Part shown: piece by piece, positions 1 through 64,000 of the stretch | How the letters are laid out: every line of letters starts with the position of its first letter | Position numbering within the stretch: the stretch's first letter is position 1 | NCBI GenBank assembly: GCA_965660855.1 | Contig: CBFIBM010000008.1 | Coordinates: 1-64,000 of the forward strand | Direction of reading: 5' to 3' | From: an uncultured bacterium | GTDB lineage: Bacteria; Fidelibacterota; Marinisomatia; Marinisomatales; UBA1611 | DNA length: 64,000 nt | Position numbers and translations under genes: made by a program | Notes under the pieces: model-generated | Seen by the model: the letters and a program-made list of their open reading frames with translations, nothing else | Databases searched by the model: none | Told to the model about the DNA's origin: nothing

Positions 1-447
1 ACTAACTAGATTTTTATCTAAACTATGAGGAGACAGTTTATAATTTACAGCACACCTTCCTAATTTTTTTTCTTTGACTAAAGATTTAATGAACATTTCT
101 GCAAACAGATTATCATCTATATAACCTAATTCTTCTAGTTTAGAAATTGATGAGTTAATTATTTTCTCACTATATCCTCGAACAATAAATTTATTCCTTA
201 TTTCTTGTCTACTTCTATGTCTGTAGGATATATAGTTTAATATTTTATTAGAAAGAATTGTTTTAGTGCTCTCATCTTGGAGGTGCTGGACTTTTTGTTC
301 ACTTAGTATTTGTCCTTTTAAAAAAGAATTCTCTAAAAATAATTCTGCTGATAAAACTAGGTTTATTCCGGAGCTTAAATTAACAGAGAATCCAGACTTA
401 TTACCTTTCAAAGGCTTTATAAATTCAATTTTATGAATTCTATTAAT
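1..447 (-). CDS. recX: Regulatory protein RecX (partial, runs off the left edge; not in the ORF track)
   Basis: Open minus frame directly after recA: ...[49 protein letters not shown]..., a RecX pattern. Start uncertain (ATT 447 or TTG 411). Confidence 0.88.
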
Positions 448-1453
448 CCTTTTTTGAATCTAATCCCATAAAAGACCTAACTTTACCAGTTACTGATTTC
501 ATTATGTCTTCATTCTCATTTAAGAATGTTTTTGCATTTTCCCTACCCTGACCAATTTTCATATCATCATAAGAATACCAAGCACCAGTTTTTTCAACTA
601 TCTCACCTGCTACAGCTAAGTCTAGAATATCACCTTCAGAGCTTATTCCGAGGCCATACATAATATCAAACTCGCTCTGTTTAAATGGCGGGGCGACTTT
701 ATTTTTAACTACTTTCACCCTCACTCGACTACCCACCATATCGGTACCATCTTTAAGGGTAGTAATTCTCCTAATTTCCATTCTTATACTTGAATAAAAC
801 TTAAGAGCTCTTCCACCTGAAGTAGTTTCAGGGTTTCCAAACATGACTCCTATTTTCTCACGAATTTGATTAATAAAAATAACCGTTGTATTCGATCGAC
901 TAACGGTGCCTGTTAATTTTCGAAGTGCCTGAGACATTAATCTTGCTTGAAGTCCAACGTGAGTATCACCCATATCTCCTTCTAACTCTGCCCTTGGTAC
1001 AAGAGCAGCTACTGAATCAATCACAATTACATCTACGGCACCACTCCTTACTAAAGTATCACAAATTTCTAAAGCCTGCTCACCATGGTCTGGTTGTGAA
1101 ATTAGTAGTTCTTCAATATTAACACCTAATTTTTTAGAATATTCAGGATCAACCGCATGTTCAGCATCTATAAAAGCGGCATAGCCACCAGATTTTTGGG
1201 CTTCTGCAACTATATGAAGAGCCAATGTGGTTTTTCCTGATGATTCAGGTCCATAAACCTCTATGATTCTACCTTTTGGCACACCTCCAACACCTAGTGC
1301 AACATCAAGAGACAAACATCCAGTAGAAATAGAATTTTCCTGCGTGGGTGTGTGATCTTCACCTAAACGCATTATGGATCCTTTACCAAACTGTCTGTCT
1401 ATTTGAGTAATTGCTAAATCAAGTGCTTTATTTTTTTTTGAATCTACAGCCAT
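443..1453 (-). CDS. recA: Recombinase RecA
   Basis: GPESSGKTT Walker [39 protein letters not shown] upstream. Confidence 0.99.
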
Positions 1454-1465
1454 TACGACTCCTTT

Positions 1466-2044
1466 TTATTCTTCTCCTAACGGAAAAGATTTAATTAATG
1501 TATAAACTACTCCTGAAGGAAGCAATTCACTTGTAAGAAATTGCACACGATTAACAGGAAATTCAATTGGATCAAATCTAGAATTTAAAAACGTATTTAG
1601 ATTTGGCTCAAATTTTTGTGGGTATTTAATTCTAGCTATGGTAATGTGAGGTTTGAAAACAAGTGTTTCCTTGGGAAAGCCATATGATTCAAATAAATTT
1701 TCAAAATTAGAGAAAAGATTAAATAAAGGACCTTGGTTACCCTCAAGCCCAAGCCATAGTATTTTTGCTCTTTCTTTGTTGGGAAAACAACCTGTTCCAT
1801 TAATCATTAAATTAAATGGGTTAGTATTTATTACTATATTTTTAATATCTTCCAAAAGTTTTGGAATTTTTGACTCTTTTGTATAACCTAAATATTTTAA
1901 GGTTACATGTAAGTTCTCATTTTTCACCCAATTAACTGTTGATTTTTCATCAATTGTTGAAAATAGCATATTTTTTTTAATTCCAACTGATTTTGGAGTT
2001 GGTATTGCCAAAAATGTTCGAACTAATTTATCTTCAGTCTTCAT
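1466..2044 (-). CDS. thpR: RNA 2',3'-cyclic phosphodiesterase (2H family)
   Basis: RTFLAI start, two HxT motifs (LHVTLKYLG, PHITIAR); usual cinA-thpR-recA context. Confidence 0.93.
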   Translation of the reverse strand: MKTEDKLVRTFLAIPTPKSVGIKKNMLFSTIDEKSTVNWVKNENLHVTLKYLGYTKESKIPKLLEDIKNIVINTNPFNLMINGTGCFPNKERAKILWLGLEGNQGPLFNLFSNFENLFESYGFPKETLVFKPHITIARIKYPQKFEPNLNTFLNSRFDPIEFPVNRVQFLTSELLPSGVVYTLIKSFPLGEE

Positions 2045-3252
2045 ATAAATAACCTTAACATATTAAATGCAGCTTGACTAAATTTTATTTTATTTTTTGC
2101 TCGATCATTTCCGAATAAAAATTTATTGACTAATGTTCTATTTTTATCTGAAATGCTAATAAATACAGTACCAACTGGCTTGTCTTCGGATCCTCCACCT
2201 GGTCCAGCAATCCCTGTAATCGCTAATCCATAACTAGTATTAAATTTTTCCCTAATTCTTTCTGACATTTGTTTCGCAACTATTTTACTAACCGCACCCG
2301 AATCTTTAATTAAATTACTTGAGATTTCCAAATGATTAGATTTAGATTGATTACTGTATGTGATAAATCCTCCAGAAAATACTTTTGATGAACCAGGGAT
2401 ATTAGTGATTCTATCACCAATTAAACCTCCAGTACACGACTCTGCAATAGAGATAGTTTTATTATTTATAGAAAGCATATCAATTATTACCTTTTCAATA
2501 GAATCATTATTTAATGAAAAGATTTTTTCTTTTAGAATACTTCGAATACCAATATGAAATTTTTCTAATTTAATTTCTGATGTACTGCTAATTCTTATAT
2601 CAACACCATAAGCAGATGGATAATATCCAATTTTACAACTATCTTCAACTTTTATTATCTCGCCGATTTTTTCAGCTAATATGGACTCTGGATATCCTGT
2701 TGTCCTTAAAGTTTTTCTAAAAATTGGTTTTGTGAGATTTTGAACTAATTTAGGTAAGATAAACTTTTGCATCATTACTTTCATTTCTAAAGGTATACCA
2801 GGTAAAATAATAATTTCTGTATTATTTTTATAAAAGGAATATCCCCTTGCAGATCCTTTTGGATTATCAATTACCTCACCCTTATTTGGAACGATTGCCT
2901 GGGATTTATTAGAAATTAATACTTTCATATTCATTTTATTATAGCTTGATTTTAATTTTTCCCAGTAATCATAATCAAATTTTTCTTCAACATTAAAGTA
3001 CTTAAATAGTGAAGATCTGGTTACATCATCTTCTGTTGGACCTAATCCCCCAGTTGTTATAACAAAACCTGGCTTACTGACCAATAAAAAATCTAATGCA
3101 TTGATAATATCAAGTTCTTTATCCTGACAAGTAACCTGTTTATCAACTTTTATACCTAATTCAGATACCTTGCTTGATATCCACGAAAAATTAGTATTTA
3201 TTGTATCTCCTGATAATAATTCATCACCAATAGATAAAATTGATATATTCAA
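2041..3252 (-). CDS. cinA: CinA-family competence/damage-inducible protein with NMN deamidase domain
   Basis: IGDELLSG..TN, TGGLGPTEDDVT, AESCTGGLI, TGIAGPGGGS..KPVGTV. Confidence 0.96.
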   Translation of the reverse strand: MNISILSIGDELLSGDTINTNFSWISSKVSELGIKVDKQVTCQDKELDIINALDFLLVSKPGFVITTGGLGPTEDDVTRSSLFKYFNVEEKFDYDYWEKLKSSYNKMNMKVLISNKSQAIVPNKGEVIDNPKGSARGYSFYKNNTEIIILPGIPLEMKVMMQKFILPKLVQNLTKPIFRKTLRTTGYPESILAEKIGEIIKVEDSCKIGYYPSAYGVDIRISSTSEIKLEKFHIGIRSILKEKIFSLNNDSIEKVIIDMLSINNKTISIAESCTGGLIGDRITNIPGSSKVFSGGFITYSNQSKSNHLEISSNLIKDSGAVSKIVAKQMSERIREKFNTSYGLAITGIAGPGGGSEDKPVGTVFISISDKNRTLVNKFLFGNDRAKNKIKFSQAAFNMLRLFI

Positions 3253-3716
3253 AATTTAAAATAAAGAAGGCTTTGAGTTAATAAACAAGCTAATAAACCT
3301 GCAACGACATCATCCATCATAACTCCTGTTGCATCATGCATATCATCCATTGCTTGAACTGGTCCAGGTTTAAAGATATCAAATACTCTAAAAAAGAAAA
3401 ATGCAATGAATCCCCATTTTAATGAATGTGGAACAAGATAAAGAGCAACCCACATTCCTACCCATTCATCAATTACTACTACTTTTGGATCTTCATCATT
3501 CCATATAGTCACCAAAATATCAGTAACAACAATACCAAAAAAGAAAATGGCACCAGTAATTAAAAGAAATAACGGGTCACTAATTTTTGGTTTTAAATAA
3601 AACCAACCTGCTAGGGCTACAAGACTTCCAAAAGTACCAGGAGCCAAGGGAATATATCCAACATAACCAACAGTACCGAAGAATTCTGCAAATCGATACC
3701 TAATATCCTTATTCAT
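3249..3716 (-). CDS. pgpA: Phosphatidylglycerophosphatase A
   Basis: APGTFGSL, DPKVVVIDEWVG, FRVFDIFKP, GVMMDDVVAG. Confidence 0.96.
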   Translation of the reverse strand: MNKDIRYRFAEFFGTVGYVGYIPLAPGTFGSLVALAGWFYLKPKISDPLFLLITGAIFFFGIVVTDILVTIWNDEDPKVVVIDEWVGMWVALYLVPHSLKWGFIAFFFFRVFDIFKPGPVQAMDDMHDATGVMMDDVVAGLLACLLTQSLLYFKF

Positions 3717-4296
3717 CTTGAATAAACCCTTTTAATGTTCCTCTATTACTATATAAATATGTTAACCCAGTAAAAACGGTAAAAAGTGTAGTAAACAACG
3801 TCAAATTATAAATAATGTTATAATTTGATATTAAAGTTATAACTGGCATTGCCCAGCTAAGCGAAAGCCCCTTAACACCGAGAAAAATTAATATAAAACT
3901 AATAATAATCATTTGCGTAGCTGTCTTAGCTTTTGCAATATTAGATGTTACCATAGAAAAACCTTTTTGCTCAATTGCAACTCTGAGTCCTGTAACAAAA
4001 AAGTCTCTAAAAATTATCAATCCTACCATCCAAAATTCAATAATTCCCAGTAATGCAAAAGAAATAAAAGCTGAAGAAACTAATATTTTATCTGCCAGAG
4101 GGTCTAAAAATTTACCTTCAGGTGTTTCTTGATTATATTTTCTAGCGTGATACCCATCATAAGCATCTGTAATACTCGCAATTATAAAAATAACCAAAGC
4201 AATTGGATGACCATAAGAATGATTTGAAAAAAGAGAGAGAATAAATACCGGGGTGAGTAATATTCTAAAAATAGTGAGTATATTGGGAATGTTTAA
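3709..4296 (-). CDS. pgsA: CDP-diacylglycerol--glycerol-3-phosphate 3-phosphatidyltransferase
   Basis: TDAYDGYHAR..GKFLDPLADK motif. The frame extends upstream of the track start (4197) to the conserved NIPNILTIFRILL N-terminus; start codon non-canonical (see findings). Confidence 0.92.
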   Translation of the reverse strand, partial: LNIPNILTIFRILLTPVFILSLFSNHSYGHPIALVIFIIASITDAYDGYHARKYNQETPEGKFLDPLADKILVSSAFISFALLGIIEFWMVGLIIFRDFFVTGLRVAIEQKGFSMVTSNIAKAKTATQMIIISFILIFLGVKGLSLSWAMPVITLISNYNIIYNLTLFTTLFTVFTGLTYLYSNRGTLKGFIQDE

Positions 4297-4886
4297 ACGG
4301 ATGTTCGACCTTCCATTGCTCTAATTAAAGTAGCCTCATCAATATAATCCAAATCACCACCTACAGGCAAGCCCCTTGCTAATCTGGTAATCTTGACATC
4401 TTTATTTTCTAAAATCTTTGTTAGGTATAAAGAAGTTGTCTCCCCCTCAACACTCGAATTTGTAGCTAAAACTATTTCCATTCCAGGCTGGACTCTGATT
4501 AGAAGGCTTGAAATATTTAAATTTTCAGGACTGACACCATCTAATGGAGATAAAACTCCACCAAGAATATGATACATCCCTTTGAAACTATTTGTCTTTT
4601 CAAATACAAATACATCTTGAGAGTTTTCAACTACACATAGAGTATTCTGATCTCTTCGAATATCTTCACATATTGAACACTGATCTCTCTCACTTATCCC
4701 GTGACAGGTAGCACACTCTTTAATAAGTAGTTTTACTGAATTAAGTGCATTTGAGAGTGAACTAACTTCTTTAGATTTTTGTTTTAAAATATAAAAAGTT
4801 AATCTTTGAGCTGTTTTTCTACCTATTCCGGGAAGACGAGAAAACTCTTCAATTAAATCATTAATACTTTCTGGAAAAGAATTCAA
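4293..4886 (-). CDS. recR: Recombination mediator RecR
   Basis: LPGIGRKTAQRL HhH, CxxC-CxxC zinc finger, Toprim (CVVE, ATNSSVEGETT), ARGLPVGGDLDY. Confidence 0.98.
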   Translation of the reverse strand: MNSFPESINDLIEEFSRLPGIGRKTAQRLTFYILKQKSKEVSSLSNALNSVKLLIKECATCHGISERDQCSICEDIRRDQNTLCVVENSQDVFVFEKTNSFKGMYHILGGVLSPLDGVSPENLNISSLLIRVQPGMEIVLATNSSVEGETTSLYLTKILENKDVKITRLARGLPVGGDLDYIDEATLIRAMEGRTSV

Positions 4887-5210
4887 TTACATTCCTGGAA
4901 TTTTCATTCCACCCATCATACCACCAGTAACAGTATTCATTTTTTCTTGAGAATCAGTTTGTGATTTAGAAAGAGCTTTATTAACAGCTGAGATGATTAA
5001 ATCTTCAAGCATCTCTTTACCTTCAGCAATTGCTTCTTCATCTATACTAATATCTAATAATTCTTGTTTTCCATTAACTTTAACAGAAACCATTCCGCCA
5101 CCAGATTCAGCTTCTATGATTAAATCTGCTAATTCATTTTGGACACTCTCTATTTGCTTTTGCATTTGCTGAGCTTGCTTTAAAAGCTTAGACATATTTC
5201 CTTTAAACAT
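4887..5210 (-). CDS. ybaB: YbaB/EbfC nucleoid-associated protein
   Basis: KQAQQMQ, SGGGMVSV, EMLEDLIISAVNKA; between dnaX and recR; AGGAG SD. Confidence 0.96.
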   Translation of the reverse strand: MFKGNMSKLLKQAQQMQKQIESVQNELADLIIEAESGGGMVSVKVNGKQELLDISIDEEAIAEGKEMLEDLIISAVNKALSKSQTDSQEKMNTVTGGMMGGMKIPGM

Positions 5211-5218
5211 AATTACTC

Positions 5219-6985
5219 CTAACGTAAAATTTCGCCATCAAATAAATCGACAACCTTATTAAATACTTCCTCATCTTTCGGATCGGAATCTTGTTTTTGT
5301 ATACTATTTACAACTATTTCGGTGGGTGAATTTGTGACATTTTTCTTAAAACTTAAAGATAGTTTTACACCAATTAATCCGAGCAATACTTCTTCTATAT
5401 TTTTCATACTCCTCTCCATTGCTCTCATACTAAAGCCCGTTTCTCTTACAGGTTTAAGTATTAAAAGTGAATCCTTACATGATTCGGGTATAAAGTCCTC
5501 CAAAACAACGGCTATTGAAGGCTTTTCCACACTGACCTTAGAAATTACATCAGCCCATTTAGATTTTATTTTCACTAAAATATCTTCATCGCTGAGTGGA
5601 TTCTTGTTGGATTTAATATTTTCATTATGCTCGACAATTAAATCTTTTTGCTTAATTAGTCTATCTTGATCTGATTTAATTTCTCTTTTCTTTTCAAAAT
5701 CTGTTTTGTTAATTATCTCATTATCATCATTAATATTCTCTTTATTTTTTTCTTCGATAACTACGGTTAATGAATTTTTAATTTGAGGATTATTGTTTTT
5801 TTTTTCGTTTTGATCCTTTTGTGGTTTCTGAATCAAGGAACTATCTTCATTCTCAGAAATATTAATTTTCCTAGAAATAAGGTCATCTATCCTTACCGAG
5901 CTATCCATTTCTATAAGTTTTAATGATGTAAATTCTAATATTATATATGGAGTCTCCGATTTCCTTATAATACCTAATAAATCAGATAACATTTGAATAA
6001 TTCTCAATAAATCTCTATTGTCCCATTCAGAAGATTCTTTAACATACCTTGCAATTAATTCTGAATTCATATCAGTTAAAGAACTACCACTATTAATTTT
6101 ACCGTAAAGTAAGTTTCTAGAATGTTCAATAAGATTTACCAAGATATCAGAAACAGCAATTCCATGTAGGGAAAAATCTGATAATACAGCAACCATATCA
6201 TTATTATTTTTTAATTTTATTGCATCAGTATATTTAAAAAATAAATCATGAGGAATAAGCCCCAAAGCTTCAGATACTTTATCAAAAGTTAATTTACCAT
6301 CGCAATAAGATATGGCTTGATCCAAAAGCGATAGAGCATCTCTCATGCTACCATCTGCTTTTTTAGCAATTGAAGTAATTGATTCTCTATCATAAATAAG
6401 GTTTTCTTTTTCAAGGATAAACATCACTCTTTCGATAATAACTGTCAATGAAATACGATTAAAGTCAAATCTTTGACACCTAGATATAATTGTTGCAGGT
6501 ATTTTATGTATATCAGTCGTTGCAAAAATAAATTTTCCATGAGAAGGAGGTTCTTCTAACGTCCTCAATAAGGCATTAAAAGCTTGATTGGTAAGCATAT
6601 GGACTTCATCTATAATGATTATTTTAAATAACCCATTCATTGGAGAAAATTTTATCTGTTCTCGGAGTCCTCTTATTTCTTCAATACCACGATTAGATGC
6701 TCCATCAATTTCTAAAACATCTAATGATCTACTCTCAGCAATCTCTTTAGAAATTTCATCATCAGGATTAAAATTATAATTAGAACCACCATTTGCATTT
6801 AATGCCATAGCCATTATTCTAGCAGTTGTAGTTTTACCAACTCCTCGAGGGCCAGTAAATATATATCCCTGTGCTATTCGATTTTGCTTAAAAGAATTTA
6901 TTAGTGTCTGTGTGACATGATCTTGCCCAACAACATCTTTAAAAGATTGTGGACGCCATTTTAATGATAATACTCTATATGACAT
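5219..6985 (-). CDS. dnaX: DNA polymerase III subunit gamma/tau
   Basis: MSYRVLSLKWRPQSF start (ATG 6985; the longer track start lies inside the SRP RNA), GPRGVGKTT, EIDGASN, IIDEVHML, SRCQ. Confidence 0.97.
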   Translation of the reverse strand: MSYRVLSLKWRPQSFKDVVGQDHVTQTLINSFKQNRIAQGYIFTGPRGVGKTTTARIMAMALNANGGSNYNFNPDDEISKEIAESRSLDVLEIDGASNRGIEEIRGLREQIKFSPMNGLFKIIIIDEVHMLTNQAFNALLRTLEEPPSHGKFIFATTDIHKIPATIISRCQRFDFNRISLTVIIERVMFILEKENLIYDRESITSIAKKADGSMRDALSLLDQAISYCDGKLTFDKVSEALGLIPHDLFFKYTDAIKLKNNNDMVAVLSDFSLHGIAVSDILVNLIEHSRNLLYGKINSGSSLTDMNSELIARYVKESSEWDNRDLLRIIQMLSDLLGIIRKSETPYIILEFTSLKLIEMDSSVRIDDLISRKINISENEDSSLIQKPQKDQNEKKNNNPQIKNSLTVVIEEKNKENINDDNEIINKTDFEKKREIKSDQDRLIKQKDLIVEHNENIKSNKNPLSDEDILVKIKSKWADVISKVSVEKPSIAVVLEDFIPESCKDSLLILKPVRETGFSMRAMERSMKNIEEVLLGLIGVKLSLSFKKNVTNSPTEIVVNSIQKQDSDPKDEEVFNKVVDLFDGEILR

Positions 6986-6998
6986 ATTTTTTTTTATC

Positions 6999-7269
6999 GG
7001 CCGTGCACTTTTGGTTGACAATCACGTTTTTTAATAAAAATAGAATAATTAGCTCATCTTCGAAAACATGTCAGCACATAGTTAATATGATTTACCGCTG
7101 CTCCTTTCCAGGCCTGACGGGGTTCACCAATTAACTATTGCAACAGTACAAAGAGTCAATACTTCTTAAAATAGATTTCTTAAAGCGTTAATTGCCTAGC
7201 AATAGCATCGATCCTGCTGTAGCGGATTGCAGGTTACAGGGCACCGCTAATTCCCCATCTAGCACGGCC
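6999..7269 (-). ncRNA. ffs: Signal recognition particle RNA, large bacterial type (Alu plus S domain), about 271 nt
   Basis: Minus strand begins GGCCGTGCTAGATGGGGAATTAGCGGTGCCCTGTAACCTGCAATCCGCTACAGCAGG (B. subtilis scRNA Alu-like). S domain GTCAGGCCTGGAAAGGAGCAGC at 7118-7097. 3' GCACGGCC (7006-6999) pairs with the 5' end. Lies upstream of dnaX. Confidence 0.95.
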
Positions 7270-7347
7270 AGAAATTAATTATTACACAAATATTACTTTC
7301 CAAAAATACAAATATATTATAGATAATAAATAACCAAATTTATTTTT

Positions 7348-7728
7348 TTAATAAATGACTACTATTTTTATTTCTGATATTTCAAACCAATCCCAAAAAT
7401 TGGATTGATCTAGTTTTAAAAGCCCATCTTTAAAATTGAATCGTAATCTTTTTCTGTACAAAGATTCGGTAAACCACTCAGAATTATCCCTTTTATAATA
7501 AATAGAAACGAATGGAGGACTATCTTCATTTAAATCAGGTATAACCAGAGTGCAAATTGACTCATCAAACTCACCTTCTGATGTAATAAAATCAATTTTA
7601 GTAAAACTATATACACGTTTTTTTAGACTTGAATATGTAGCTAGGTTTTTCTTGTGCTCCTGCCCATTTGCAAAAGTTATAGAAAAAATAATTACAACAA
7701 AAGTATGATATAAGAGTGTAATGTACAC
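7348..7728 (-). CDS. Hypothetical exported protein
   Basis: 126 aa ORF, hydrophobic N-terminus ending FANG-Q, same orientation as neighbours. Confidence 0.65.
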   Translation of the reverse strand: MYITLLYHTFVVIIFSITFANGQEHKKNLATYSSLKKRVYSFTKIDFITSEGEFDESICTLVIPDLNEDSPPFVSIYYKRDNSEWFTESLYRKRLRFNFKDGLLKLDQSNFWDWFEISEIKIVVIY

Positions 7729-7741
7729 CCTCTAATTTGTG

Positions 7742-8185
7742 TTACTTTTTCTTTCTCCCAAAGAAACCTTTTTTCTTAGGAGGTTCCTCTTTAATTGGCT
7801 TCTCTTCAAGCTTTGCATCGGCAGACTCTAGTTTCTTCTCCCATTCACTCATCTCCTTGCTTTCAGGTTGAGGTTCTGACTTATCAGATTGAGGAGTATC
7901 TTCCGTTTCTACGGATGCCTCTGGATTATCCCAAATTTCTTTTAATTTCTCATGCCTTTTTTCAGAATTCTCTTTAAGTTTTGTTAGCATTTCATTTACT
8001 TCTTCATGAAAATCTGATATAGTCTGCTGAAGCCTACTTATTAACTCTTCTTGAAGAGGTCCACCAAATCCATCTCCTACTTGCTCCATTAAATCACCAA
8101 ATTGATCCATTAAGTATTTTTTCTGTGGATCTACTAAAGATGTATTATTTTCCTGGACAGTAGGTTCGTCGGGTTTTTTTGCCAT
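7742..8185 (-). CDS. Hypothetical cytoplasmic protein (helical region, acidic disordered tail, basic GFFG C-terminus)
   Basis: 147 aa, AAGGGAG SD, ends KKKGFFGRKKK. Confidence 0.8.
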   Translation of the reverse strand: MAKKPDEPTVQENNTSLVDPQKKYLMDQFGDLMEQVGDGFGGPLQEELISRLQQTISDFHEEVNEMLTKLKENSEKRHEKLKEIWDNPEASVETEDTPQSDKSEPQPESKEMSEWEKKLESADAKLEEKPIKEEPPKKKGFFGRKKK

Positions 8186-8187
8186 AA

Positions 8188-8994
8188 TTACTCCCTTTCT
8201 TTTTTAATATTTTTTCGATCAAATTCGGCTTCTGATAAAATAACAGATTCCTTGGGTGTCAATAATGTACCAACAGCATCAAACACCTCGCCACTAAAAA
8301 TCAATCCTAAAACTATTCCAAATAACTGTCGATATCTTACTAAATCTTTTCTAGGAATACCATAATCATTTAATATTATGGGCCTTTGATTATTATATAA
8401 ATTTGCAGCAAGAAGACCACTTATACCAGTGAAAGTCAATATATATGGTTTCAAAAAATTAAATTTTTCTGTTTTCTTTCTATATTTAATCTCATCAATT
8501 TCTTCAAGGTTAACAAACTCAATACTTGTTGGAGTTTGGACATACAAATTATTTTTAGAAACCCTAACTAAAGTTCCTTTCAGAATGTTTTGCTTAGAAT
8601 ATTTTATTACAATATATTGCGGCAATTCTATTTCATTTATAATTTTTTCAGCCTGAAGAAAATCCATACCCTTATACATTTCAATTCTATCTTTTTTATT
8701 AAATGGACCTTTAATATCAATTATATTTTTCAACCGATTAAATTCTTTAGTATCAATAATTTGAGATCTAATTAAAGGGTTCCTCCTGATAACTTTTTCA
8801 AAATTGATTTTATATTGATTTTTGGATATTTTAATCAATTGGGCATTTTTAAACCCTTTCTCATCAGGGAAAATTCTATAATAACGATTCTCATGCACGT
8901 CTATGATTGTACCTACATTTTGACTTAAAACCACAACATCAGTTTTCGCGTTTATAGTATTAAAAAGTAAAAAGAGAAGAAATTTTAGAATCAT
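8188..8994 (-). CDS. Hypothetical exported/membrane protein
   Basis: Signal-peptide-like N-terminus and two Gly-rich hydrophobic segments near the C-terminus; tight operon spacing. Confidence 0.75.
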   Translation of the reverse strand: MILKFLLFLLFNTINAKTDVVVLSQNVGTIIDVHENRYYRIFPDEKGFKNAQLIKISKNQYKINFEKVIRRNPLIRSQIIDTKEFNRLKNIIDIKGPFNKKDRIEMYKGMDFLQAEKIINEIELPQYIVIKYSKQNILKGTLVRVSKNNLYVQTPTSIEFVNLEEIDEIKYRKKTEKFNFLKPYILTFTGISGLLAANLYNNQRPIILNDYGIPRKDLVRYRQLFGIVLGLIFSGEVFDAVGTLLTPKESVILSEAEFDRKNIKKERE

Positions 8995-9007
8995 CTAAAA
9001 TTAAGAT

Positions 9008-11287
9008 TTAAAAATTAAAAGAAGTTTCAATTGTAGTCTGCTTTATCGGTTCTAAACTTCCAGTACCGTCCTCTCTATAATATTGACGAAAATCCCAAAT
9101 TAGACTAACACCCTTGCTCAATTCATAGCCCACTTTGTAACCCATAATCGTATTTGAAGAAGGATTTTCAAAATCAAATGGGTTAATATCATTGTTCCTT
9201 TGAAAATACGCTGAGGCTGTACTTATCTTCGGAATACTTTCAGTATTTAAAACTAAAAATGAGTTAAAACTTTGTATTTCAGAGGTATCGGATTTCATAT
9301 TTGCATAAGAAGCTGAAAAAGTAATAAAATTAAAAAGTTTAAAACCAGCAGAACCATAGATTCCATTCGAACTAGAGGTGAAAGCTGTATCTAAAATACT
9401 CATATCTTTAGTAAATATTTTTGTTGAATTATTTTCAATTTTTGTTGATATACGGTTTAAGTCATATGCTTGATCAAAAAATTTAGGTATATATGAACCA
9501 TTTATCATCCTATATTCTAGAGATAGATCAATTATACCAAATAATTTAGACTTAATTCCTGGAATTGTTAATCCAGTTCCAGATCGACTAGGCCTATTAA
9601 ATGTGCTATCTGATGTGTTAAAACCAATAAAATCTAATTTATTATATTCTGCGTATATTTGTAATGATAATAATTTTGAACTATAAATCGGATAACCAAT
9701 ATCAAAACCAATTGCAGTTGTTTTTGCTTTATTATTATTTAAACTAAAAGGCGTTGCTTTAAGCAAAACTTCATTATCAGAATTATCCCCGTAATCGAAT
9801 AAGTTGTCACCATCTGCATCAATGTCCCATCTGTCCTCATTTAATCCAACATGCGGGTCTGGAATACCATCTCCATCTGTATCATTCCATATATTTGAGC
9901 TATCAGGAAAATCATCAAATAAATCAGGGTATGAATCATCATCTTTATCTTTTAAAGCTGAAAACATATTTTGATCAGAAACATAATTAAAACCAATAGT
10001 TAATGGAATATCTTTTGAGATTGTATATGATGACCTAAATCCTGTAATCGTACCTCCTCTAGATATATCTTTTATATTTGCTAAAAAAACTTCAGATTTT
10101 ACAGGACCCAAATTTACACCTGCATTTACTCCAACCCTTCTTACACTAGGGAATTCCATCATATTAGAATAATTATTCAAAATACCCCCATAACCCAATG
10201 TCATTCCATCAATAGATCCATATTTTACCCAGAAAGGATCAATTTTATTACCATATTTGATATATAATATCTTATCCATTAACAATCCAGGATCATTTTT
10301 AACATCCCACTCATCATATCGTATATTTCCTTCATTATCAATATACAATACCAGATCCAAACCAATTCCAATTTTCCATATATTAATTTCTGGTCTCAAT
10401 GCTATTTGATTATACAAAACATCCTCTAAAGTGACAGATCCGATGCCTAATCCTAGAGCGAATGGGTCAACAGGCAAATTATCTGATACATTATTTTTAA
10501 TTTCTTCTATGTTTTCTATTTCTTCTATGTTTTCTATTTCTTCTTCTATGGGATTTCCTTCAGTTTCTTCAGTTTTAATATCTTCATTAATTTTTTCTTT
10601 ATTATTTTCTATCTTTTTAGGTTCAAGCTTTATCTTTTTCTGTTTGGGGATATTTTCTTGCTGAGTTTCCTCATCTAATTCAGAGTCAATAGTATCCTCA
10701 ATTTCAGGATCTTTAGGATATTCTTGCAATGAGGAAGGCGCCTGAATCAAATTACCACTAGAATTACTAACAGCTTTCTGACCTTCACTTACATTTACAG
10801 TTTCTCCACTAATCATATTTAGAACCTCAAAAAGCCCTTCTTTACAAATAAATTGATCCACTCCGTTTTGAGAAACGATTGCTGCAAACTTAGTACCCTT
10901 AACACTCGCTACAGAAACTGGAGTTTGTATTCTGTATGTTTTTGCTTTATCCTTTCTTTTAACATCATTTAATAAGGTTCCATATTCAAGTTCTACGGTT
11001 CTTGAATTTCTTGTATCCATAAAAGAAAATTTTGTGTTCTCTCTTATTTTAATTACAGATCTATCATCAATATAAATAATTGCACCAAACGATCGTTCTC
11101 CTACTTTAACTTCATCACCATTAGAAATTGGATCACCGGTTTTGGCTCTTTCTGAAAAAGTACTCATTCCTAATCTTTTTAGATATACGTTTCCCTCTAC
11201 TTTAACGAGTCTAGCAATGGTCTCTCCATTTAATACACATATTGGAATTAATATGACCAAAACTTTTTTTAACATACATGACTTCAT
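9008..11287 (-). CDS. FecR-domain protein fused to a predicted outer-membrane beta-barrel with Asp-rich Ca-binding loop
   Basis: Signal peptide; FecR-like GDEVKVGERS..IYIDDRSVIKIRENT..IQTPVSVASVKGTKF; acidic linker; DKDDDSYPD/DTDGDGIPD/DADGD motifs; C-terminal IETSFNF. Confidence 0.8.
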   Translation of the reverse strand: MKSCMLKKVLVILIPICVLNGETIARLVKVEGNVYLKRLGMSTFSERAKTGDPISNGDEVKVGERSFGAIIYIDDRSVIKIRENTKFSFMDTRNSRTVELEYGTLLNDVKRKDKAKTYRIQTPVSVASVKGTKFAAIVSQNGVDQFICKEGLFEVLNMISGETVNVSEGQKAVSNSSGNLIQAPSSLQEYPKDPEIEDTIDSELDEETQQENIPKQKKIKLEPKKIENNKEKINEDIKTEETEGNPIEEEIENIEEIENIEEIKNNVSDNLPVDPFALGLGIGSVTLEDVLYNQIALRPEINIWKIGIGLDLVLYIDNEGNIRYDEWDVKNDPGLLMDKILYIKYGNKIDPFWVKYGSIDGMTLGYGGILNNYSNMMEFPSVRRVGVNAGVNLGPVKSEVFLANIKDISRGGTITGFRSSYTISKDIPLTIGFNYVSDQNMFSALKDKDDDSYPDLFDDFPDSSNIWNDTDGDGIPDPHVGLNEDRWDIDADGDNLFDYGDNSDNEVLLKATPFSLNNNKAKTTAIGFDIGYPIYSSKLLSLQIYAEYNKLDFIGFNTSDSTFNRPSRSGTGLTIPGIKSKLFGIIDLSLEYRMINGSYIPKFFDQAYDLNRISTKIENNSTKIFTKDMSILDTAFTSSSNGIYGSAGFKLFNFITFSASYANMKSDTSEIQSFNSFLVLNTESIPKISTASAYFQRNNDINPFDFENPSSNTIMGYKVGYELSKGVSLIWDFRQYYREDGTGSLEPIKQTTIETSFNF
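10501..10544. repeat. In-frame 18-bp tandem repeat, about 2.4 copies, encoding IENIEE repeats
   Basis: TTTCTTCTATGTTTTCTA at 10501-10518 and 10519-10536 plus a partial third copy. Confidence 0.9.
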
Positions 11288-11315
11288 AAAAAAACCTTTT
11301 TAAGCATAAAATAAT

Positions 11316-14063
11316 TTAATTTTTAATTACTTTGTAAACCAAAGATTCAATAGAAATAAATTTTAATCCTAGCTCATTACTTAAGCCTATCTCGCAGGTT
11401 CGACTGGATGATACACCTATTGAAGATTTTAAAGGTATCTGCACAGATTGATTAATTGCGTTTTTAGATAATTCAGGAAATTTTAGCCCCCTATCTCCAC
11501 CCATTCCACAACAAAAAAATTCGTCTAAAGTCTCAACATTTTCAACACAATCTTTTACCAAATTGATTAATGAATCGTTATCAACACTTTTTTGCGTAGA
11601 ACAAACTGTATGAACAAAAAATGATTTGTTCAATTTCTTAATTTCCAATTTGCTTTTTATCGTATTTAAAAATTCTACCGAATCAAGCAATAAAATATTT
11701 TTTATTTTTAATTTTGAATACAAAGCCTCTGAACATGGACTCATATCCACAATAATAGGTTTCCTGTAATAACTATAGATTTCCTCTAATTTATCCAATA
11801 ATAAATTTTGCATCATGTTTGCAGATTCAATATATCCTTTTGATGAAAATGGAAGTCCACAACAAAAATCAGAAGAATCATTTATTTTTAAAATTTTCAG
11901 TCCAGCATTTTTAGCAATACCAACTAAATATTCAGAAGAAGTGGTTCCAGTATCATCTCCTGAGATGACTCTATTAACACAGGATTCAAAAAGTATATAA
12001 TCAGGATTAGAAATATGATTCTTATAATTTTTTTTACTAATGTTGAATCCATTTCTTGGAAAAACTGGAATTAAATTTTTTGATAAAATATTTAGTTTCT
12101 TTGATATAAAGATAAAATTCTGTGAACCAAAAATAAACCTTAAAGAATTAATCATCCTTAGACCTAACTTTAAGAAAGTTAGCATCCATTTAAAATGCTC
12201 AATAAAAATTTTATTAAATAATTTATTAGTCTTTTTTGATCTTCTAATTTCTTTTATGAAGCTACCTGTATCAATATTAACAGGACATTCAACTGCACAA
12301 AGTCCATCAGTGGCACAAGTATCATATACTCCGTAATTCAGAATATCTTTTTCAGTTTTTGTTAAATCTAATTGATTTATTTCTCTCATAATCCCAATTC
12401 GTTGTCTAGGAGTATAGGTTAACCCCCTACTTGGACAAATTGTTTCACAAAAACCACATTCAACACAGTCATCAATTATAGAAGAAATTTGAGGTGTTTT
12501 TTTTATGTTACTAATATGAATATTTTGTTTTTTTGATAATAAAACATCAGGGTTTAAAATATTATTTGGGTCCACTGATTCTTTCAAATTCCACATGAGC
12601 TTATAAATTTCTCCACCCCATTCACTCTCTACAAATGGAGCCATATTTCTTCCAGTTCCATGTTCAGCTTTTAGTGAACCATTAAATTTTTGAAGTGTCA
12701 TTTTTGCTAGATCGTTCATTAATTCACCATAATTATCAATTCCTTCTTGTGAATTAAAATCCACTGATGTTACGAAGTGTAAATTACCATCCTTAGCATG
12801 ACCAAAAATCACACTATCGTCAAAATTTCTCTTTGTGAAAATATTTTTTAATTCATCTACTGCAGAGGATAGATTTGTATAGTCGATGGCAATATCCTCA
12901 GTAATAACACTTTCACCAGTCCTCCTTAGTGCACCTATTGTTGGATATAATCCTTTTCTAATTTTCCAGATAGCTTCTCTTTTTTTATCGTCGGTCACCA
13001 GTAAAGTTGATTTTATAGATCTATTCTTTTTTAAAGATTGTTTTGTTTTTTTCAAAAAAGATAAAATATTATTTATGTCATCATTTTGATATTCAATTAA
13101 AATACCAACATCATTATCATCAATAAGATTTGTATCATAAGGAATATTTTTATAATGTCTTGCTGTTTTTAAAGATTTATCATCGAGGAACTCTATTGCA
13201 CTTGCACCAAGATCTTTAAATTGAGATATAGTATTTCCAGCAGCCTTAGAATCATTAAAAATAAATAGACCTGTACCAAAATACTCTGGATTTGGAACTG
13301 TATTCATTATACAGCTTGAGATAAATGCTAATGTCCCTTCAGAACCAATTAATAAATGAGAAAAAATATCTAATGGTTTTTCAAAGTCCAAAAATGCATT
13401 CATAGAATAACCTATGGTATTTTTTATTCTATATTTATCACGAACTTTTCTTTTGAGCTCTGGATTTGTTTTTATGGTTTGTTGTATAGATTTTAAAGTT
13501 TCTGTTATCTCTTTTTCTCTCTTAATAAATTTTTGATTTTCATCGCTCTTCGATGTATCATATGAATTTCCATTAGGTAGTATGAAAGATAAACTATCAA
13601 TTGTATGGTATGAATTAAATTCAGTTCCACAAACCATGCCTGAAGAATTATTTGATAAGATACCTCCTATTGTGGCTGATTTTATGGATGCTGGATCAGG
13701 TCCTAGCCTTCTACTAAATGTTGATAACAAATTATTTGCTTGTGCACCAATTACCCCAGGTTCTAATAAAATTAATTTCCCATTATCAAGAACTAAATAT
13801 TTTTTCCAATTATGTAAAATCTCTACCAAAATCCCATCAGTAACAGATTGACCAGATAAAGATGTTCCTCCAGCCCTAAATGTTAAGGGAGTTTTATTTT
13901 TATTAGCATATTGGAAAATTAATTTCACATCCTCTACATTCTGCGGTTTAATTACAGACCTAGGAACCATTCTATACATGCTTGCATCCCTAGCGTACGC
14001 AGATCGTGTGATGCGATCATTAAAAATTATTTTTTTCTTATCGAAATCAGCTAACTGAATCAT
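11316..14063 (-). CDS. FAD-binding, Fe-S-containing oxidoreductase (Dld-II-type D-lactate dehydrogenase-like)
   Basis: FRAGGTSLSGQ, GPDPAS, GHAKDGNLHF, KAEHGTGRNMAPF, CVECGFCETICP, CATDGLCAVECP, CCG domains. Confidence 0.9.
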   Translation of the reverse strand: MIQLADFDKKKIIFNDRITRSAYARDASMYRMVPRSVIKPQNVEDVKLIFQYANKNKTPLTFRAGGTSLSGQSVTDGILVEILHNWKKYLVLDNGKLILLEPGVIGAQANNLLSTFSRRLGPDPASIKSATIGGILSNNSSGMVCGTEFNSYHTIDSLSFILPNGNSYDTSKSDENQKFIKREKEITETLKSIQQTIKTNPELKRKVRDKYRIKNTIGYSMNAFLDFEKPLDIFSHLLIGSEGTLAFISSCIMNTVPNPEYFGTGLFIFNDSKAAGNTISQFKDLGASAIEFLDDKSLKTARHYKNIPYDTNLIDDNDVGILIEYQNDDINNILSFLKKTKQSLKKNRSIKSTLLVTDDKKREAIWKIRKGLYPTIGALRRTGESVITEDIAIDYTNLSSAVDELKNIFTKRNFDDSVIFGHAKDGNLHFVTSVDFNSQEGIDNYGELMNDLAKMTLQKFNGSLKAEHGTGRNMAPFVESEWGGEIYKLMWNLKESVDPNNILNPDVLLSKKQNIHISNIKKTPQISSIIDDCVECGFCETICPSRGLTYTPRQRIGIMREINQLDLTKTEKDILNYGVYDTCATDGLCAVECPVNIDTGSFIKEIRRSKKTNKLFNKIFIEHFKWMLTFLKLGLRMINSLRFIFGSQNFIFISKKLNILSKNLIPVFPRNGFNISKKNYKNHISNPDYILFESCVNRVISGDDTGTTSSEYLVGIAKNAGLKILKINDSSDFCCGLPFSSKGYIESANMMQNLLLDKLEEIYSYYRKPIIVDMSPCSEALYSKLKIKNILLLDSVEFLNTIKSKLEIKKLNKSFFVHTVCSTQKSVDNDSLINLVKDCVENVETLDEFFCCGMGGDRGLKFPELSKNAINQSVQIPLKSSIGVSSSRTCEIGLSNELGLKFISIESLVYKVIKN

Positions 14064-14494
14064 TTATTATTATCATACGCCTCCACTATAATTTTTGGGA
14101 CTTTTATAGTTTTATTTTTTTTATAATTAAATGCAATCATCCGAAAAGTGGCTGCACACAGAAGATCTTCTGACTTTTTTTTGTATACTACAGAATTGAT
14201 ATCATAACTCTTTTCACCAATTCTAGAAATACGACTTCCAACATCTAGAATTTCAGGATGAGAGGCCTGTATTAGATAATGTATTTCTAAGCCGCCAAGA
14301 ATTGCACTTTCATCCATTTCCCTAATTAGACCAGGGAAACCTATTTTTTTTAAAAGATCTACTCTTGAACTCTCCATATATGTTAAATAAACAACATGAT
14401 TTATGTGACCTATAGCATCCATATCTCTCCATCTTGTGCTTATTTCAGTCCAATGTGTATAATTTGATTTAATTATATTTATTTTATTGTGCAT
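14060..14494 (-). CDS. Acyl-CoA thioesterase (4HBT/YbgC hot-dog family)
   Basis: RWRDMDAIGHINHVVYLTYMESSR. Confidence 0.92.
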   Translation of the reverse strand: MHNKINIIKSNYTHWTEISTRWRDMDAIGHINHVVYLTYMESSRVDLLKKIGFPGLIREMDESAILGGLEIHYLIQASHPEILDVGSRISRIGEKSYDINSVVYKKKSEDLLCAATFRMIAFNYKKNKTIKVPKIIVEAYDNNK

Positions 14495-14568
14495 AATGAA
14501 TATTAAACAAACTTATCCATCTGGGCGATGAAAAGATGTGAGAAAAATTTTATTTTCTGTATATTATT

Positions 14569-15513
14569 ATGATGAAATATCAATTGATTATAACCTTATT
14601 ATTTATTTCTTTTATACAGGGGCAACCGAAACAGCAAGTAGAGTTTCAGCTAAATACCATATCTGGTGTAGTTTTCAATGCTTTTGATTCTACACCTCTG
14701 ATGGATTTGAAAGTTGAAATTTTAGCTGGTAACAATATACTGAAAGACTCTACTTACACTGACGAAAATGGATATTATCGTATTGAAAATGTTGGTTTTC
14801 TCTGGAAACCAAAAATGAGATTTACCCTTCATAATTTTCAAACGAAAACTTTTAAGCTAGACCCTGAAAAATTAGATAGTTTAAATAATATGATTATTGG
14901 TGAAATAATTTCACCTATTCCAGATGAAGACCAAATACCAGATCTAAATAGAAGTACAATTACTTCTAGAGCTGAAACCTTTTTTATCAAAGGAAATGTA
15001 TTTTATAATCTCAAAAGTAATAATGATGCAGAAAGAATTTTAATTAAAACATGTGAAGCAATCCAAACTCATGCTGGCTTTATTGTTTTAAAAATCAATG
15101 ATAGGATGTATGATGTAGCAAGATGTTATGTCCCTCAAGAGGGTAAATACGAAAATTTATCATTTATACTAAAAAGTTTACTCAAAGATCCAATTTTTAA
15201 AAACTCAAACAACCCAAAATATTTACCTGATAATCTTTTGGAACCTAATGTATTATTTGGGACGGTTGTAGATTATAAAACAGGTGAATCAATTAAAGGT
15301 ACAGAGGTCTTTATTCCATCTTTAAGACAAAGACGAATTTCTGATGAAAATGGTAAATTTGCATTTACAATAGATAAACCTGGTGTGTATGAAATTTTGT
15401 TAGATCCTTTAGATTCAAATTCATCTAAAAAGATTGGAAAATCGTATATCATAATTAAAACAAACAGAGGTGGATGGTTTAAATCAAACCAGTACCTTCT
15501 TAAGCAAAGTTGA
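14569..15513 (+). CDS. Exported protein with two carboxypeptidase-regulatory-like beta-sandwich domains
   Basis: Signal peptide; ISGVVFNA..PL..TDENGYY and LFGTVVDYKTGESI..SDENGKF patterns. Confidence 0.75.
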   Translation: MMKYQLIITLLFISFIQGQPKQQVEFQLNTISGVVFNAFDSTPLMDLKVEILAGNNILKDSTYTDENGYYRIENVGFLWKPKMRFTLHNFQTKTFKLDPEKLDSLNNMIIGEIISPIPDEDQIPDLNRSTITSRAETFFIKGNVFYNLKSNNDAERILIKTCEAIQTHAGFIVLKINDRMYDVARCYVPQEGKYENLSFILKSLLKDPIFKNSNNPKYLPDNLLEPNVLFGTVVDYKTGESIKGTEVFIPSLRQRRISDENGKFAFTIDKPGVYEILLDPLDSNSSKKIGKSYIIIKTNRGGWFKSNQYLLKQS

Positions 15514-16097
15514 CTATATATAAAACATATTTAGCAGTAATAGTTTTTTACTTAATGGAGTTTACAATGGGACAATCAAATATCGCTACACTTGGAGGTG
15601 GATGCTTCTGGTGTGTTGAAGCCGTTTTTCAACGCATTGATGGTGTAATTGAAGTTAAACCTGGATATGCTGGAGGGCATATTAAAAACCCTACTTATAA
15701 AGAGATATGCACAGGGACAACTGGACATGCTGAAGTTGCTCAACTTAAGTATGATAGTACTATTGTTTCTTATGAGGATATCCTAAATATTTTTTGGCAG
15801 GCCCACGATCCAACAACACTAAATAGACAGGGAAATGATAAGGGCACCCAATATAGGTCAGTAATATTTTATCATGATGAAATTCAAAGTGAAATAGCTA
15901 AAAGTTTGCTTAAAAAAATTGAAAAATTAGGAGTTTGGCCTGATCCAATTATAACAGAAATTACAGAAATAAATAACTACTCAGATGCTGAGGATTATCA
16001 TAAGAACTATTACAATGATAATCAAAATCAGCCTTATTGTTTATTTGTTATCAAACCAAAATTAGATAAACTTGAAAAACTAGGAATAATTGATTAA
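15510..16097 (+). CDS. msrA: Peptide-methionine (S)-S-oxide reductase
   Basis: GGGCFWCVEA, GTTGHAEV, HDPTTLNRQGND.GTQYRS, AEDYHKNYY; alternative ATG start at 15567. Confidence 0.97.
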   Translation: MTIYKTYLAVIVFYLMEFTMGQSNIATLGGGCFWCVEAVFQRIDGVIEVKPGYAGGHIKNPTYKEICTGTTGHAEVAQLKYDSTIVSYEDILNIFWQAHDPTTLNRQGNDKGTQYRSVIFYHDEIQSEIAKSLLKKIEKLGVWPDPIITEITEINNYSDAEDYHKNYYNDNQNQPYCLFVIKPKLDKLEKLGIID

Positions 16098-17173
16098 AGG
16101 CTTTTTGAAAACTCCCTCATCGAAATAATTAATGCTTCTACTCCAGCCTCTGGCATAGCATTATAGATTGATGCTCTAAAACCACCTACTGATCGATGAC
16201 CTTTTAATGTTTTTAAGCCTCTTCTATCACAAAATTTTAAAAAGTCTATATCATTATAGTTATTATTTCTGAAGGTAAAAGGTACATTCATATTTGATCG
16301 ATCTTCAATTCTTACAGGACATCTAAAATGTTCATTCATGTCAATCTCATCGTATAATTTTTTAGCCTTTTTATTGTTAATTTTTTCAATGGCATCAATT
16401 CCACCTATACCCTCTAACCACTTTAATGTTTCATTAACAACAAATAAGGAAAAAACCGGAGGAGTATTAAACATTGATTCCTTCATAACATGTGTCTTAT
16501 AATTCAACATTGTAGGGATATCTCGATAATTAAGCCCAACTAGATCTTCACGTATAATAACAAGTGTGACTCCAGCAGGGCCCATATTTTTTTGTGCACC
16601 AGCATATATTAAACCAAATTTAGTGACATCAATACTTTTAGAAAAAATATCAGAAGACATATCAGCAATTAAGTATCCATTCGAGTTTAATGGATCTGGA
16701 AAGTTTTTAAACTGTGTTCCAAAAATCGTATTGTTACTTGTAAGATGTAAATATGATGATCTTTTGTCCTGATTTAATTTTTTAGGTATATATGTAAAAT
16801 TTTCTGTTTTAGAAGAGGCACTAATATTTACGGTTCCAACACGGCTACACTCTGTAATTGCTTTAGTTGACCATGATCCTGTTTCAATATAATCAGCTAT
16901 TCCTTTATCTGGTAAAAGATTTAATGGAACCATAGAAAATTGTAATGAAGCGCCCCCTTGTAACCATAGAACGTGATAATTATTAGGTATTTTTAATAAG
17001 TTTTTTACTCTTAAAGTAGCCTTATCAAATAGTTCCATAACCTCTGGACTACGATGACTCATTTCCATTAAACTAATTCCAGAGTTTTTGTAGTTAATAG
17101 AAGCTGCACTAGCATTTTTCAAAACAGATTGAGGCAAGCATGCAGGACCAGCACTAAAATTAAATATCTTCAT
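16094..17173 (-). CDS. serC: Phosphoserine aminotransferase
   Basis: NFSAGPA, EMSHRS, QGGASLQF, ADMSS, YAGAQKNMGPAG, NTPP, GHRSVGGFRASIYNA. Confidence 0.98.
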   Translation of the reverse strand: MKIFNFSAGPACLPQSVLKNASAASINYKNSGISLMEMSHRSPEVMELFDKATLRVKNLLKIPNNYHVLWLQGGASLQFSMVPLNLLPDKGIADYIETGSWSTKAITECSRVGTVNISASSKTENFTYIPKKLNQDKRSSYLHLTSNNTIFGTQFKNFPDPLNSNGYLIADMSSDIFSKSIDVTKFGLIYAGAQKNMGPAGVTLVIIREDLVGLNYRDIPTMLNYKTHVMKESMFNTPPVFSLFVVNETLKWLEGIGGIDAIEKINNKKAKKLYDEIDMNEHFRCPVRIEDRSNMNVPFTFRNNNYNDIDFLKFCDRRGLKTLKGHRSVGGFRASIYNAMPEAGVEALIISMREFSKSL

Positions 17174-17272
17174 ATTATCCTAAATTGTATAAATAGTTTA
17201 AAATATAATAATATAAAAATAGCATTATGAGGTATTACAAAAGAACCATAATTATGTTAATTAATTCTTAAA

Positions 17273-17812
17273 TCAATTCCATATACTTTTCCTTCCTTTT
17301 CTATTTTTTTTTAATTTTAATCTATCATCTTTATATCCTCTTATCTCTTTTCTCATTTCTTTCATCATTTTATGTTTAAAAACACCAAGAATAGCAACTT
17401 GCTTTGGATCAAGTATATTTTCTACTTCCTTTATAAATTGTTTTTTTTGATCAAGTTTTTTTTCTTCTAAATTATTATACTTGATTAAAATATTTCTTAC
17501 CCCAGTTTTAGAAAAAGATCTATTACTATCTACATCAGTTTTAATTTTATCAGCAATCTCTTTTTGTCCTTCATTAATTTTCTTTAGATCTGACATATGT
17601 TTTCTGTAAATAGGGAAAAAACCTTCAGCTTGTTCCGTTTTTAATTCTAATTGATCCGTTAGCCTCCATATCATCATATTTTCCATTCGTTCTCTTTTAT
17701 TTTTCGCTGTGATTTTTTCATCATTAAACTCTTTTGGGTGAGTATGTAATAAATCTCCTTGACCTATCAAGAACCCAAAAAAAATAATATTAATTATAAT
17801 TATAATTTTCAT
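17273..17812 (-). CDS. Exported helical protein, Spy/CpxP-like partner of the ECF system
   Basis: Signal peptide; RLTDQLELKTEQAEGFFPIY and ILDPKQ (LTxxQ-like); third gene of the ECF operon. Confidence 0.7.
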   Translation of the reverse strand: MKIIIIINIIFFGFLIGQGDLLHTHPKEFNDEKITAKNKRERMENMMIWRLTDQLELKTEQAEGFFPIYRKHMSDLKKINEGQKEIADKIKTDVDSNRSFSKTGVRNILIKYNNLEEKKLDQKKQFIKEVENILDPKQVAILGVFKHKMMKEMRKEIRGYKDDRLKLKKNRKGRKSIWN

Positions 17813-18185
17813 ATTGATACTCCTCTTCTATTTTAATTTCATCTAAAAATTCTAAAACGTTCCAAATGTCACCGAAAGTAAAAAATGTTTCTTTTAAATC
17901 AATAATATATAGACTATCCAAGTAAGTGGAATCAGGATATTCTTCAATGTTTGATTCAACATAGAAATTCGAGCCTAACTTATTCTCAAGATTTTCTGAG
18001 GTTTTATTATCAATCATTTTTATTACACTAAAAGTAAGTAAAAATAATGAAAGTAAATATTTTGAATATTTATTTACTCTATTATCATGAACTCTTTGAT
18101 GCAAGTTATCAATAAACTTTTTCTTATTTACTTTACCATAAAATTTTAAATGATATTCTTCAATCTTTTTTTCAAAATTTTTCAT
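17790..18185 (-). CDS. Putative single-pass anti-sigma factor
   Basis: Overlaps the ECF sigma stop; short soluble N-terminus, one hydrophobic segment (YLLSLFLLTFSVI), acidic C-terminus. Confidence 0.65.
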   Translation of the reverse strand: MKNFEKKIEEYHLKFYGKVNKKKFIDNLHQRVHDNRVNKYSKYLLSLFLLTFSVIKMIDNKTSENLENKLGSNFYVESNIEEYPDSTYLDSLYIIDLKETFFTFGDIWNVLEFLDEIKIEEEYQYENYNYN

Positions 18186-18706
18186 TAATTCAATACTTTT
18201 TTAAGATTGTTAATCGCATGATGAAAATGAACTTTAGCAGTTCCAGTTTTCATATTTAAAACCTCAGAAATGATTTTAAAAGGTAGTTGCTCTGCAATTC
18301 TAAGTAAAGTCACTTGCTTTTGTTTAGTAGGTAATTTTTCCACAGCATCCCATAATTCCTTACGCTTCCAATCATTTTCTATAGATTGATCTAAGACTCC
18401 AACATCTTTTCTTTGATCTAAATAAAGATAACGTTTCCATTTATTTTTAGTAAGCCATGTGTTTGCTTTATTCATATTTACTCTATACAAGTAAGTGGTA
18501 AATTTTGAATTAAACTTAAAATTTTTAAGATGTTTATGTAAATTAACAAAAACATCTTGAGCCAAATCCTCCGCCTCCATTTGATTATTAGTAATATTAA
18601 AAAAAAATCCAATGGTATTTTCAAGGTGTCTAAGAACTAATTTATTAAAAGAATTAATATCTCCATTTTGGTATTTCAAAATTAAATTTTTATCTATTTC
18701 ATTCAT
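18185..18706 (-). CDS. ECF-type RNA polymerase sigma factor
   Basis: AEDLAQDVF, FTTYLYRV (region 2); LP.KQKQV..LR, IS..L....GTAKVHFHHA (region 4); 173 aa. Confidence 0.95.
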   Translation of the reverse strand: MNEIDKNLILKYQNGDINSFNKLVLRHLENTIGFFFNITNNQMEAEDLAQDVFVNLHKHLKNFKFNSKFTTYLYRVNMNKANTWLTKNKWKRYLYLDQRKDVGVLDQSIENDWKRKELWDAVEKLPTKQKQVTLLRIAEQLPFKIISEVLNMKTGTAKVHFHHAINNLKKVLN

Positions 18707-18718
18707 TTTATATTTTGA

Positions 18719-18745
18719 TTAGACTCAAAAATTTAAAAAAGGTTA
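18719..18745 (-). promoter_or_regulatory. Putative autoregulatory ECF promoter
   Basis: Minus strand TAACC-N16-GTCTAA ending 12 nt before the sigma ATG; resembles RpoE/AlgU GAACTT-N16-TCTAA. Confidence 0.65.
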
Positions 18746-18813
18746 AAAAAAATTATCTCTAATTAATTTTATAAACTTTATTTTATAATGATAATTATAG
18801 ATATATAATAGAG

Positions 18814-21780
18814 ATGTTAAAACAAGCACCAAACAAAAAACAAAAGGAGGCAATAACTCACCCTCCTTCACCATTAATGATTCTGGCTGGCGCTGGTACC
18901 GGAAAGACCTTTACCCTTGAATCAAGAATCATTTATATGATTAAAAAATTTAATGTTAATCCAAATCATATTTTAGGAATCACTTATACTGAAAAAGGTG
19001 CAAATGAATTAAAAAGTAGAATTGTAAAGCAGATAGGCAAGAAAGGAGAGGCTTTAACAATTAATACCTTCCATTCATTTTGCTTTAAGATTTTAAAAGA
19101 ATATACTCCTTTAGCATCAATGCAACTATTAGAAGAAAGTGAAGCGATTCATTTATTTTTAGAAAGGTTTGATGAGCTCGGTCCTTTCAAATCAGATGAA
19201 TTTGCCATGGATCCTCAAAATGCTATAGTTTCAAGTTTTATTCCATTTTTTAACAGAATGAGAGATGAGTTAATAGAAATCTCAAATCTTAGTATAAAGC
19301 ATAATGAAAATGATAGTAGTCAAGAAATTCACAATCAGTTAATAGATTTAAAAAGAATTTATCCTATTTTTCAAAAATGGAAGCAGAACATCAATGTAAT
19401 TGATTATGGAGATATGATCCTTTCTTGCTATGAATTACTTAAATCAAATAAAAAAATTCTATCTTTAATTCAAAGGAAGTATCGGAACATTATTATTGAT
19501 GAATTTCAGGATAACAATTTTGCATTAAATGAGATAATTAATTTAATTGTTGGAGAAAGAAAGCACCTAACTGTTGTAGGAGATGATGATCAAGTTATCT
19601 ATAGTTTTCGTGGTGCAAATATGTATAATATAAAATCATTTCAAAATAAGTATAAAGAAAATAACAATTTTAAATTTGTAACTCTTGAAAAAAATTACAG
19701 ATCTAACCAAGCTATTCTTGACCTTGCAAATTCATCAATTATAAATAACATCGAAAGAATGGATAAAACATTAAAATCTAATTTAGATTTTAATAATCAA
19801 AAACCAATACGGTTTTGGGGTGAAAAAAAAGAGCAGTTAAATTTTCTTGTTCATGAAATAAAATCATTAAAAAGTGAAGGTATTTCTTTAACTGATATTG
19901 CTATTTTATGCCGAACACACAATCAATGTTCGCAAATAAACAATGTACTCCAGAAATCTGGAATTGTAATACAACCTCAGTATAGTTCTTTTTTTCAAAT
20001 CAAGAAAATACGTGACATTATTTCATGGTCACAAGTTATCGCAAATGGAACTCTCATGGATTCTGCCTTATATCGTTTGATATCGGAAAAATGTGGTTAT
20101 AAGATTACTAATAAGATTTTTTCAAAATTTGAATTTAAAAATTTAAAATCAAGGTTTGATTTAATATCTAAAGATAAAATGTTAATAAAAGAGAATGTTC
20201 AATTATCCAATTTGGTCAATCAAATTTTTGTTTTTAAAAAGTTATTACCAAAAATGTCTGCTAGTGAAATGATATGGGAGATTGTTGAAAAAACAAATAT
20301 CCTAACTTCAATTGGAAATTATTATTCACTAAACAATAAATTTATCCTTCTCAACGTTGGGCATTTGTTAAAAAGATCTCAAAACTTTACCAAAAGAAAT
20401 AAAAATAAATCTTCCCTTTACTCTTTTAACAAATATATTGAAACTCTCATGAAAACTGGTGGAATACCATCAATCAAGCCTATTCAATCTCGAAAAAGGA
20501 ATGGTGTATATGTAAATACAATACATGGAGTAAAAGGTGGTGAATTTCCTGTTGTTTTTCTTCCATTTTTACGATCTTCAAGCTTTCCACTATCGTTTCG
20601 AAAACAAAAACTTGTTGATAAACCTCCAGATGATTGGTTGAAATATATTCAAACAACTGATCTAACAGATAGAGAGCACCACCTTCAAGAAGAAAGAAGA
20701 TTGTTTTATGTAGCAATTACAAGGGCAAAAGAAAAATTATATCTACTGACACCAACAAAAGCAACTTCTAAATTAGTCAAAGAATTACCTGATCATTTAA
20801 TTGAGGATAAGAATATGAAAATTATAGATGAAAAAGAATATCAAACCTATTCAAACCTAAGAGTTAAATACGAAAATCTAATTCAAAATGCTTTAATTGA
20901 AGAAATGTATGATGAAGTTATCAACTTATCAAATGCTTTAAGAGCTATTAAAAAATATGAAAATGGCGAAAAACTTAGTCTAGGAAATCAAATTTGGGAA
21001 AAAAACCTAAAGAAAGATTTGAAGAAACCTTTTCAACCTGATATTCCAGAAACTATTTTTCTATCTGCTAGTTCAATTGAGACATATAAAACTTGTCCAC
21101 TTAAATTTCGATTTTCTAAAATTGATGGTTTACCACAAAATGCAAAAAAGCCACAATTAATTTTTGGAAATATTATTCATAAAGTTCTTCAACGATTTCA
21201 TGAACCAAATAAAGAAATTTCATCTAATCGTATTACTAGATTATTAGTTGAAGAATGGAAAAAAGATGATTTTGATTATCAAGTCAGAGAAGAAAAATTT
21301 AAGGAACAGGGAATCAAAATTTTAGAAAAATATGTTGAAAATATTATTAAAAACGTTCCTGAAGTCATTAAAACTGAAGAACAATTCAGTTTTGATATTG
21401 GACCCATAACCATAAGAGGTGCGATTGATAGAATTGATAAAATTGATGAGGGCTTAGAAATAATTGATTATAAAACTAGCAAGACACCTTCTTCAGCAAA
21501 GAATAGTCTTCAATTAGCAATTTATTCTATGTATCTAGAACAATTGGACGATTCAGATTTAGGTGGGATACCATATAAATCTTCATTTTATTTTCTCAGA
21601 GATGAAGAAGATCCAATAAAAAGCCATTCATTTAGTAAAGATCAAATAGCTGATGCTAAAGAAATTATAATCGAAGTAGCTGCCGGAATAAAAAATAAAA
21701 AATTTGATTCAAAAACAGGAAAACATTGTGACTGGTGTGACTATAAAGCTTTAGCTTGTCCAGCTTGGGAAAAAATCTAG
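18814..21780 (+). CDS. UvrD/PcrA-family helicase fused to a RecB-like PD-(D/E)XK nuclease with Fe-S cysteines
   Basis: AGAGTGKT, IIDEFQD, VGDDDQVIYSFRGA, NYRS, TIHGVKGGEF, EERRLFYVAITRA; SASS..TCP, IDRID..IDYKT, QLAIY, CDWC..ACP. Confidence 0.93.
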   Translation: MLKQAPNKKQKEAITHPPSPLMILAGAGTGKTFTLESRIIYMIKKFNVNPNHILGITYTEKGANELKSRIVKQIGKKGEALTINTFHSFCFKILKEYTPLASMQLLEESEAIHLFLERFDELGPFKSDEFAMDPQNAIVSSFIPFFNRMRDELIEISNLSIKHNENDSSQEIHNQLIDLKRIYPIFQKWKQNINVIDYGDMILSCYELLKSNKKILSLIQRKYRNIIIDEFQDNNFALNEIINLIVGERKHLTVVGDDDQVIYSFRGANMYNIKSFQNKYKENNNFKFVTLEKNYRSNQAILDLANSSIINNIERMDKTLKSNLDFNNQKPIRFWGEKKEQLNFLVHEIKSLKSEGISLTDIAILCRTHNQCSQINNVLQKSGIVIQPQYSSFFQIKKIRDIISWSQVIANGTLMDSALYRLISEKCGYKITNKIFSKFEFKNLKSRFDLISKDKMLIKENVQLSNLVNQIFVFKKLLPKMSASEMIWEIVEKTNILTSIGNYYSLNNKFILLNVGHLLKRSQNFTKRNKNKSSLYSFNKYIETLMKTGGIPSIKPIQSRKRNGVYVNTIHGVKGGEFPVVFLPFLRSSSFPLSFRKQKLVDKPPDDWLKYIQTTDLTDREHHLQEERRLFYVAITRAKEKLYLLTPTKATSKLVKELPDHLIEDKNMKIIDEKEYQTYSNLRVKYENLIQNALIEEMYDEVINLSNALRAIKKYENGEKLSLGNQIWEKNLKKDLKKPFQPDIPETIFLSASSIETYKTCPLKFRFSKIDGLPQNAKKPQLIFGNIIHKVLQRFHEPNKEISSNRITRLLVEEWKKDDFDYQVREEKFKEQGIKILEKYVENIIKNVPEVIKTEEQFSFDIGPITIRGAIDRIDKIDEGLEIIDYKTSKTPSSAKNSLQLAIYSMYLEQLDDSDLGGIPYKSSFYFLRDEEDPIKSHSFSKDQIADAKEIIIEVAAGIKNKKFDSKTGKHCDWCDYKALACPAWEKI

Positions 21781-21841
21781 AGTAAATTTTCCTATTTCTT
21801 CCATAAAGAACTAATTTATAAGTAAAAACTAAAAATTAATT

Positions 21842-22276
21842 TTATTGTAGTTTTAATAATTGATATTCAATTCTTCCTGAAAATTTGTTTGCATCAAATG
21901 AAAAGTTATTGGGTAAACCAAAATTCAAAATAGTATCAATTTCACTCGATACTATTTCGTTAAAGATTTGAATATAAAACAAAGTATCATTTTCTTCATT
22001 TTTAAGCAAAAGGTGGGTTGTATCTAAAGAATTAATATTCAAATCTTTTACTATTAAAGTAGACAAAATTTTATCAGATTCTATTAATAAAAGATTTAAA
22101 TCCCATTTATTATACTCAGTAAAATCATCTCCAAAAATTGAAAATGAAAAATAATCACTCTCATTCATGATTGCAGGCTTATTTTCTAATAATCCATCAG
22201 AATATTCCGGAGGAGAAACACATGAAATGGTAAATATCATTAAAAATATAAAAAAATAAATAATATTATTCATCAT
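21842..22276 (-). CDS. Hypothetical lipoprotein
   Basis: Hydrophobic leader with TISC lipobox-like site; overlaps the end of rmuC. Confidence 0.7.
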   Translation of the reverse strand: MMNNIIYFFIFLMIFTISCVSPPEYSDGLLENKPAIMNESDYFSFSIFGDDFTEYNKWDLNLLLIESDKILSTLIVKDLNINSLDTTHLLLKNEENDTLFYIQIFNEIVSSEIDTILNFGLPNNFSFDANKFSGRIEYQLLKLQ

Positions 22277-23396
22277 TTGGATCCAATTCTTTTATTTGTT
22301 TGCCTAATTGTAATTTAGAAATCTTATTCATTGGTTTTTCTAAAGCTCTAAAACGAGGTCCTTTCAAATCTTCATAATGATTAGAAATTATATTTATAGA
22401 TTTACCCAGTACATCAATCTTTCCTGTAAATTTCTCCCATTGATTTTTAAAAACACCAACTAATTCTTGCATTTCACCAGCTTTTTGTTCCATTGCAAAA
22501 TTAGAAACAGCCTGTCTGATTAATGATAATATCGCGTAAAGTGTTATAGGTGAGCATAACATAATTTTATTTTCTAATGAATAATCGATTAATGAATTAT
22601 CCTCCTGATTTAAAAAAGAATATATACCCTCATTTGGTATAAAAAGTAAAACATAGTCAACTGTTGAACCTTCCGGATCAATATAGGATCTTTTTGAGAC
22701 TTCTTTCACTCTGTTTCTCACATCCTTAAGAAATGCTTTTTTTTCTACATTTTTATCTTTTTCATTATCGGAAGCAATGTATTTCTCATAGTGGGCAAGA
22801 GGAAATTTAACATCCATATTTAACATTTTTTTATCAGGAAGAAAAAAAGTGAAATCGGGTCTATCAGAACCAGATTGCACCTGTTGTTTATAATTAATTC
22901 CTTCCGTTAGACCAATGAAATCAAGAATGTCTTCAACCATTCTTTCCCCCCACTGCCCCCTTGATTGGGAACTTGAAAGAATTTGCCGAAGCTTTGAAGT
23001 TGTATCGGATAATTCTCCAACACTTTTTCTTGACTCTTCCATTTGAGATTTAAGCGCAACAGTATTTTCAGACAAACTCTTTAGGTCATCTTTCATTTCT
23101 TTCAGAGTACTATCAATTAATTCCTTTTTTTTACCTAGTTGCTCATCTGATTTTCCAAGAAGTGATGAAAATTTATCTTCAGCAAGCTCAAGAAATTTTC
23201 TTTGATTATCTACAAGGGCTTCATTCGATAATGCACCAAATTTTGTTTCTAACTGTTCTTGGTTTTTTTCAAAAGTTTCTTCTAAGTATTTTTGATTTTT
23301 TTGATATGAATTAATCTCTTTTTCACGCAAAAACCAAACGGATATAGCTCCAATAGCAAGACCAACTAAAAATAATAGTACTCCGTCAAACCCCAT
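22266..23396 (-). CDS. rmuC: DNA recombination protein RmuC
   Basis: N-terminal TM plus coiled coil; RGQWGE, RPD..LP, DVKFPL, LFIPNEG, SPITL. Confidence 0.95.
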   Translation of the reverse strand: MGFDGVLLFLVGLAIGAISVWFLREKEINSYQKNQKYLEETFEKNQEQLETKFGALSNEALVDNQRKFLELAEDKFSSLLGKSDEQLGKKKELIDSTLKEMKDDLKSLSENTVALKSQMEESRKSVGELSDTTSKLRQILSSSQSRGQWGERMVEDILDFIGLTEGINYKQQVQSGSDRPDFTFFLPDKKMLNMDVKFPLAHYEKYIASDNEKDKNVEKKAFLKDVRNRVKEVSKRSYIDPEGSTVDYVLLFIPNEGIYSFLNQEDNSLIDYSLENKIMLCSPITLYAILSLIRQAVSNFAMEQKAGEMQELVGVFKNQWEKFTGKIDVLGKSINIISNHYEDLKGPRFRALEKPMNKISKLQLGKQIKELDPNDE

Positions 23397-23400
23397 ATCT

Positions 23401-24723
23401 TTACAAGGTTAAAGAAAAAGAGTCAACCAATATTCCAGGGCATGAAGTTGCGCCTAGCGAGCGACCACCATAAGTACCGACTTCGGGATTAGTGTATAAT
23501 CTATCTTCGACTTCAGACAATTCATCACCAAAAAACCTATAAAAAGAATCGTCAAATCTCATGGTTTCAATTGGTGCAACAATTTCACCACCTTCTACCC
23601 AAAAACATGCATATCTGGTAAGTCCTGTTATGCGACCTCCTGGATTGTCGCTCCAGTTAAGGTAATGAATATTCGATAGGAATAGACCTTTATCAAGTTT
23701 TTTAACTACATCATTATGATTTAAATCTCCAGTTTCCATTCTTGGAGATCTTAAATATTCTCCAGTTTCAGCATAATTTGATTTTAAACCATATTCTTTA
23801 GCTGATCTTGAACTAACTAATGTATTTTTTAAATTGCCATTTTTAATAAGGGATAACTCGTTGGATGCCACCTCACCATCAGAATTAAACTTAGGACAGT
23901 ATCCAGGAGAAAAATCTTCTAAAATTGAAAATTTTGGAGATAAAGTTATATCATTATGTCTCATTTTTCCAAAGCCACTACAACCTTGTCTTAAAGAAGC
24001 TTCACTAATACCATTCCAAGAAAACATACCTAAAAAATCTGAAACTGCAGCTGATTCGAACCAAGTCCTGTAATCTCCCGTTTTCATTTTGATTGGCTTT
24101 CTTTCCATAAGAGATAATTTTTCTTTACTTCTATTAACATATTCTTCATAATCATTTTGATTCCAATCGTTACCTGAAAATGAACCTTTTACCATTTGAT
24201 GATTTTGAGTTACTAATGAATAATCTAAGTTATAAGTATCTGTTTCAAACCAATGATTTTGCCCCTTACTGTTTGCATTTCCTCTAAACATTTTTCCATT
24301 AGAAAAAATTCCAACAAAATCAACCTCAGACATCACAGGTAAAATCGCATCAACAGAATCTTCAAACATTAGTCCATTTGAGGATTTTTTCTCAATACTA
24401 GATCCCAAATTTTTTGGTAAAACTAAAAAAGGATCTTCTGGTAATTCTTTAACTTCTTCACGAAGCCTTGCGATCTCATTTCTTCCTCTTTTAAAATCAA
24501 GATCTTTTTTACCTGATATTGTAAATCCACCACTGGAAATTCGATTATTAGAAATAAATTTTAATTCTAATTCCGCATCATCTACAAGGCCCGTTTGCCG
24601 AACTGAAGCATTGTTGAAACGTATAAATTGACTATTTTCTCCTGATAATGAGAGTATTAAATCCTCTTCCTTGTTCAATTGACTAAATAATAATTCACTT
24701 ATATTTTTAAACTCCTTTTCCAC
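23401..24723 (-). CDS. tldE: TldE/PmbA-family non-catalytic subunit
   Basis: IRFNNA, HYLNWSD, TGLTRYACFWVEGGEI, MRFDDS; coupled to tldD. Confidence 0.88.
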   Translation of the reverse strand: MEKEFKNISELLFSQLNKEEDLILSLSGENSQFIRFNNASVRQTGLVDDAELELKFISNNRISSGGFTISGKKDLDFKRGRNEIARLREEVKELPEDPFLVLPKNLGSSIEKKSSNGLMFEDSVDAILPVMSEVDFVGIFSNGKMFRGNANSKGQNHWFETDTYNLDYSLVTQNHQMVKGSFSGNDWNQNDYEEYVNRSKEKLSLMERKPIKMKTGDYRTWFESAAVSDFLGMFSWNGISEASLRQGCSGFGKMRHNDITLSPKFSILEDFSPGYCPKFNSDGEVASNELSLIKNGNLKNTLVSSRSAKEYGLKSNYAETGEYLRSPRMETGDLNHNDVVKKLDKGLFLSNIHYLNWSDNPGGRITGLTRYACFWVEGGEIVAPIETMRFDDSFYRFFGDELSEVEDRLYTNPEVGTYGGRSLGATSCPGILVDSFSLTL

Positions 24724-26165
24724 TAGACTCCTCCAAAGACTTGAATTTTATCAAAAAGACATGCTGGAGATGCGTGACCAACTCTTATCACCTGATTTGG
24801 TTCACCTTTACCACAATTAGGTGTTCCATATATTCCAAATGTGTCAGTATCCCCTACTCCTTTCAAACTATTCCAAAAAGGAGTTGAGATTCCTCGATAG
24901 TTTGGATTTTTAAGAGTTTTTGTTAATTTTCCATTTTCTATTAATTTTCCATATTCACAACCAAATTGAAATTTATTTCTATAGTCATCGATTGACCAAG
25001 ATTTGTTGCTTTCAACATATACACCAAGTTCCACTTGACTAATTAAATCATCAAAACTTTTATCTCCTGGTTCTAAATTAATATTAGCCATTCTATCAAT
25101 AGGCGCTCTGTTCCAACTGCTCGCTCTAAAATTAGCAACACCATCTAAACCTGATCTTATTTGACTTTCCTGACCTCCAAGACCTCTTACTAGTAACCCA
25201 TCTTTAATTAAATATTCTTTAGTTGCTTTCAACCCTCCATCATCAAATGCATAAGATGCAAATTCTGATTCTAATGTTGGGTCAAATGTTATATTCATTA
25301 AATCAGAACCATATTTTAAAGAACCAAAATCTTCTAATTTAACAAAACTCCATCCGGCATAATTTCTTTCATCACCCAAAATTCTATCTACTTCAAGAGC
25401 ATGACCAATACTTTCATGAATTTGCAACATCATTTGGTCTGGAGCTATAACTAAATCCATTTCTCCTGTAGGACATTCTTCTGCATCTAAAAGCTCTATT
25501 GCTTGCGAACCAATTCTATTTGCATTCGCATAGATTTCATATTTATCAAAATATTCCATTCCCATTTGCCTACACGTACCTCTCATACCCCCAAATGTTC
25601 GAGTTTGTTGGTTTGCACCATCAGCTGCAGTTGCACTCAGGTCAAATTCAAACATCAAAAACTCTTGATTAATATCGCTGCCATTAGAACTAACAAAATT
25701 AAAATTTGATTCAATTACTTGACAAAGTGATGAAGCACTAACAATTTTTTCATTTACTTTGAGATGTTGATATGCTTCCAGTAAAATCTCATTTAACTGA
25801 CCCGCAGATAGAGATTGCTTATTTTTTATATAAGGAGATTTATAAGCTCCTTGATGAGGCGGTCTAGCTGTTAAATCAAAAGAATGTACTGCATGTTTTG
25901 AGGCAATTTTTGCTTGGTCAAATGCTTTTCTTGCAGCACTAGATATACCCTCTGAAGTCATTTTTGGAGTACCATAATAGCCAAATTGTCCATCAATTAG
26001 TATCTCAACCATTATTCCGTGTGTATATGAGGTTGAATTCATAACTGGAACTCCATCTCTTATCATTCTAGGCGTATGAACCTCATAAACTTCTCTTAAT
26101 CCGACCCAATCCGCAGGAACATCAATTGAACCTAATAGATTTTTTATATCTATATCTAATTTCAT
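24723..26165 (-). CDS. tldD: TldD metalloprotease
   Basis: HESIGHALE, DRMANINL, WSIDD, CGKGEP. Confidence 0.95.
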   Translation of the reverse strand: MKLDIDIKNLLGSIDVPADWVGLREVYEVHTPRMIRDGVPVMNSTSYTHGIMVEILIDGQFGYYGTPKMTSEGISSAARKAFDQAKIASKHAVHSFDLTARPPHQGAYKSPYIKNKQSLSAGQLNEILLEAYQHLKVNEKIVSASSLCQVIESNFNFVSSNGSDINQEFLMFEFDLSATAADGANQQTRTFGGMRGTCRQMGMEYFDKYEIYANANRIGSQAIELLDAEECPTGEMDLVIAPDQMMLQIHESIGHALEVDRILGDERNYAGWSFVKLEDFGSLKYGSDLMNITFDPTLESEFASYAFDDGGLKATKEYLIKDGLLVRGLGGQESQIRSGLDGVANFRASSWNRAPIDRMANINLEPGDKSFDDLISQVELGVYVESNKSWSIDDYRNKFQFGCEYGKLIENGKLTKTLKNPNYRGISTPFWNSLKGVGDTDTFGIYGTPNCGKGEPNQVIRVGHASPACLFDKIQVFGGV

Positions 26166-26309
26166 AATTAATCTCTTTATATATATTAGTAAAAATATTT
26201 ATTAAATATCATCATTAACTTATTAATCAAAAAAACTAATACCAATGAATTCATCGAATTAAAATTTAAAAATATATTTTAATATGCCAATAAGGCGTTC
26301 TTAGGCGTA

Positions 26310-26387
26310 TTGACTTCGGTTAAGTATGTCATATAGTCACTATAGTATGTTAAATTCTATCATTTTTTTTATTGGTTCGTTTTTTGA
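26310..26387 (+). promoter_or_regulatory. Candidate hsp20 promoters (sigma70-like and sigma54-like)
   Basis: TTGACT(26310)-N16-TATAGT(26332); TTGGTTCGTTTTTTGA at 26372-26387 with GG-N10-GA spacing. Confidence 0.45.
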
Positions 26388-26429
26388 AGATCAAAGATAA
26401 TCAATTAATTTTAATAATGAGGATTAAAA

Positions 26430-26867
26430 ATGAACTACATAACATTAAATGATTTTCCTAACGATAGAGTTAACAATATACACCATGTATTAGATGATTT
26501 TTTCAAAAATGATTGGTCTTTTAAAAGGAATAAAAAAAGTTTCAATCCAATTTTTGATATAATCGAAGATGAAAAGAAATATGTTTTTTTATCAGAGATA
26601 CCTGGAGTCTCAAAATCTAATTTAAAGGTTGAGGTTTCTGAAAAAACGTTTAAAATAAGTGGAACAAAAAAGGCACCTGAGGAACTGAATGAAAAAACAA
26701 TATTTTTTAATAAATTTATCTTTGGTGATTTTGAAAAGACGTTTAACTTACCAGATAAAATAAATAAAAGTAAAATCGACGCTTCTTTCAATGATGGAAT
26801 TTTAAAAGTTATTTTACCAAAAGAAAAACAAGTAGAACTAAAACCTAAGCTAATAAAGATTAAATAA
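26430..26867 (+). CDS. Small heat-shock protein, Hsp20/alpha-crystallin family
   Basis: DIIEDE..EIPGV, FGDFEKTFNLP, ASFNDGILKVILPK, C-terminal IKI; GAGGA SD. Confidence 0.95.
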   Translation: MNYITLNDFPNDRVNNIHHVLDDFFKNDWSFKRNKKSFNPIFDIIEDEKKYVFLSEIPGVSKSNLKVEVSEKTFKISGTKKAPEELNEKTIFFNKFIFGDFEKTFNLPDKINKSKIDASFNDGILKVILPKEKQVELKPKLIKIK

Positions 26868-26883
26868 ACAATTTAATCAAAAT

Positions 26884-26914
26884 AAACTAGGGGGAATTAC
26901 TTCCCCCCTAGTTT
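26884..26914 (+). terminator. Rho-independent terminator after hsp20
   Basis: AAACTAGGGGG-AATTACTTC-CCCCCTAGTTT inverted repeat 16 nt after the stop. Confidence 0.85.
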
Positions 26915-27025
26915 AGTAGGTATTCTATAGTCAAAATAATATTGAATTTTTAATTAATTTTGATTTCTTTAATTAATATCCATACCTTTAATCTAAATTT
27001 TGAGTAATAATAGAATATTTAATTC

Positions 27026-28258
27026 ATGTCAAAAGTAATCAAAAACCACTTCTTCCATCTTCCCCTTGATTATTCAAATCCAAAATCTGAAAAAATTCAA
27101 ATTTTTATTAGAGAAATATCAAGAAAAGAGCATAATAAATTACCATATTTACTTTATCTTCAGGGAGGACCTGGCTACGAATCCCCAAGGCCAATATCTA
27201 GTTTAAAATGGATCGATTATGCATCAAAATTTTATAATATTCTTCTACTAGATCAGAGAGGAACAGGTAAAAGTACACAATTAAACATTCATGACTTTTC
27301 TCATGAAGAAAATAATGTTGCAGTCGAAAAGATAGCACTTTACAGAGCTGACAACATTGTCAGAGATGCTGAAGAAATTAGAAAATCACTTATTGGAAAT
27401 AAGAAATGGTCTATTTTGGGACAAAGTTTTGGTGGATTCTGCTGCGTTCATTACCTTTCTTACTATCAAGATAGCCTTGAAAAGGTATTCATTACGGGTG
27501 GTCTTCCTCCTTTAAGTGCTCATCCAGATGACATTTATAGAAAAACTTATAAGAGGGTATTTGAAAAAAATCTTTTATTTTATAAAAACTTTCCAAAAGC
27601 TCAAAAAAATGCAATAAAAATAGCAAGGTATCTACAAAAGAAAGAAACCTTTTTACCAAATGGAGATAGCCTTACAGTAAAGCGTTTTCAACAGCTTGGC
27701 CTTCAATTAGGTTTCAGCGATGGTCCTTCTAAATTAAATTATCTTTTTGAAGATGCTTTTGTAAAAGATGAGCTATCATATACATTTTTAAAAAATATTT
27801 TTTCAGAGCAATCTTTTGATACAAATCCTTTATTTACTATTTTACATGAAGCTTGTTATGCTCAAAAATTCAGTACAAATTGGTCTGCTCAAAGAATAAG
27901 AAAAGAATTTCAACAATTTAACGATGGTCATGATAATTTTTATTTTACCGGAGAAATGCTTTTCCCATGGATGATGGATGAATATAAAAATTTAAAACCG
28001 TTTAAAAATATTGCTTTGGGTTTAGCTGAAAAAAACGATTGGTCAATTTTATACGATAAAAAAATACTAAATAATAATATTGTCCCCGTCGCTGCAGCAG
28101 TTTACACTAATGATATGTATGTTGATAGAGATTATTCAATCAGAACCGCGTCCGAAATAAAAGGTCTAAAAATTTGGGAGACCAATAAATTAGAGCACAA
28201 TGGCTTAAGAAGTGACGGAATGAAGGTTTTAAAAAAACTATTTAAATTATTGAATTGA
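27026..28258 (+). CDS. pip: Proline iminopeptidase (S33 alpha/beta hydrolase)
   Basis: LQGGPG, DQRGTGKS, RADNIVRDAE, GQSFGG nucleophile, DMYV, EHNGLR. Confidence 0.92.
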   Translation: MSKVIKNHFFHLPLDYSNPKSEKIQIFIREISRKEHNKLPYLLYLQGGPGYESPRPISSLKWIDYASKFYNILLLDQRGTGKSTQLNIHDFSHEENNVAVEKIALYRADNIVRDAEEIRKSLIGNKKWSILGQSFGGFCCVHYLSYYQDSLEKVFITGGLPPLSAHPDDIYRKTYKRVFEKNLLFYKNFPKAQKNAIKIARYLQKKETFLPNGDSLTVKRFQQLGLQLGFSDGPSKLNYLFEDAFVKDELSYTFLKNIFSEQSFDTNPLFTILHEACYAQKFSTNWSAQRIRKEFQQFNDGHDNFYFTGEMLFPWMMDEYKNLKPFKNIALGLAEKNDWSILYDKKILNNNIVPVAAAVYTNDMYVDRDYSIRTASEIKGLKIWETNKLEHNGLRSDGMKVLKKLFKLLN

Positions 28259-28263
28259 CCTAT

Positions 28264-29742
28264 TTAAAAAATTTTATTCTCAAATGTAAGTTTGAAATTT
28301 TTGGCTTCCTTTTTGATGATTTTTTTGTATTTATTAGGACCACTATAAAAGATATGATTTTTGGTTTCAACATTATTATTTGTTAACAATTTTAATTCTT
28401 GTTTCCAATCTGGTAGACCGAATTTTGATTTCCCCCAAATATTATTTATCAAGGTAACATTAGTTTTAGTTTTAGATAAATCAGTGGACATAAACATTAA
28501 CTTTTCTGAAACTTCATGAGCAGATTTATCAATAAAAAATATATTATAAGTGAATATATTAATTTTTTCCTCTCCTTCAATTTCATTTAAAAACTTTGTA
28601 AACCATTCAAAGTATGTCTCATTTTCTATAAGCCAATAAAGACTAATTTTTTTCAAGGTTAAATTGTTTGATTTTTTATCGAAACGCAAAGCTATATCTT
28701 GAAGAATTGGGGCAATTTTTGATATTCCGTGTCCTACACCGATTAAGATAGCATGTTCTGTGTTAAGAATATTTCTACTTGAAGAACCATAGGGTCCATC
28801 AATTTTAAGGTTAAAATGAATGAGTTTATTTTCTTTATATTTTTCGAGAATTAATGAAAACATACTTCTAGTCCAATTATCTATTGACTTAATATGAAGT
28901 ACTAATTCACCATCTTTATTTATACGAATTATGTTAAACGGGTGCCATTCTACAGAGGATATATTTTTACAATTAACATAAATATAATCACCCGGAACAA
29001 ATTCAAAACCTATTGATGGTTTTAAAATTATTTCTAATGTCTCAGATGGTAATAAAAAAGCTGATGTAATTTCAGTACGAATATGATTCTTTTTCCTATT
29101 CAGAAGAATATTATAATAAGATATCATCTTAGGAATTAAAATTGATTGAAAGAATCCTATTTCCTGAACTTGAATTTCTTTATTTTTTTTGTTTTTATTT
29201 AAATTTTCTGAGGCAGAAAGTCCATTATTAGATGTAAGCCATTTTATTGGATTTACAGCAAACCCCTCCATAAAATCAGGAAAATCTTTAGCGATAATTA
29301 AAAATTCATTAAAATCAATTTTATCATTTTTATCTATATCTGCCTTAAAGAAAATTTCATCAACAAGTAAAGAAAGTTGAAAATCATCAAAATCAAGATT
29401 ATTCTGAATAAAACTTTGAACTATCAAAATTTTCAATTCTTTCTTATCTATAAATCCACTATTATCCAAATCATGTAAATTAAATGCAAATTTGATTTTG
29501 TCTTTTTTACTACCAAGAATAATTGTTTCAATTGTAGATAAAAATTCATGATGATCAATCCTTCCATTTTTATCCTTATCAAATAGGTCAAATAGTCTAT
29601 CTGACAAACTCCTATTTGATACTTCGAGTCCATCAAAAAACTCTTGCTTATCAATCAATTGATCTTCGCCAGAAAGTGATCGAAACTTATTCTTTAATTG
29701 TACAAGAAAAGGACCAGTAAGTTTATTTGATGTATTTAACAA
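28264..29742 (-). CDS. NOX5-like EF-hand plus FAD/NAD(P)-binding protein lacking the ferric-reductase membrane domain
   Basis: EF loops SGEDQLIDKQEF, DKDKNGRIDHHE, DLDNSGFIDKKE, DIDKNDKIDFNE; PGDYIY, EWHPF, IDGPYG, LIGVGHGI, FEWF, GLPDW; only about 50 aa between the modules. Confidence 0.88.
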   Translation of the reverse strand: MLNTSNKLTGPFLVQLKNKFRSLSGEDQLIDKQEFFDGLEVSNRSLSDRLFDLFDKDKNGRIDHHEFLSTIETIILGSKKDKIKFAFNLHDLDNSGFIDKKELKILIVQSFIQNNLDFDDFQLSLLVDEIFFKADIDKNDKIDFNEFLIIAKDFPDFMEGFAVNPIKWLTSNNGLSASENLNKNKKNKEIQVQEIGFFQSILIPKMISYYNILLNRKKNHIRTEITSAFLLPSETLEIILKPSIGFEFVPGDYIYVNCKNISSVEWHPFNIIRINKDGELVLHIKSIDNWTRSMFSLILEKYKENKLIHFNLKIDGPYGSSSRNILNTEHAILIGVGHGISKIAPILQDIALRFDKKSNNLTLKKISLYWLIENETYFEWFTKFLNEIEGEEKINIFTYNIFFIDKSAHEVSEKLMFMSTDLSKTKTNVTLINNIWGKSKFGLPDWKQELKLLTNNNVETKNHIFYSGPNKYKKIIKKEAKNFKLTFENKIF

Positions 29743-29832
29743 TTATTTTTTCAGTATTATGATTCTATATACTAGGTTAATTTATCTTATATACTTTAAT
29801 CATTAATAGAACTTTTTAAAAACGATTTATAC

Positions 29833-30786
29833 ATGATATATAATACAATTCTAGAGACAATTGGAAATACACCAGTTATTAAAATAAATAATATTTCAAA
29901 AGAAATTGAATGTGATATTTACGTTAAATGTGAATTTTTCAACCCTGCCGGTTCTATCAAAGATCGTATCGGTTACAGAATGGTTATTGATGCGCAAAAA
30001 TCTGGGAGGATTAAACCTGGAGATACCCTTATAGAACCCACTTCTGGTAATACCGGACAAGGCATAGCCTTAGCATGTGCTGTTCTGGGATATAAATGTA
30101 TCATAACTATGCCAGAAAAAATGAGTCAAGAGAAGCAAATAGCCCTTGAAGCATTAGGAGCAGAAATAATAAGAACTCCAACTGAAGCAGCATTTGATGA
30201 CCCTGAAAGCCATATACAAGTCGCTCAAAAGCTTCAAAAAAAAATTAAAAATTCTCATATTCTTGATCAATATGCTAACCCATCAAACCCTAAAGCGCAT
30301 TACGAAGGGACTGCTGAAGAAATCATTGAAGACTTTGGAGAAAATTTAGATATGGTTGTAATGGGTGTTGGTACCGGTGGAACAATTACAGGTGTTGCAA
30401 AACGTTTAAAAGAATTTTACTCTGATATTAGAATTATAGGAGCAGACCCTGTTGGTTCTATTTTAGGAGGAGGAAAAAAGGTTTCATCTTATTTAGTTGA
30501 AGGTATTGGTTATGATTTTTTTCCAGATGTTTTAGACAATAACCTAATCGATCAGTACATTAAGACAGAGGATGAAGAAGCATTTAAAATGTCTAGAAGA
30601 CTAATAAAAGAAGAGGGGTTACTCTGCGGTGGTTCTTGTGGGTCAGCAATGATAGCAGCTTTAAAAGCTGCAAAAGGCCTAACACAAAATCAAAAAGTCC
30701 TGGTTATTTTACCTGATAGTATCAGAAATTATATGACCAAATTTCCTAATGATAGTTGGATGATTGAAAATGGATTTGAAGTATAA
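29833..30786 (+). CDS. cbs: Cystathionine beta-synthase catalytic core (PLP-dependent)
   Basis: [60 protein letters not shown]. Confidence 0.88.
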
Positions 30787-31291
30787 AATATTCTACTTTA
30801 TATTAGTTCAATCTTTAGTTTGGGGAAACTCAAATGATAACAAAAGAGGTTTTATTGTAGACATTGGTGATCCTGCTCCTGATTTTTCTATGTTACTTAC
30901 AACAGGAGAAACCTTAAAATTATCTGAATTCAAAGGTTCTACAGTTATACTACAGTTTACAGCTAGCTGGTGCTCTGTTTGTAGATTAGAGATGCCACAC
31001 CTTGAAAAAGATATTTGGAAAAAGTATAAAGATAAAAATTTACTCTTAATTGGTATTGATAGAGATGAACCACTTGAAACAGTAATTAACTTTAAAAAAG
31101 AAATGAAGACAACATATCCTATTGCATTAGACCCTGGAGGTAAAATATTTAGCTTATTTGCTGAGAGAAATTCTGGTGTTACACGAAATATTGTAATTAA
31201 TCAGTCTGGAGAAATTGTCTTTCTCACTAGATTATTTGAAGAAAATGAGTACAAACAAATGTTAAAAGTTATTGAAAGTCTAGTTAATTAA
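30770..31291 (+). CDS. Exported TlpA/ResA-like thiol-disulfide oxidoreductase
   Basis: Signal peptide, [29 protein letters not shown]. Confidence 0.9.
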
Positions 31292-31295
31292 TGTA

Positions 31296-31862
31296 CTACT
31301 CTGGTTTTGCTACACTTGAACCTGACTTCATTTTACTAATTGCTTGATCTAATGAATCAAATGCTTGCCTTGCTTTGAATTCATTAAAAAGTGCCTCTTC
31401 TTTTTTCGCCTCAAACTTCGCACTCTCTTTGGCGATTTCCCTCGCTTTGTTTGCATCATAGGTAACCATAACAAAAACTCTATCTTTGAAAACCTCAGTT
31501 TTTTCTATGTTACATCCTTTTAGTGTCGTATTTACTAGAGATTTTGAAACAGACTCTGTGAATTCTGTGGCGCTAGCACTAGCTCCCATTCCAGAAGACT
31601 GCATGTGATCATTTAAAGCTGAAGTTATCGATGTTTCAACAGCTCTTGCAACTTCAACTCTTGCTCTCTCAGTTGCAACCTGCTTTGATAAACTGAATTG
31701 AGGTCTAAGTGCATCGCCAACACCAACAAAACGATCCTCAAATTTTGGAGGATTCAAATACCATGAAGGAAGATCTTTGTTCGTTAGTGGTTTTTGATTA
31801 GAACCTGCGCATGCAAAGAAGATAAATGTTACAATTGTTGAGAAAAAAATATTTTTATACAT
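31296..31862 (-). CDS. LPP20-family lipoprotein
   Basis: FFAC lipobox, LPSWYLNPP, GVGDA, ATERARVEVA. Confidence 0.75.
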   Translation of the reverse strand: MYKNIFFSTIVTFIFFACAGSNQKPLTNKDLPSWYLNPPKFEDRFVGVGDALRPQFSLSKQVATERARVEVARAVETSITSALNDHMQSSGMGASASATEFTESVSKSLVNTTLKGCNIEKTEVFKDRVFVMVTYDANKAREIAKESAKFEAKKEEALFNEFKARQAFDSLDQAISKMKSGSSVAKPE

Positions 31863-32086
31863 AATGTCTTCCTAGAAATTTTATAATTAAATATAACAAC
31901 ATAGAATTCAACTAAATAGGAATTATTTTATTTCAAATATTTTACGGTTACATTAAAGGTCTTTATATTTTTTGATCGATTCGTTAAAATATTTTAACAT
32001 TTCAGAACTATCTTCGATCTTTGACTCTAATACATCGTTTTGGAAAATAAGATTATTGATATTACAATCAATTGTGTAAAAATTAG

Positions 32087-33379
32087 CTAGACTACTTTTC
32101 CAATTAATTCATACTCATTAACTCGTTCAACTTTTACTTTAACAAAAGATCCTTTTTCCTGATATCCTTTAATATGTACAATGTTGTCAATTTCAGGTGA
32201 ATCAAATTCTGTTCTACCTATACTAACGTTTTCACTAGCCTCATCCACTAAAACATTAATTATTTTGCCTATAAAAGATTCGTTTTTCTCAAGACTTATA
32301 TCATGCTGTATATCGAGAATTTGATTTTTTCTATAATCTTTTAATTCTCTTGGGATATCATCACTTAAATTTTCAGCAGATGTTCCTTCCTCCTCTGAAT
32401 ATGTAAAAACACCCAATCTATCAAATTCTATTTCTCTAATAAAGTCTGATAAAGATTCAAAATCTTCTTCGGTTTCACCAGGATAACCAACAATTAATGT
32501 AGTACGCAGTGCAATACCTGGAATCGCTTTACGCAACCGACTAATACGATTCCTTATTCCATCTTGACCCAAACCACGTTTCATTGATTTTAAAATATTA
32601 TCTGAAGCATGTTGTATTGGCATATCTAAATAATTACATACTTTTTCAGATTCAGCTAAAGAATCTATTATTCTTTGTGAAAGATGGGCTGGGTGGGCAT
32701 AATGAATTCTAATCCATTCTAATTCGTTAATGGTATTTAATTCTTTGATAAGATTATTTAAATATACTTTTCCAGGAAGGTCATATCCATATGAAGTAGT
32801 ATCTTGTGCAATTACTAACAGTTCTTTGGTACCATTCATTACAAGCCTTTCGGCTTCTTCCATAATCGCAGGAATGGATCTGCTCTTCTGTAATCCTCGC
32901 ATTAATGGGATACTACAAAAAGAACAAGCATTATCACAACCCTCTGCAATTTTTATATAAGCATAATGGTTAGGTGTCATGAGAGATCTAAAGAAAAGAG
33001 GATCATCTTTTGCATAATCTTTTCCAGTTAGAAAACTTACTATTTGCTTATGATCGTTACTTCCAAATATTCGATCTACTTCAGGTATTTCATTTTTTAA
33101 TTCATCTGGATATCGTTCTGAAAGGCAGCCCATTACTACCAATTCCTTTAAAGCTCCCTCTTTTTTCATTTGTGCAGCTTGAAGAATTGTATCTACCGAT
33201 TCTTCTCTTGCTATATCTAAAAACCCACAAGTATTAACAATTATTGTTTCTGCTTCTTCAATATTATCAGTAATAGAAATATTTGTTTTTTTTAATCCAC
33301 CTAATAATATTTCAGAATCAACTAAATTTTTTGCACACCCTAAACTTATCAAGTTCAATTTCTTATTATTTTCAATCAT
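32087..33379 (-). CDS. rimO: Ribosomal protein S12 methylthiotransferase
   Basis: SLGCAKNLVDSE, VNTCGF, KIAEGCDNACSFCSIP, GRTEFDSPEID. Confidence 0.97.
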   Translation of the reverse strand: MIENNKKLNLISLGCAKNLVDSEILLGGLKKTNISITDNIEEAETIIVNTCGFLDIAREESVDTILQAAQMKKEGALKELVVMGCLSERYPDELKNEIPEVDRIFGSNDHKQIVSFLTGKDYAKDDPLFFRSLMTPNHYAYIKIAEGCDNACSFCSIPLMRGLQKSRSIPAIMEEAERLVMNGTKELLVIAQDTTSYGYDLPGKVYLNNLIKELNTINELEWIRIHYAHPAHLSQRIIDSLAESEKVCNYLDMPIQHASDNILKSMKRGLGQDGIRNRISRLRKAIPGIALRTTLIVGYPGETEEDFESLSDFIREIEFDRLGVFTYSEEEGTSAENLSDDIPRELKDYRKNQILDIQHDISLEKNESFIGKIINVLVDEASENVSIGRTEFDSPEIDNIVHIKGYQEKGSFVKVKVERVNEYELIGKVV

Positions 33380-34275
33380 GAATCCTCTTCATTTAAAACT
33401 CCTAAAAGACTATCAATATAGATAGTTGGATCAAAAGCTTCTAAATCGTTCAGTGTTTCTCCTGTACCAATATATTTTATAGGAATACCAGTCTCTATGA
33501 AAAGAGGAAACAAAATTCCTCCCTTTGCAGTACCATCTAATTTTGTAAGAACCGCACCATCAATCTTACAATATTTATTAAACTCTTTTGCTTGTACCAA
33601 TGAATTTTGTCCTAAACCAGCATCTAAACTTATCAAAGTATTTACATTAAATTCAGTAAAACGTTTTTCAATTAATGTATACATTTTTTTTAACTCTAGC
33701 ATAAGATTATCGCTTGTATGAAGCCTTCCTGCCGTATCCACTATCACAATATCAAAATTATTTGAAGAAGCTGACTGAAGTCCATCAAATAAAACAGAAC
33801 TAGGTTCAGAAGTGTTATTATTATAAATAATTTTACAATTAATTCTTTCACTCCATACTTTTAATTGTTCTACAGCAGCAGCACGATATGTATCACAAGC
33901 AATTAACAGTACTTTTTTTCCTGATTCTTTATATTTGTAAGCAATTTTTGCCGCTGATGTTGTTTTTCCTGCACCATTTATTCCAATGAGCATAATTATT
34001 TTAGGTATGCTACCTTCTACAACTTGTTGCTTCATTTGGAGGATGGTATAAAGATAATTTTTGACATCTAGTATTATATCATTGGAGTTATTTTTTTTAA
34101 TAACATTTATTACATTTTCTACTGTATCAAATCCCATATCTGTTTCTAATAGTTGCTCTTCAAGGTCTTCTAAAACATCTTCATTGATACCTTTATTTAA
34201 TAAGTTGTAAAATGTATAATTAAACTTATTTCGAGTTTTATTTAAAGCATTAAATAGTTTATTTAGCATGAGCAT
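33376..34275 (-). CDS. ftsY: SRP receptor FtsY (NG domain, no long acidic domain)
   Basis: GINGAGKTT, DTYRAAAVEQL, DTAGRLH, TKLDGTAKGG, IGTGE. Confidence 0.96.
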   Translation of the reverse strand: MLMLNKLFNALNKTRNKFNYTFYNLLNKGINEDVLEDLEEQLLETDMGFDTVENVINVIKKNNSNDIILDVKNYLYTILQMKQQVVEGSIPKIIMLIGINGAGKTTSAAKIAYKYKESGKKVLLIACDTYRAAAVEQLKVWSERINCKIIYNNNTSEPSSVLFDGLQSASSNNFDIVIVDTAGRLHTSDNLMLELKKMYTLIEKRFTEFNVNTLISLDAGLGQNSLVQAKEFNKYCKIDGAVLTKLDGTAKGGILFPLFIETGIPIKYIGTGETLNDLEAFDPTIYIDSLLGVLNEEDS

Positions 34276-34852
34276 CTCTTATAGAATTAATAAATTCTTT
34301 TAAGTATAAATAAAAACTAACTGTTAGTAAAATAAATGCAACATAAATAGAGGTCATTTTCAACCAAGGTAAAGCTGTAAACTCGAAAATATGAAGAAAG
34401 ATTCCTAATGCAGTAATGTTAACGGACCATTTTCCCCACCAATTTGAATGAAGAATCATGTATTCATAATTCATACAATATATAGCAAAGCCTGCGATAA
34501 TTACATGCCTGCCTAAATAATAATAAAAAAACCATAATGGAAATTTATTTATTCCAACTAAATAAACTAATACTGAAATAATAACTATAAAATCAGCAGC
34601 AGGATCAATCCACTTCCCAAAATGTGTCACTGCTTTTGCTTTTCTTGCGAAATAGCCATCTAAAGCATCTGAAAGTGCCGCCAAAAGAATGAGAATACCA
34701 GTTATCCAATTCCACTCTGGATTAGCCATGCTGTAAATGATTGGAATAGCTGAAAGAGCTCTAAGAATACTGATAAAATTAGCCAGAGTAATAATCCTAC
34801 TGGGATCCGTAATTTTATTGGTATTCTGATTATTTTTGATAATTGAATCCAA
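34259..34852 (-). CDS. CDP-alcohol phosphatidyltransferase (second PgsA-like enzyme)
   Basis: TLANFISILR, SDALDGYFAR..GKWIDPAAD. Confidence 0.9.
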   Translation of the reverse strand: MDSIIKNNQNTNKITDPSRIITLANFISILRALSAIPIIYSMANPEWNWITGILILLAALSDALDGYFARKAKAVTHFGKWIDPAADFIVIISVLVYLVGINKFPLWFFYYYLGRHVIIAGFAIYCMNYEYMILHSNWWGKWSVNITALGIFLHIFEFTALPWLKMTSIYVAFILLTVSFYLYLKEFINSIRDAHAK

Positions 34853-34855
34853 GAT

Positions 34856-36151
34856 TTAACTCTGAATGGCTAATGTATCAAAATCTATAACTTTATCACA
34901 AAGTGATCCAGAAAACTTTTTATCATGGGATACAATTATAAAATGTTTATTTATCATAGATTCCTTTAGATAGGATCTTAGTAAGACTCTTTGATTCCAT
35001 CCTAACCCAAAACTTGGCTCATCTAATATCAATACTTGAAATGAACAATGAGTTAGAATTACTATTAATGTTATGCGTAAAGTAACCCATGACATTTGTA
35101 GACTATTAAAAAATTTTATATCATGCCATTTTATATTGAAGATCAAAAGTTTCTTTTTAATGGAATTAATTTGATTTGGTTTAAGTAACTTTAAATTTTC
35201 TAACTTTTTTAGAAAGTTACCAAGTTTAGTTAATAATAATAAATTTTCTGGAAATTGATCAAGATATCCCACTTTTAAATTTGAATTTTCACCTATTAAG
35301 AAATGTAAACTACCTTTTGAGGGTTTTAAATCACCAAAGCATAATCCAGCTAAGGTGGTTTTACCTGAGCCATTATTTCCTAAAAGACCTAAACATCTTG
35401 TATTTATAATATTTATAGAAAAGTCGTTAAATATTACTTTTCCATTTCTATAATTAAATTTTAGGCTATCAATTTTAAGTGTTAAGTATCCTTTGGGATT
35501 TAAAAGTGCATTATGGTTCTTAGCTTTATATTTTCTGACATTTTTCAAAGATTTTGTACTTAAAATCCATTTACTTTCACATTTAAATTTTAAATCTTCA
35601 TAATCTGATGTACACCAAATAATTATTCCATTATTTTTTATAGTCCATTCTTTTAATAAAGTTATGGATCGTATTTTATTCTCCTCAGATAAAAAAGATA
35701 GACCATCATCAATCATTAATATTTTTTTTTCTAATTGAGTTGCCGTAATAATATTAAGTAATTCTTTTTCTCCACCTGATAAAAAACCAGGATTCATTTG
35801 TTTATCTATGGGCCCTGAAAAATTATTTAAACCTTTATAAACAAATTCATCAATCTCTTGATGAGTTTTCTGCAGGCATTCGCCATTAAAGGCTAATTCA
35901 CTTTGTACAGTCCTGCATACCAATTGAGTATCAGGGTTTTGATTAATAATAAATATATCTTCAAAATTTAATTGACTTTCTATATTAAAATTACTTCTAT
36001 GACTAGATGTTTTTTCAAAAAAAGATTTTAAAAAGTAGCTTTTCCCAACTCCACTTTCACCGTATACAATATGTAGACCTGGAGAAAAAATCATTTTTTT
36101 CTTATCATGTAAATACTTATCAAAAGTAATTGAAAATTTTAAATCATTCAT
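34856..36151 (-). CDS. Tandem double-NBD ABC ATPase (ECF/CbiO-like), partly degenerate
   Basis: GESGVGKS, QNPDTQ, LSGGEK; GNNGSGKT, QFPE, LILDEPSFGL, VSHD. Confidence 0.85.
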   Translation of the reverse strand: MNDLKFSITFDKYLHDKKKMIFSPGLHIVYGESGVGKSYFLKSFFEKTSSHRSNFNIESQLNFEDIFIINQNPDTQLVCRTVQSELAFNGECLQKTHQEIDEFVYKGLNNFSGPIDKQMNPGFLSGGEKELLNIITATQLEKKILMIDDGLSFLSEENKIRSITLLKEWTIKNNGIIIWCTSDYEDLKFKCESKWILSTKSLKNVRKYKAKNHNALLNPKGYLTLKIDSLKFNYRNGKVIFNDFSINIINTRCLGLLGNNGSGKTTLAGLCFGDLKPSKGSLHFLIGENSNLKVGYLDQFPENLLLLTKLGNFLKKLENLKLLKPNQINSIKKKLLIFNIKWHDIKFFNSLQMSWVTLRITLIVILTHCSFQVLILDEPSFGLGWNQRVLLRSYLKESMINKHFIIVSHDKKFSGSLCDKVIDFDTLAIQS

Positions 36152-37427
36152 TAGTTAAATCTTTAATTATTCTATTTGTTGCACCTAAATTTGCTTCAAT
36201 AGTTCTTTTTGAAGTTTTACTTTTCTGATATAATTTTTCTTTATCTTCAATTAGTTCCTCTAAAAAAAAAGAAAATTCAATAGAGTTGTTTATTGAGACC
36301 GCACCTCCATTTTTTAATAATTCTTCTGCCTCTGGAGAGTTATTATACTTAGGACCTATTATAATTGGTAAACTAGCTATGGATGGTTCCATAATATTAT
36401 GTATCCCTGTAGAAAACCCTCCTCCAACATAGGCTATTTTTGCTATCCAATAGAGTTTTGCAAGTAAACCTACTGATGATATAAGATAAGTTTTATTTTC
36501 TGGAAAGCTCAGATTTCCATCTGATATAATTTTAACATCTTTATTACTTCTGTTAAACATCAGTTTTATTTTATTATTTTTTTTCTTAATTGGATCATGT
36601 GGGACATATATGATTTTCCAATTTGGAAATTTATTATGGGTTTTTATTAATCCAGGAATAACAATTTCATCGTCTTTGTCATGAGTACTTGCAATTATTA
36701 TTATATTTTCTCTTTTAAGAATTTTCAATTTTTGAACATCCTCACTTGTATTCTGAAACTCATCATATACATAGTCAACTCTTGGATTTCCAGAAACCAA
36801 AACTTTTGTGTTATGCCCATTTAACCCTAAAATAATTTCAAGGTTTTTTTTATCTCTTTCAGTTACAACATGTATAAAGTCTAGATTTTTGTATATAGTT
36901 TTATAAAAAGACTTGATTATTTGGTTAAGCTTATTTGAATTATCATCAATAACTAATGAAGTAAGAGTGGTTTCAATATTTCTAAATTTTGCTAAAAATA
37001 AAAAATTAAACCATATGTCGTAAGATGAAAAAACAATTTTTTTTGGTTTTATAATATTTAGAGTTTTACCAATTATCCATATAAAATCAAAAGGAAGATA
37101 GAACTTTAAATCAAATAAATTATCTCTTGCGTTATTATAACCTGATGAAGATGTAAAGCTAACAACTATTTTGATACGTGAATTAATCTCTCTTAACGAC
37201 TTAAGAACAGAGGTAATTTGAAAATATTCACCTAAACTGGATACATGAAACCAATATATATCATTTCCTCTATTAAACAAATTTGAATTAGTTCTTATTA
37301 CTGATAGTGATTTAAACTTTCCTAAAATACTTTCTCTTACTTTTAAACTAAATAGAGAAAAAATCATTGCTGTAAGAAATAGAAATGGATAAAAAATATT
37401 ATATAAGAACAACCAAAAATAAAACAT
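36144..37427 (-). CDS. waaA: Kdo transferase
   Basis: WFHVSSLGE, YLPFD, AYVGGGF..GIHNIMEP, IGP. Confidence 0.92.
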   Translation of the reverse strand: MFYFWLFLYNIFYPFLFLTAMIFSLFSLKVRESILGKFKSLSVIRTNSNLFNRGNDIYWFHVSSLGEYFQITSVLKSLREINSRIKIVVSFTSSSGYNNARDNLFDLKFYLPFDFIWIIGKTLNIIKPKKIVFSSYDIWFNFLFLAKFRNIETTLTSLVIDDNSNKLNQIIKSFYKTIYKNLDFIHVVTERDKKNLEIILGLNGHNTKVLVSGNPRVDYVYDEFQNTSEDVQKLKILKRENIIIIASTHDKDDEIVIPGLIKTHNKFPNWKIIYVPHDPIKKKNNKIKLMFNRSNKDVKIISDGNLSFPENKTYLISSVGLLAKLYWIAKIAYVGGGFSTGIHNIMEPSIASLPIIIGPKYNNSPEAEELLKNGGAVSINNSIEFSFFLEELIEDKEKLYQKSKTSKRTIEANLGATNRIIKDLTNE

Positions 37428-37430
37428 ATG

Positions 37431-38432
37431 TTATAATTTAGGTATACTGTTCAAAACATCTTCAGGATTTATTAAATCCATACAATACTGCTTTTTACGA
37501 TAACATCTAGCACTTCCATTTTGAGAACAAGGTCGACACCAAATATCTTTTTCAATATTAATTGAACTATCTAAGTTTACTCCCGCTCCGGTCTCCCTTG
37601 AAGTAGGACCTAATATCATTGTCACAGGTTTTCCAATTGCCTCTGCTGCATGAGTTAAACCAGTATCGCTACCTATTACATACTTTGATAATGATAAAAT
37701 AGATAGTGCTTCGCGAAGTGATGTTTTCCCAGCAAAGTTATGAATTTTTTCTTTTGACTGTTCTTCTATATCAAAACAGATATTATCTTTTTTAGTTCCA
37801 ATTAAGACTACATCAAAATTAATTTTTTCAATTAATTTAATATAATACTTTAGTCTCCACTGCTTTTGCTTCCAAGCAGCCCCAGGGATAATAGTAATAA
37901 ATTCATTATTAACTAATTTGTTTCTCAATAGTGTTTTTGTTTGTTCTAGTTCTGATTTAGTTACTTTAAGATATGGTTTAGGTATTTTTTGAACTGGAAT
38001 AGAATTTATACTTATACAGTCATGATACATTTTCAATGTTGAAAATTCTTTATCAAATGTGTTTATGAAAAAGTTGAATAATAAAAATCTTTTAAATCGT
38101 GGTTTATGTAAACGAAATATTTTTGACTTATTACCAAATAATATTACTCTAGACCTCAGTGAATTATGTAAATCAAAAATTATATCATAGTTTTTTTTTA
38201 TTAAATAGTTTTTAAAATGAAACAATTTATTCAGAGTGTCTGTTTTTGATATTGAAAGAATAGCATCAATGTCCGGATGAAACTCTAAAAGTGGTTTAAA
38301 TACATCCAATGTTAAAAACGTTATCTGTGCATTTGGATATGAAATCCTAATTGTTTTCAAAGGCGAAGTCGAAAGAATAATATCACCGATAGAGCTAAAT
38401 CGGATGATCAGAATTTTCTGATCATATTTCAT
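37431..38432 (-). CDS. waaF: GT9 LPS heptosyltransferase (WaaF-like)
   Basis: IIRFSSIGDI, PGAAWKQKQW, GKTSL, DTGLTHAAEA, GPT, CRPC. Confidence 0.85.
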   Translation of the reverse strand: MKYDQKILIIRFSSIGDIILSTSPLKTIRISYPNAQITFLTLDVFKPLLEFHPDIDAILSISKTDTLNKLFHFKNYLIKKNYDIIFDLHNSLRSRVILFGNKSKIFRLHKPRFKRFLLFNFFINTFDKEFSTLKMYHDCISINSIPVQKIPKPYLKVTKSELEQTKTLLRNKLVNNEFITIIPGAAWKQKQWRLKYYIKLIEKINFDVVLIGTKKDNICFDIEEQSKEKIHNFAGKTSLREALSILSLSKYVIGSDTGLTHAAEAIGKPVTMILGPTSRETGAGVNLDSSINIEKDIWCRPCSQNGSARCYRKKQYCMDLINPEDVLNSIPKL

Positions 38433-38437
38433 TTTAT

Positions 38438-39427
38438 CTATTTCACTCTACTCTTATTAAAATTTACAAGATTAATAAGGGCCGTTTTGTAGATTGTATC
38501 TGGGTAAGTAGATATGGATGCTAGTGCTCGATTTGAATATTCATCAAGTTTACCAATTGCATAATCTACACCACCTGTATCCTCTATGATTTTATGGATT
38601 TCAGAAAGAATTGAATTATTTTTTCTTTTTGATTTTAATAGTTTTTTCAATCTTCTTTTATCTGCCCCTTTCATATTAGACATGGAATAAATTAAAGGCA
38701 AAGTCTTCATATTTTTTTTAACATCACCTCCACTATTTTTCCCAGTATCATTTTCAGAACCCATCAAATCAAATAAATCATCTTTTATTTGAAATGCCAT
38801 ACCTAATGACTCACCATAATTATGTGTTGATGTTCTATCGGGTTCTGTTTTCGTAGTGGTTATCGCCCCTAACTCACAACTCGTAGCAATTAATGATGCT
38901 GTTTTTTGCCGAATCATATCAAAATAAACACTTTCTGTCATAGAGCCTGTTATGCTCTTTTCCAACTGGAGAATTTCACCAGAACTTAACTTTTCAGCAG
39001 TACTGGATATTTTTTCAAGGGCATCAAAATCTCTAAGTCTTATCATATTTATTAAGGCCTTACTTAGAATAAAATCTCCCATTAGGACTGAAATCTTATT
39101 CTTCCAAATTTTATTTATTGATGGCTTACCTCTTCTCTTTGTAGCATCATCAACAACATCATCATGTATTAAAGTTGCTAAATGTAGTAATTCCATCATT
39201 GCAGCTGCTCGATATGTATTTTCATTTGGTACACCACATAATCTTGCTGATAAAATAGTTAGGATTGGCCTTATATTTTTTCCTCTATTTCTTATCATGA
39301 AGTTAGAGATAGTGTTTATTAATTTAACATCAGAATAAAGCGCCTCGTCAAACTCTTTTTGAAAAAGCTTTATATCCTCTGAAATAGGAAAAGTTATATT
39401 TTTAAGACTTAAAATATCAGTAAACAT
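38438..39427 (-). CDS. ispB: Long-chain polyprenyl diphosphate synthase
   Basis: GKNIRP, LIHDDVVD..RRG, KTASL, FQIKDDLFD. Confidence 0.9.
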   Translation of the reverse strand: MFTDILSLKNITFPISEDIKLFQKEFDEALYSDVKLINTISNFMIRNRGKNIRPILTILSARLCGVPNENTYRAAAMMELLHLATLIHDDVVDDATKRRGKPSINKIWKNKISVLMGDFILSKALINMIRLRDFDALEKISSTAEKLSSGEILQLEKSITGSMTESVYFDMIRQKTASLIATSCELGAITTTKTEPDRTSTHNYGESLGMAFQIKDDLFDLMGSENDTGKNSGGDVKKNMKTLPLIYSMSNMKGADKRRLKKLLKSKRKNNSILSEIHKIIEDTGGVDYAIGKLDEYSNRALASISTYPDTIYKTALINLVNFNKSRVK

Positions 39428-39463
39428 CTATAAAAATTACTATTTTCTTGAATGACTATTCAA

Positions 39464-40189
39464 TCAGGATTTATCACGGTTGACCAGCCAAGATATACCT
39501 ATACTTAGTTCATATAAAAAAATTAGAGGAAAAGCCATAATAATCATAGAAACAGGGTCTGGCGGTGTGATGAATGATGATAAGACTAAAATAACAATTA
39601 TTGAATGCCTCCTGTAATGTCTCATAAATGCAGGAGTAAGTAGCCCGATGATAGATAGTAATAAAGATAAAACAGGAAGCTGAAATATTAAACCTGTTCC
39701 AATTAATAACCACGTTAAAAAACTAAAATAATACTGGATTGAAAAATTATTTTCTACTTGTCCTTGACTTACGCTACTAAAAAATTCTAGTGAAAAAGGT
39801 ATTAAAATAAAATATCCAAAAGACACACCCAGAATAAAAGATATAAATGAGAAGAAAACTATCGGAATCGAATATTTTTTTTCATTTACCTTTAAACCTG
39901 GTGAGATAAATTTCCAGAATTGATAAGTTAAAATTGGTAGAGAAATTATAAATCCTGATACAAATGCAATAAACCACTTAATTAAAAACATTCCTTGGAC
40001 AGAAAGAACTTGTAAGTTGATTGTTGTCGAGGTCTCATAAGTTGGTTTTAAAAGAAAATAGAGAATGTGATCCATAAATTGGAAAGAAAAAATTGAACCA
40101 ATTAGAATAGAAATAACGGACTTTATTAAACGCCACCTAAGTTCCTCTAAATGGTCAAGAAATCCCATTTCATGATCATTTTTATTCAT
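39464..40189 (-). CDS. tatC: Twin-arginine translocase TatC
   Basis: FLDHLEELRWRL, YQFWKFISPGL, FQLP, ITPPD, LYELSI. Confidence 0.97.
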   Translation of the reverse strand: MNKNDHEMGFLDHLEELRWRLIKSVISILIGSIFSFQFMDHILYFLLKPTYETSTTINLQVLSVQGMFLIKWFIAFVSGFIISLPILTYQFWKFISPGLKVNEKKYSIPIVFFSFISFILGVSFGYFILIPFSLEFFSSVSQGQVENNFSIQYYFSFLTWLLIGTGLIFQLPVLSLLLSIIGLLTPAFMRHYRRHSIIVILVLSSFITPPDPVSMIIMAFPLIFLYELSIGISWLVNRDKS

Positions 40190-40190
40190 A

Positions 40191-41123
40191 CTATTTATTT
40201 GCTAATAATTGTCTTACTATCCAATCAATATTTAAATCTGAAGGAGATTTATCTTTTAATATCTTTTCAAATTTATCATTCTGGTAATCTGTCCAAAATT
40301 GGTTTTCTAAATGCTCTGATATTTTATTCTTAACTCTATTTTTAATCCTAGTAAAGCGTTTTTCATCAAGAACCCCTTTTTTTTTCATTAACTTTTTCAA
40401 CCTATTTATACCAATAAATAATTCAACTATTCCTTCTCCTTTTGTGGAAATAACATTAAAGACCTCTGGTTCTTTTTTTATATTTTTAGAAAAGTAATGC
40501 AGAATATTTTTCAATAAAGAAGCCAATTTATTCGCACCTTTCCTATCAGATTTATTTACTACAAATAAATCGGCAATCTCAATTAATCCAGCCTTCATCA
40601 GTTGAATTTCATCACCTGATTCAGGAACTAATACAACAACTGTAATATCTGCTGTCGAGGCTATATTTATCTCACCCTGGCCAACACCAACTGTTTCAAA
40701 AATGATAAAATCTTTTCCACTCGCTTCAAGGATATCTCCTACTTCATGTGATTTACGAGCTAAGCCCCCTAAATCACCATGACTAGCCATACTTCTAATA
40801 AAAACTCGATCATCCCACATGTATTTGTTCATTCTTACTCTATCACCAAGAAGCGATCCACCAGAAAATGGACTAGTTGGATCTACAGCAATAACTCCAA
40901 CTGTTTTTTTATTAAATAAGATTGTCTCTATTAACTGATTAGTTAAGGTACTCTTACCTGCACCTGGAGGACCAGTTATCCCTATTCTTAAGCTTTTATT
41001 ATTTAAATCTAAATCTTCGAACGGATTATTATGAAATGTTAGGTTATTTTCAATTATTGTTATCGCTTTTGATATACTTAAATGATCATTTTTATATATT
41101 CCTTGCAAAAGACTTTTGGACAT
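40191..41123 (-). CDS. meaB: Methylmalonyl-CoA mutase-associated GTPase
   Basis: GITGPPGAGKST, AVDPTSPFSGGSLLGDRVRM, ETVGVGQ, GDEIQLMKAG, NKSD. Confidence 0.96.
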   Translation of the reverse strand: MSKSLLQGIYKNDHLSISKAITIIENNLTFHNNPFEDLDLNNKSLRIGITGPPGAGKSTLTNQLIETILFNKKTVGVIAVDPTSPFSGGSLLGDRVRMNKYMWDDRVFIRSMASHGDLGGLARKSHEVGDILEASGKDFIIFETVGVGQGEINIASTADITVVVLVPESGDEIQLMKAGLIEIADLFVVNKSDRKGANKLASLLKNILHYFSKNIKKEPEVFNVISTKGEGIVELFIGINRLKKLMKKKGVLDEKRFTRIKNRVKNKISEHLENQFWTDYQNDKFEKILKDKSPSDLNIDWIVRQLLANK

Positions 41124-41807
41124 TTATGAATCAAACTCCTTAACAAATCTTTTATAGTTCTTTATAACTAATTCACGTCCCTCACGTCTGATGAACTTTT
41201 CTTTTTCTAATAGATTAAGTGCTCTAGAAACAGTTTCTCTAGAAGTACCCGACATGTTTGCAATATCTTGTTGTATTGGTATTTTGGGTATATTCACCTC
41301 ACCATTTTTAATAACACCTTGTTCATCTGCAAACCTTAATATACATAGTGCAATTCTTTTTTCAGCATCACTTAATGAAAGACTAGCAATTTGCCTATCG
41401 CTTTTTCTTAATCTATGTGCCATTTCTTTAAGTAATTGAATAGCAATTTGAGGATATTCTTCTAAAACAGATAAAAAGTCTTTTCTATTTAAAGTTAAGA
41501 CTTCAGTTTTTTCTAATGCTATTACATTCGCAGATCTAGATTCGCCATCTAATAATGCCATTTCCCCAAAAAATTCACCTTTATTTAGCATTGCCAAAAT
41601 AACTTCTTTCCCATCTTTACTTAATCTTGTAACCTTTACGCTACCCTCTGAAACAAAAAAACACTTTTCACCCTCCGAATTTTCCATAAATATCAAACTT
41701 CCGGTTTCAAAATTTTTGGTAATCATTCTAGATGATATATATCCTAATTCTTTGTCACTTAGGTCATAAAATAGAGATACAGACTTCAAAAGATTATTTT
41801 TATCCAT
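41124..41807 (-). CDS. Crp/Fnr-family regulator, cAMP-binding type
   Basis: FFGEMALLD..RSANV cNMP pocket; HTH QQDIANMSGTSRETVSR; ATG at 41807 preferred over the track start. Confidence 0.94.
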   Translation of the reverse strand: MDKNNLLKSVSLFYDLSDKELGYISSRMITKNFETGSLIFMENSEGEKCFFVSEGSVKVTRLSKDGKEVILAMLNKGEFFGEMALLDGESRSANVIALEKTEVLTLNRKDFLSVLEEYPQIAIQLLKEMAHRLRKSDRQIASLSLSDAEKRIALCILRFADEQGVIKNGEVNIPKIPIQQDIANMSGTSRETVSRALNLLEKEKFIRREGRELVIKNYKRFVKEFDS

Positions 41808-41903
41808 ATTGTAAAATACAGAATACCGGACACATATCAAATTTTATAAAAAATATTTTCAATATTGTTCTAAAAATAGAGTCTTATTTACACCACCAGA
41901 TTA

Positions 41904-41933
41904 TTGACTTTTTGTTACAATAAAGTGTAATTT
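41904..41933 (+). promoter_or_regulatory. Putative sigma70 promoter of rpsT
   Basis: TTGACT-N18-TAATTT, ending 28 nt before the rpsT ATG. Confidence 0.45.
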
Positions 41934-41961
41934 TATTATCTTCAATTTAAAGGAAATAATA

Positions 41962-42216
41962 ATGGATAGACATCCACAACAAATTAAGAGAGAACGGCAA
42001 GATATAAAAAGAAGAGCAAGAAATGTCGATGCCCTGTCAAAACTTAGAACAAACGTAAAAAAAGTTTTATCTACAACAGATAAAAAAGAAGCTCTAGCTA
42101 TCTATCAAGTAGCGGTAAGTGTTATTGATCGTGCCGTAAATAAAAATCTTATTCATAAAAATACTGGTTCACGAAGGAAAGCCCAGATTACTAAACATTT
42201 TAATTCACTAAAATAG
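41962..42216 (+). CDS. rpsT: 30S ribosomal protein S20
   Basis: KR.RQ..KRRARN...S.LRT.VKK, IDRAV.K.LIHKN..SRRKA. Confidence 0.96.
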   Translation: MDRHPQQIKRERQDIKRRARNVDALSKLRTNVKKVLSTTDKKEALAIYQVAVSVIDRAVNKNLIHKNTGSRRKAQITKHFNSLK

Positions 42217-42225
42217 TTTAAACAC

Positions 42226-43698
42226 CTAACTATCAGATACCTGGTAGTTAGGAGCCTCTTTTACAATTCTTACTTCATGCGGGTGATTTTCTTTAATACC
42301 TGCAGATGTTATTTCTACAAATTGAGTTTCTTTTCCAAAATCTGATATATTTTCACATCCACAGTATCCCATTGATGACCTTATGCCACCTAGTAATTGA
42401 TGAATCGTATTTCTTACAGGACCTCGAAAGGGTACCATGCCTTCTATACCTTCTGGTACTAATTTTGTTGCCTCGGCACCTTCTTGAAAATACCTATCTC
42501 CACTTCCTCTTTCCATTGCCCCCATCGAACCCATACCACGGTAAGATTTATACTGCCTACCTTCATAAAGGATAGATTCACCTGGACTCTCATCCATACC
42601 AGCTAAAATACTTCCCAACATAACAGAATCTGCACCAGCTGCAAGAGCTTTCGCTATATCGCCACTATATCTAAGTCCTCCATCTGCAATCACAGGAATA
42701 TTATCTTTTTTTGCTATATCAACGGCGTTTATTATTGCAGTAAGTTGAGGAACACCAACACCAGCAATCACCCTAGTGGTGCAACTAGCTCCAGCTCCAA
42801 TTCCAACTTTTACTGCATCTACACCATTATCTATAAGAGCCTTAGTTCCTTCACCTGTGGCGACATTTCCAGCTATAATTTCTATATTTGAATATGAGTT
42901 TTTAATATTATCAATAGCCTTAAGCACACCTTTTGAATGGCCATGAGCAGTATCAATAATTATTGCATCGACATCAACGTCTGCTAGGGCTCCAGCACGA
43001 TCAATAGAATCATTTGAGATTCCTAATGCAGCAGCTACTCTTAATCTTCCATTTTTATCTTTACAAGCTTCAGGATAATCTTCATTTTTCTGTATATCTT
43101 TGACTGTTATTAATCCAGTCAAATTATTTTGATTATCGACAACTAGTAATTTTTCAATTCTGTGCTTTTGTAATATTTCCTTTGCTTTTTCTAAGGATGT
43201 TCCGAAAGGAACAGTAATTAAATTCTTGGAAGTCATTCTCTCTGAAATATTCAAATTATTGTTTGTCTCAAAGCGAATATCGCGATTTGTTATAATTCCA
43301 ACCAGATTTCCTTCCTCTCTTACTACAGGAAGTCCACTAATTTTATATTCAGACATAATTTTTCTAGCTGCATGGATAGTTGAGTTTTCATTGATCGTTA
43401 TTGGGTTAAGAATCATACCACTCTCAGATCGTTTTACACGGTCAACCATATTTGCCTGTTTTTTAATTGACAGATTCTTATGTATCACACCTAATCCACC
43501 TGTCCTTGCCAATGCTATTGCCATATCTGTCTCTGTTACAGTATCCATTGCTGCGCTTAAAATAGGTATATTTAAATCGATCTTATTTGTAAGCCTAGTT
43601 CGTAAGCTTACATCTTTTGGTAAAATACTAGACTTTTGAGGTACTAATAAAACATCGTCAAATGTATATGCTTTTTTAAAAGGTGGTCGATTTTTCAC
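42226..43698 (-). CDS. guaB: IMP dehydrogenase
   Basis: [21 protein letters not shown] pair, [24 protein letters not shown] start at 43698 with GGAG SD. Confidence 0.98.
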
Positions 43699-43708
43699 TT
43701 TTTCTCCA

Positions 43709-45226
43709 TTATAAATTATAATCAACTTGATTTAATAAATCACCAGTTTCTATGTAATGCTTTAAGAGAGTAATCTCAGAGTAAAGAGATCTATCTCCAA
43801 TGTGAAATTCACACTTATTTTTGACATATGAAATTATTTTTCGAATGCCAGATCCAGATTTCATGTTAGAGCTACAAATATAATTAACTGCACAAGCAAC
43901 AAGAAGTTCAATTGATAAAATCGTACATACATTTTCTTGTATCATTAATAACTTATTCCCAGCCCATGGTGCCATACTAACTAAATCTTCTTGTCCTGCT
44001 GATGAATTAATGGAATCTACACTTGCAGGATGAGCGAGTGTTTTATTTTCTGAAGCAAGAGCTGTTGCAGTAACATGAGCAATCATATAGCCTGACTCTA
44101 AACCAGGTTTTATTGCAACAAATGGTTCAAATTTTCCTTTTACCCCTTTCATAAAATTATGAATTCTTCTTTCTGATATAGCACCTAGTTCAGAAAATGC
44201 AACTGCAAGAGAATCTAATGATTGAGCTACATGCTCCGCATGAAAATGACCCGAGCTTGCTATAGTTCCATCTTTTAAAATTAATGGGTTGTCACTTACA
44301 CTATTAATTTCATTATTAATAATTTCGGCTGCATTTTCAAATATATCTCTGGATGCACCATGAACATGAGGAATACATCTAAAACTATAAGGATCTTGAA
44401 CCTTATCACAATCTTTATGAGAATTAATAATTTCACTATCTTGGAGGATATTATAAACAATTTCAGCTGTTTTTCTCTGACCTAAATGCATTTTAGCTTC
44501 ATGAATTTCTTTTCTAAAGACATTCAGACTTGAATAACTATTTTCTACTGATATACCACCGACTACATCCGCTGAATCCATTAAAACTTTGCCATTTAAT
44601 AATGTTTTTATTGCAATAGCTGTTGAAACTTGAGTTCCATTGATTAAACTTAAACCTTCTTTAGGTTCAAGTTTTAACGGTTGAATATTTAATTGATTTA
44701 GAATATCTGATGTTTTTGATCTTTTACCATCAAAAAATACCTCCCCCTCTCCAATTAAAGATAAAGCCATATGCCCCATTGGTGCTAAGTCACCACTAGC
44801 CCCAACAGATCCTTTTTGAGGTATAACTGGCAAGATGTCATGGTTGAGATATTCGATAATTTTTTGAACAACTTGAAGCCTTATTCCACTATACCCTTTT
44901 ATAAAAGTTAATATCTTAAGATAAAGTATTACTCTTACTAAGCCAAGATCAAATGGCTTACCAATACCTGATGCATGGCTTCTTACTAGATTCTCTTGCA
45001 ATAAAATTTGATCTTGATCACTAATCGAAACATTACTCAATTTACCAAAACCTGTATTAACACCATAAATAACTTCAGATGAATATAGTTTTTTAGTAAA
45101 ACTCTTATGAGAATTTTTAATATTTTCTTCAGATTTTTTTAAAAGTTTAACTTTTATAGGACCTTTAAAAAAGCATTCAAAATCCAAAAAAGTATGGTTT
45201 CTTTGATCTATAGTTATATAACTCAT
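43709..45226 (-). CDS. hutH: Histidine ammonia-lyase
   Basis: YGVNTGFG, LVRSH, GSVGASGDLAP (MIO triad), KEGLSLINGT, QDPYSFRC, GQED.VSM. Confidence 0.92.
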   Translation of the reverse strand: MSYITIDQRNHTFLDFECFFKGPIKVKLLKKSEENIKNSHKSFTKKLYSSEVIYGVNTGFGKLSNVSISDQDQILLQENLVRSHASGIGKPFDLGLVRVILYLKILTFIKGYSGIRLQVVQKIIEYLNHDILPVIPQKGSVGASGDLAPMGHMALSLIGEGEVFFDGKRSKTSDILNQLNIQPLKLEPKEGLSLINGTQVSTAIAIKTLLNGKVLMDSADVVGGISVENSYSSLNVFRKEIHEAKMHLGQRKTAEIVYNILQDSEIINSHKDCDKVQDPYSFRCIPHVHGASRDIFENAAEIINNEINSVSDNPLILKDGTIASSGHFHAEHVAQSLDSLAVAFSELGAISERRIHNFMKGVKGKFEPFVAIKPGLESGYMIAHVTATALASENKTLAHPASVDSINSSAGQEDLVSMAPWAGNKLLMIQENVCTILSIELLVACAVNYICSSNMKSGSGIRKIISYVKNKCEFHIGDRSLYSEITLLKHYIETGDLLNQVDYNL

Positions 45227-45273
45227 TTGAGAATTTATAAATTAAGAATCAGTGAAGCTAATTAATGTGAAGT

Positions 45274-48084
45274 TTATTTAATTGAGTCCATTTGTGAAAA
45301 AGGTTCAATCTCAACGGGTAATGAATCACTGAAAATTCTCCCATATCTTTTTGTAACTATTCTATTATCTAGGCAAATAAACCTACCTGAATCAAAACTG
45401 GTTCTGATTAATCTTCCAAACCCTTGTCTAAATCTAATAACTGCTTCAGGTAAATTATATTCCATAAAGCTATTACCACCCTGTCTATTTATATATTCAG
45501 AATAAGATTTGACTAAAGGCTCGCTTGGAACATCAAACGGTAACTTTACAAGAATTAATATTTCTAATAAATTACCCGGCAAATCAACACCTTCCCAAAA
45601 ACTATTCGTCCCAAAAAGAATACCATTTGATTTTTGATGCATACCCTTAATTATAGCAGGCCTTGATGCACCTTTTATTTGTGCGAATAAAGGTAGTGTT
45701 CTTCCTCCAGGTTTTTCACGAATATATGAGGCTGTTTCAGTTAAAGTATTAATTGAAGTAAATAATACCATTATTCTTTTAGAAAGCGATTTATGAAGAT
45801 TATAAATAAGATCACCAATACTATTTGGATCGTTTACAATTTCTTTATTACCACTATATTGATGATAAATTACTTGTTCATTATAATGGAAGGGACTAAA
45901 GTACTCTTCTTTTAAAAAGTTTATATTGTTATCTAGACCAATACGTTTTATGAAATAATCAAATGAATCTTGAATTTTTAAAGTAGCAGAAGTTAAAACA
46001 CAGTTCTCTATTCGCTTAAAAAAAGAATGGTTAATAGTTTCAGAGACATCAATTAAAGAGGAGTGCATGGATATTATTAATTTCTCTTTATCAGTTTTTG
46101 GAGATTTGTACTCCCCTTCCAACCAGTATACATATTCTGTGCTTTGATCCTCTGTTAGATGAATTAAAGATTTTAACAACGAATTACAGATTTCTGTAGA
46201 GCGTTCTAATGTAGAGTGTAATGCTGGAAAATCTTTTCTACTTTTATCAATTTCAAGAATTGAATTTTTAAGTCTTTCAATACATGAAAAAATTATCTCT
46301 AATGATTTTTTCATATTCTTTAACTCTATATCCAAATGTCTATATAAATTGTCTAGACTATTTACTATCGGTTTATCCTGGTAAGATCGTTCTGAAGAAA
46401 ACTTGCTCTTATTATCTTCTTTAAACTCGCTCATTAAAGTTTTTAAAAAACCATATGAATCTTTAATAGACTCTTTTAGAGCATCTCTTTGTTCAATAAC
46501 ATCTTTATTAATTTCACCAATTCTGTTTAATATATTATTCCAACGAGCAGATCTAGAAAATGAAGGGTCCATTGTTTGCAGTAAATGGGTTACTTGTTGT
46601 TCACTCCATTCTATCCTGAACTGATCATAAGCAGACTTTACAAGATTATGCGCCTCATCAATGATAATATTTTTATAGTCTGGTAAAAAACCTGGTTGAG
46701 CTACATCTGTCATTAATAAAGAATGATTTATTATAATTATATTTGCTCGGAAAAGATTCTTTTTTAATTTTCCGTAGAAACAACCATCATTTTTTTTACA
46801 TAATTCTCCTGTGCAAAATCCTGGCTCGCTACAAATTAAAGATTGCAACCAGTTCCTTCTTGAATTAAAAAAGCCAGAACACTCTGAGATATCCCCAGTC
46901 CTTGTCCAAAACATCCAAAAGATAATTGGAATTAAAGCTTCTAAATCTTGAATATCAAGAGTTCTAGAATCAGATATAATCCAATTAAGTCGAGTCTTAC
47001 AAATGTAATTCCTTCTACCTTTTAACATTATTGCCTTTATCGGAACGCGAAGAGCTTCCGATAATTGTGGTAAATCTTTAAAAAAAAGCTGATCTTGCAG
47101 TGGTTTAGTATGACAAGCAATTATGGTTGGTCCAGAGCCTTCTAAGTCATAAGAACTTTTATATGCTCCAAATAAATATGCCATAGATTTACCAAGACCC
47201 GTTCCTGCTTCAATAACACCAAACTTTCCATTATTATTGAGAACTTCTTCAACTAGCTTAGAATATTTTATTTGATTTGGTCTTTCTTCAAAATTTGAAT
47301 AAACTTCATTGAGTAAACCATTATTTCCAAAAACATTTTCTGCTGTAATATTCGATAAATCATTCACACCGTCACATTTAAATGTATTTTTTTTGAAAAT
47401 CTCTTTATCTGAATTTGTATTCAATCCCTGGGATAATTCACCAATACGAGTTAGTTCATTTCCTAAATTAATATATAACTTTTGATTTGGAACTTTAGAC
47501 CCTTTTAACATTGCATTAACTTTGGAAATAAGCTCTAAAGGATAAGTAGATAAAATATCTAACATTTCTAGAAATATTAATCCGGTATTTTCAGTATCTT
47601 TTTCTGCTCTATGTGAACCCTCTGATGATAAACCAAATGATTCAGAAAGTGCACCTAAATTAAAAACTGGTTGTTGAAATAAGACACTCCTAGCTAGTTG
47701 TAATGTGTCATATTTGACAAAAGTAGGGTCATCTCTTCCTAACCTATTACACATTGAGGAAAGAAATTTTTGATCAAAACTTATATTATGGGCTACAAGA
47801 GGAAGATCTCCTAAAAACCCTAATAAATCATCTATAATCATCTCTTCAGTTGGACAGGATTTCACCATTTTATTTGATATTCCGGTTAATCGAGTAATCA
47901 TACTAGATATATTCTTTTCAGGATTTATTAATTGTACATATTTGTCTGTTATTTTTCCATTCTCGAATCGAATAGCAGCAACTTCGATAACCTTATCATT
48001 TTTAGAGTCTAGACCTGTCGTTTCAAAATCAAAAGCAGTAAAACTTGATAATTCTAATACTTCTAACAATTTAATTCTATCCAA
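45274..48084 (-). CDS. dinG: DinG-family helicase with N-terminal DEDDh 3'-5' exonuclease
   Basis: FDFETTG, AHNISFD, HRAEKD; EAGTGLGKS, IIDEAH, TSATL, FWEGVDLPG, QGFGRLIR. Confidence 0.93.
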   Translation of the reverse strand: MDRIKLLEVLELSSFTAFDFETTGLDSKNDKVIEVAAIRFENGKITDKYVQLINPEKNISSMITRLTGISNKMVKSCPTEEMIIDDLLGFLGDLPLVAHNISFDQKFLSSMCNRLGRDDPTFVKYDTLQLARSVLFQQPVFNLGALSESFGLSSEGSHRAEKDTENTGLIFLEMLDILSTYPLELISKVNAMLKGSKVPNQKLYINLGNELTRIGELSQGLNTNSDKEIFKKNTFKCDGVNDLSNITAENVFGNNGLLNEVYSNFEERPNQIKYSKLVEEVLNNNGKFGVIEAGTGLGKSMAYLFGAYKSSYDLEGSGPTIIACHTKPLQDQLFFKDLPQLSEALRVPIKAIMLKGRRNYICKTRLNWIISDSRTLDIQDLEALIPIIFWMFWTRTGDISECSGFFNSRRNWLQSLICSEPGFCTGELCKKNDGCFYGKLKKNLFRANIIIINHSLLMTDVAQPGFLPDYKNIIIDEAHNLVKSAYDQFRIEWSEQQVTHLLQTMDPSFSRSARWNNILNRIGEINKDVIEQRDALKESIKDSYGFLKTLMSEFKEDNKSKFSSERSYQDKPIVNSLDNLYRHLDIELKNMKKSLEIIFSCIERLKNSILEIDKSRKDFPALHSTLERSTEICNSLLKSLIHLTEDQSTEYVYWLEGEYKSPKTDKEKLIISMHSSLIDVSETINHSFFKRIENCVLTSATLKIQDSFDYFIKRIGLDNNINFLKEEYFSPFHYNEQVIYHQYSGNKEIVNDPNSIGDLIYNLHKSLSKRIMVLFTSINTLTETASYIREKPGGRTLPLFAQIKGASRPAIIKGMHQKSNGILFGTNSFWEGVDLPGNLLEILILVKLPFDVPSEPLVKSYSEYINRQGGNSFMEYNLPEAVIRFRQGFGRLIRTSFDSGRFICLDNRIVTKRYGRIFSDSLPVEIEPFSQMDSIK

Positions 48085-48095
48085 AGAGTCTCCAA

Positions 48096-49310
48096 TTACG
48101 ATAATAAAATTTTAAAATAAAATAAAGGGTTTGATAATTCTTCTTTTGGTATTTCATGAGCTAACATTCCAGCTATTATTTCTTGAACATCTTTATTCCT
48201 TGCTGCTCTATTAATAACAAAGTTTAAAAGAAAACTTGACTTTGCAAGACTTTGTAATCGAGTACTTGTCTTTAATTCTTTTCCTATTTCTTCCCACAGT
48301 ATTTGATCATACTTCTTAAAAGAATTTTTACTAAAATCTTTTTTAGTTTTCGATTCTGCTAATATTTGCATAGCATATTTTCCTGATACCATAGCATTTC
48401 CAATCCCTTCGCCAGTAAAAGGGTCAATTAAACCTGCTGAGTCGCCTATCAGCATAAATCTATCTCCACAATTTTCTCTATGGGTGCTTCCACAAGGTAA
48501 GTTCCACCCTCGTGGTTTTTCTAGCTTTTCAGAGTATTTAAATCTTTTTTTAAATGGCCCAGATTTAATAACTTGATCCAATATTTGACTTAATGTTCTA
48601 CTATCATTTTTAGCATGATTTTTACTTAGACCTATACCAACATTTGCTTTATTATTTCCAATTGGAAAAAGCCACAAATAACCAGGGTTAACTTCATTTA
48701 AATAATGTAATTCTATTTGATCAGTTAAACCTTTAACATTTGAATAATAACACCTTATTGCAATGGAGGTGTTTTTCATATCCATTTTATATAAACCTGT
48801 TTTTCTTGCAATGATTGAGTTTGCTCCATCTGCTCCAACAACAACTGAAGAATGAATAATTTCATTTTCACCTTTATTATTAATTCCTTTGACACCAACA
48901 ATTTTACCATTTTTATAAACTAGATCTTTAACTTTAAAGCCTTCTTTAGTGTCTGTGACATCTTTTACCTTTTCGAATAAAAAATTATCAAATATATGGC
49001 GCGGAATAACAAATCCTTTTGAAACATAATCTCTTTTCTTTGTTTTTGTTAAATGTAAATTGAATTGATTATAACTGGGACTACCAAATGTAATACGATT
49101 AATTGCTGCACCTTCTAATTTTTCTACATCATCTAATAAATCAAGCTCCCTCATTATTCTGATACACTTTCCAGAAAGTGCATCACCACAAATTTTATCT
49201 CTTGGAAAATAAGACTTATCTACAACAATAGACTTCAAACCAAACTTTTTTGCATATAAAGCTGCAGCTGATCCAGCTGGACCACCTCCAACAATAATAA
49301 CATCATACAT
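48096..49310 (-). CDS. Geranylgeranyl-reductase-family flavoprotein
   Basis: VGGGPAG, FPRDKICGD, GADG, GY.WLFP..NVG, GDSAGLIDPFTGEGI. Confidence 0.92.
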   Translation of the reverse strand: MYDVIIVGGGPAGSAAALYAKKFGLKSIVVDKSYFPRDKICGDALSGKCIRIMRELDLLDDVEKLEGAAINRITFGSPSYNQFNLHLTKTKKRDYVSKGFVIPRHIFDNFLFEKVKDVTDTKEGFKVKDLVYKNGKIVGVKGINNKGENEIIHSSVVVGADGANSIIARKTGLYKMDMKNTSIAIRCYYSNVKGLTDQIELHYLNEVNPGYLWLFPIGNNKANVGIGLSKNHAKNDSRTLSQILDQVIKSGPFKKRFKYSEKLEKPRGWNLPCGSTHRENCGDRFMLIGDSAGLIDPFTGEGIGNAMVSGKYAMQILAESKTKKDFSKNSFKKYDQILWEEIGKELKTSTRLQSLAKSSFLLNFVINRAARNKDVQEIIAGMLAHEIPKEELSNPLFYFKILLS

Positions 49311-50125
49311 TATATTTCTTCATCTAAAAAATCAACAGCAAATGAAGGGTAAGCAATACCGTAACGAAAATAATTAGTTATCCTTAATATAAAAAAAAGA
49401 AAAAATAATGGGAGAATAAACCAAGGAGCTCTTACACATAAAAACATAGCGAAAGTAAAAAGTGGATAGAATCTTGCTCTTTGCAAATGTCTTACATGCC
49501 TAGGCCATAAAAGAGCAATTAAAGCATAAGGTGAAGAAACCATTCCTGCCGTGCTTATTATTGGATCATCAAATATTATTCCTAAAGCGACCGCTAGTAG
49601 CATAATAAGTAATGAAGTAAATAGGTAAATCTGTTTATTTTCCCAATTTAAGACATCCCAGGTACCATTATCTATATTAAGGAGTAATTTAAATTGAAAA
49701 ATTAAAATACAGGATACAAGAGCTAGATAATATGGAAATAAAAGAAATATATCATTGAACGTTGTACTGAAATTTACATATCCAAAAAACATGAGCATGA
49801 AACCTATGATACTATGATGTATAATTTCCTTTAAATTCAAAATTTTACTTCCAAGGCTCCATTTCTTGTGATGGAATAAGTATAAAATAAAAAATATGCT
49901 TGTTAATATTAGTTTTAAGCTGCCCTCGATCCAAGTAGACCAATCCCAGTATGTGTACCTGTCATAGGAATGTGTATTTACCACAACTCCTGATACCACA
50001 ATTGTCCAAATTGAAAATAAATGAATAAGACCTAGCCTATCAAAAATTTCACCAATATCAATAAAATAAGGTTTTATTTTTTTGTAAAAACTAGATTTTT
50101 TTGTAAATATCTTTTCTATTAACAT
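49310..50125 (-). CDS. Hypothetical multi-pass membrane protein
   Basis: About 7-8 hydrophobic segments; translationally coupled to the GGR-family gene. Confidence 0.8.
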   Translation of the reverse strand: MLIEKIFTKKSSFYKKIKPYFIDIGEIFDRLGLIHLFSIWTIVVSGVVVNTHSYDRYTYWDWSTWIEGSLKLILTSIFFILYLFHHKKWSLGSKILNLKEIIHHSIIGFMLMFFGYVNFSTTFNDIFLLFPYYLALVSCILIFQFKLLLNIDNGTWDVLNWENKQIYLFTSLLIMLLAVALGIIFDDPIISTAGMVSSPYALIALLWPRHVRHLQRARFYPLFTFAMFLCVRAPWFILPLFFLFFILRITNYFRYGIAYPSFAVDFLDEEI

Positions 50126-50126
50126 C

Positions 50127-51500
50127 CTAACCTAAAATGGCATTTCCTGTTAATTCTAAAATAATCTCATTGATTAAAATAAAACCTATTAAAATTGCAG
50201 AGATAATAAAAAATATTTTAAACATCAAGACGTCCTTATTAAAACTAAAAATCTTTTGTCCTAGCTCTTTAACAAAAGACTTTACAGTCCATTCTTTTAA
50301 AATAAACAACGCTGTAAATAGTCCACCAATAGGTAACATATATTTAGATGATAGCTCATCCATAAAATCAAAAAATGTCTTTCCCATCCACCCTGTTAAA
50401 TTAACACCCCCTCCCATAGATAAAGAGCAAAAAACACCCACAATTGTAATAATAATACCAAAGCCAATTGTGGACTTTTTTCTAGACCAGCCTTTTTGAT
50501 CAATAGTGTAGGCTGTTACAACCTCTAAAATTGAAATAGCTGAAGTGAGTGCAGCCATAAATAGAAGAGTGAAGAAAAGTGTACTCCATACAATTCCGTA
50601 TGTTAATTGTGGAAAGATTGAAGGTAAAACAAAGAATATAAGACCTGGACCACCTGCTGGGTCAGCATTTAAAGCAAAGACTGTTGAAAAGATCGCAACT
50701 CCTGCAAGCAATGCTATAAATGTATCTAAAAAAATAACCCATAAAGCCGACTTAATTAAATTTTGTTTTTTATTTAAATAGCTACCATAGGTTATCATGG
50801 TTCCCATACCAAGACTTAGAGTGAAAAAAGAGTGACCAAGTGCCAAAACAATTGACGATGCAGTTAGGTCAGAGAATCTAGGAAAGAATAAAAATTTAAG
50901 CCCCTCTGTTCCACCAGGCATCAACAAACCTTTAATTGCTAATACAAACAGTAATAAGATTATAATTGGCATTAAAATTTTAGACCAGGTTTCAATACCT
51001 TCCTTTATTCCATTAACAATAACATAAATACATAATGACATGAATACTACTTGGAAAAATATTGGAGACCAAGTTGACTGAATAAAATTTGTAAAAAGAG
51101 TTGATGCAGCATCCGTATTCCCATCTAGTGGACTAAATCCACCGGAAATAGATATAGTAATATATTTTAAGATCCATCCACCAACCACACCATAAAATGA
51201 TAAAATAACAAATGCTGAGCCAACACCTAAAAACCCTGCATATTTCCATTTTGTTTTAGGTGCTAAAACACTAAATGCACCAACAGGACTTAATTGTGTT
51301 TTTCTTCCAATTGCGAATTCAGCAACTATTAAGCTTAGACCAATTATTAGTATAAATAACAGGTAAATAAATGTAAAAGCTGCTCCTCCATTTTGACCAG
51401 CAATATGAGGGAATTTCCATATATTTCCAATACCAACCGCTGAACCTGAAGCCGCTAAAATAAAACCTAATTTAGAGCCCCATTCTTCTCTATTTTTCAT
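50127..51500 (-). CDS. Sodium-dependent transporter (NSS/SNF family)
   Basis: REEW.SKLGFILA..GSAVGIGNIWKFP, NGGAAF, FFTLSLGMG.MITYGSY, GPGL.F. Confidence 0.96.
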   Translation of the reverse strand: MKNREEWGSKLGFILAASGSAVGIGNIWKFPHIAGQNGGAAFTFIYLLFILIIGLSLIVAEFAIGRKTQLSPVGAFSVLAPKTKWKYAGFLGVGSAFVILSFYGVVGGWILKYITISISGGFSPLDGNTDAASTLFTNFIQSTWSPIFFQVVFMSLCIYVIVNGIKEGIETWSKILMPIIILLLFVLAIKGLLMPGGTEGLKFLFFPRFSDLTASSIVLALGHSFFTLSLGMGTMITYGSYLNKKQNLIKSALWVIFLDTFIALLAGVAIFSTVFALNADPAGGPGLIFFVLPSIFPQLTYGIVWSTLFFTLLFMAALTSAISILEVVTAYTIDQKGWSRKKSTIGFGIIITIVGVFCSLSMGGGVNLTGWMGKTFFDFMDELSSKYMLPIGGLFTALFILKEWTVKSFVKELGQKIFSFNKDVLMFKIFFIISAILIGFILINEIILELTGNAILG

Positions 51501-51942
51501 CAGTATTTTCCTTATTTATTTTTGCAGGATTTTCAATTGAATTATTCATAACCTCATTAAAATCAATAAAATGTTTATCCACTATAGAATCTAGCATGGA
51601 GTAAAAATATATAATACCAACCCACCATGCATATTTATTTCTTTTTTCAAGATATCTATTTTTTCTTAAATCGTATTGATCAGGATTAGAATCATAATCT
51701 TTATATTTGGAAGAATTTAATAACCAATAATTAATTGCTGCTAGTTCTGCTCCAATTAATATTATTGATTTGACTATTTTTTTATTTTTTATTTGGCCTA
51801 ATCCGGGAATCAAATAATATGGAATATTTTTAGTTTTTTTTTCATTTGAGTCTACTTTTTTTGCAACCAAAAAATTACATGTTACAATAAATAAAATTAA
51901 GTAAAGTTTCAAAAAATTAATTCCTAAAGAGTTGCAATACAA
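51490..51942 (-). CDS. Hypothetical exported/membrane protein (DUF5683-like)
   Basis: LIPGLGQ.KNKK..K and Y.YSMLDS.VD.H patterns; start may be downstream of the track start. Confidence 0.7.
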   Translation of the reverse strand: MYCNSLGINFLKLYLILFIVTCNFLVAKKVDSNEKKTKNIPYYLIPGLGQIKNKKIVKSIILIGAELAAINYWLLNSSKYKDYDSNPDQYDLRKNRYLEKRNKYAWWVGIIYFYSMLDSIVDKHFIDFNEVMNNSIENPAKINKENTDEK

Positions 51943-52304
51943 TCTATCTCAATTAGTGCACCTAAAGGTAAGGCTGATACTTCGATAGTTGTTCTAGCTG
52001 GATATTCATAATTTTTAAAAAACAACTTAAATGCATCATTTACATCATTGAATTTTTTAAGGTCTGTTACAAAAACATTTAGCTTCAAAATTGAACTTTT
52101 ATCGAGACCTACTTCTTTTAAGATTAAATATATATTATCTAATACTTTCAATGCCTGCTCTTTCATACCTCCATTGATCAATTCTAATTTCTCTGCATCA
52201 ATTGCTATTTGTCCACTTGTGAATAATAATTTTCCCTCTACAACTGCGGTGCTATAAGGTCCAATAGCATCAGGTAAATTTTTAGAAGTTATATTTTTTT
52301 TCAT
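51924..52304 (-). CDS. ridA: RidA/YjgF enamine deaminase
   Basis: PDAIGPYS, TSGQI, PART, LP..ALIEIDCIA. Confidence 0.95.
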   Translation of the reverse strand: MKKNITSKNLPDAIGPYSTAVVEGKLLFTSGQIAIDAEKLELINGGMKEQALKVLDNIYLILKEVGLDKSSILKLNVFVTDLKKFNDVNDAFKLFFKNYEYPARTTIEVSALPLGALIEIDCIATL

Positions 52305-52309
52305 TTTTA

Positions 52310-52741
52310 TTAAAATTTATTTTCCAGAACTATACAAGGAAGCCCAATATCATCATTTAGTTTCCTATAAGCTTCATTATCAATTTTTTTAAGAAAAAAC
52401 TCACCTACTGCAGCTACAGTTGTTTCAAAAAGATGACCTCCATATGTATTCATATCGTGATCACTCAAAACAACATGTGCGTGAGGAAAAGGAGCATCAT
52501 TATTCAAGGTAATATTTCCCTCAAAACTTACTAACTCAAGAATATTGTCAAATTTCTTTTTTATATATTGTTTTTTTAAAATATCATAAGCTCCGATCTC
52601 GGTATTTTTAACTGCACCTATGCCAGAAATTTTTGCATTACTTATATTATTTTTTATGCAAAACTGTGTAAATGTTTCCATGATCTTTTCATTTTTTTCA
52701 ATATAAATGAAGTAATCATCATTTATTTGTTTGTATTGCAT
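52310..52741 (-). CDS. PPC/DUF296 domain protein
   Basis: GIGAV, ELVSFEGNI, HAH, GGHL. Confidence 0.9.
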   Translation of the reverse strand: MQYKQINDDYFIYIEKNEKIMETFTQFCIKNNISNAKISGIGAVKNTEIGAYDILKKQYIKKKFDNILELVSFEGNITLNNDAPFPHAHVVLSDHDMNTYGGHLFETTVAAVGEFFLKKIDNEAYRKLNDDIGLPCIVLENKF

Positions 52742-52745
52742 TTAT

Positions 52746-55313
52746 CTATCCTTTTAATTTTTTGAGCACAAGCTTTTCTGTTTCATCTATAATCTTTTTC
52801 ATGTTTAAACCTTTTTTACCCCCAGCCGTAGCCAGATGGGACTTTCCGCCTCCTCCTCCTCCCATAAAGCCACCAATATCTTTTGCTAATTTTCCAGCGA
52901 TTATACCAATTTTATTTAAATCTTCGCTTACTATTACGACAGCTGAAGTTTTGTCTAGTTCTTGATTAAAGACAACTGCTATACCACTCCTTAATTTTCC
53001 ATAGATTTGGTCACCAATAGTTCTAAGGTCGATTTGACTACTTTCTAAGTTTTCAATTAGAAAACTATGGTCCCCTACCTTCTTAAATTTATCTGAAAAA
53101 TTAAACGAATGATTTTTATTAATATTTTGTTTTAATTCTTTTTCTAACTTCTTTTTTTCGCTTAATAAATCATCAATTCTAGAAATAATTTTATTTGGAG
53201 CAATATTTAATAAATTTTGAATTTTATTAATTATTAAATCATTCTTTTGCATTCTGTGGATTGATTTATTACCAGTGACAGCAACCATTCTTCTTACACC
53301 ACTTGATAATGATGATTCTTCGATAATTTTAAAAGATCCTATATCTCCGGTTCTTTTGACATGGGTTCCCCCACACAGCTCCATGGAGAAGTCTCCTACT
53401 TGAACTACACGTACTTCTTCATCATATTTTTCTCCAAAAAGTGCTTCAGCTCCATCTTTTTTTGCATCTTTAAAACTTTTTAATGAAAATAATAATTCAT
53501 GATTTTCTAAAATTTCATAATTAACTAAATTTTCAATTTCTATTATTTCATCAATTGTTACTTTATTAAAATGTGTAAGATCAAATCTTAAATAATCAGA
53601 TTCAACGAGTGAACCAGCTTGATTAACATGATCTCCTAAAACAATCTTAAGTGCTTTGTGAAGTAGATGAGTAGCTGTATGATTTCTTTTAAGCTTTGAT
53701 CTCTTTTTAGAGTCTACTTCGCATTTAACTTTTGAAGGTTTAATGAAATCTCCTTCACAAACATGTATAATCGAGTTATTATCCTTTATAACATTAATTA
53801 CATCTAACTGAAAACCCTGACCAGAAATAATACCTATATCACCAACTTGCCCCCCAGATTCTGCATAAAAAGGTGTTTTATCTAGGATGAGTAAAATTGA
53901 ATCACCTGTTTTGGTATAACGCATAATATTTGATACAGACTCTAATGTATCATAACCAAGAAAGATAGAATCTTTATCATCACTTAAAACTTCCCAATTT
54001 AAATTTTCTTTTTGAACTTTAAATTTTCCAGATTTTTTTGCTTTTAGCTTTTGAGCACTCATTAGATTTTCAAATGCAATTAAATCTATTTCAAGATTCC
54101 TTTCTTTGGCTAATAACTGAGTTAAATCTATAGGAAACCCATACGTATCATATAGCTTAAAGCTCTCATCTCCAGAAATGATTTGAACCTTTTTATTAGA
54201 AATAATTTTCTCAAAATGAATAAGACCTCTATCTAACGTTTTATTAAAAGATAATTCTTCAGACTTGATTACTTTTTGAATATAATTTTGTTTTTCTAAA
54301 ACTTCAGGGTATATATCTCCCATTAATTCTCCAATTATTGGGACAAGTTTAAATAAAAATGGATCTTTTAGATCAATTTTCCTTCCAAATCTTGAAGCTC
54401 TTCTTAATATTCTTCTAAGAACATAACCTCTCCCATCGTTTGATGGGATTGCACCATCAGCAATTGAAAAGCAGAGCATCCTTATATGATCCGCAATAAC
54501 ATTATGAGGAATAGGATTTTTTTTATAGGATTTTTTGGATATTTCTGAAAGCTTTTTAATTATAGGTTTGAATAAGTCCGTATCATAATTACTTTTTTTA
54601 CCTTGTAAAACTGCAGCTATACGTTCTAAACCTGCTCCAGTATCAATGTGTTTATTAGGAAGTGGACTTAGTGAACCATCTTTCAAACGATTATTTTGAA
54701 TAAAAACAAGATTCCAAAGCTCCCAGTATTCATCAGACTCATTAACTCCTGAAGCTTTTTGATTTTTTAGATCATCACCAACATAATAGTGTATCTCGGA
54801 GCAAGGACCGCAAGGTCCAGTATCTCCCATCTCCCAAAAGTTGTCCTTTTTACCCGATTTTAAAACCCTAGTATTGCTAATGTCTGTTTCTGATTTCCAT
54901 AAATTATAGGATTCAATATCTTCTTCATAAACAGTGACCCAGAGTCTACGCTTATCTAGTTTCCATTCTTTAGTAAATAATTCCCATGACCACTTAATTG
55001 CATCCTTTTTGTAATAATCACCAAAAGACCAATTACCAAGCATTTCAAAAAAGGTATGGTGAAATGAGTCTATACCAACTTCTTCTAAGTCATTATGTTT
55101 TCCTGATACTCTTATACACTTTTGACTATTTACAACTCGTTTATTCTCAGTTTTTAATTCATCTAGAAAAATTGGTTTAAATTGATTCATACCTGCATTA
55201 GTAAATAATAAGCTAGGATCATCTAATGGAACAACCGAAGAACTAGGAATATTTTTATGGTATCTATTTTGAAAAAATTGAATAAAAGTCTGTCTTATTT
55301 TTTTTGAGTTCAT
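52746..55313 (-). CDS. alaS: Alanine--tRNA ligase
   Basis: LLFTNAGMNQFK, HHTFFEMLGNWSFGDY, GPCGPCSEI, HTATH, ELCGGTH, GGGGGK; ATG at 55313. Confidence 0.99.
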   Translation of the reverse strand: MNSKKIRQTFIQFFQNRYHKNIPSSSVVPLDDPSLLFTNAGMNQFKPIFLDELKTENKRVVNSQKCIRVSGKHNDLEEVGIDSFHHTFFEMLGNWSFGDYYKKDAIKWSWELFTKEWKLDKRRLWVTVYEEDIESYNLWKSETDISNTRVLKSGKKDNFWEMGDTGPCGPCSEIHYYVGDDLKNQKASGVNESDEYWELWNLVFIQNNRLKDGSLSPLPNKHIDTGAGLERIAAVLQGKKSNYDTDLFKPIIKKLSEISKKSYKKNPIPHNVIADHIRMLCFSIADGAIPSNDGRGYVLRRILRRASRFGRKIDLKDPFLFKLVPIIGELMGDIYPEVLEKQNYIQKVIKSEELSFNKTLDRGLIHFEKIISNKKVQIISGDESFKLYDTYGFPIDLTQLLAKERNLEIDLIAFENLMSAQKLKAKKSGKFKVQKENLNWEVLSDDKDSIFLGYDTLESVSNIMRYTKTGDSILLILDKTPFYAESGGQVGDIGIISGQGFQLDVINVIKDNNSIIHVCEGDFIKPSKVKCEVDSKKRSKLKRNHTATHLLHKALKIVLGDHVNQAGSLVESDYLRFDLTHFNKVTIDEIIEIENLVNYEILENHELLFSLKSFKDAKKDGAEALFGEKYDEEVRVVQVGDFSMELCGGTHVKRTGDIGSFKIIEESSLSSGVRRMVAVTGNKSIHRMQKNDLIINKIQNLLNIAPNKIISRIDDLLSEKKKLEKELKQNINKNHSFNFSDKFKKVGDHSFLIENLESSQIDLRTIGDQIYGKLRSGIAVVFNQELDKTSAVVIVSEDLNKIGIIAGKLAKDIGGFMGGGGGGKSHLATAGGKKGLNMKKIIDETEKLVLKKLKG

Positions 55314-55314
55314 T

Positions 55315-56901
55315 TTAAAATGTAAAACTTGTTTCAATGCTAGTCATATTATTCATTTCACCTGAATCAGAGACATCACCATCTCCGTTTAAATCATTGA
55401 ATGTTCTTCGGAAAACATAGGTGAGTAGCATACCATTACCTAAGTTTAGCCCAATATTATAACCCATGATAGTACTTTCAGAATATTCAAATTCAAAAGG
55501 GTTTGGGACATTTCGTTGTTGATAAAACCATGTTGCTTTCTGTATTTTGCTTATGGATTTCTTTAACCCTAGAATTGTGGTAAAACTTTTATTTGTTTCA
55601 GTTTCAAATTTATTCTCAACAGAATCATATTGTTGACCATTGAGATTTTGAAAGGATAACCTAGCATCAACTAACGAACCTAAGTCCAAATTCAGTGAAG
55701 CGAAAAATCCATTTTGTTTACCATATGTTCCTAACTTTTTTGCTTTTGTAACAATCTTACCTTGATTGCCATTTATACTTTGAAAAATTGCTCTTTCTAT
55801 TTCATATGATCGATCGAAATAACCAAATTCAAAATTTCCATTAGGAACCATTCTAAACTCAAAATTTAACTTTGCAATGCCTAATCTTGCAGAAATCCCA
55901 AATGGTATTATTCCATATCCAGCATCTATTTCTTTATCGTTAATAGGGTCAGTTGTTTTACCTAGAAGTGCTGCATATTGCGAATAGGCATTAATATTGA
56001 CTCCAGATTCAGAGTATATAGGAAATCCTATATCAACAGCAAAAGCATTAAATGATTCTTTTTCTTTATTAATATTTATAGGATTAGGCTTTCGAATGAT
56101 ACTAGTATCTAAAATTACGATAGTATCTAAATTCCAACCTGGAATTTTGTTACTCAAAGTATCTGTTATACCGTCTCCATCGATATCCCATTCTTCTTCT
56201 TCATCATCTGCTAAACCATCACCATCAGTATCTACCTGCCATTTTTTATTGTTTGGAAAGTCATCTACCAAATCAGGAGCACCATCATTATCCGTATCCT
56301 TTAACCCTAAATATTGATTTCTGTCTCCAACCCATGAAAAACCTAAATTAAAATTATATGAAACTGGAGCAGATGCGCGAAATCCAGTTAATCCAAAATT
56401 TTCCTTGAAGTCATTTGTAAAACCATGAATATTTACCCCGAATAGATAAGATTTAAATTCCATTCCAACTTTTCTATCTTGTGGGTAAAGTAAAGTGTTG
56501 GAGTAATTATTTAAAAGAATACCATAGCCCATAATTACATTATTAAGTGCACCTATTTGAAAATAGTTTTTCTGCCATTTATTTCCGTACCGTACATAAT
56601 AAATTTTATCCACTAGTGTATTCTTAACATCATTTCCTGATGAAAAATTCCAATCATCATCATGTATATTTCCATCTTGGTCAATATAAAGTACCAAATC
56701 AAAAGCCACAGATAACTTTCCAAATGGGATAATTGGGCGTAATGCGATTTGATTCCAGATTTTCCCGTCAATGGTAACTGCACCAAATGCACCTTCTAGC
56801 GATTTTTGATTTGAAATATTATTATCAACTATATCATTATCTTGGCTAGAAAGTGAAGAAAAAAGAAAGAATAAGAGAAATAGATTAGATTTAAAATACA
56901 T
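55315..56901 (-). CDS. Predicted outer-membrane beta-barrel with Asp-rich Ca-binding loop (paralog of 9008-11287 without FecR)
   Basis: Signal peptide; NQIALRP, DLVLYID, DKI.Y..YGNK, LNNYSN shared with 9008-11287; DTDNDGAPD/DTDGDG; ends IETSFTF. Confidence 0.8.
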   Translation of the reverse strand: MYFKSNLFLLFFLFSSLSSQDNDIVDNNISNQKSLEGAFGAVTIDGKIWNQIALRPIIPFGKLSVAFDLVLYIDQDGNIHDDDWNFSSGNDVKNTLVDKIYYVRYGNKWQKNYFQIGALNNVIMGYGILLNNYSNTLLYPQDRKVGMEFKSYLFGVNIHGFTNDFKENFGLTGFRASAPVSYNFNLGFSWVGDRNQYLGLKDTDNDGAPDLVDDFPNNKKWQVDTDGDGLADDEEEEWDIDGDGITDTLSNKIPGWNLDTIVILDTSIIRKPNPININKEKESFNAFAVDIGFPIYSESGVNINAYSQYAALLGKTTDPINDKEIDAGYGIIPFGISARLGIAKLNFEFRMVPNGNFEFGYFDRSYEIERAIFQSINGNQGKIVTKAKKLGTYGKQNGFFASLNLDLGSLVDARLSFQNLNGQQYDSVENKFETETNKSFTTILGLKKSISKIQKATWFYQQRNVPNPFEFEYSESTIMGYNIGLNLGNGMLLTYVFRRTFNDLNGDGDVSDSGEMNNMTSIETSFTF

Positions 56902-57015
56902 TTTTCATCAGATTTATATTGATAAAATTAGTATTCAGCTAGAAATTGAACAATGGGTAAATAAGATTCAATTTACTATTATGATAAATTTAATTTGAGA
57001 ACAAAAAAAATAAGT

Positions 57016-57617
57016 ATGAAAAAGAGTATAATATCTATCCTTTTTTTTTATCTAATATACTTCAAGGAGAAAAAGCTCGCTTGGATGATATCTCCATAAG
57101 CTCAAAAAAGAATGGTATTATAGTGGAGTTTATTTGTACTTCAAGTATCCAAGAAAAAAATATAACAGGTTGGCAATCTAATTCTGGATGGTTTTATATC
57201 ACTCTTTATAACTTTGATGGTGATTCCACAAAATTTTATCCAAAAAATATACCAGAGGAAATTTCAAAATTTCAAATTATCAAGTTAGATGATTCTATTC
57301 AAATCGGCTTAAGAACATTTAACAAAATTGATTATATCGAATATCAAACAAAAAAAGAGAAAAACAGTGTTATTGCTACATTGCATTATTCAAAAGACAT
57401 ACTCGCTCATGAGTTAAAAAATCATCCATCTATGAAATATACATACAATAAGAGAAAATTTGACGGTGTCAAAAAATGGCTTTATCTAACAGGTTTCTCT
57501 ATTATAACCTCTAGCTTATTACATAATAATAGTGATAGCAGAAAGAATATTCAATTGACTACCGGTTCTGGAATAATTGCCATAACAGCAATTTTAGACC
57601 TAATTGGTTTTTTTTAA
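57016..57617 (+). CDS. Hypothetical exported/membrane protein with an apparent frameshift in a T9 run
   Basis: ATG 57016 joins the 57081 ORF only if T9 (57041-57049) is read as T10, giving MKKSIISILFFLSNILQG-EKARLDD; two C-terminal hydrophobic segments. Confidence 0.7.
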
Positions 57618-57733
57618 TGAAAGAATCTATTATATACTTTTCTTTATTTTGGGTAATTGGATTTATTTGTTTAGGCATTTATCTAAGATTTAAGTTTAAA
57701 AATCGATTTGATGAATTAAATGATAAATTATAA
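57617..57733 (+). CDS. 38-aa single-pass membrane protein (not in the ORF track)
   Basis: MKESIIYFSLFWVIGFICLGIYLRFKFKNRFDELNDKL; TAATG overlap with the upstream stop; overlaps the next gene start. Confidence 0.7.
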   Translation: MKESIIYFSLFWVIGFICLGIYLRFKFKNRFDELNDKL

Positions 57734-59363
57734 ATTTTTATTTCTTTTTATTTCATTGGTATTTTGTCATAATACATCTGTCAAGAAATCTTATGAATTA
57801 TTACTGGATTCGACATCTTTTAACCATGCGACAACAAGCATAACAAATATTTTAAGAAACGATCCTATCCATCTTTCAATCGATGAGATCGGAGAACTAT
57901 CTAAGTTCGGATTGGAATATTATGATGGATCCATAAAAGTGCTAAAGCCTACTTACTTAGATAACTCATATGAAACGGAACATTTTAAATTTCATTATAC
58001 ATTAGATGGAAATGATGCAGTAGCAGATATTGAATACGTACATTCTATGGGACGAATTTTTGAGCAGGTATGGAATTTTTTTATTGATACTTTAGAATAC
58101 ACGCCTCCTCCTGAAGTGGACCCACAAAATGAAAAATTATATAATATTTTTATCGAGAGGTTGCCTTCTTATTATTTTGGAATAACATATGTTGAAAATT
58201 ATAGTGAAAATAATTATTCATGCACAAGCTTTATAAAAATGCGTAATAATTATACAAGTTCCCAATTTAATAATAAAACAGAAATTGAAAATATAAAAGT
58301 AACTGCTGTCCATGAATTTTTTCACTCAATACAATTTGGATATAATTGTAATGAAGAATTATGGTTCATGGAAGCAACCGCTGTTTGGAGCGAAGATGAA
58401 CTCTTCGATGAGATAAATGATTTATATAGGTATATACCTTCATGGTTTTCCAATCCGCAAAAATCATTATCAGAAGAAAGTAATCATATGTATGGATCAT
58501 TTATTTTTTTCCAATATATTGATGAGCATTTAGGTGGTAGAAATACAATAAAAAGATGCTGGGAAAATTCTAAAGAATTAAGAAACGATCAATTTAATAA
58601 TCCTATTATAGCCATAGACAATGCATTAAAAGTTGAAAATTCCTCCATTGAAGAAGCGCATAGTCGAATGAGAGTTTCAAATATTATAATGACTGATAAT
58701 TCAAACTTAGATCATTATAACTATGAGGAGGCGAATAATTATAATGAATTAATAGGCGATCAATCGTTAGAAACCATAGTTTTTGAAAAAGGAAGCTTTG
58801 ATTACTTTCAATCTAATATTTCAAACGCACTTTCTTGCTCTTATTATCAGATTGCTACTGAAACTCCAATAATGATTGAATTTGAATCATCAAATGAATT
58901 TTTAAAACTAATTACTATTATCAAATTAAAAGATGAGGAAAGTTGGGATATTATTGATCAAAAAAACGTAAATATTGACCCGAATATTAATATAGAGTGG
59001 ATAAAACTTTTAGTCCCAAGGGGTAATGATAATGAGATTAATTCAGAGTACTTAATATCGATAAAAGATGGTGAGAATAAAGATTTTACATTTTATCCTC
59101 CATTCCCAAATCCATCGACTTTGAATGACGTGTTCTTCAAAATTCAAATTATAAAATCTCAAAATTTTCATTTAAAGATTTACGATTTACTAGGGAGGCA
59201 AATATTAAGTGAAAATTTTAAATCAACTGGTGGTGAGATTAAGAAAATAAATTGGAATAAATATGATGATGTTGGAAGGAAGGTAAGTAATGGAATTTAT
59301 TTTGTAGAACTTAAAGGCGAAAATAAAATAATAACTCACAAGACATTATTGTTTAACTATTAA
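57720..59363 (+). CDS. Secreted zinc metalloprotease (MXAN_6640-like) with T9SS/FlgD-like C-terminal domain
   Basis: HFKFHYT, TAVHEFFHSIQFGY, WFMEATAVW.ED; PFPNP..IYDLLGR..NGIYFV. Confidence 0.85.
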   Translation: MINYKFLFLFISLVFCHNTSVKKSYELLLDSTSFNHATTSITNILRNDPIHLSIDEIGELSKFGLEYYDGSIKVLKPTYLDNSYETEHFKFHYTLDGNDAVADIEYVHSMGRIFEQVWNFFIDTLEYTPPPEVDPQNEKLYNIFIERLPSYYFGITYVENYSENNYSCTSFIKMRNNYTSSQFNNKTEIENIKVTAVHEFFHSIQFGYNCNEELWFMEATAVWSEDELFDEINDLYRYIPSWFSNPQKSLSEESNHMYGSFIFFQYIDEHLGGRNTIKRCWENSKELRNDQFNNPIIAIDNALKVENSSIEEAHSRMRVSNIIMTDNSNLDHYNYEEANNYNELIGDQSLETIVFEKGSFDYFQSNISNALSCSYYQIATETPIMIEFESSNEFLKLITIIKLKDEESWDIIDQKNVNIDPNINIEWIKLLVPRGNDNEINSEYLISIKDGENKDFTFYPPFPNPSTLNDVFFKIQIIKSQNFHLKIYDLLGRQILSENFKSTGGEIKKINWNKYDDVGRKVSNGIYFVELKGENKIITHKTLLFNY

Positions 59364-59365
59364 GT

Positions 59366-60241
59366 TTAAATTGAATCTAGTAGTCTTTCAATTTCATTCA
59401 GAGTTTGAGTATAATATTTATAATCAATTTTATATTTAATTTTATAGCTTTTCTCTTTTTGATTTTTACTTTCCATATACACTGGTGCTCCTACTTCGGT
59501 GAGTGCTATATTTTTTATATTGGTTAAAAAGTCTTCATATTCATCTAAACTTTTATTGTACAGCTCAATTTTTTTAAAAACTTCTTGTAATTCTTTTGAG
59601 AAGAAAGAATTTGGTGAGCGAAAAAAAGCTGAGTTAACTACCTTATTAAAATCCTTGAGTTTTATTTCTAACTGAGATCTTTTATATCTTATTTTAAAGA
59701 GAGTGATTTTATAATCCTTAATTTCATCTGAAATAAAAACTAATTTTTTCTTTTCTTTTTTTAAAACTTTATTAATCCTAGAAATACTTAAATAAAAAAA
59801 TTTTTTACTTTTCTCAATTTGTTTACTTTTTATAGCAATTTCATTTCGTAAATCGTTATTTCTTCCATTTTTATTTGAGTTATTCAAAATTAATTCTGAA
59901 GTATTTAACGGAATACTTTTAGTTAAAGTTTCAAATTCAGTTAATATTGTATCTATTTTGTTAATCGATTCTTTATACAACTCAAATGACGGAGCTAAAC
60001 GGTCGTAATTTCTCATATCTGTGTCGATAAAATATTTCAATTGCTTTCTTATCAAATCATCAACAAAAGGATATTCCGTTTTACGATCTTCTATCCATTT
60101 AGAAGTTTCAAATATTTTCACATCCAATGAATGCCTGTCTAAAACCTTCCAAGATTTTATCCTACCTGAACAATCTATAAATAAAAAAAGGGTTCCTGTA
60201 AGTACAAAAACCCTTAAAAATATGTTTAAATTAGTAATCAA
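59366..60241 (-). CDS. Hypothetical helical protein, possible lipoprotein
   Basis: Hydrophobic leader ending FIDC-SG; TTGA overlap with the glutaredoxin stop. Confidence 0.7.
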   Translation of the reverse strand: MITNLNIFLRVFVLTGTLFLFIDCSGRIKSWKVLDRHSLDVKIFETSKWIEDRKTEYPFVDDLIRKQLKYFIDTDMRNYDRLAPSFELYKESINKIDTILTEFETLTKSIPLNTSELILNNSNKNGRNNDLRNEIAIKSKQIEKSKKFFYLSISRINKVLKKEKKKLVFISDEIKDYKITLFKIRYKRSQLEIKLKDFNKVVNSAFFRSPNSFFSKELQEVFKKIELYNKSLDEYEDFLTNIKNIALTEVGAPVYMESKNQKEKSYKIKYKIDYKYYTQTLNEIERLLDSI

Positions 60242-60483
60242 GTTTTTAAAGTGTCCATTTTATTTAATTTTTGTAGGTCCGTAAATCCTCCAATATTTTC
60301 GCCATTTATAACAATTTGAGGAACTGTTCTACCCCCTGTTATTTTATATAAATCTTCTCTCGACATACCTTCTCTTTCTATATCAATTTCTTCATAGTCA
60401 ATACCTTTTTCATTTAAAAGTTGTTTTGCATACTTACAAGGGCCACACCATGATGCGGTATAAACTATAACCTTTTTATCCAT
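60238..60483 (-). CDS. grxC: Glutaredoxin (GrxC-like)
   Basis: YTASWCGPC, TGGRTVPQI, IGGFTDL. Confidence 0.92.
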   Translation of the reverse strand: MDKKVIVYTASWCGPCKYAKQLLNEKGIDYEEIDIEREGMSREDLYKITGGRTVPQIVINGENIGGFTDLQKLNKMDTLKT

Positions 60484-63400
60484 TATTTAATTAATAATAT
60501 TTTTTGAAACTTGGATTTATTTCCATATTTCGCTAAAACAAAATAAGTCCCAGATCCAACTGAATTTCCAAATTTATTTTTACCATTCCAGGAAAAAGTA
60601 TAATTCCCAGGAACAAGCGTACCGATTTGGATTACTGAGATTTCTCTTCCAAGGATATCTAATATACTTATTTGACCACTTTCCGTTTTAGATATTGATA
60701 ATTGTAAAGTGGTTGTAGGATTAAAAGGATTTGGGTAGGGAGGTTTTAAATTAAAACCATGAGGTATGAAATCATCATCTATTGATAATGGAGCAACATA
60801 ATTATCGGGTGCTTCTGTAGTAAACCTAATAATTCTCTCATTTTCTAGTATGGCAGCTCCTGGTGCATAGACATTGTTAAAGACATATTGGAGTCCGTAA
60901 TTTTTTTCTGGTGCCTCAATTCCTACAGTTGAATAGTTTTTAGTAACATCAACATCCTGTATTTCCAAATATTGGAAATCAATAACACCATTTTCACTTT
61001 CAGTTGGCATCGAACTTTGATTGTGTAATATTATTTGAAATGTTTCTTCTGTTATTTCATCATATCCATTTAAAGCTCTTGACCATTCTATAATGAATTG
61101 ACCATTTTCCTCATCGTACCATGTGTAAACATTAATCCAGATATCGTTTTGACCATCGCCATCAGTATCTAAGGTTTCTAAATCATCAGAAAAAGGTGCT
61201 AGCAAGGCTTTTGGACCCATATACATAGGTATTGACATGTTCCAAAAATAATTGATATCACAGGGTTCAAAAGATGCCCATCCATTAGAATTAATAGTAA
61301 TTTGATTATAGTTGACACCATGATATTTAAATGTAAATGGAAGTTCTAAATCAACATGATCATCATCATCTAATTGATGGTGAGTACCAAATAATCCTCC
61401 ATAATTTGGGTCTAATTCAACCCAATTAAAAGTTGGTGTATTAAGATAACCAGTATCGGTATCATCGTATGCCCAGTATCCAAAATTATTTGGTGAAACT
61501 GGATAGTTGCTAGAGTTAGGAGCTATTTCCAAAGAAATTTCTTGTGAGTAAATATTTATATTATCTTTCAATAACTCTACAAAGAGTGTAATCTGACTCC
61601 CATAAGATACATCTGATAGTTCTATATTGTAATTTGTTGAATTTATATGTTCTTCAAAAGGTAAAATATCTAATAAAAAATCAGTTTCATTCATTTCCAT
61701 ATTAACACCATCAGAAACTGGGGTTAGTTTTATGAAAACTGAATCTATTTTTGAATTGGAAAAATTTGAAAGTAAAATAGTTGGTGAAAAGATTTCTCCA
61801 GGCGAAGGGTTATTTAGAAAATTTAGATTAAAAGCTAATGGGTTAAAATCTATGCATATTTTTGATATGATATTATTTTCACTATTCTCTATAGCGGCTA
61901 CTATTGAGTTTCCTAAATCTGGTTTAAAAGCAGTAAATATTAAATTGTTAAAATTGACGGACTCTCCCGGACTCAGTTGAGGAAAATTTAATATAAGTTC
62001 TTGAGGTAAAACGAAATCAGAGAATTTTAAAATCCCTTCAAACGAACCCGTAGTTTCAGTTTGAGAAGTATTTTTAATTTCAAAATTTAAATTTACGGGA
62101 GAGCCAAAGGATGGCTGTGCTTCATCATCTTCTAAAATAAATGTAAGGTTCGATAATTTTAATCCTTCAGAACTTTCAACTTGAAGAGATTTATAACCTT
62201 GAATAAACATTTTTTTATTAGCATAGATATCGATAGGACCCGTATTATCAATATTTAGAGTTGAAACAAATTCCCCATTAATATCGGATATACCTTTTTT
62301 AAGTATTTGGTCATCTTGCATTATACTTATAACAGCATTAGCTATGCGGTTTTGTTGAGAATCTTCAATAATTAACTTTATGAACCCATCAATATTGGAA
62401 AATTCTTGTATGACAATTTCAAATTGGTTTGGGGTATTTAAATAGACTTGCAAAGAAGGATCACCCAAAATATTATATACATGTGAGTAAAATTCTTGCG
62501 CTTCACCTGGGCCCGATTGTGCAGGAAATTCTTTTACTAATCCATACTGTCCAGCTTGCATGGCAGGACCCAATTCAACAATTCCATGATTTAACATAGC
62601 ATCATACATATATGCATTAATTATATTATTATATTTAGTACTTGTATGTAAATCAGAAGGTCCAACAAATGCTACTCCACCTTTGGGAACTGTAGGAGTT
62701 CCTCCGCGAATTATGGCTTCCGCAAGACATGGGTCTACATTATTTGCAAAATCATTTGAATTACAGACATAACTCATAAACACTGGAGTTAACCATCCAT
62801 TATTTAAGTCATTTACATCGTCAACATGGAACTCTGGATAATGCCATCCATTTGCATCTCCCCACCCTCGATAATTAACTATACCTGCTCCATTGTTGAT
62901 TAATGGAATAATATAAGAGGCTCCTTGCTGTATTGGTGGATAAAAAACAGTATCAACCTGACTATAACCAAAATCAATTAGCTCATCTCTTAGCCAGTAA
63001 GATGTCCATTTTGGGGTTACAGGTATAGGGTATGTATTAGAATAATTACCTGCAACAACAATACCCCTACTTAACCAGTCAGAATTATATTCAAGTGGGT
63101 TTCTTGAGTAGTTGATAGTTTTGGACATTATTACAGCGAGATCAGATAATGAATCAATTGATAATCTACCTATAAACACATCGGGAATATTATCATCTCC
63201 TAAAAGATATGAATATTTTTGATCTGTCACATCATTTTCAGGTCCATAATAAAATGAAGGTAATTCTGAAAATCCGTCAACATCTCCTATCAATAAAACA
63301 TATTCTAACATTGGATCATCTATTAGAATTGAATAAATACTTTCCTTGATTCCTTGGGCTGTTTCACCTGCCTCTGACAATGACTTGATATATACATCAA

Positions 63401-63659
63401 ATCCTTGAGATTTTTTAAAAGAAACAAAATCATCTAAGTAGTTTATGATTCCGTCTGGAGCAATTATAAGATAACTGCCTCTTTCAGAATTAAATTGAGA
63501 TGGTAATATGTTATAATTCTCTGATACTAAATAGGAAAAGGATAATGGAACTTTTTGACCAATAATTTGGTCCTTACTTTTTCCTCTAAAAGACATTGTA
63601 TCTGCCTCAGTAAAATAAACTATAAATATAAGATATATTAATTTTTTAAAATAACGCAT
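60483..63659 (-). CDS. Gingipain-like peptidase C25-fold secreted protein with T9SS/FlgD-like C-terminal domain
   Basis: FVSFKKSQG, YVLLIGD, TDQKY, PDVFIGRLS, NYRGWG, SYVC, YNILGDPSL; PYPNPFNP..GSGTYF..QKILLIK. Confidence 0.88.
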   Translation of the reverse strand: MRYFKKLIYLIFIVYFTEADTMSFRGKSKDQIIGQKVPLSFSYLVSENYNILPSQFNSERGSYLIIAPDGIINYLDDFVSFKKSQGFDVYIKSLSEAGETAQGIKESIYSILIDDPMLEYVLLIGDVDGFSELPSFYYGPENDVTDQKYSYLLGDDNIPDVFIGRLSIDSLSDLAVIMSKTINYSRNPLEYNSDWLSRGIVVAGNYSNTYPIPVTPKWTSYWLRDELIDFGYSQVDTVFYPPIQQGASYIIPLINNGAGIVNYRGWGDANGWHYPEFHVDDVNDLNNGWLTPVFMSYVCNSNDFANNVDPCLAEAIIRGGTPTVPKGGVAFVGPSDLHTSTKYNNIINAYMYDAMLNHGIVELGPAMQAGQYGLVKEFPAQSGPGEAQEFYSHVYNILGDPSLQVYLNTPNQFEIVIQEFSNIDGFIKLIIEDSQQNRIANAVISIMQDDQILKKGISDINGEFVSTLNIDNTGPIDIYANKKMFIQGYKSLQVESSEGLKLSNLTFILEDDEAQPSFGSPVNLNFEIKNTSQTETTGSFEGILKFSDFVLPQELILNFPQLSPGESVNFNNLIFTAFKPDLGNSIVAAIENSENNIISKICIDFNPLAFNLNFLNNPSPGEIFSPTILLSNFSNSKIDSVFIKLTPVSDGVNMEMNETDFLLDILPFEEHINSTNYNIELSDVSYGSQITLFVELLKDNINIYSQEISLEIAPNSSNYPVSPNNFGYWAYDDTDTGYLNTPTFNWVELDPNYGGLFGTHHQLDDDDHVDLELPFTFKYHGVNYNQITINSNGWASFEPCDINYFWNMSIPMYMGPKALLAPFSDDLETLDTDGDGQNDIWINVYTWYDEENGQFIIEWSRALNGYDEITEETFQIILHNQSSMPTESENGVIDFQYLEIQDVDVTKNYSTVGIEAPEKNYGLQYVFNNVYAPGAAILENERIIRFTTEAPDNYVAPLSIDDDFIPHGFNLKPPYPNPFNPTTTLQLSISKTESGQISILDILGREISVIQIGTLVPGNYTFSWNGKNKFGNSVGSGTYFVLAKYGNKSKFQKILLIK

Positions 63660-64000
63660 TTTTTTATTGCCCGTTTATTATTTGATTCAATTTGAATAAA
63701 ATACATTCCTGAGCCGTATTTTGTTTCATTAATGTTTTTAAAATCAAAAACAAAGTTTTTGCTTCCAGGGATCATATTCAATTTTTTTGAAAATATTTCT
63801 TGACCTAAAATATTAAATATTTTTAACTGTTTTACTCCACTGTAGTACTGGTTAAAAGAAATTTGAAATCGACCATTTGATGGATTAGGACTTATATTAC
63901 TAATTTTCAAGGGTATTGAAGGGATTGTATTAGTTGAACTATTAGATAGGCTTAAATAGTTATCTTGAACTGAAAATAATTTTATTCCAGCTATATCCCA
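63638..64000 (-). CDS. C-terminal part of a secreted protein with T9SS-like domain (partial)
   Basis: Frame open to the window edge (WDIAGIKLFSVQDNYLS...); SPNPSNG, IFNILGQEI, SGMYFI, KKCVILK. Confidence 0.85.
   Translation of the reverse strand, partial: WDIAGIKLFSVQDNYLSLSNSSTNTIPSIPLKISNISPNPSNGRFQISFNQYYSGVKQLKIFNILGQEIFSKKLNMIPGSKNFVFDFKNINETKYGSGMYFIQIESNNKRAIKKCVILKN

Follow-up and report, generated by a model that had tools for sequence, protein, structure and literature searches.

NADPH oxidases (NOX) are defined by a di-haem membrane domain fused to a flavin dehydrogenase (DH). To our knowledge, the membrane domain counts as indispensable in NOX reviews and in surveys of NOX evolution. 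A published description of a membrane-less NOX5, which would have made the present locus a known one, was not found in the literature searched, and excerpts of two further papers mention no NOX form without the membrane domain (PMC3591440, PMC9421330). In csNOX5 of Cylindrospermum stagnale, Asp611 and Asp631 of the EF-binding region are essential for activation by Ca, and the recombinant EF domain is unstable and mostly insoluble, according to excerpts of PMC7317449. The isolated DH domain of the Streptococcus pneumoniae enzyme (SpNOX) has flavin reductase activity; it accepts NADH as readily as NADPH and binds flavin weakly, as a co-substrate (PMC11031084, in part).

The gene studied here, P0001, breaks the NOX family definition. 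It lies in a 64,000-nucleotide stretch of contig CBFIBM010000008.1 (assembly GCA_965660855.1; the window) from an uncultured member of the Marinimicrobia (Fidelibacterota), and it encodes a Ca-sensor module to which the flavin/NAD(P)H half of a NOX enzyme is fused without the haem-bearing membrane part in between (Table 1). The gene is a single uninterrupted frame with a TTG start. Pfam EF-hand_1, EF-hand_6 and EF-hand_7 matches extend across aa 48-151, and both FAD_binding_8 and NAD_binding_6 exceed the Pfam cut-offs. Ferric_reduct (PF01794) gave no match in the Pfam scan at E up to 1, and the EF and DH modules are only 53 residues apart (aa 170-222). In a simple Kyte-Doolittle hydropathy scan, which is not a dedicated TM predictor, no hydrophobic segment was found in P0001, every 19-residue window being at or below 1.21; the same scan returned about six such segments in a full-length relative. 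The preliminary description had claimed, from the DNA letters, an EF-hand module joined to a NOX DH domain without the transmembrane part, and Pfam, hydropathy and the family-wide architecture agree with this claim. Conservation is reported below from two alignments, one of 62 sequences for invariance and one of 107 sequences for column and motif counts.

Table 1. Features of the membrane-less NOX5 locus, in coordinates of the window.
Feature	Position	Strand	Basis
Membrane-less NOX5 paralogue P0001, whole gene (492 aa + stop)	28264..29742	-	ORF list and translation
Family-specific N-terminal motif, aa 1-14, consensus M-I-N-x-S-K-K-L-x-G-P-F-L	29701..29742	-	Alignment
NOX5-type EF-hand regulatory module, four EF-hands, aa 15-169	29236..29700	-	Pfam and human NOX5 alignment
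EF loop 1, aa 24-35, non-canonical, like human NOX5	29638..29673	-	Sequence and human NOX5 alignment
EF loop 2, aa 55-66, canonical	29545..29580	-	D55, D57, D63, E66 invariant (62 sequences)
EF loop 3, aa 91-102, canonical	29437..29472	-	D91, D93, G96, D99, E102 invariant
EF loop 4, aa 135-146, canonical	29305..29340	-	D135, D137, E146 invariant; D143 at least 90%
Variable Lys/Asn-rich basic linker, aa 170-190, in place of TM1-TM5	29173..29235	-	Family alignment
TM6-end and TM-DH hinge remnant, aa 191-220	29083..29172	-	Human NOX5 alignment, TM-region profile
FAD_binding_8 sub-domain, aa 225-322	28777..29070	-	Pfam E 1.9e-20, 73.4 bits
NAD_binding_6 sub-domain, aa 331-478	28309..28752	-	Pfam E 4.6e-17, 63 bits
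C-terminal Phe492, final residue	28267..28269	-	Family alignment
Divergent intergenic region, 90 bp, P0001 to PALP gene	29743..29832	.	24 intergenic regions compared by eye
PLP-dependent enzyme PALP (CysK/CBS-like), divergent	29833..30786	+	Pfam PALP E 3e-80

The EF module aligns with residues 13-168 of human NOX5 (aligned stretch E 2.4e-22, phmmer). A non-canonical first loop followed by three further loops had been proposed; the latter three are canonical, and their chelating residues are invariant family-wide (62 sequences), as are G25, I30 and E34 of the first loop. The N-terminal motif that precedes the module is absent from full-length NOX5; in the 62 sequences its N3 and S5 never vary, and conservation reaches at least 90% at K7, L8, G10, P11, F12 and L13. 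The columns aligned to Asp611 and Asp631 of csNOX5, in a loop whose alignment is uncertain, hold E/D in 62/107 and D in 21/107 sequences, whereas the full-length NOX5 genes of Marinimicrobia have Asp at both. Three residues downstream of these columns, and with the same uncertainty of the loop alignment, lies an acidic column with D in 74/107. Because the activation Asp residues appear not to be conserved, the Ca coupling may differ or fail in the membrane-less family. Co-prediction of the DH domain (aa 223-492) against the EF module (aa 1-170), with FAD and three Ca, gave values of 0.23 and 0.19, both below the mark of 0.32 that a verdict would need.

The linker is modelled at a pLDDT below 50 (AF2). 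Behind it, about 30 residues from the end of TM6 are preserved, with the consensus QVQDIG.FQWLLIPRLI..YN.L.NRKKNR. This remnant aligns to residues 374-398 of human NOX5 (phmmer), has Q191, P204 and N211 invariant in 62 sequences, and matches the domain cores in its degree of conservation. When the linkers were searched with a profile built from the TM region of full-length NOX5, 101 of the 107 gave domain hits, 116 in total. Most of the hits (98/116) begin at profile positions 180-238, the end of TM6, and 18 in the N-terminal overlap; no domain hit falls on positions 60-179, the TM2-TM5 part, in any of the 107 linkers. One MAFFT alignment had suggested that "IQVQDIG.F" is a second remnant, derived from the cytosolic loop between TM2 and TM3, a placement rejected since positions 60-179 drew no profile hit. 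Position 205, the central TM6 Gly in full-length NOX5, is Arg in 94 and Lys in 13 of the 107 sequences, and both flanks are basic, which argues against a membrane-spanning helix.

The DH domain has changed in its hallmark motifs. Compared to full-length relatives of the same bacterial family, HPFT is replaced by HPFN, GIGVTP by GHGISK, WQNR by WLIE, FCG by YSG and QENF by NKIF, and all substitutions listed in advance were present. HPFT, GxGxxP and CG are what we take to be the usual names of the motifs; the residues themselves are those of the full-length relatives. The flavin motif of P0001 reads W-H-P-F-N (aa 266-270), with GPYG at aa 316-319. In the 107 sequences, the HPFT-equivalent columns are Y90/H14, P107, F107 and N93/T11, so that most family members have Tyr, not His, in HPF. 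In the NAD sub-domain, P0001 has GxGxS[R/K] at aa 337-342, an acidic end of beta-2 at aa 373-374, an insert equivalent to the REFBD at aa 407-440, and SG at aa 467-468. The motif Pro of GxGxxP is R/K in 107/107 and the CG Cys is Ser in 94/107. NAD_binding_6 scores lower in P0001 than the 92-132 bits of eleven NOX-type proteins or fragments outside the family. In human NOX2, substitutions at the equivalent His and Pro lead to a loss of FAD or NADPH binding and to chronic granulomatous disease. The CG Cys is called a conserved active-site cysteine in excerpts of PMC11956017.

Other parts of the domain are fixed. In the 62 sequences, W266, P268, F269, D315-G316-P317 and G319 are invariant in the FAD part, and G339, A344, W370, Y377, W380, F381, P444, W446, F465, G468 and P469 in the NAD part. 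The flavin-stacking residues are retained, namely F269 and the terminal Phe, which is the last residue in 92/107 family members and likewise in both full-length relatives. From this residue pattern, the flavin and nicotinamide site looks to be in use, and not decayed. A preference for NADH goes with an acidic residue where beta-2 ends, cytochrome b5 reductase being an example. The Arg-equivalent column holds E51 D18 K10 S9 of 107, and thus E/D in 69/107, and the column after it D/E in 83/107. The hint at NADH that the preliminary description drew from an Arg-to-Glu change is therefore softened, as the column is variable, though it and the next one are mostly acidic; NADH would be the likelier donor in most members.

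P0001 belongs to a widespread family. Relatives that all keep the TM domain would have marked it as a private case; instead, 117/119 homologues have no PF01794 on record. Most are 492-499 aa long, and this length and architecture are common to more than 100 database clusters, with identities down to 38%. The membrane-less form was present in 44/54 genomes and 13/15 genera of a single Marinimicrobia (Fidelibacterota) GTDB family, and was not found in 194 sampled genomes from 29 other families of the phylum. Among species-representative genomes, 40 of the 43 loci found are of the membrane-less type. A homologue search restricted to 862-2460 aa returned one fungal protein only. Two proteins matched over the DH domain only were considered as independent membrane-less forms and rejected: P0216 begins inside TM6, P0229 carries a duplicated segment, and both have canonical HPFT and GIGVTP motifs, for which reasons they are read as fragments or mis-assemblies.

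That the architecture is an artefact, whether from a deletion private to this genome, from an assembly error or from the decay of a NOX5 gene, has in our view a negligible probability. No evidence in favour of an artefact was found; in one genome, G214, the membrane-less copy is broken by a TAA. Against it stand the many assemblies from which the clusters come, the spread over the genomes of the family, and two records that carry no MAG label (L049, L085). Furthermore, the junction, for which a lack of spanning reads at about 29080-29240 had been named as a weak point, is traversed without indels by one contig from DNA (28818-30300) and one from an RNA library (29038-29263), and independent contigs cover 29079-29235. 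Finally, the family is under strong purifying selection, with dN/dS, from three unsaturated pairs, of 0.03-0.08 for the EF module, 0.05-0.27 for the linker, 0.07-0.12 for the FAD part and 0.05-0.11 for the NAD part. Contigs from three RNA libraries, each of a different study, cover stretches of the gene with an identity of at least 95%; libraries of this type may also contain DNA, and transcription of the gene is possible. These contigs leave gaps over the gene.

In a tree built by a quick method, with a polytomy remaining, the membrane-less clade is supported by an SH-aLRT of 100, has a stem of 1.03 substitutions per site, and groups with cyanobacterial NOX5 and Marinimicrobia full-length NOX5 (support 88). 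This phylogeny indicates a single origin of the membrane-less form, in a bacterial NOX5 that lost its di-haem TM domain. The full-length NOX5 of a sister genus has 662 aa. Within the family, full-length NOX5 occurs in three genomes, two of them in a genus without the membrane-less form. It adjoins multihaem cytochromes and occupies a different locus from the membrane-less gene, and one genome (G220) holds both forms, the full-length one as a complete NOX5 of 663 aa. The occurrence of full-length and membrane-less forms is thus near-complementary within one marine family, a pattern which suggests a changed use of the NOX module in these organisms.

The gene neighbourhood gave no functional clue in the loci compared. 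The PALP gene adjoins the membrane-less gene in 30/32 loci; the remaining two are cut off at this point by a contig end. In genus g2, with the NOX5-like gene absent, that PALP gene directly adjoins the same SDR gene and nothing lies between. PALP was therefore rejected as a functional partner; its adjacency is explained by conserved gene order and is no evidence of function. The blocks TAATTTAT and ATGTTTTCCATGTTAAGAT recur among the 24 intergenic regions, as judged by eye and without statistics. None of the 26 neighbouring ORFs scanned (14569-41840) is a membrane cytochrome gene, in line with the earlier remark that no membrane partner is adjacent. Furthermore, PF01794 was not found in the source genome, which is 84% complete. 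Of the 12 carrier genomes with a completeness of at least 90%, 11 likewise gave no match to it at E 1e-3 or better. In the twelfth, G220, it is located solely within the complete NOX5.

Three functions had been put forward for the gene without a choice between them, namely a soluble Ca-gated flavin reductase, a pseudo-enzyme Ca sensor and half of a split NOX. The first is now the best supported and the last is disfavoured. We see an even chance that the membrane-less NOX5 is a Ca-responsive, soluble or peripheral reductase of the flavin type. As such, it would be a cytoplasmic flavoprotein, possibly attached peripherally to the membrane, in which the EF module would become ordered once its loops 2-4 bind Ca. 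With no haems to accept them, the electrons would pass to a soluble or membrane-surface acceptor, for which free flavin, ferric chelates, a quinone, a small redox protein or O2 are candidates. Overall, this would amount to a Ca-gated flavin/diaphorase-type reductase, comparable to E. coli Fre or to the isolated SpNOX DH domain. A more specific version, which we advance tentatively, is a soluble Ca-to-redox transducer, in which an NADH-dependent flavoprotein, gated by its NOX5-type EF module, would reduce flavins, iron or O2, either in the cytoplasm or on the inner side of the membrane, the loss of the haems having been followed by a rapid re-tuning of the cofactor sites.

The same residues could also be read as those of a pseudo-enzyme, in which a DH domain without hydride transfer would serve as a scaffold or as a nucleotide- or flavin-sensing module, with a conformation that the EF-hands set and that regulates another protein. 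Throughout the family, other residues stand at four catalytic or cofactor hallmarks (Y for H, N for T, R/K for P and S for C), the long stem indicates that rapid change followed the loss of the TM domain, NAD_binding_6 scores low, the csNOX5 activation Asp residues appear not to be conserved, and the N-terminal motif that the family has to itself could be a docking peptide. However, the replacements are uniform and not scattered, the GPYG, GxG and FxSGP cores are kept together with the F269 and terminal Phe that sandwich the isoalloxazine, and dN/dS is as low in the FAD and NAD parts as in the EF module. Fre is active despite missing the motif Pro, and the gene context indicates no partner to be regulated. 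On this balance we consider a pseudo-enzyme unlikely, though it keeps a real share of the probability.

A direct electron-transfer partnership appears quite improbable. Here the protein would be one half of a two-component system, docking through the TM6-end helix and the basic linker on a membrane redox protein, or on the membrane, and feeding electrons to it as Fre feeds MsrQ. That a NOX-like chain can be split has a precedent in the Fre-MsrQ pair (cited in PMC11031084, in part), and the basic linker of human NOX5 regulates its interaction with the membrane (PMC7317449, in part). In P0001, a basic stretch likewise precedes the TM6 remnant, the remnant is conserved like the domain cores, and its Kyte-Doolittle-19 value is at least 1.6 in 33/107 members. 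Against this reading are the Arg/Lys at the TM6 central position in every sequence and the basic flanks, the lack of a membrane cytochrome in the neighbourhood, and the absence of PF01794 from the source genome and nearly all of the more complete carriers, as far as a search covering the PF01794 ferric-reductase family goes.

A Ca-responsive soluble reductase of this kind has probably not been described before. The cytosolic half of NOX evidently has an existence of its own, conserved and under selection, with the Ca sensor kept and the haems dropped. The protein is a candidate Ca-regulated bacterial enzyme and could provide a naturally soluble system for EF control of a DH domain. If the more specific version, that of a Ca-to-redox transducer, is true, it would be the first natural soluble NOX, found in an abundant uncultured marine lineage (Marinimicrobia/SAR406). 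The regulatory unit of NOX5 (EF plus DH) would then function alone, would serve as a naturally occurring soluble model of how EF and DH are coupled, and would point to Ca signalling over redox metabolism in a free-living marine bacterium.

Among known systems, NOX5 itself is the closest. A phmmer search of PDB sequences returned human NOX5 first (E 3.3e-52), in three stretches corresponding to the EF module, the TM6 end with the FAD part, and the NAD part, followed by the DH domain of Cylindrospermum NOX5 (E 4e-44). The likeness to NOX5 that had been noticed in the sequence extends to an AF2 model of P0001 (mean pLDDT 72), for which human NOX5 (PDB 8u7y, 8u85, 8u87; 6sz5) is the top Foldseek match, and which fits the csNOX5 DH domain with a TM-score of 0.86 (normalised to target) and an rmsd of 2.8. 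Human NOX5 has a membrane domain, whereas P0001 has neither this domain nor the haems, so that the known route of superoxide output across the membrane is closed to it. The four-EF-hand N-terminus is shared with csNOX5 (PDB 5o0x, 8cap); the EF module is 39% identical to the in-family full-length gene, and the DH domain is about 30% identical to that of bacterial NOX5, with the same FAD_binding_8 and NAD_binding_6 make-up. Bacterial NOX5 and P0001 also have in common the TM6 end and hinge, the NOX-specific insert of the NAD sub-domain and the terminal Phe. They differ in that bacterial NOX5 (csNOX5; in-family L035, L036) has the membrane part from TM1 through most of TM6, including its four haem-binding His, all lacking in P0001, while the P0001 family has altered HPFT, GxGxxP and CG motifs, an activation Asp pair that appears not to be conserved, and a conserved N-terminal motif that bacterial NOX5 lacks.

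Two soluble proteins offer a functional comparison. E. coli Fre is a soluble FNR-type reductase of two sub-domains (Foldseek rank 26, 1qfj; 19% identity to P0001), and it also lacks the Pro of GxGxxP, with GGTGFSY compared to GHGISK in P0001, Ser preceding in both. The activity of Fre as an NAD(P)H-flavin reductase shows that catalysis is possible without this Pro. Unlike P0001, Fre has RPFS and no EF module, NOX-specific insert or TM6 remnant, and no counterpart of the type of its partner MsrQ (PF01794) was found in the 11 more complete carrier genomes named above. With 29.7 bits (cut-off 230) and 29.8 bits (cut-off 340) against the Fre/LuxG NCBIfam models NF005963 and NF052252 (E 3.6e-7), P0001 is far under the cut-offs and hence not a Fre/LuxG equivalog. 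The SpNOX DH domain, like P0001, is a NOX DH domain without a TM partner, with a weaker Foldseek likeness (rank 28). It is a laboratory truncation without EF-hands, whereas P0001 occurs naturally, is conserved and carries a Ca module; by analogy, we take its flavin reductase activity as a putative functional model for the membrane-less protein.

The gene on which this analysis centres lies in AT-rich DNA (GC 26-35%) and encodes P0001, in which a NOX5-type EF-hand module is joined to a dehydrogenase (DH) domain with no membrane part between them. This architecture, read from the sequence in the preliminary description, was confirmed by Pfam, by a search of PDB sequences, by a structure model and by hydropathy. 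Besides the domains listed in the table, Pfam gave no match in P0001 to Ferric_reduct (PF01794), the haem-bearing transmembrane (TM) domain, even with E up to 1. The top PDB-sequence match was human NOX5 (E 3.3e-52), split into three stretches: the EF module aligned to human residues 13-168, P0001 residues 198-296 to human residues 374-474 (the end of TM6 and the FAD sub-domain), and residues 297-487 to the NAD sub-domain. The DH crystal construct of Cylindrospermum NOX5 came second (E 4e-44). An AF2 model from 62 input family sequences had a mean pLDDT of 72; in 10-residue blocks, values were about 66-90 in the EF module and about 63-90 in the DH domain, and they fell below 50 over residues 160-219. 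Foldseek ranked human NOX5 first for this model, and its DH part fitted the DH domain of Cylindrospermum stagnale NOX5 (csNOX5) with a TM-score of 0.86 and an rmsd of 2.8. No window of a Kyte-Doolittle scan of P0001 exceeded 1.21, against about six hydrophobic segments in a full-length relative.

Positions of the features discussed, residue replacements in the membrane-less family and dN/dS by protein part
Feature	Position	Observation
P0001 gene	window 28264-29742, minus strand	TTG start, then 492 open codons
EF-hand families	P0001 aa 48-151	Pfam
FAD_binding_8	P0001 aa 225-322	Pfam, E 1.9e-20
NAD_binding_6	P0001 aa 331-478	Pfam, E 4.6e-17
N-terminal motif	P0001 aa 1-14, window 29701-29742	M-I-N-x-S-K-K-L-x-G-P-F-L; N3, S5 invariant
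Linker	window 29077-29235	
DNA contig across linker	window 28818-30300	one contig, no indels
RNA-library contig across linker	window 29038-29263	one contig, no indels
Intergenic region	window 29743-29832	blocks TAATTTAT and ATGTTTTCCATGTTAAGAT
PmbA/TldD-like metallopeptidase pair	window 23401-26165	tandem
Full-length NOX5-like gene and multihaem run, genome G228	L035:5507-13001	same strand
Full-length NOX5-like gene and multihaem run, genome G220	L036:5229-12967	same strand
Split family gene	G214:C43:15703-17179	two overlapping pieces, internal TAA
His of HPFT		Tyr 90, His 14 of 107
Thr of HPFT		Asn 93, Thr 11 of 107
Pro of GxGxxP		Arg 65, Lys 42 of 107
Cys of CG		Ser 94, Cys 12 of 107
Arg after beta-2		Glu 51, Asp 18, Lys 10, Ser 9 of 107
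Residue next to Arg after beta-2		Asp 82, Asn 23 of 107
EF part		dN/dS 0.03-0.08 (three pairs)
Linker		dN/dS 0.05-0.27 (three pairs)
FAD part		dN/dS 0.07-0.12 (three pairs)
NAD part		dN/dS 0.05-0.11 (three pairs)

A private deletion or a misassembly, raised in the preliminary description as what could undo the claim, is not what we found: relatives share the architecture, and contigs span the junction. A word-indexed search returned 119 homologues, mostly of 492-499 aa and 99% down to 38% identical to P0001. Among their precomputed domains, PF01794 was absent from 117. Two remain: a mite NOX5-like protein and a fragment derived from a bacterial full-length NOX5. In a representative library of 1.84 billion proteins, just two of the top 150 matches aligned over their full length in a single stretch, and both belong to the family (P0013 and P0123); the next two-domain matches were proteins of 630-690 aa, aligned in two stretches each. 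A Pfam scan of 12 of these 150 found PF01794 in eight; the others were P0123, two DH-only, fragment-like proteins and one FAD-only fragment. The exact sequence (at least 96% of sampled words) occurs in runs of six studies. Three RNA libraries, each from a different study, also have contigs that cover parts of the gene, although DNA can occur in such libraries. We regard an artefactual architecture as vanishingly improbable. The split copy in genome G214 could reflect either a sequencing error or a pseudogene. Eight further proteins of the representative library (P0122, P0124-P0126, P0128-P0131; 1,660-3,072 aa) each align to the NOX5-type EF module in 8-13 separate stretches (E down to 3e-111) and resemble giant Ca-binding arrays built from this module.

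P0001 matched six of the 201 sampled genomes of the phylum, the window's own included, all from one GTDB family, and none of the 194 sampled genomes from 29 other families. Within that GTDB family 46 of 54 genomes matched, G047 and G228 via full-length NOX5 alone, and the membrane-less form was present in 44 genomes and 13 of the 15 genera. A scan of species representatives with family-specific search patterns yielded 43 loci (40 membrane-less, three full-length); every named record was Candidatus Neomarinimicrobiota or Marinimicrobia, and two were not labelled as MAG. The nearest clusters to P0001 in the ESM Atlas are named Fidelibacterota. Within the GTDB family the two forms are near-complementary in distribution. 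Genus g2 (G047, G177, G228, G229) has the membrane-less form in none of its four genomes and the full-length form in G047 and G228; outside g2 the membrane-less form occurs in 44 of 50 genomes, and G220 is the only one of the 54 with both.

Complete full-length genes, encoding 662-663 aa, were found in G228 (genus g2) and G220 (genus g87). They combine EF-hands, PF01794 and a DH domain whose HPFT, GIGVTP and FCG motifs are canonical and which ends in ENF; the same gene in G047 (genus g2) is cut off at a contig end. All three occupy a locus different from that of the membrane-less gene. PF01794 was detected in five of the 54 genomes, above the cut-off in only three, and there always within full-length NOX5. 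The closest full-length database relatives are the cyanobacterial NOX5 of Planktothrix, Tychonema, Cylindrospermum and Acaryochloris, with more distant ones in Kapabacteria and Myxococcales. A quick maximum-likelihood tree, with SH-aLRT as its sole branch support, was computed on 492 of 946 columns, TM columns being removed. Its 47 rows are the two in-family full-length genes, 14 of the 107 family members and 31 database proteins hand-picked from the two homologue searches. The membrane-less family forms a single clade (SH-aLRT 100) on a stem of 1.03 substitutions per site, inside a group (support 88, not starred) that also includes the full-length genes of cyanobacteria and of the GTDB family, all joined in a polytomy. 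One segment of the linker is conserved (consensus QVQDIG.FQWLLIPRLI..YN.L.NRKKNR) and aligns to the TM-DH hinge and the C-terminal part of TM6. Where TM6 has its central Gly, 107 of 107 members have Arg or Lys, with basic flanks on both sides. As the simplest history, we infer that a bacterial NOX5 was duplicated, lost TM1 to mid-TM6, and went through a burst of change and then stasis. Loss of the TM part, and not its gain, is suggested because the clade is nested and a TM6 remnant is present.

At the loci of G228 and G220 the full-length gene directly adjoins several consecutive multihaem cytochrome c genes matching Cytochrome_C7, C554, NapC/NirT and MtrC-like families; the series also includes a protein of 450-500 aa without a Pfam family. 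These neighbours hint that the in-family full-length NOX5 may feed periplasmic or extracellular cytochromes, not O2.

The substitutions that the preliminary description had listed in the DH motifs were all recovered on aligning P0001 with full-length relatives. Their frequencies come from 107 sequences with lengths of 485-510 aa; 13 sequences outside this range were left out. Near- or fully invariant DH positions in this set were W266, P268, F269, D315-G316-P317-Y318-G319, G339, A344, W370, Y377, W380, F381, P444, W446, F465, G468 and P469, and Phe is the last residue in 92 members. In EF loops 2-4 the chelating residues are invariant (62 sequences). The N-terminal motif is the family's own and is absent in full-length NOX5. 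For dN/dS (Nei-Gojobori), 26 genes from the loci were used, two of 28 being dropped for a missing N-terminal anchor, and the values come from three unsaturated pairs (dS 0.14-0.50).

The P0001 gene is convergent with an alpha/beta-hydrolase gene. On its other side, 90 bp away, a PALP (CysK/CBS-like) gene is divergently oriented and is followed by a TlpA-like thiol-disulfide oxidoreductase gene. PALP is the neighbour in 30 of 32 loci, and in the other two the contig ends at that point. We rejected this adjacency as a sign of coupling, because in genus g2 the same PALP gene has the same SDR and FMN-reductase-like neighbours and no NOX5-like gene intervenes; the adjacency reflects conserved gene order. 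The two intergenic blocks, identified by eye, recur at the equivalent place in 23 related loci, with ATGTTTTCCATGTTAAGAT right before the membrane-less gene. TTG is the start codon in most of the 24 loci compared; in some of them, not in the window, a short frame beginning with ATG lies in the upstream block and overlaps the gene start, again by eye. The metallopeptidase pair, a few kb from the P0001 gene, is followed by an Hsp20 gene; in several related loci, too, the NOX5-like gene is flanked by the same TldD-like and Hsp20 genes.

Electron transfer across the membrane by the NOX route is impossible for P0001. The flavin sandwich formed by Phe269 and the last Phe is kept, as is the glycine-rich nucleotide loop, and the replacements are uniform; together these features point to a cofactor site that is probably working and re-tuned. 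The most economical reading is a predicted flavin or diaphorase-type reductase, since the isolated DH domain of SpNOX and E. coli Fre provide precedents; we give it about an even chance. Acidic residues after beta-2 suggest NADH, which would be the donor. P0001 would sense Ca, because its Ca loops are invariant, and Ca may switch catalysis as in NOX5. The case for such a switch is weakened by the loss of two activation Asp: csNOX5 needs Asp611 and Asp631 for Ca activation (PMC7317449), and of the corresponding columns, in an uncertain loop alignment, the first has an acidic residue in 62 and the second an Asp in 21 of the 107 members. Both in-family full-length relatives have Asp at the two positions.

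The replaced HPFT, GxGxxP and CG residues would also be compatible with a pseudo-enzyme that serves as a Ca sensor; given the signs of a working cofactor site, we consider this unlikely, though worth keeping in mind. That P0001 is the docking subunit of a putative membrane partner seems more doubtful still: the search for PF01794 gave nothing in the genome of the window (84% complete) and no match in 11 of the 12 carrier genomes of at least 90% completeness.

Full-text searches of open-licence PMC papers and bioRxiv yielded no description of an EF-plus-DH protein without a membrane domain, and the passages searched in two evolutionary NOX surveys (PMC3591440, PMC9421330) mention no membrane-less form. 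Automatic annotations of the homologues range from 'hypothetical protein', 'Ca2+-binding EF-hand superfamily protein' and 'ferredoxin-NADP reductase' to 'predicted ferric reductase/Ca2+-binding EF-hand superfamily protein'. The membrane-less NOX5 relative is real, conserved and, in the literature searched, undescribed, and its function is predicted. By the criteria for NADPH oxidases, P0001 fails on the membrane domain and on three motifs, and it should therefore not be filed as one. Neither is it a Fre equivalog: NCBIfam returned Fre/LuxG flavin reductases only, and these sub-threshold, with scores near 30 bits where the cut-offs are 230-340. The motif Pro is likewise missing from E. coli Fre (GGTGFSY at that place), which is soluble and an active reductase. 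According to PMC11031084, the DH domain of SpNOX on its own acts as a flavin reductase that uses NADH and NADPH equally, with flavin as a weakly bound co-substrate. NOX5 itself is the likely ancestor of the membrane-less family, which is predicted to work in a NOX5-like manner.
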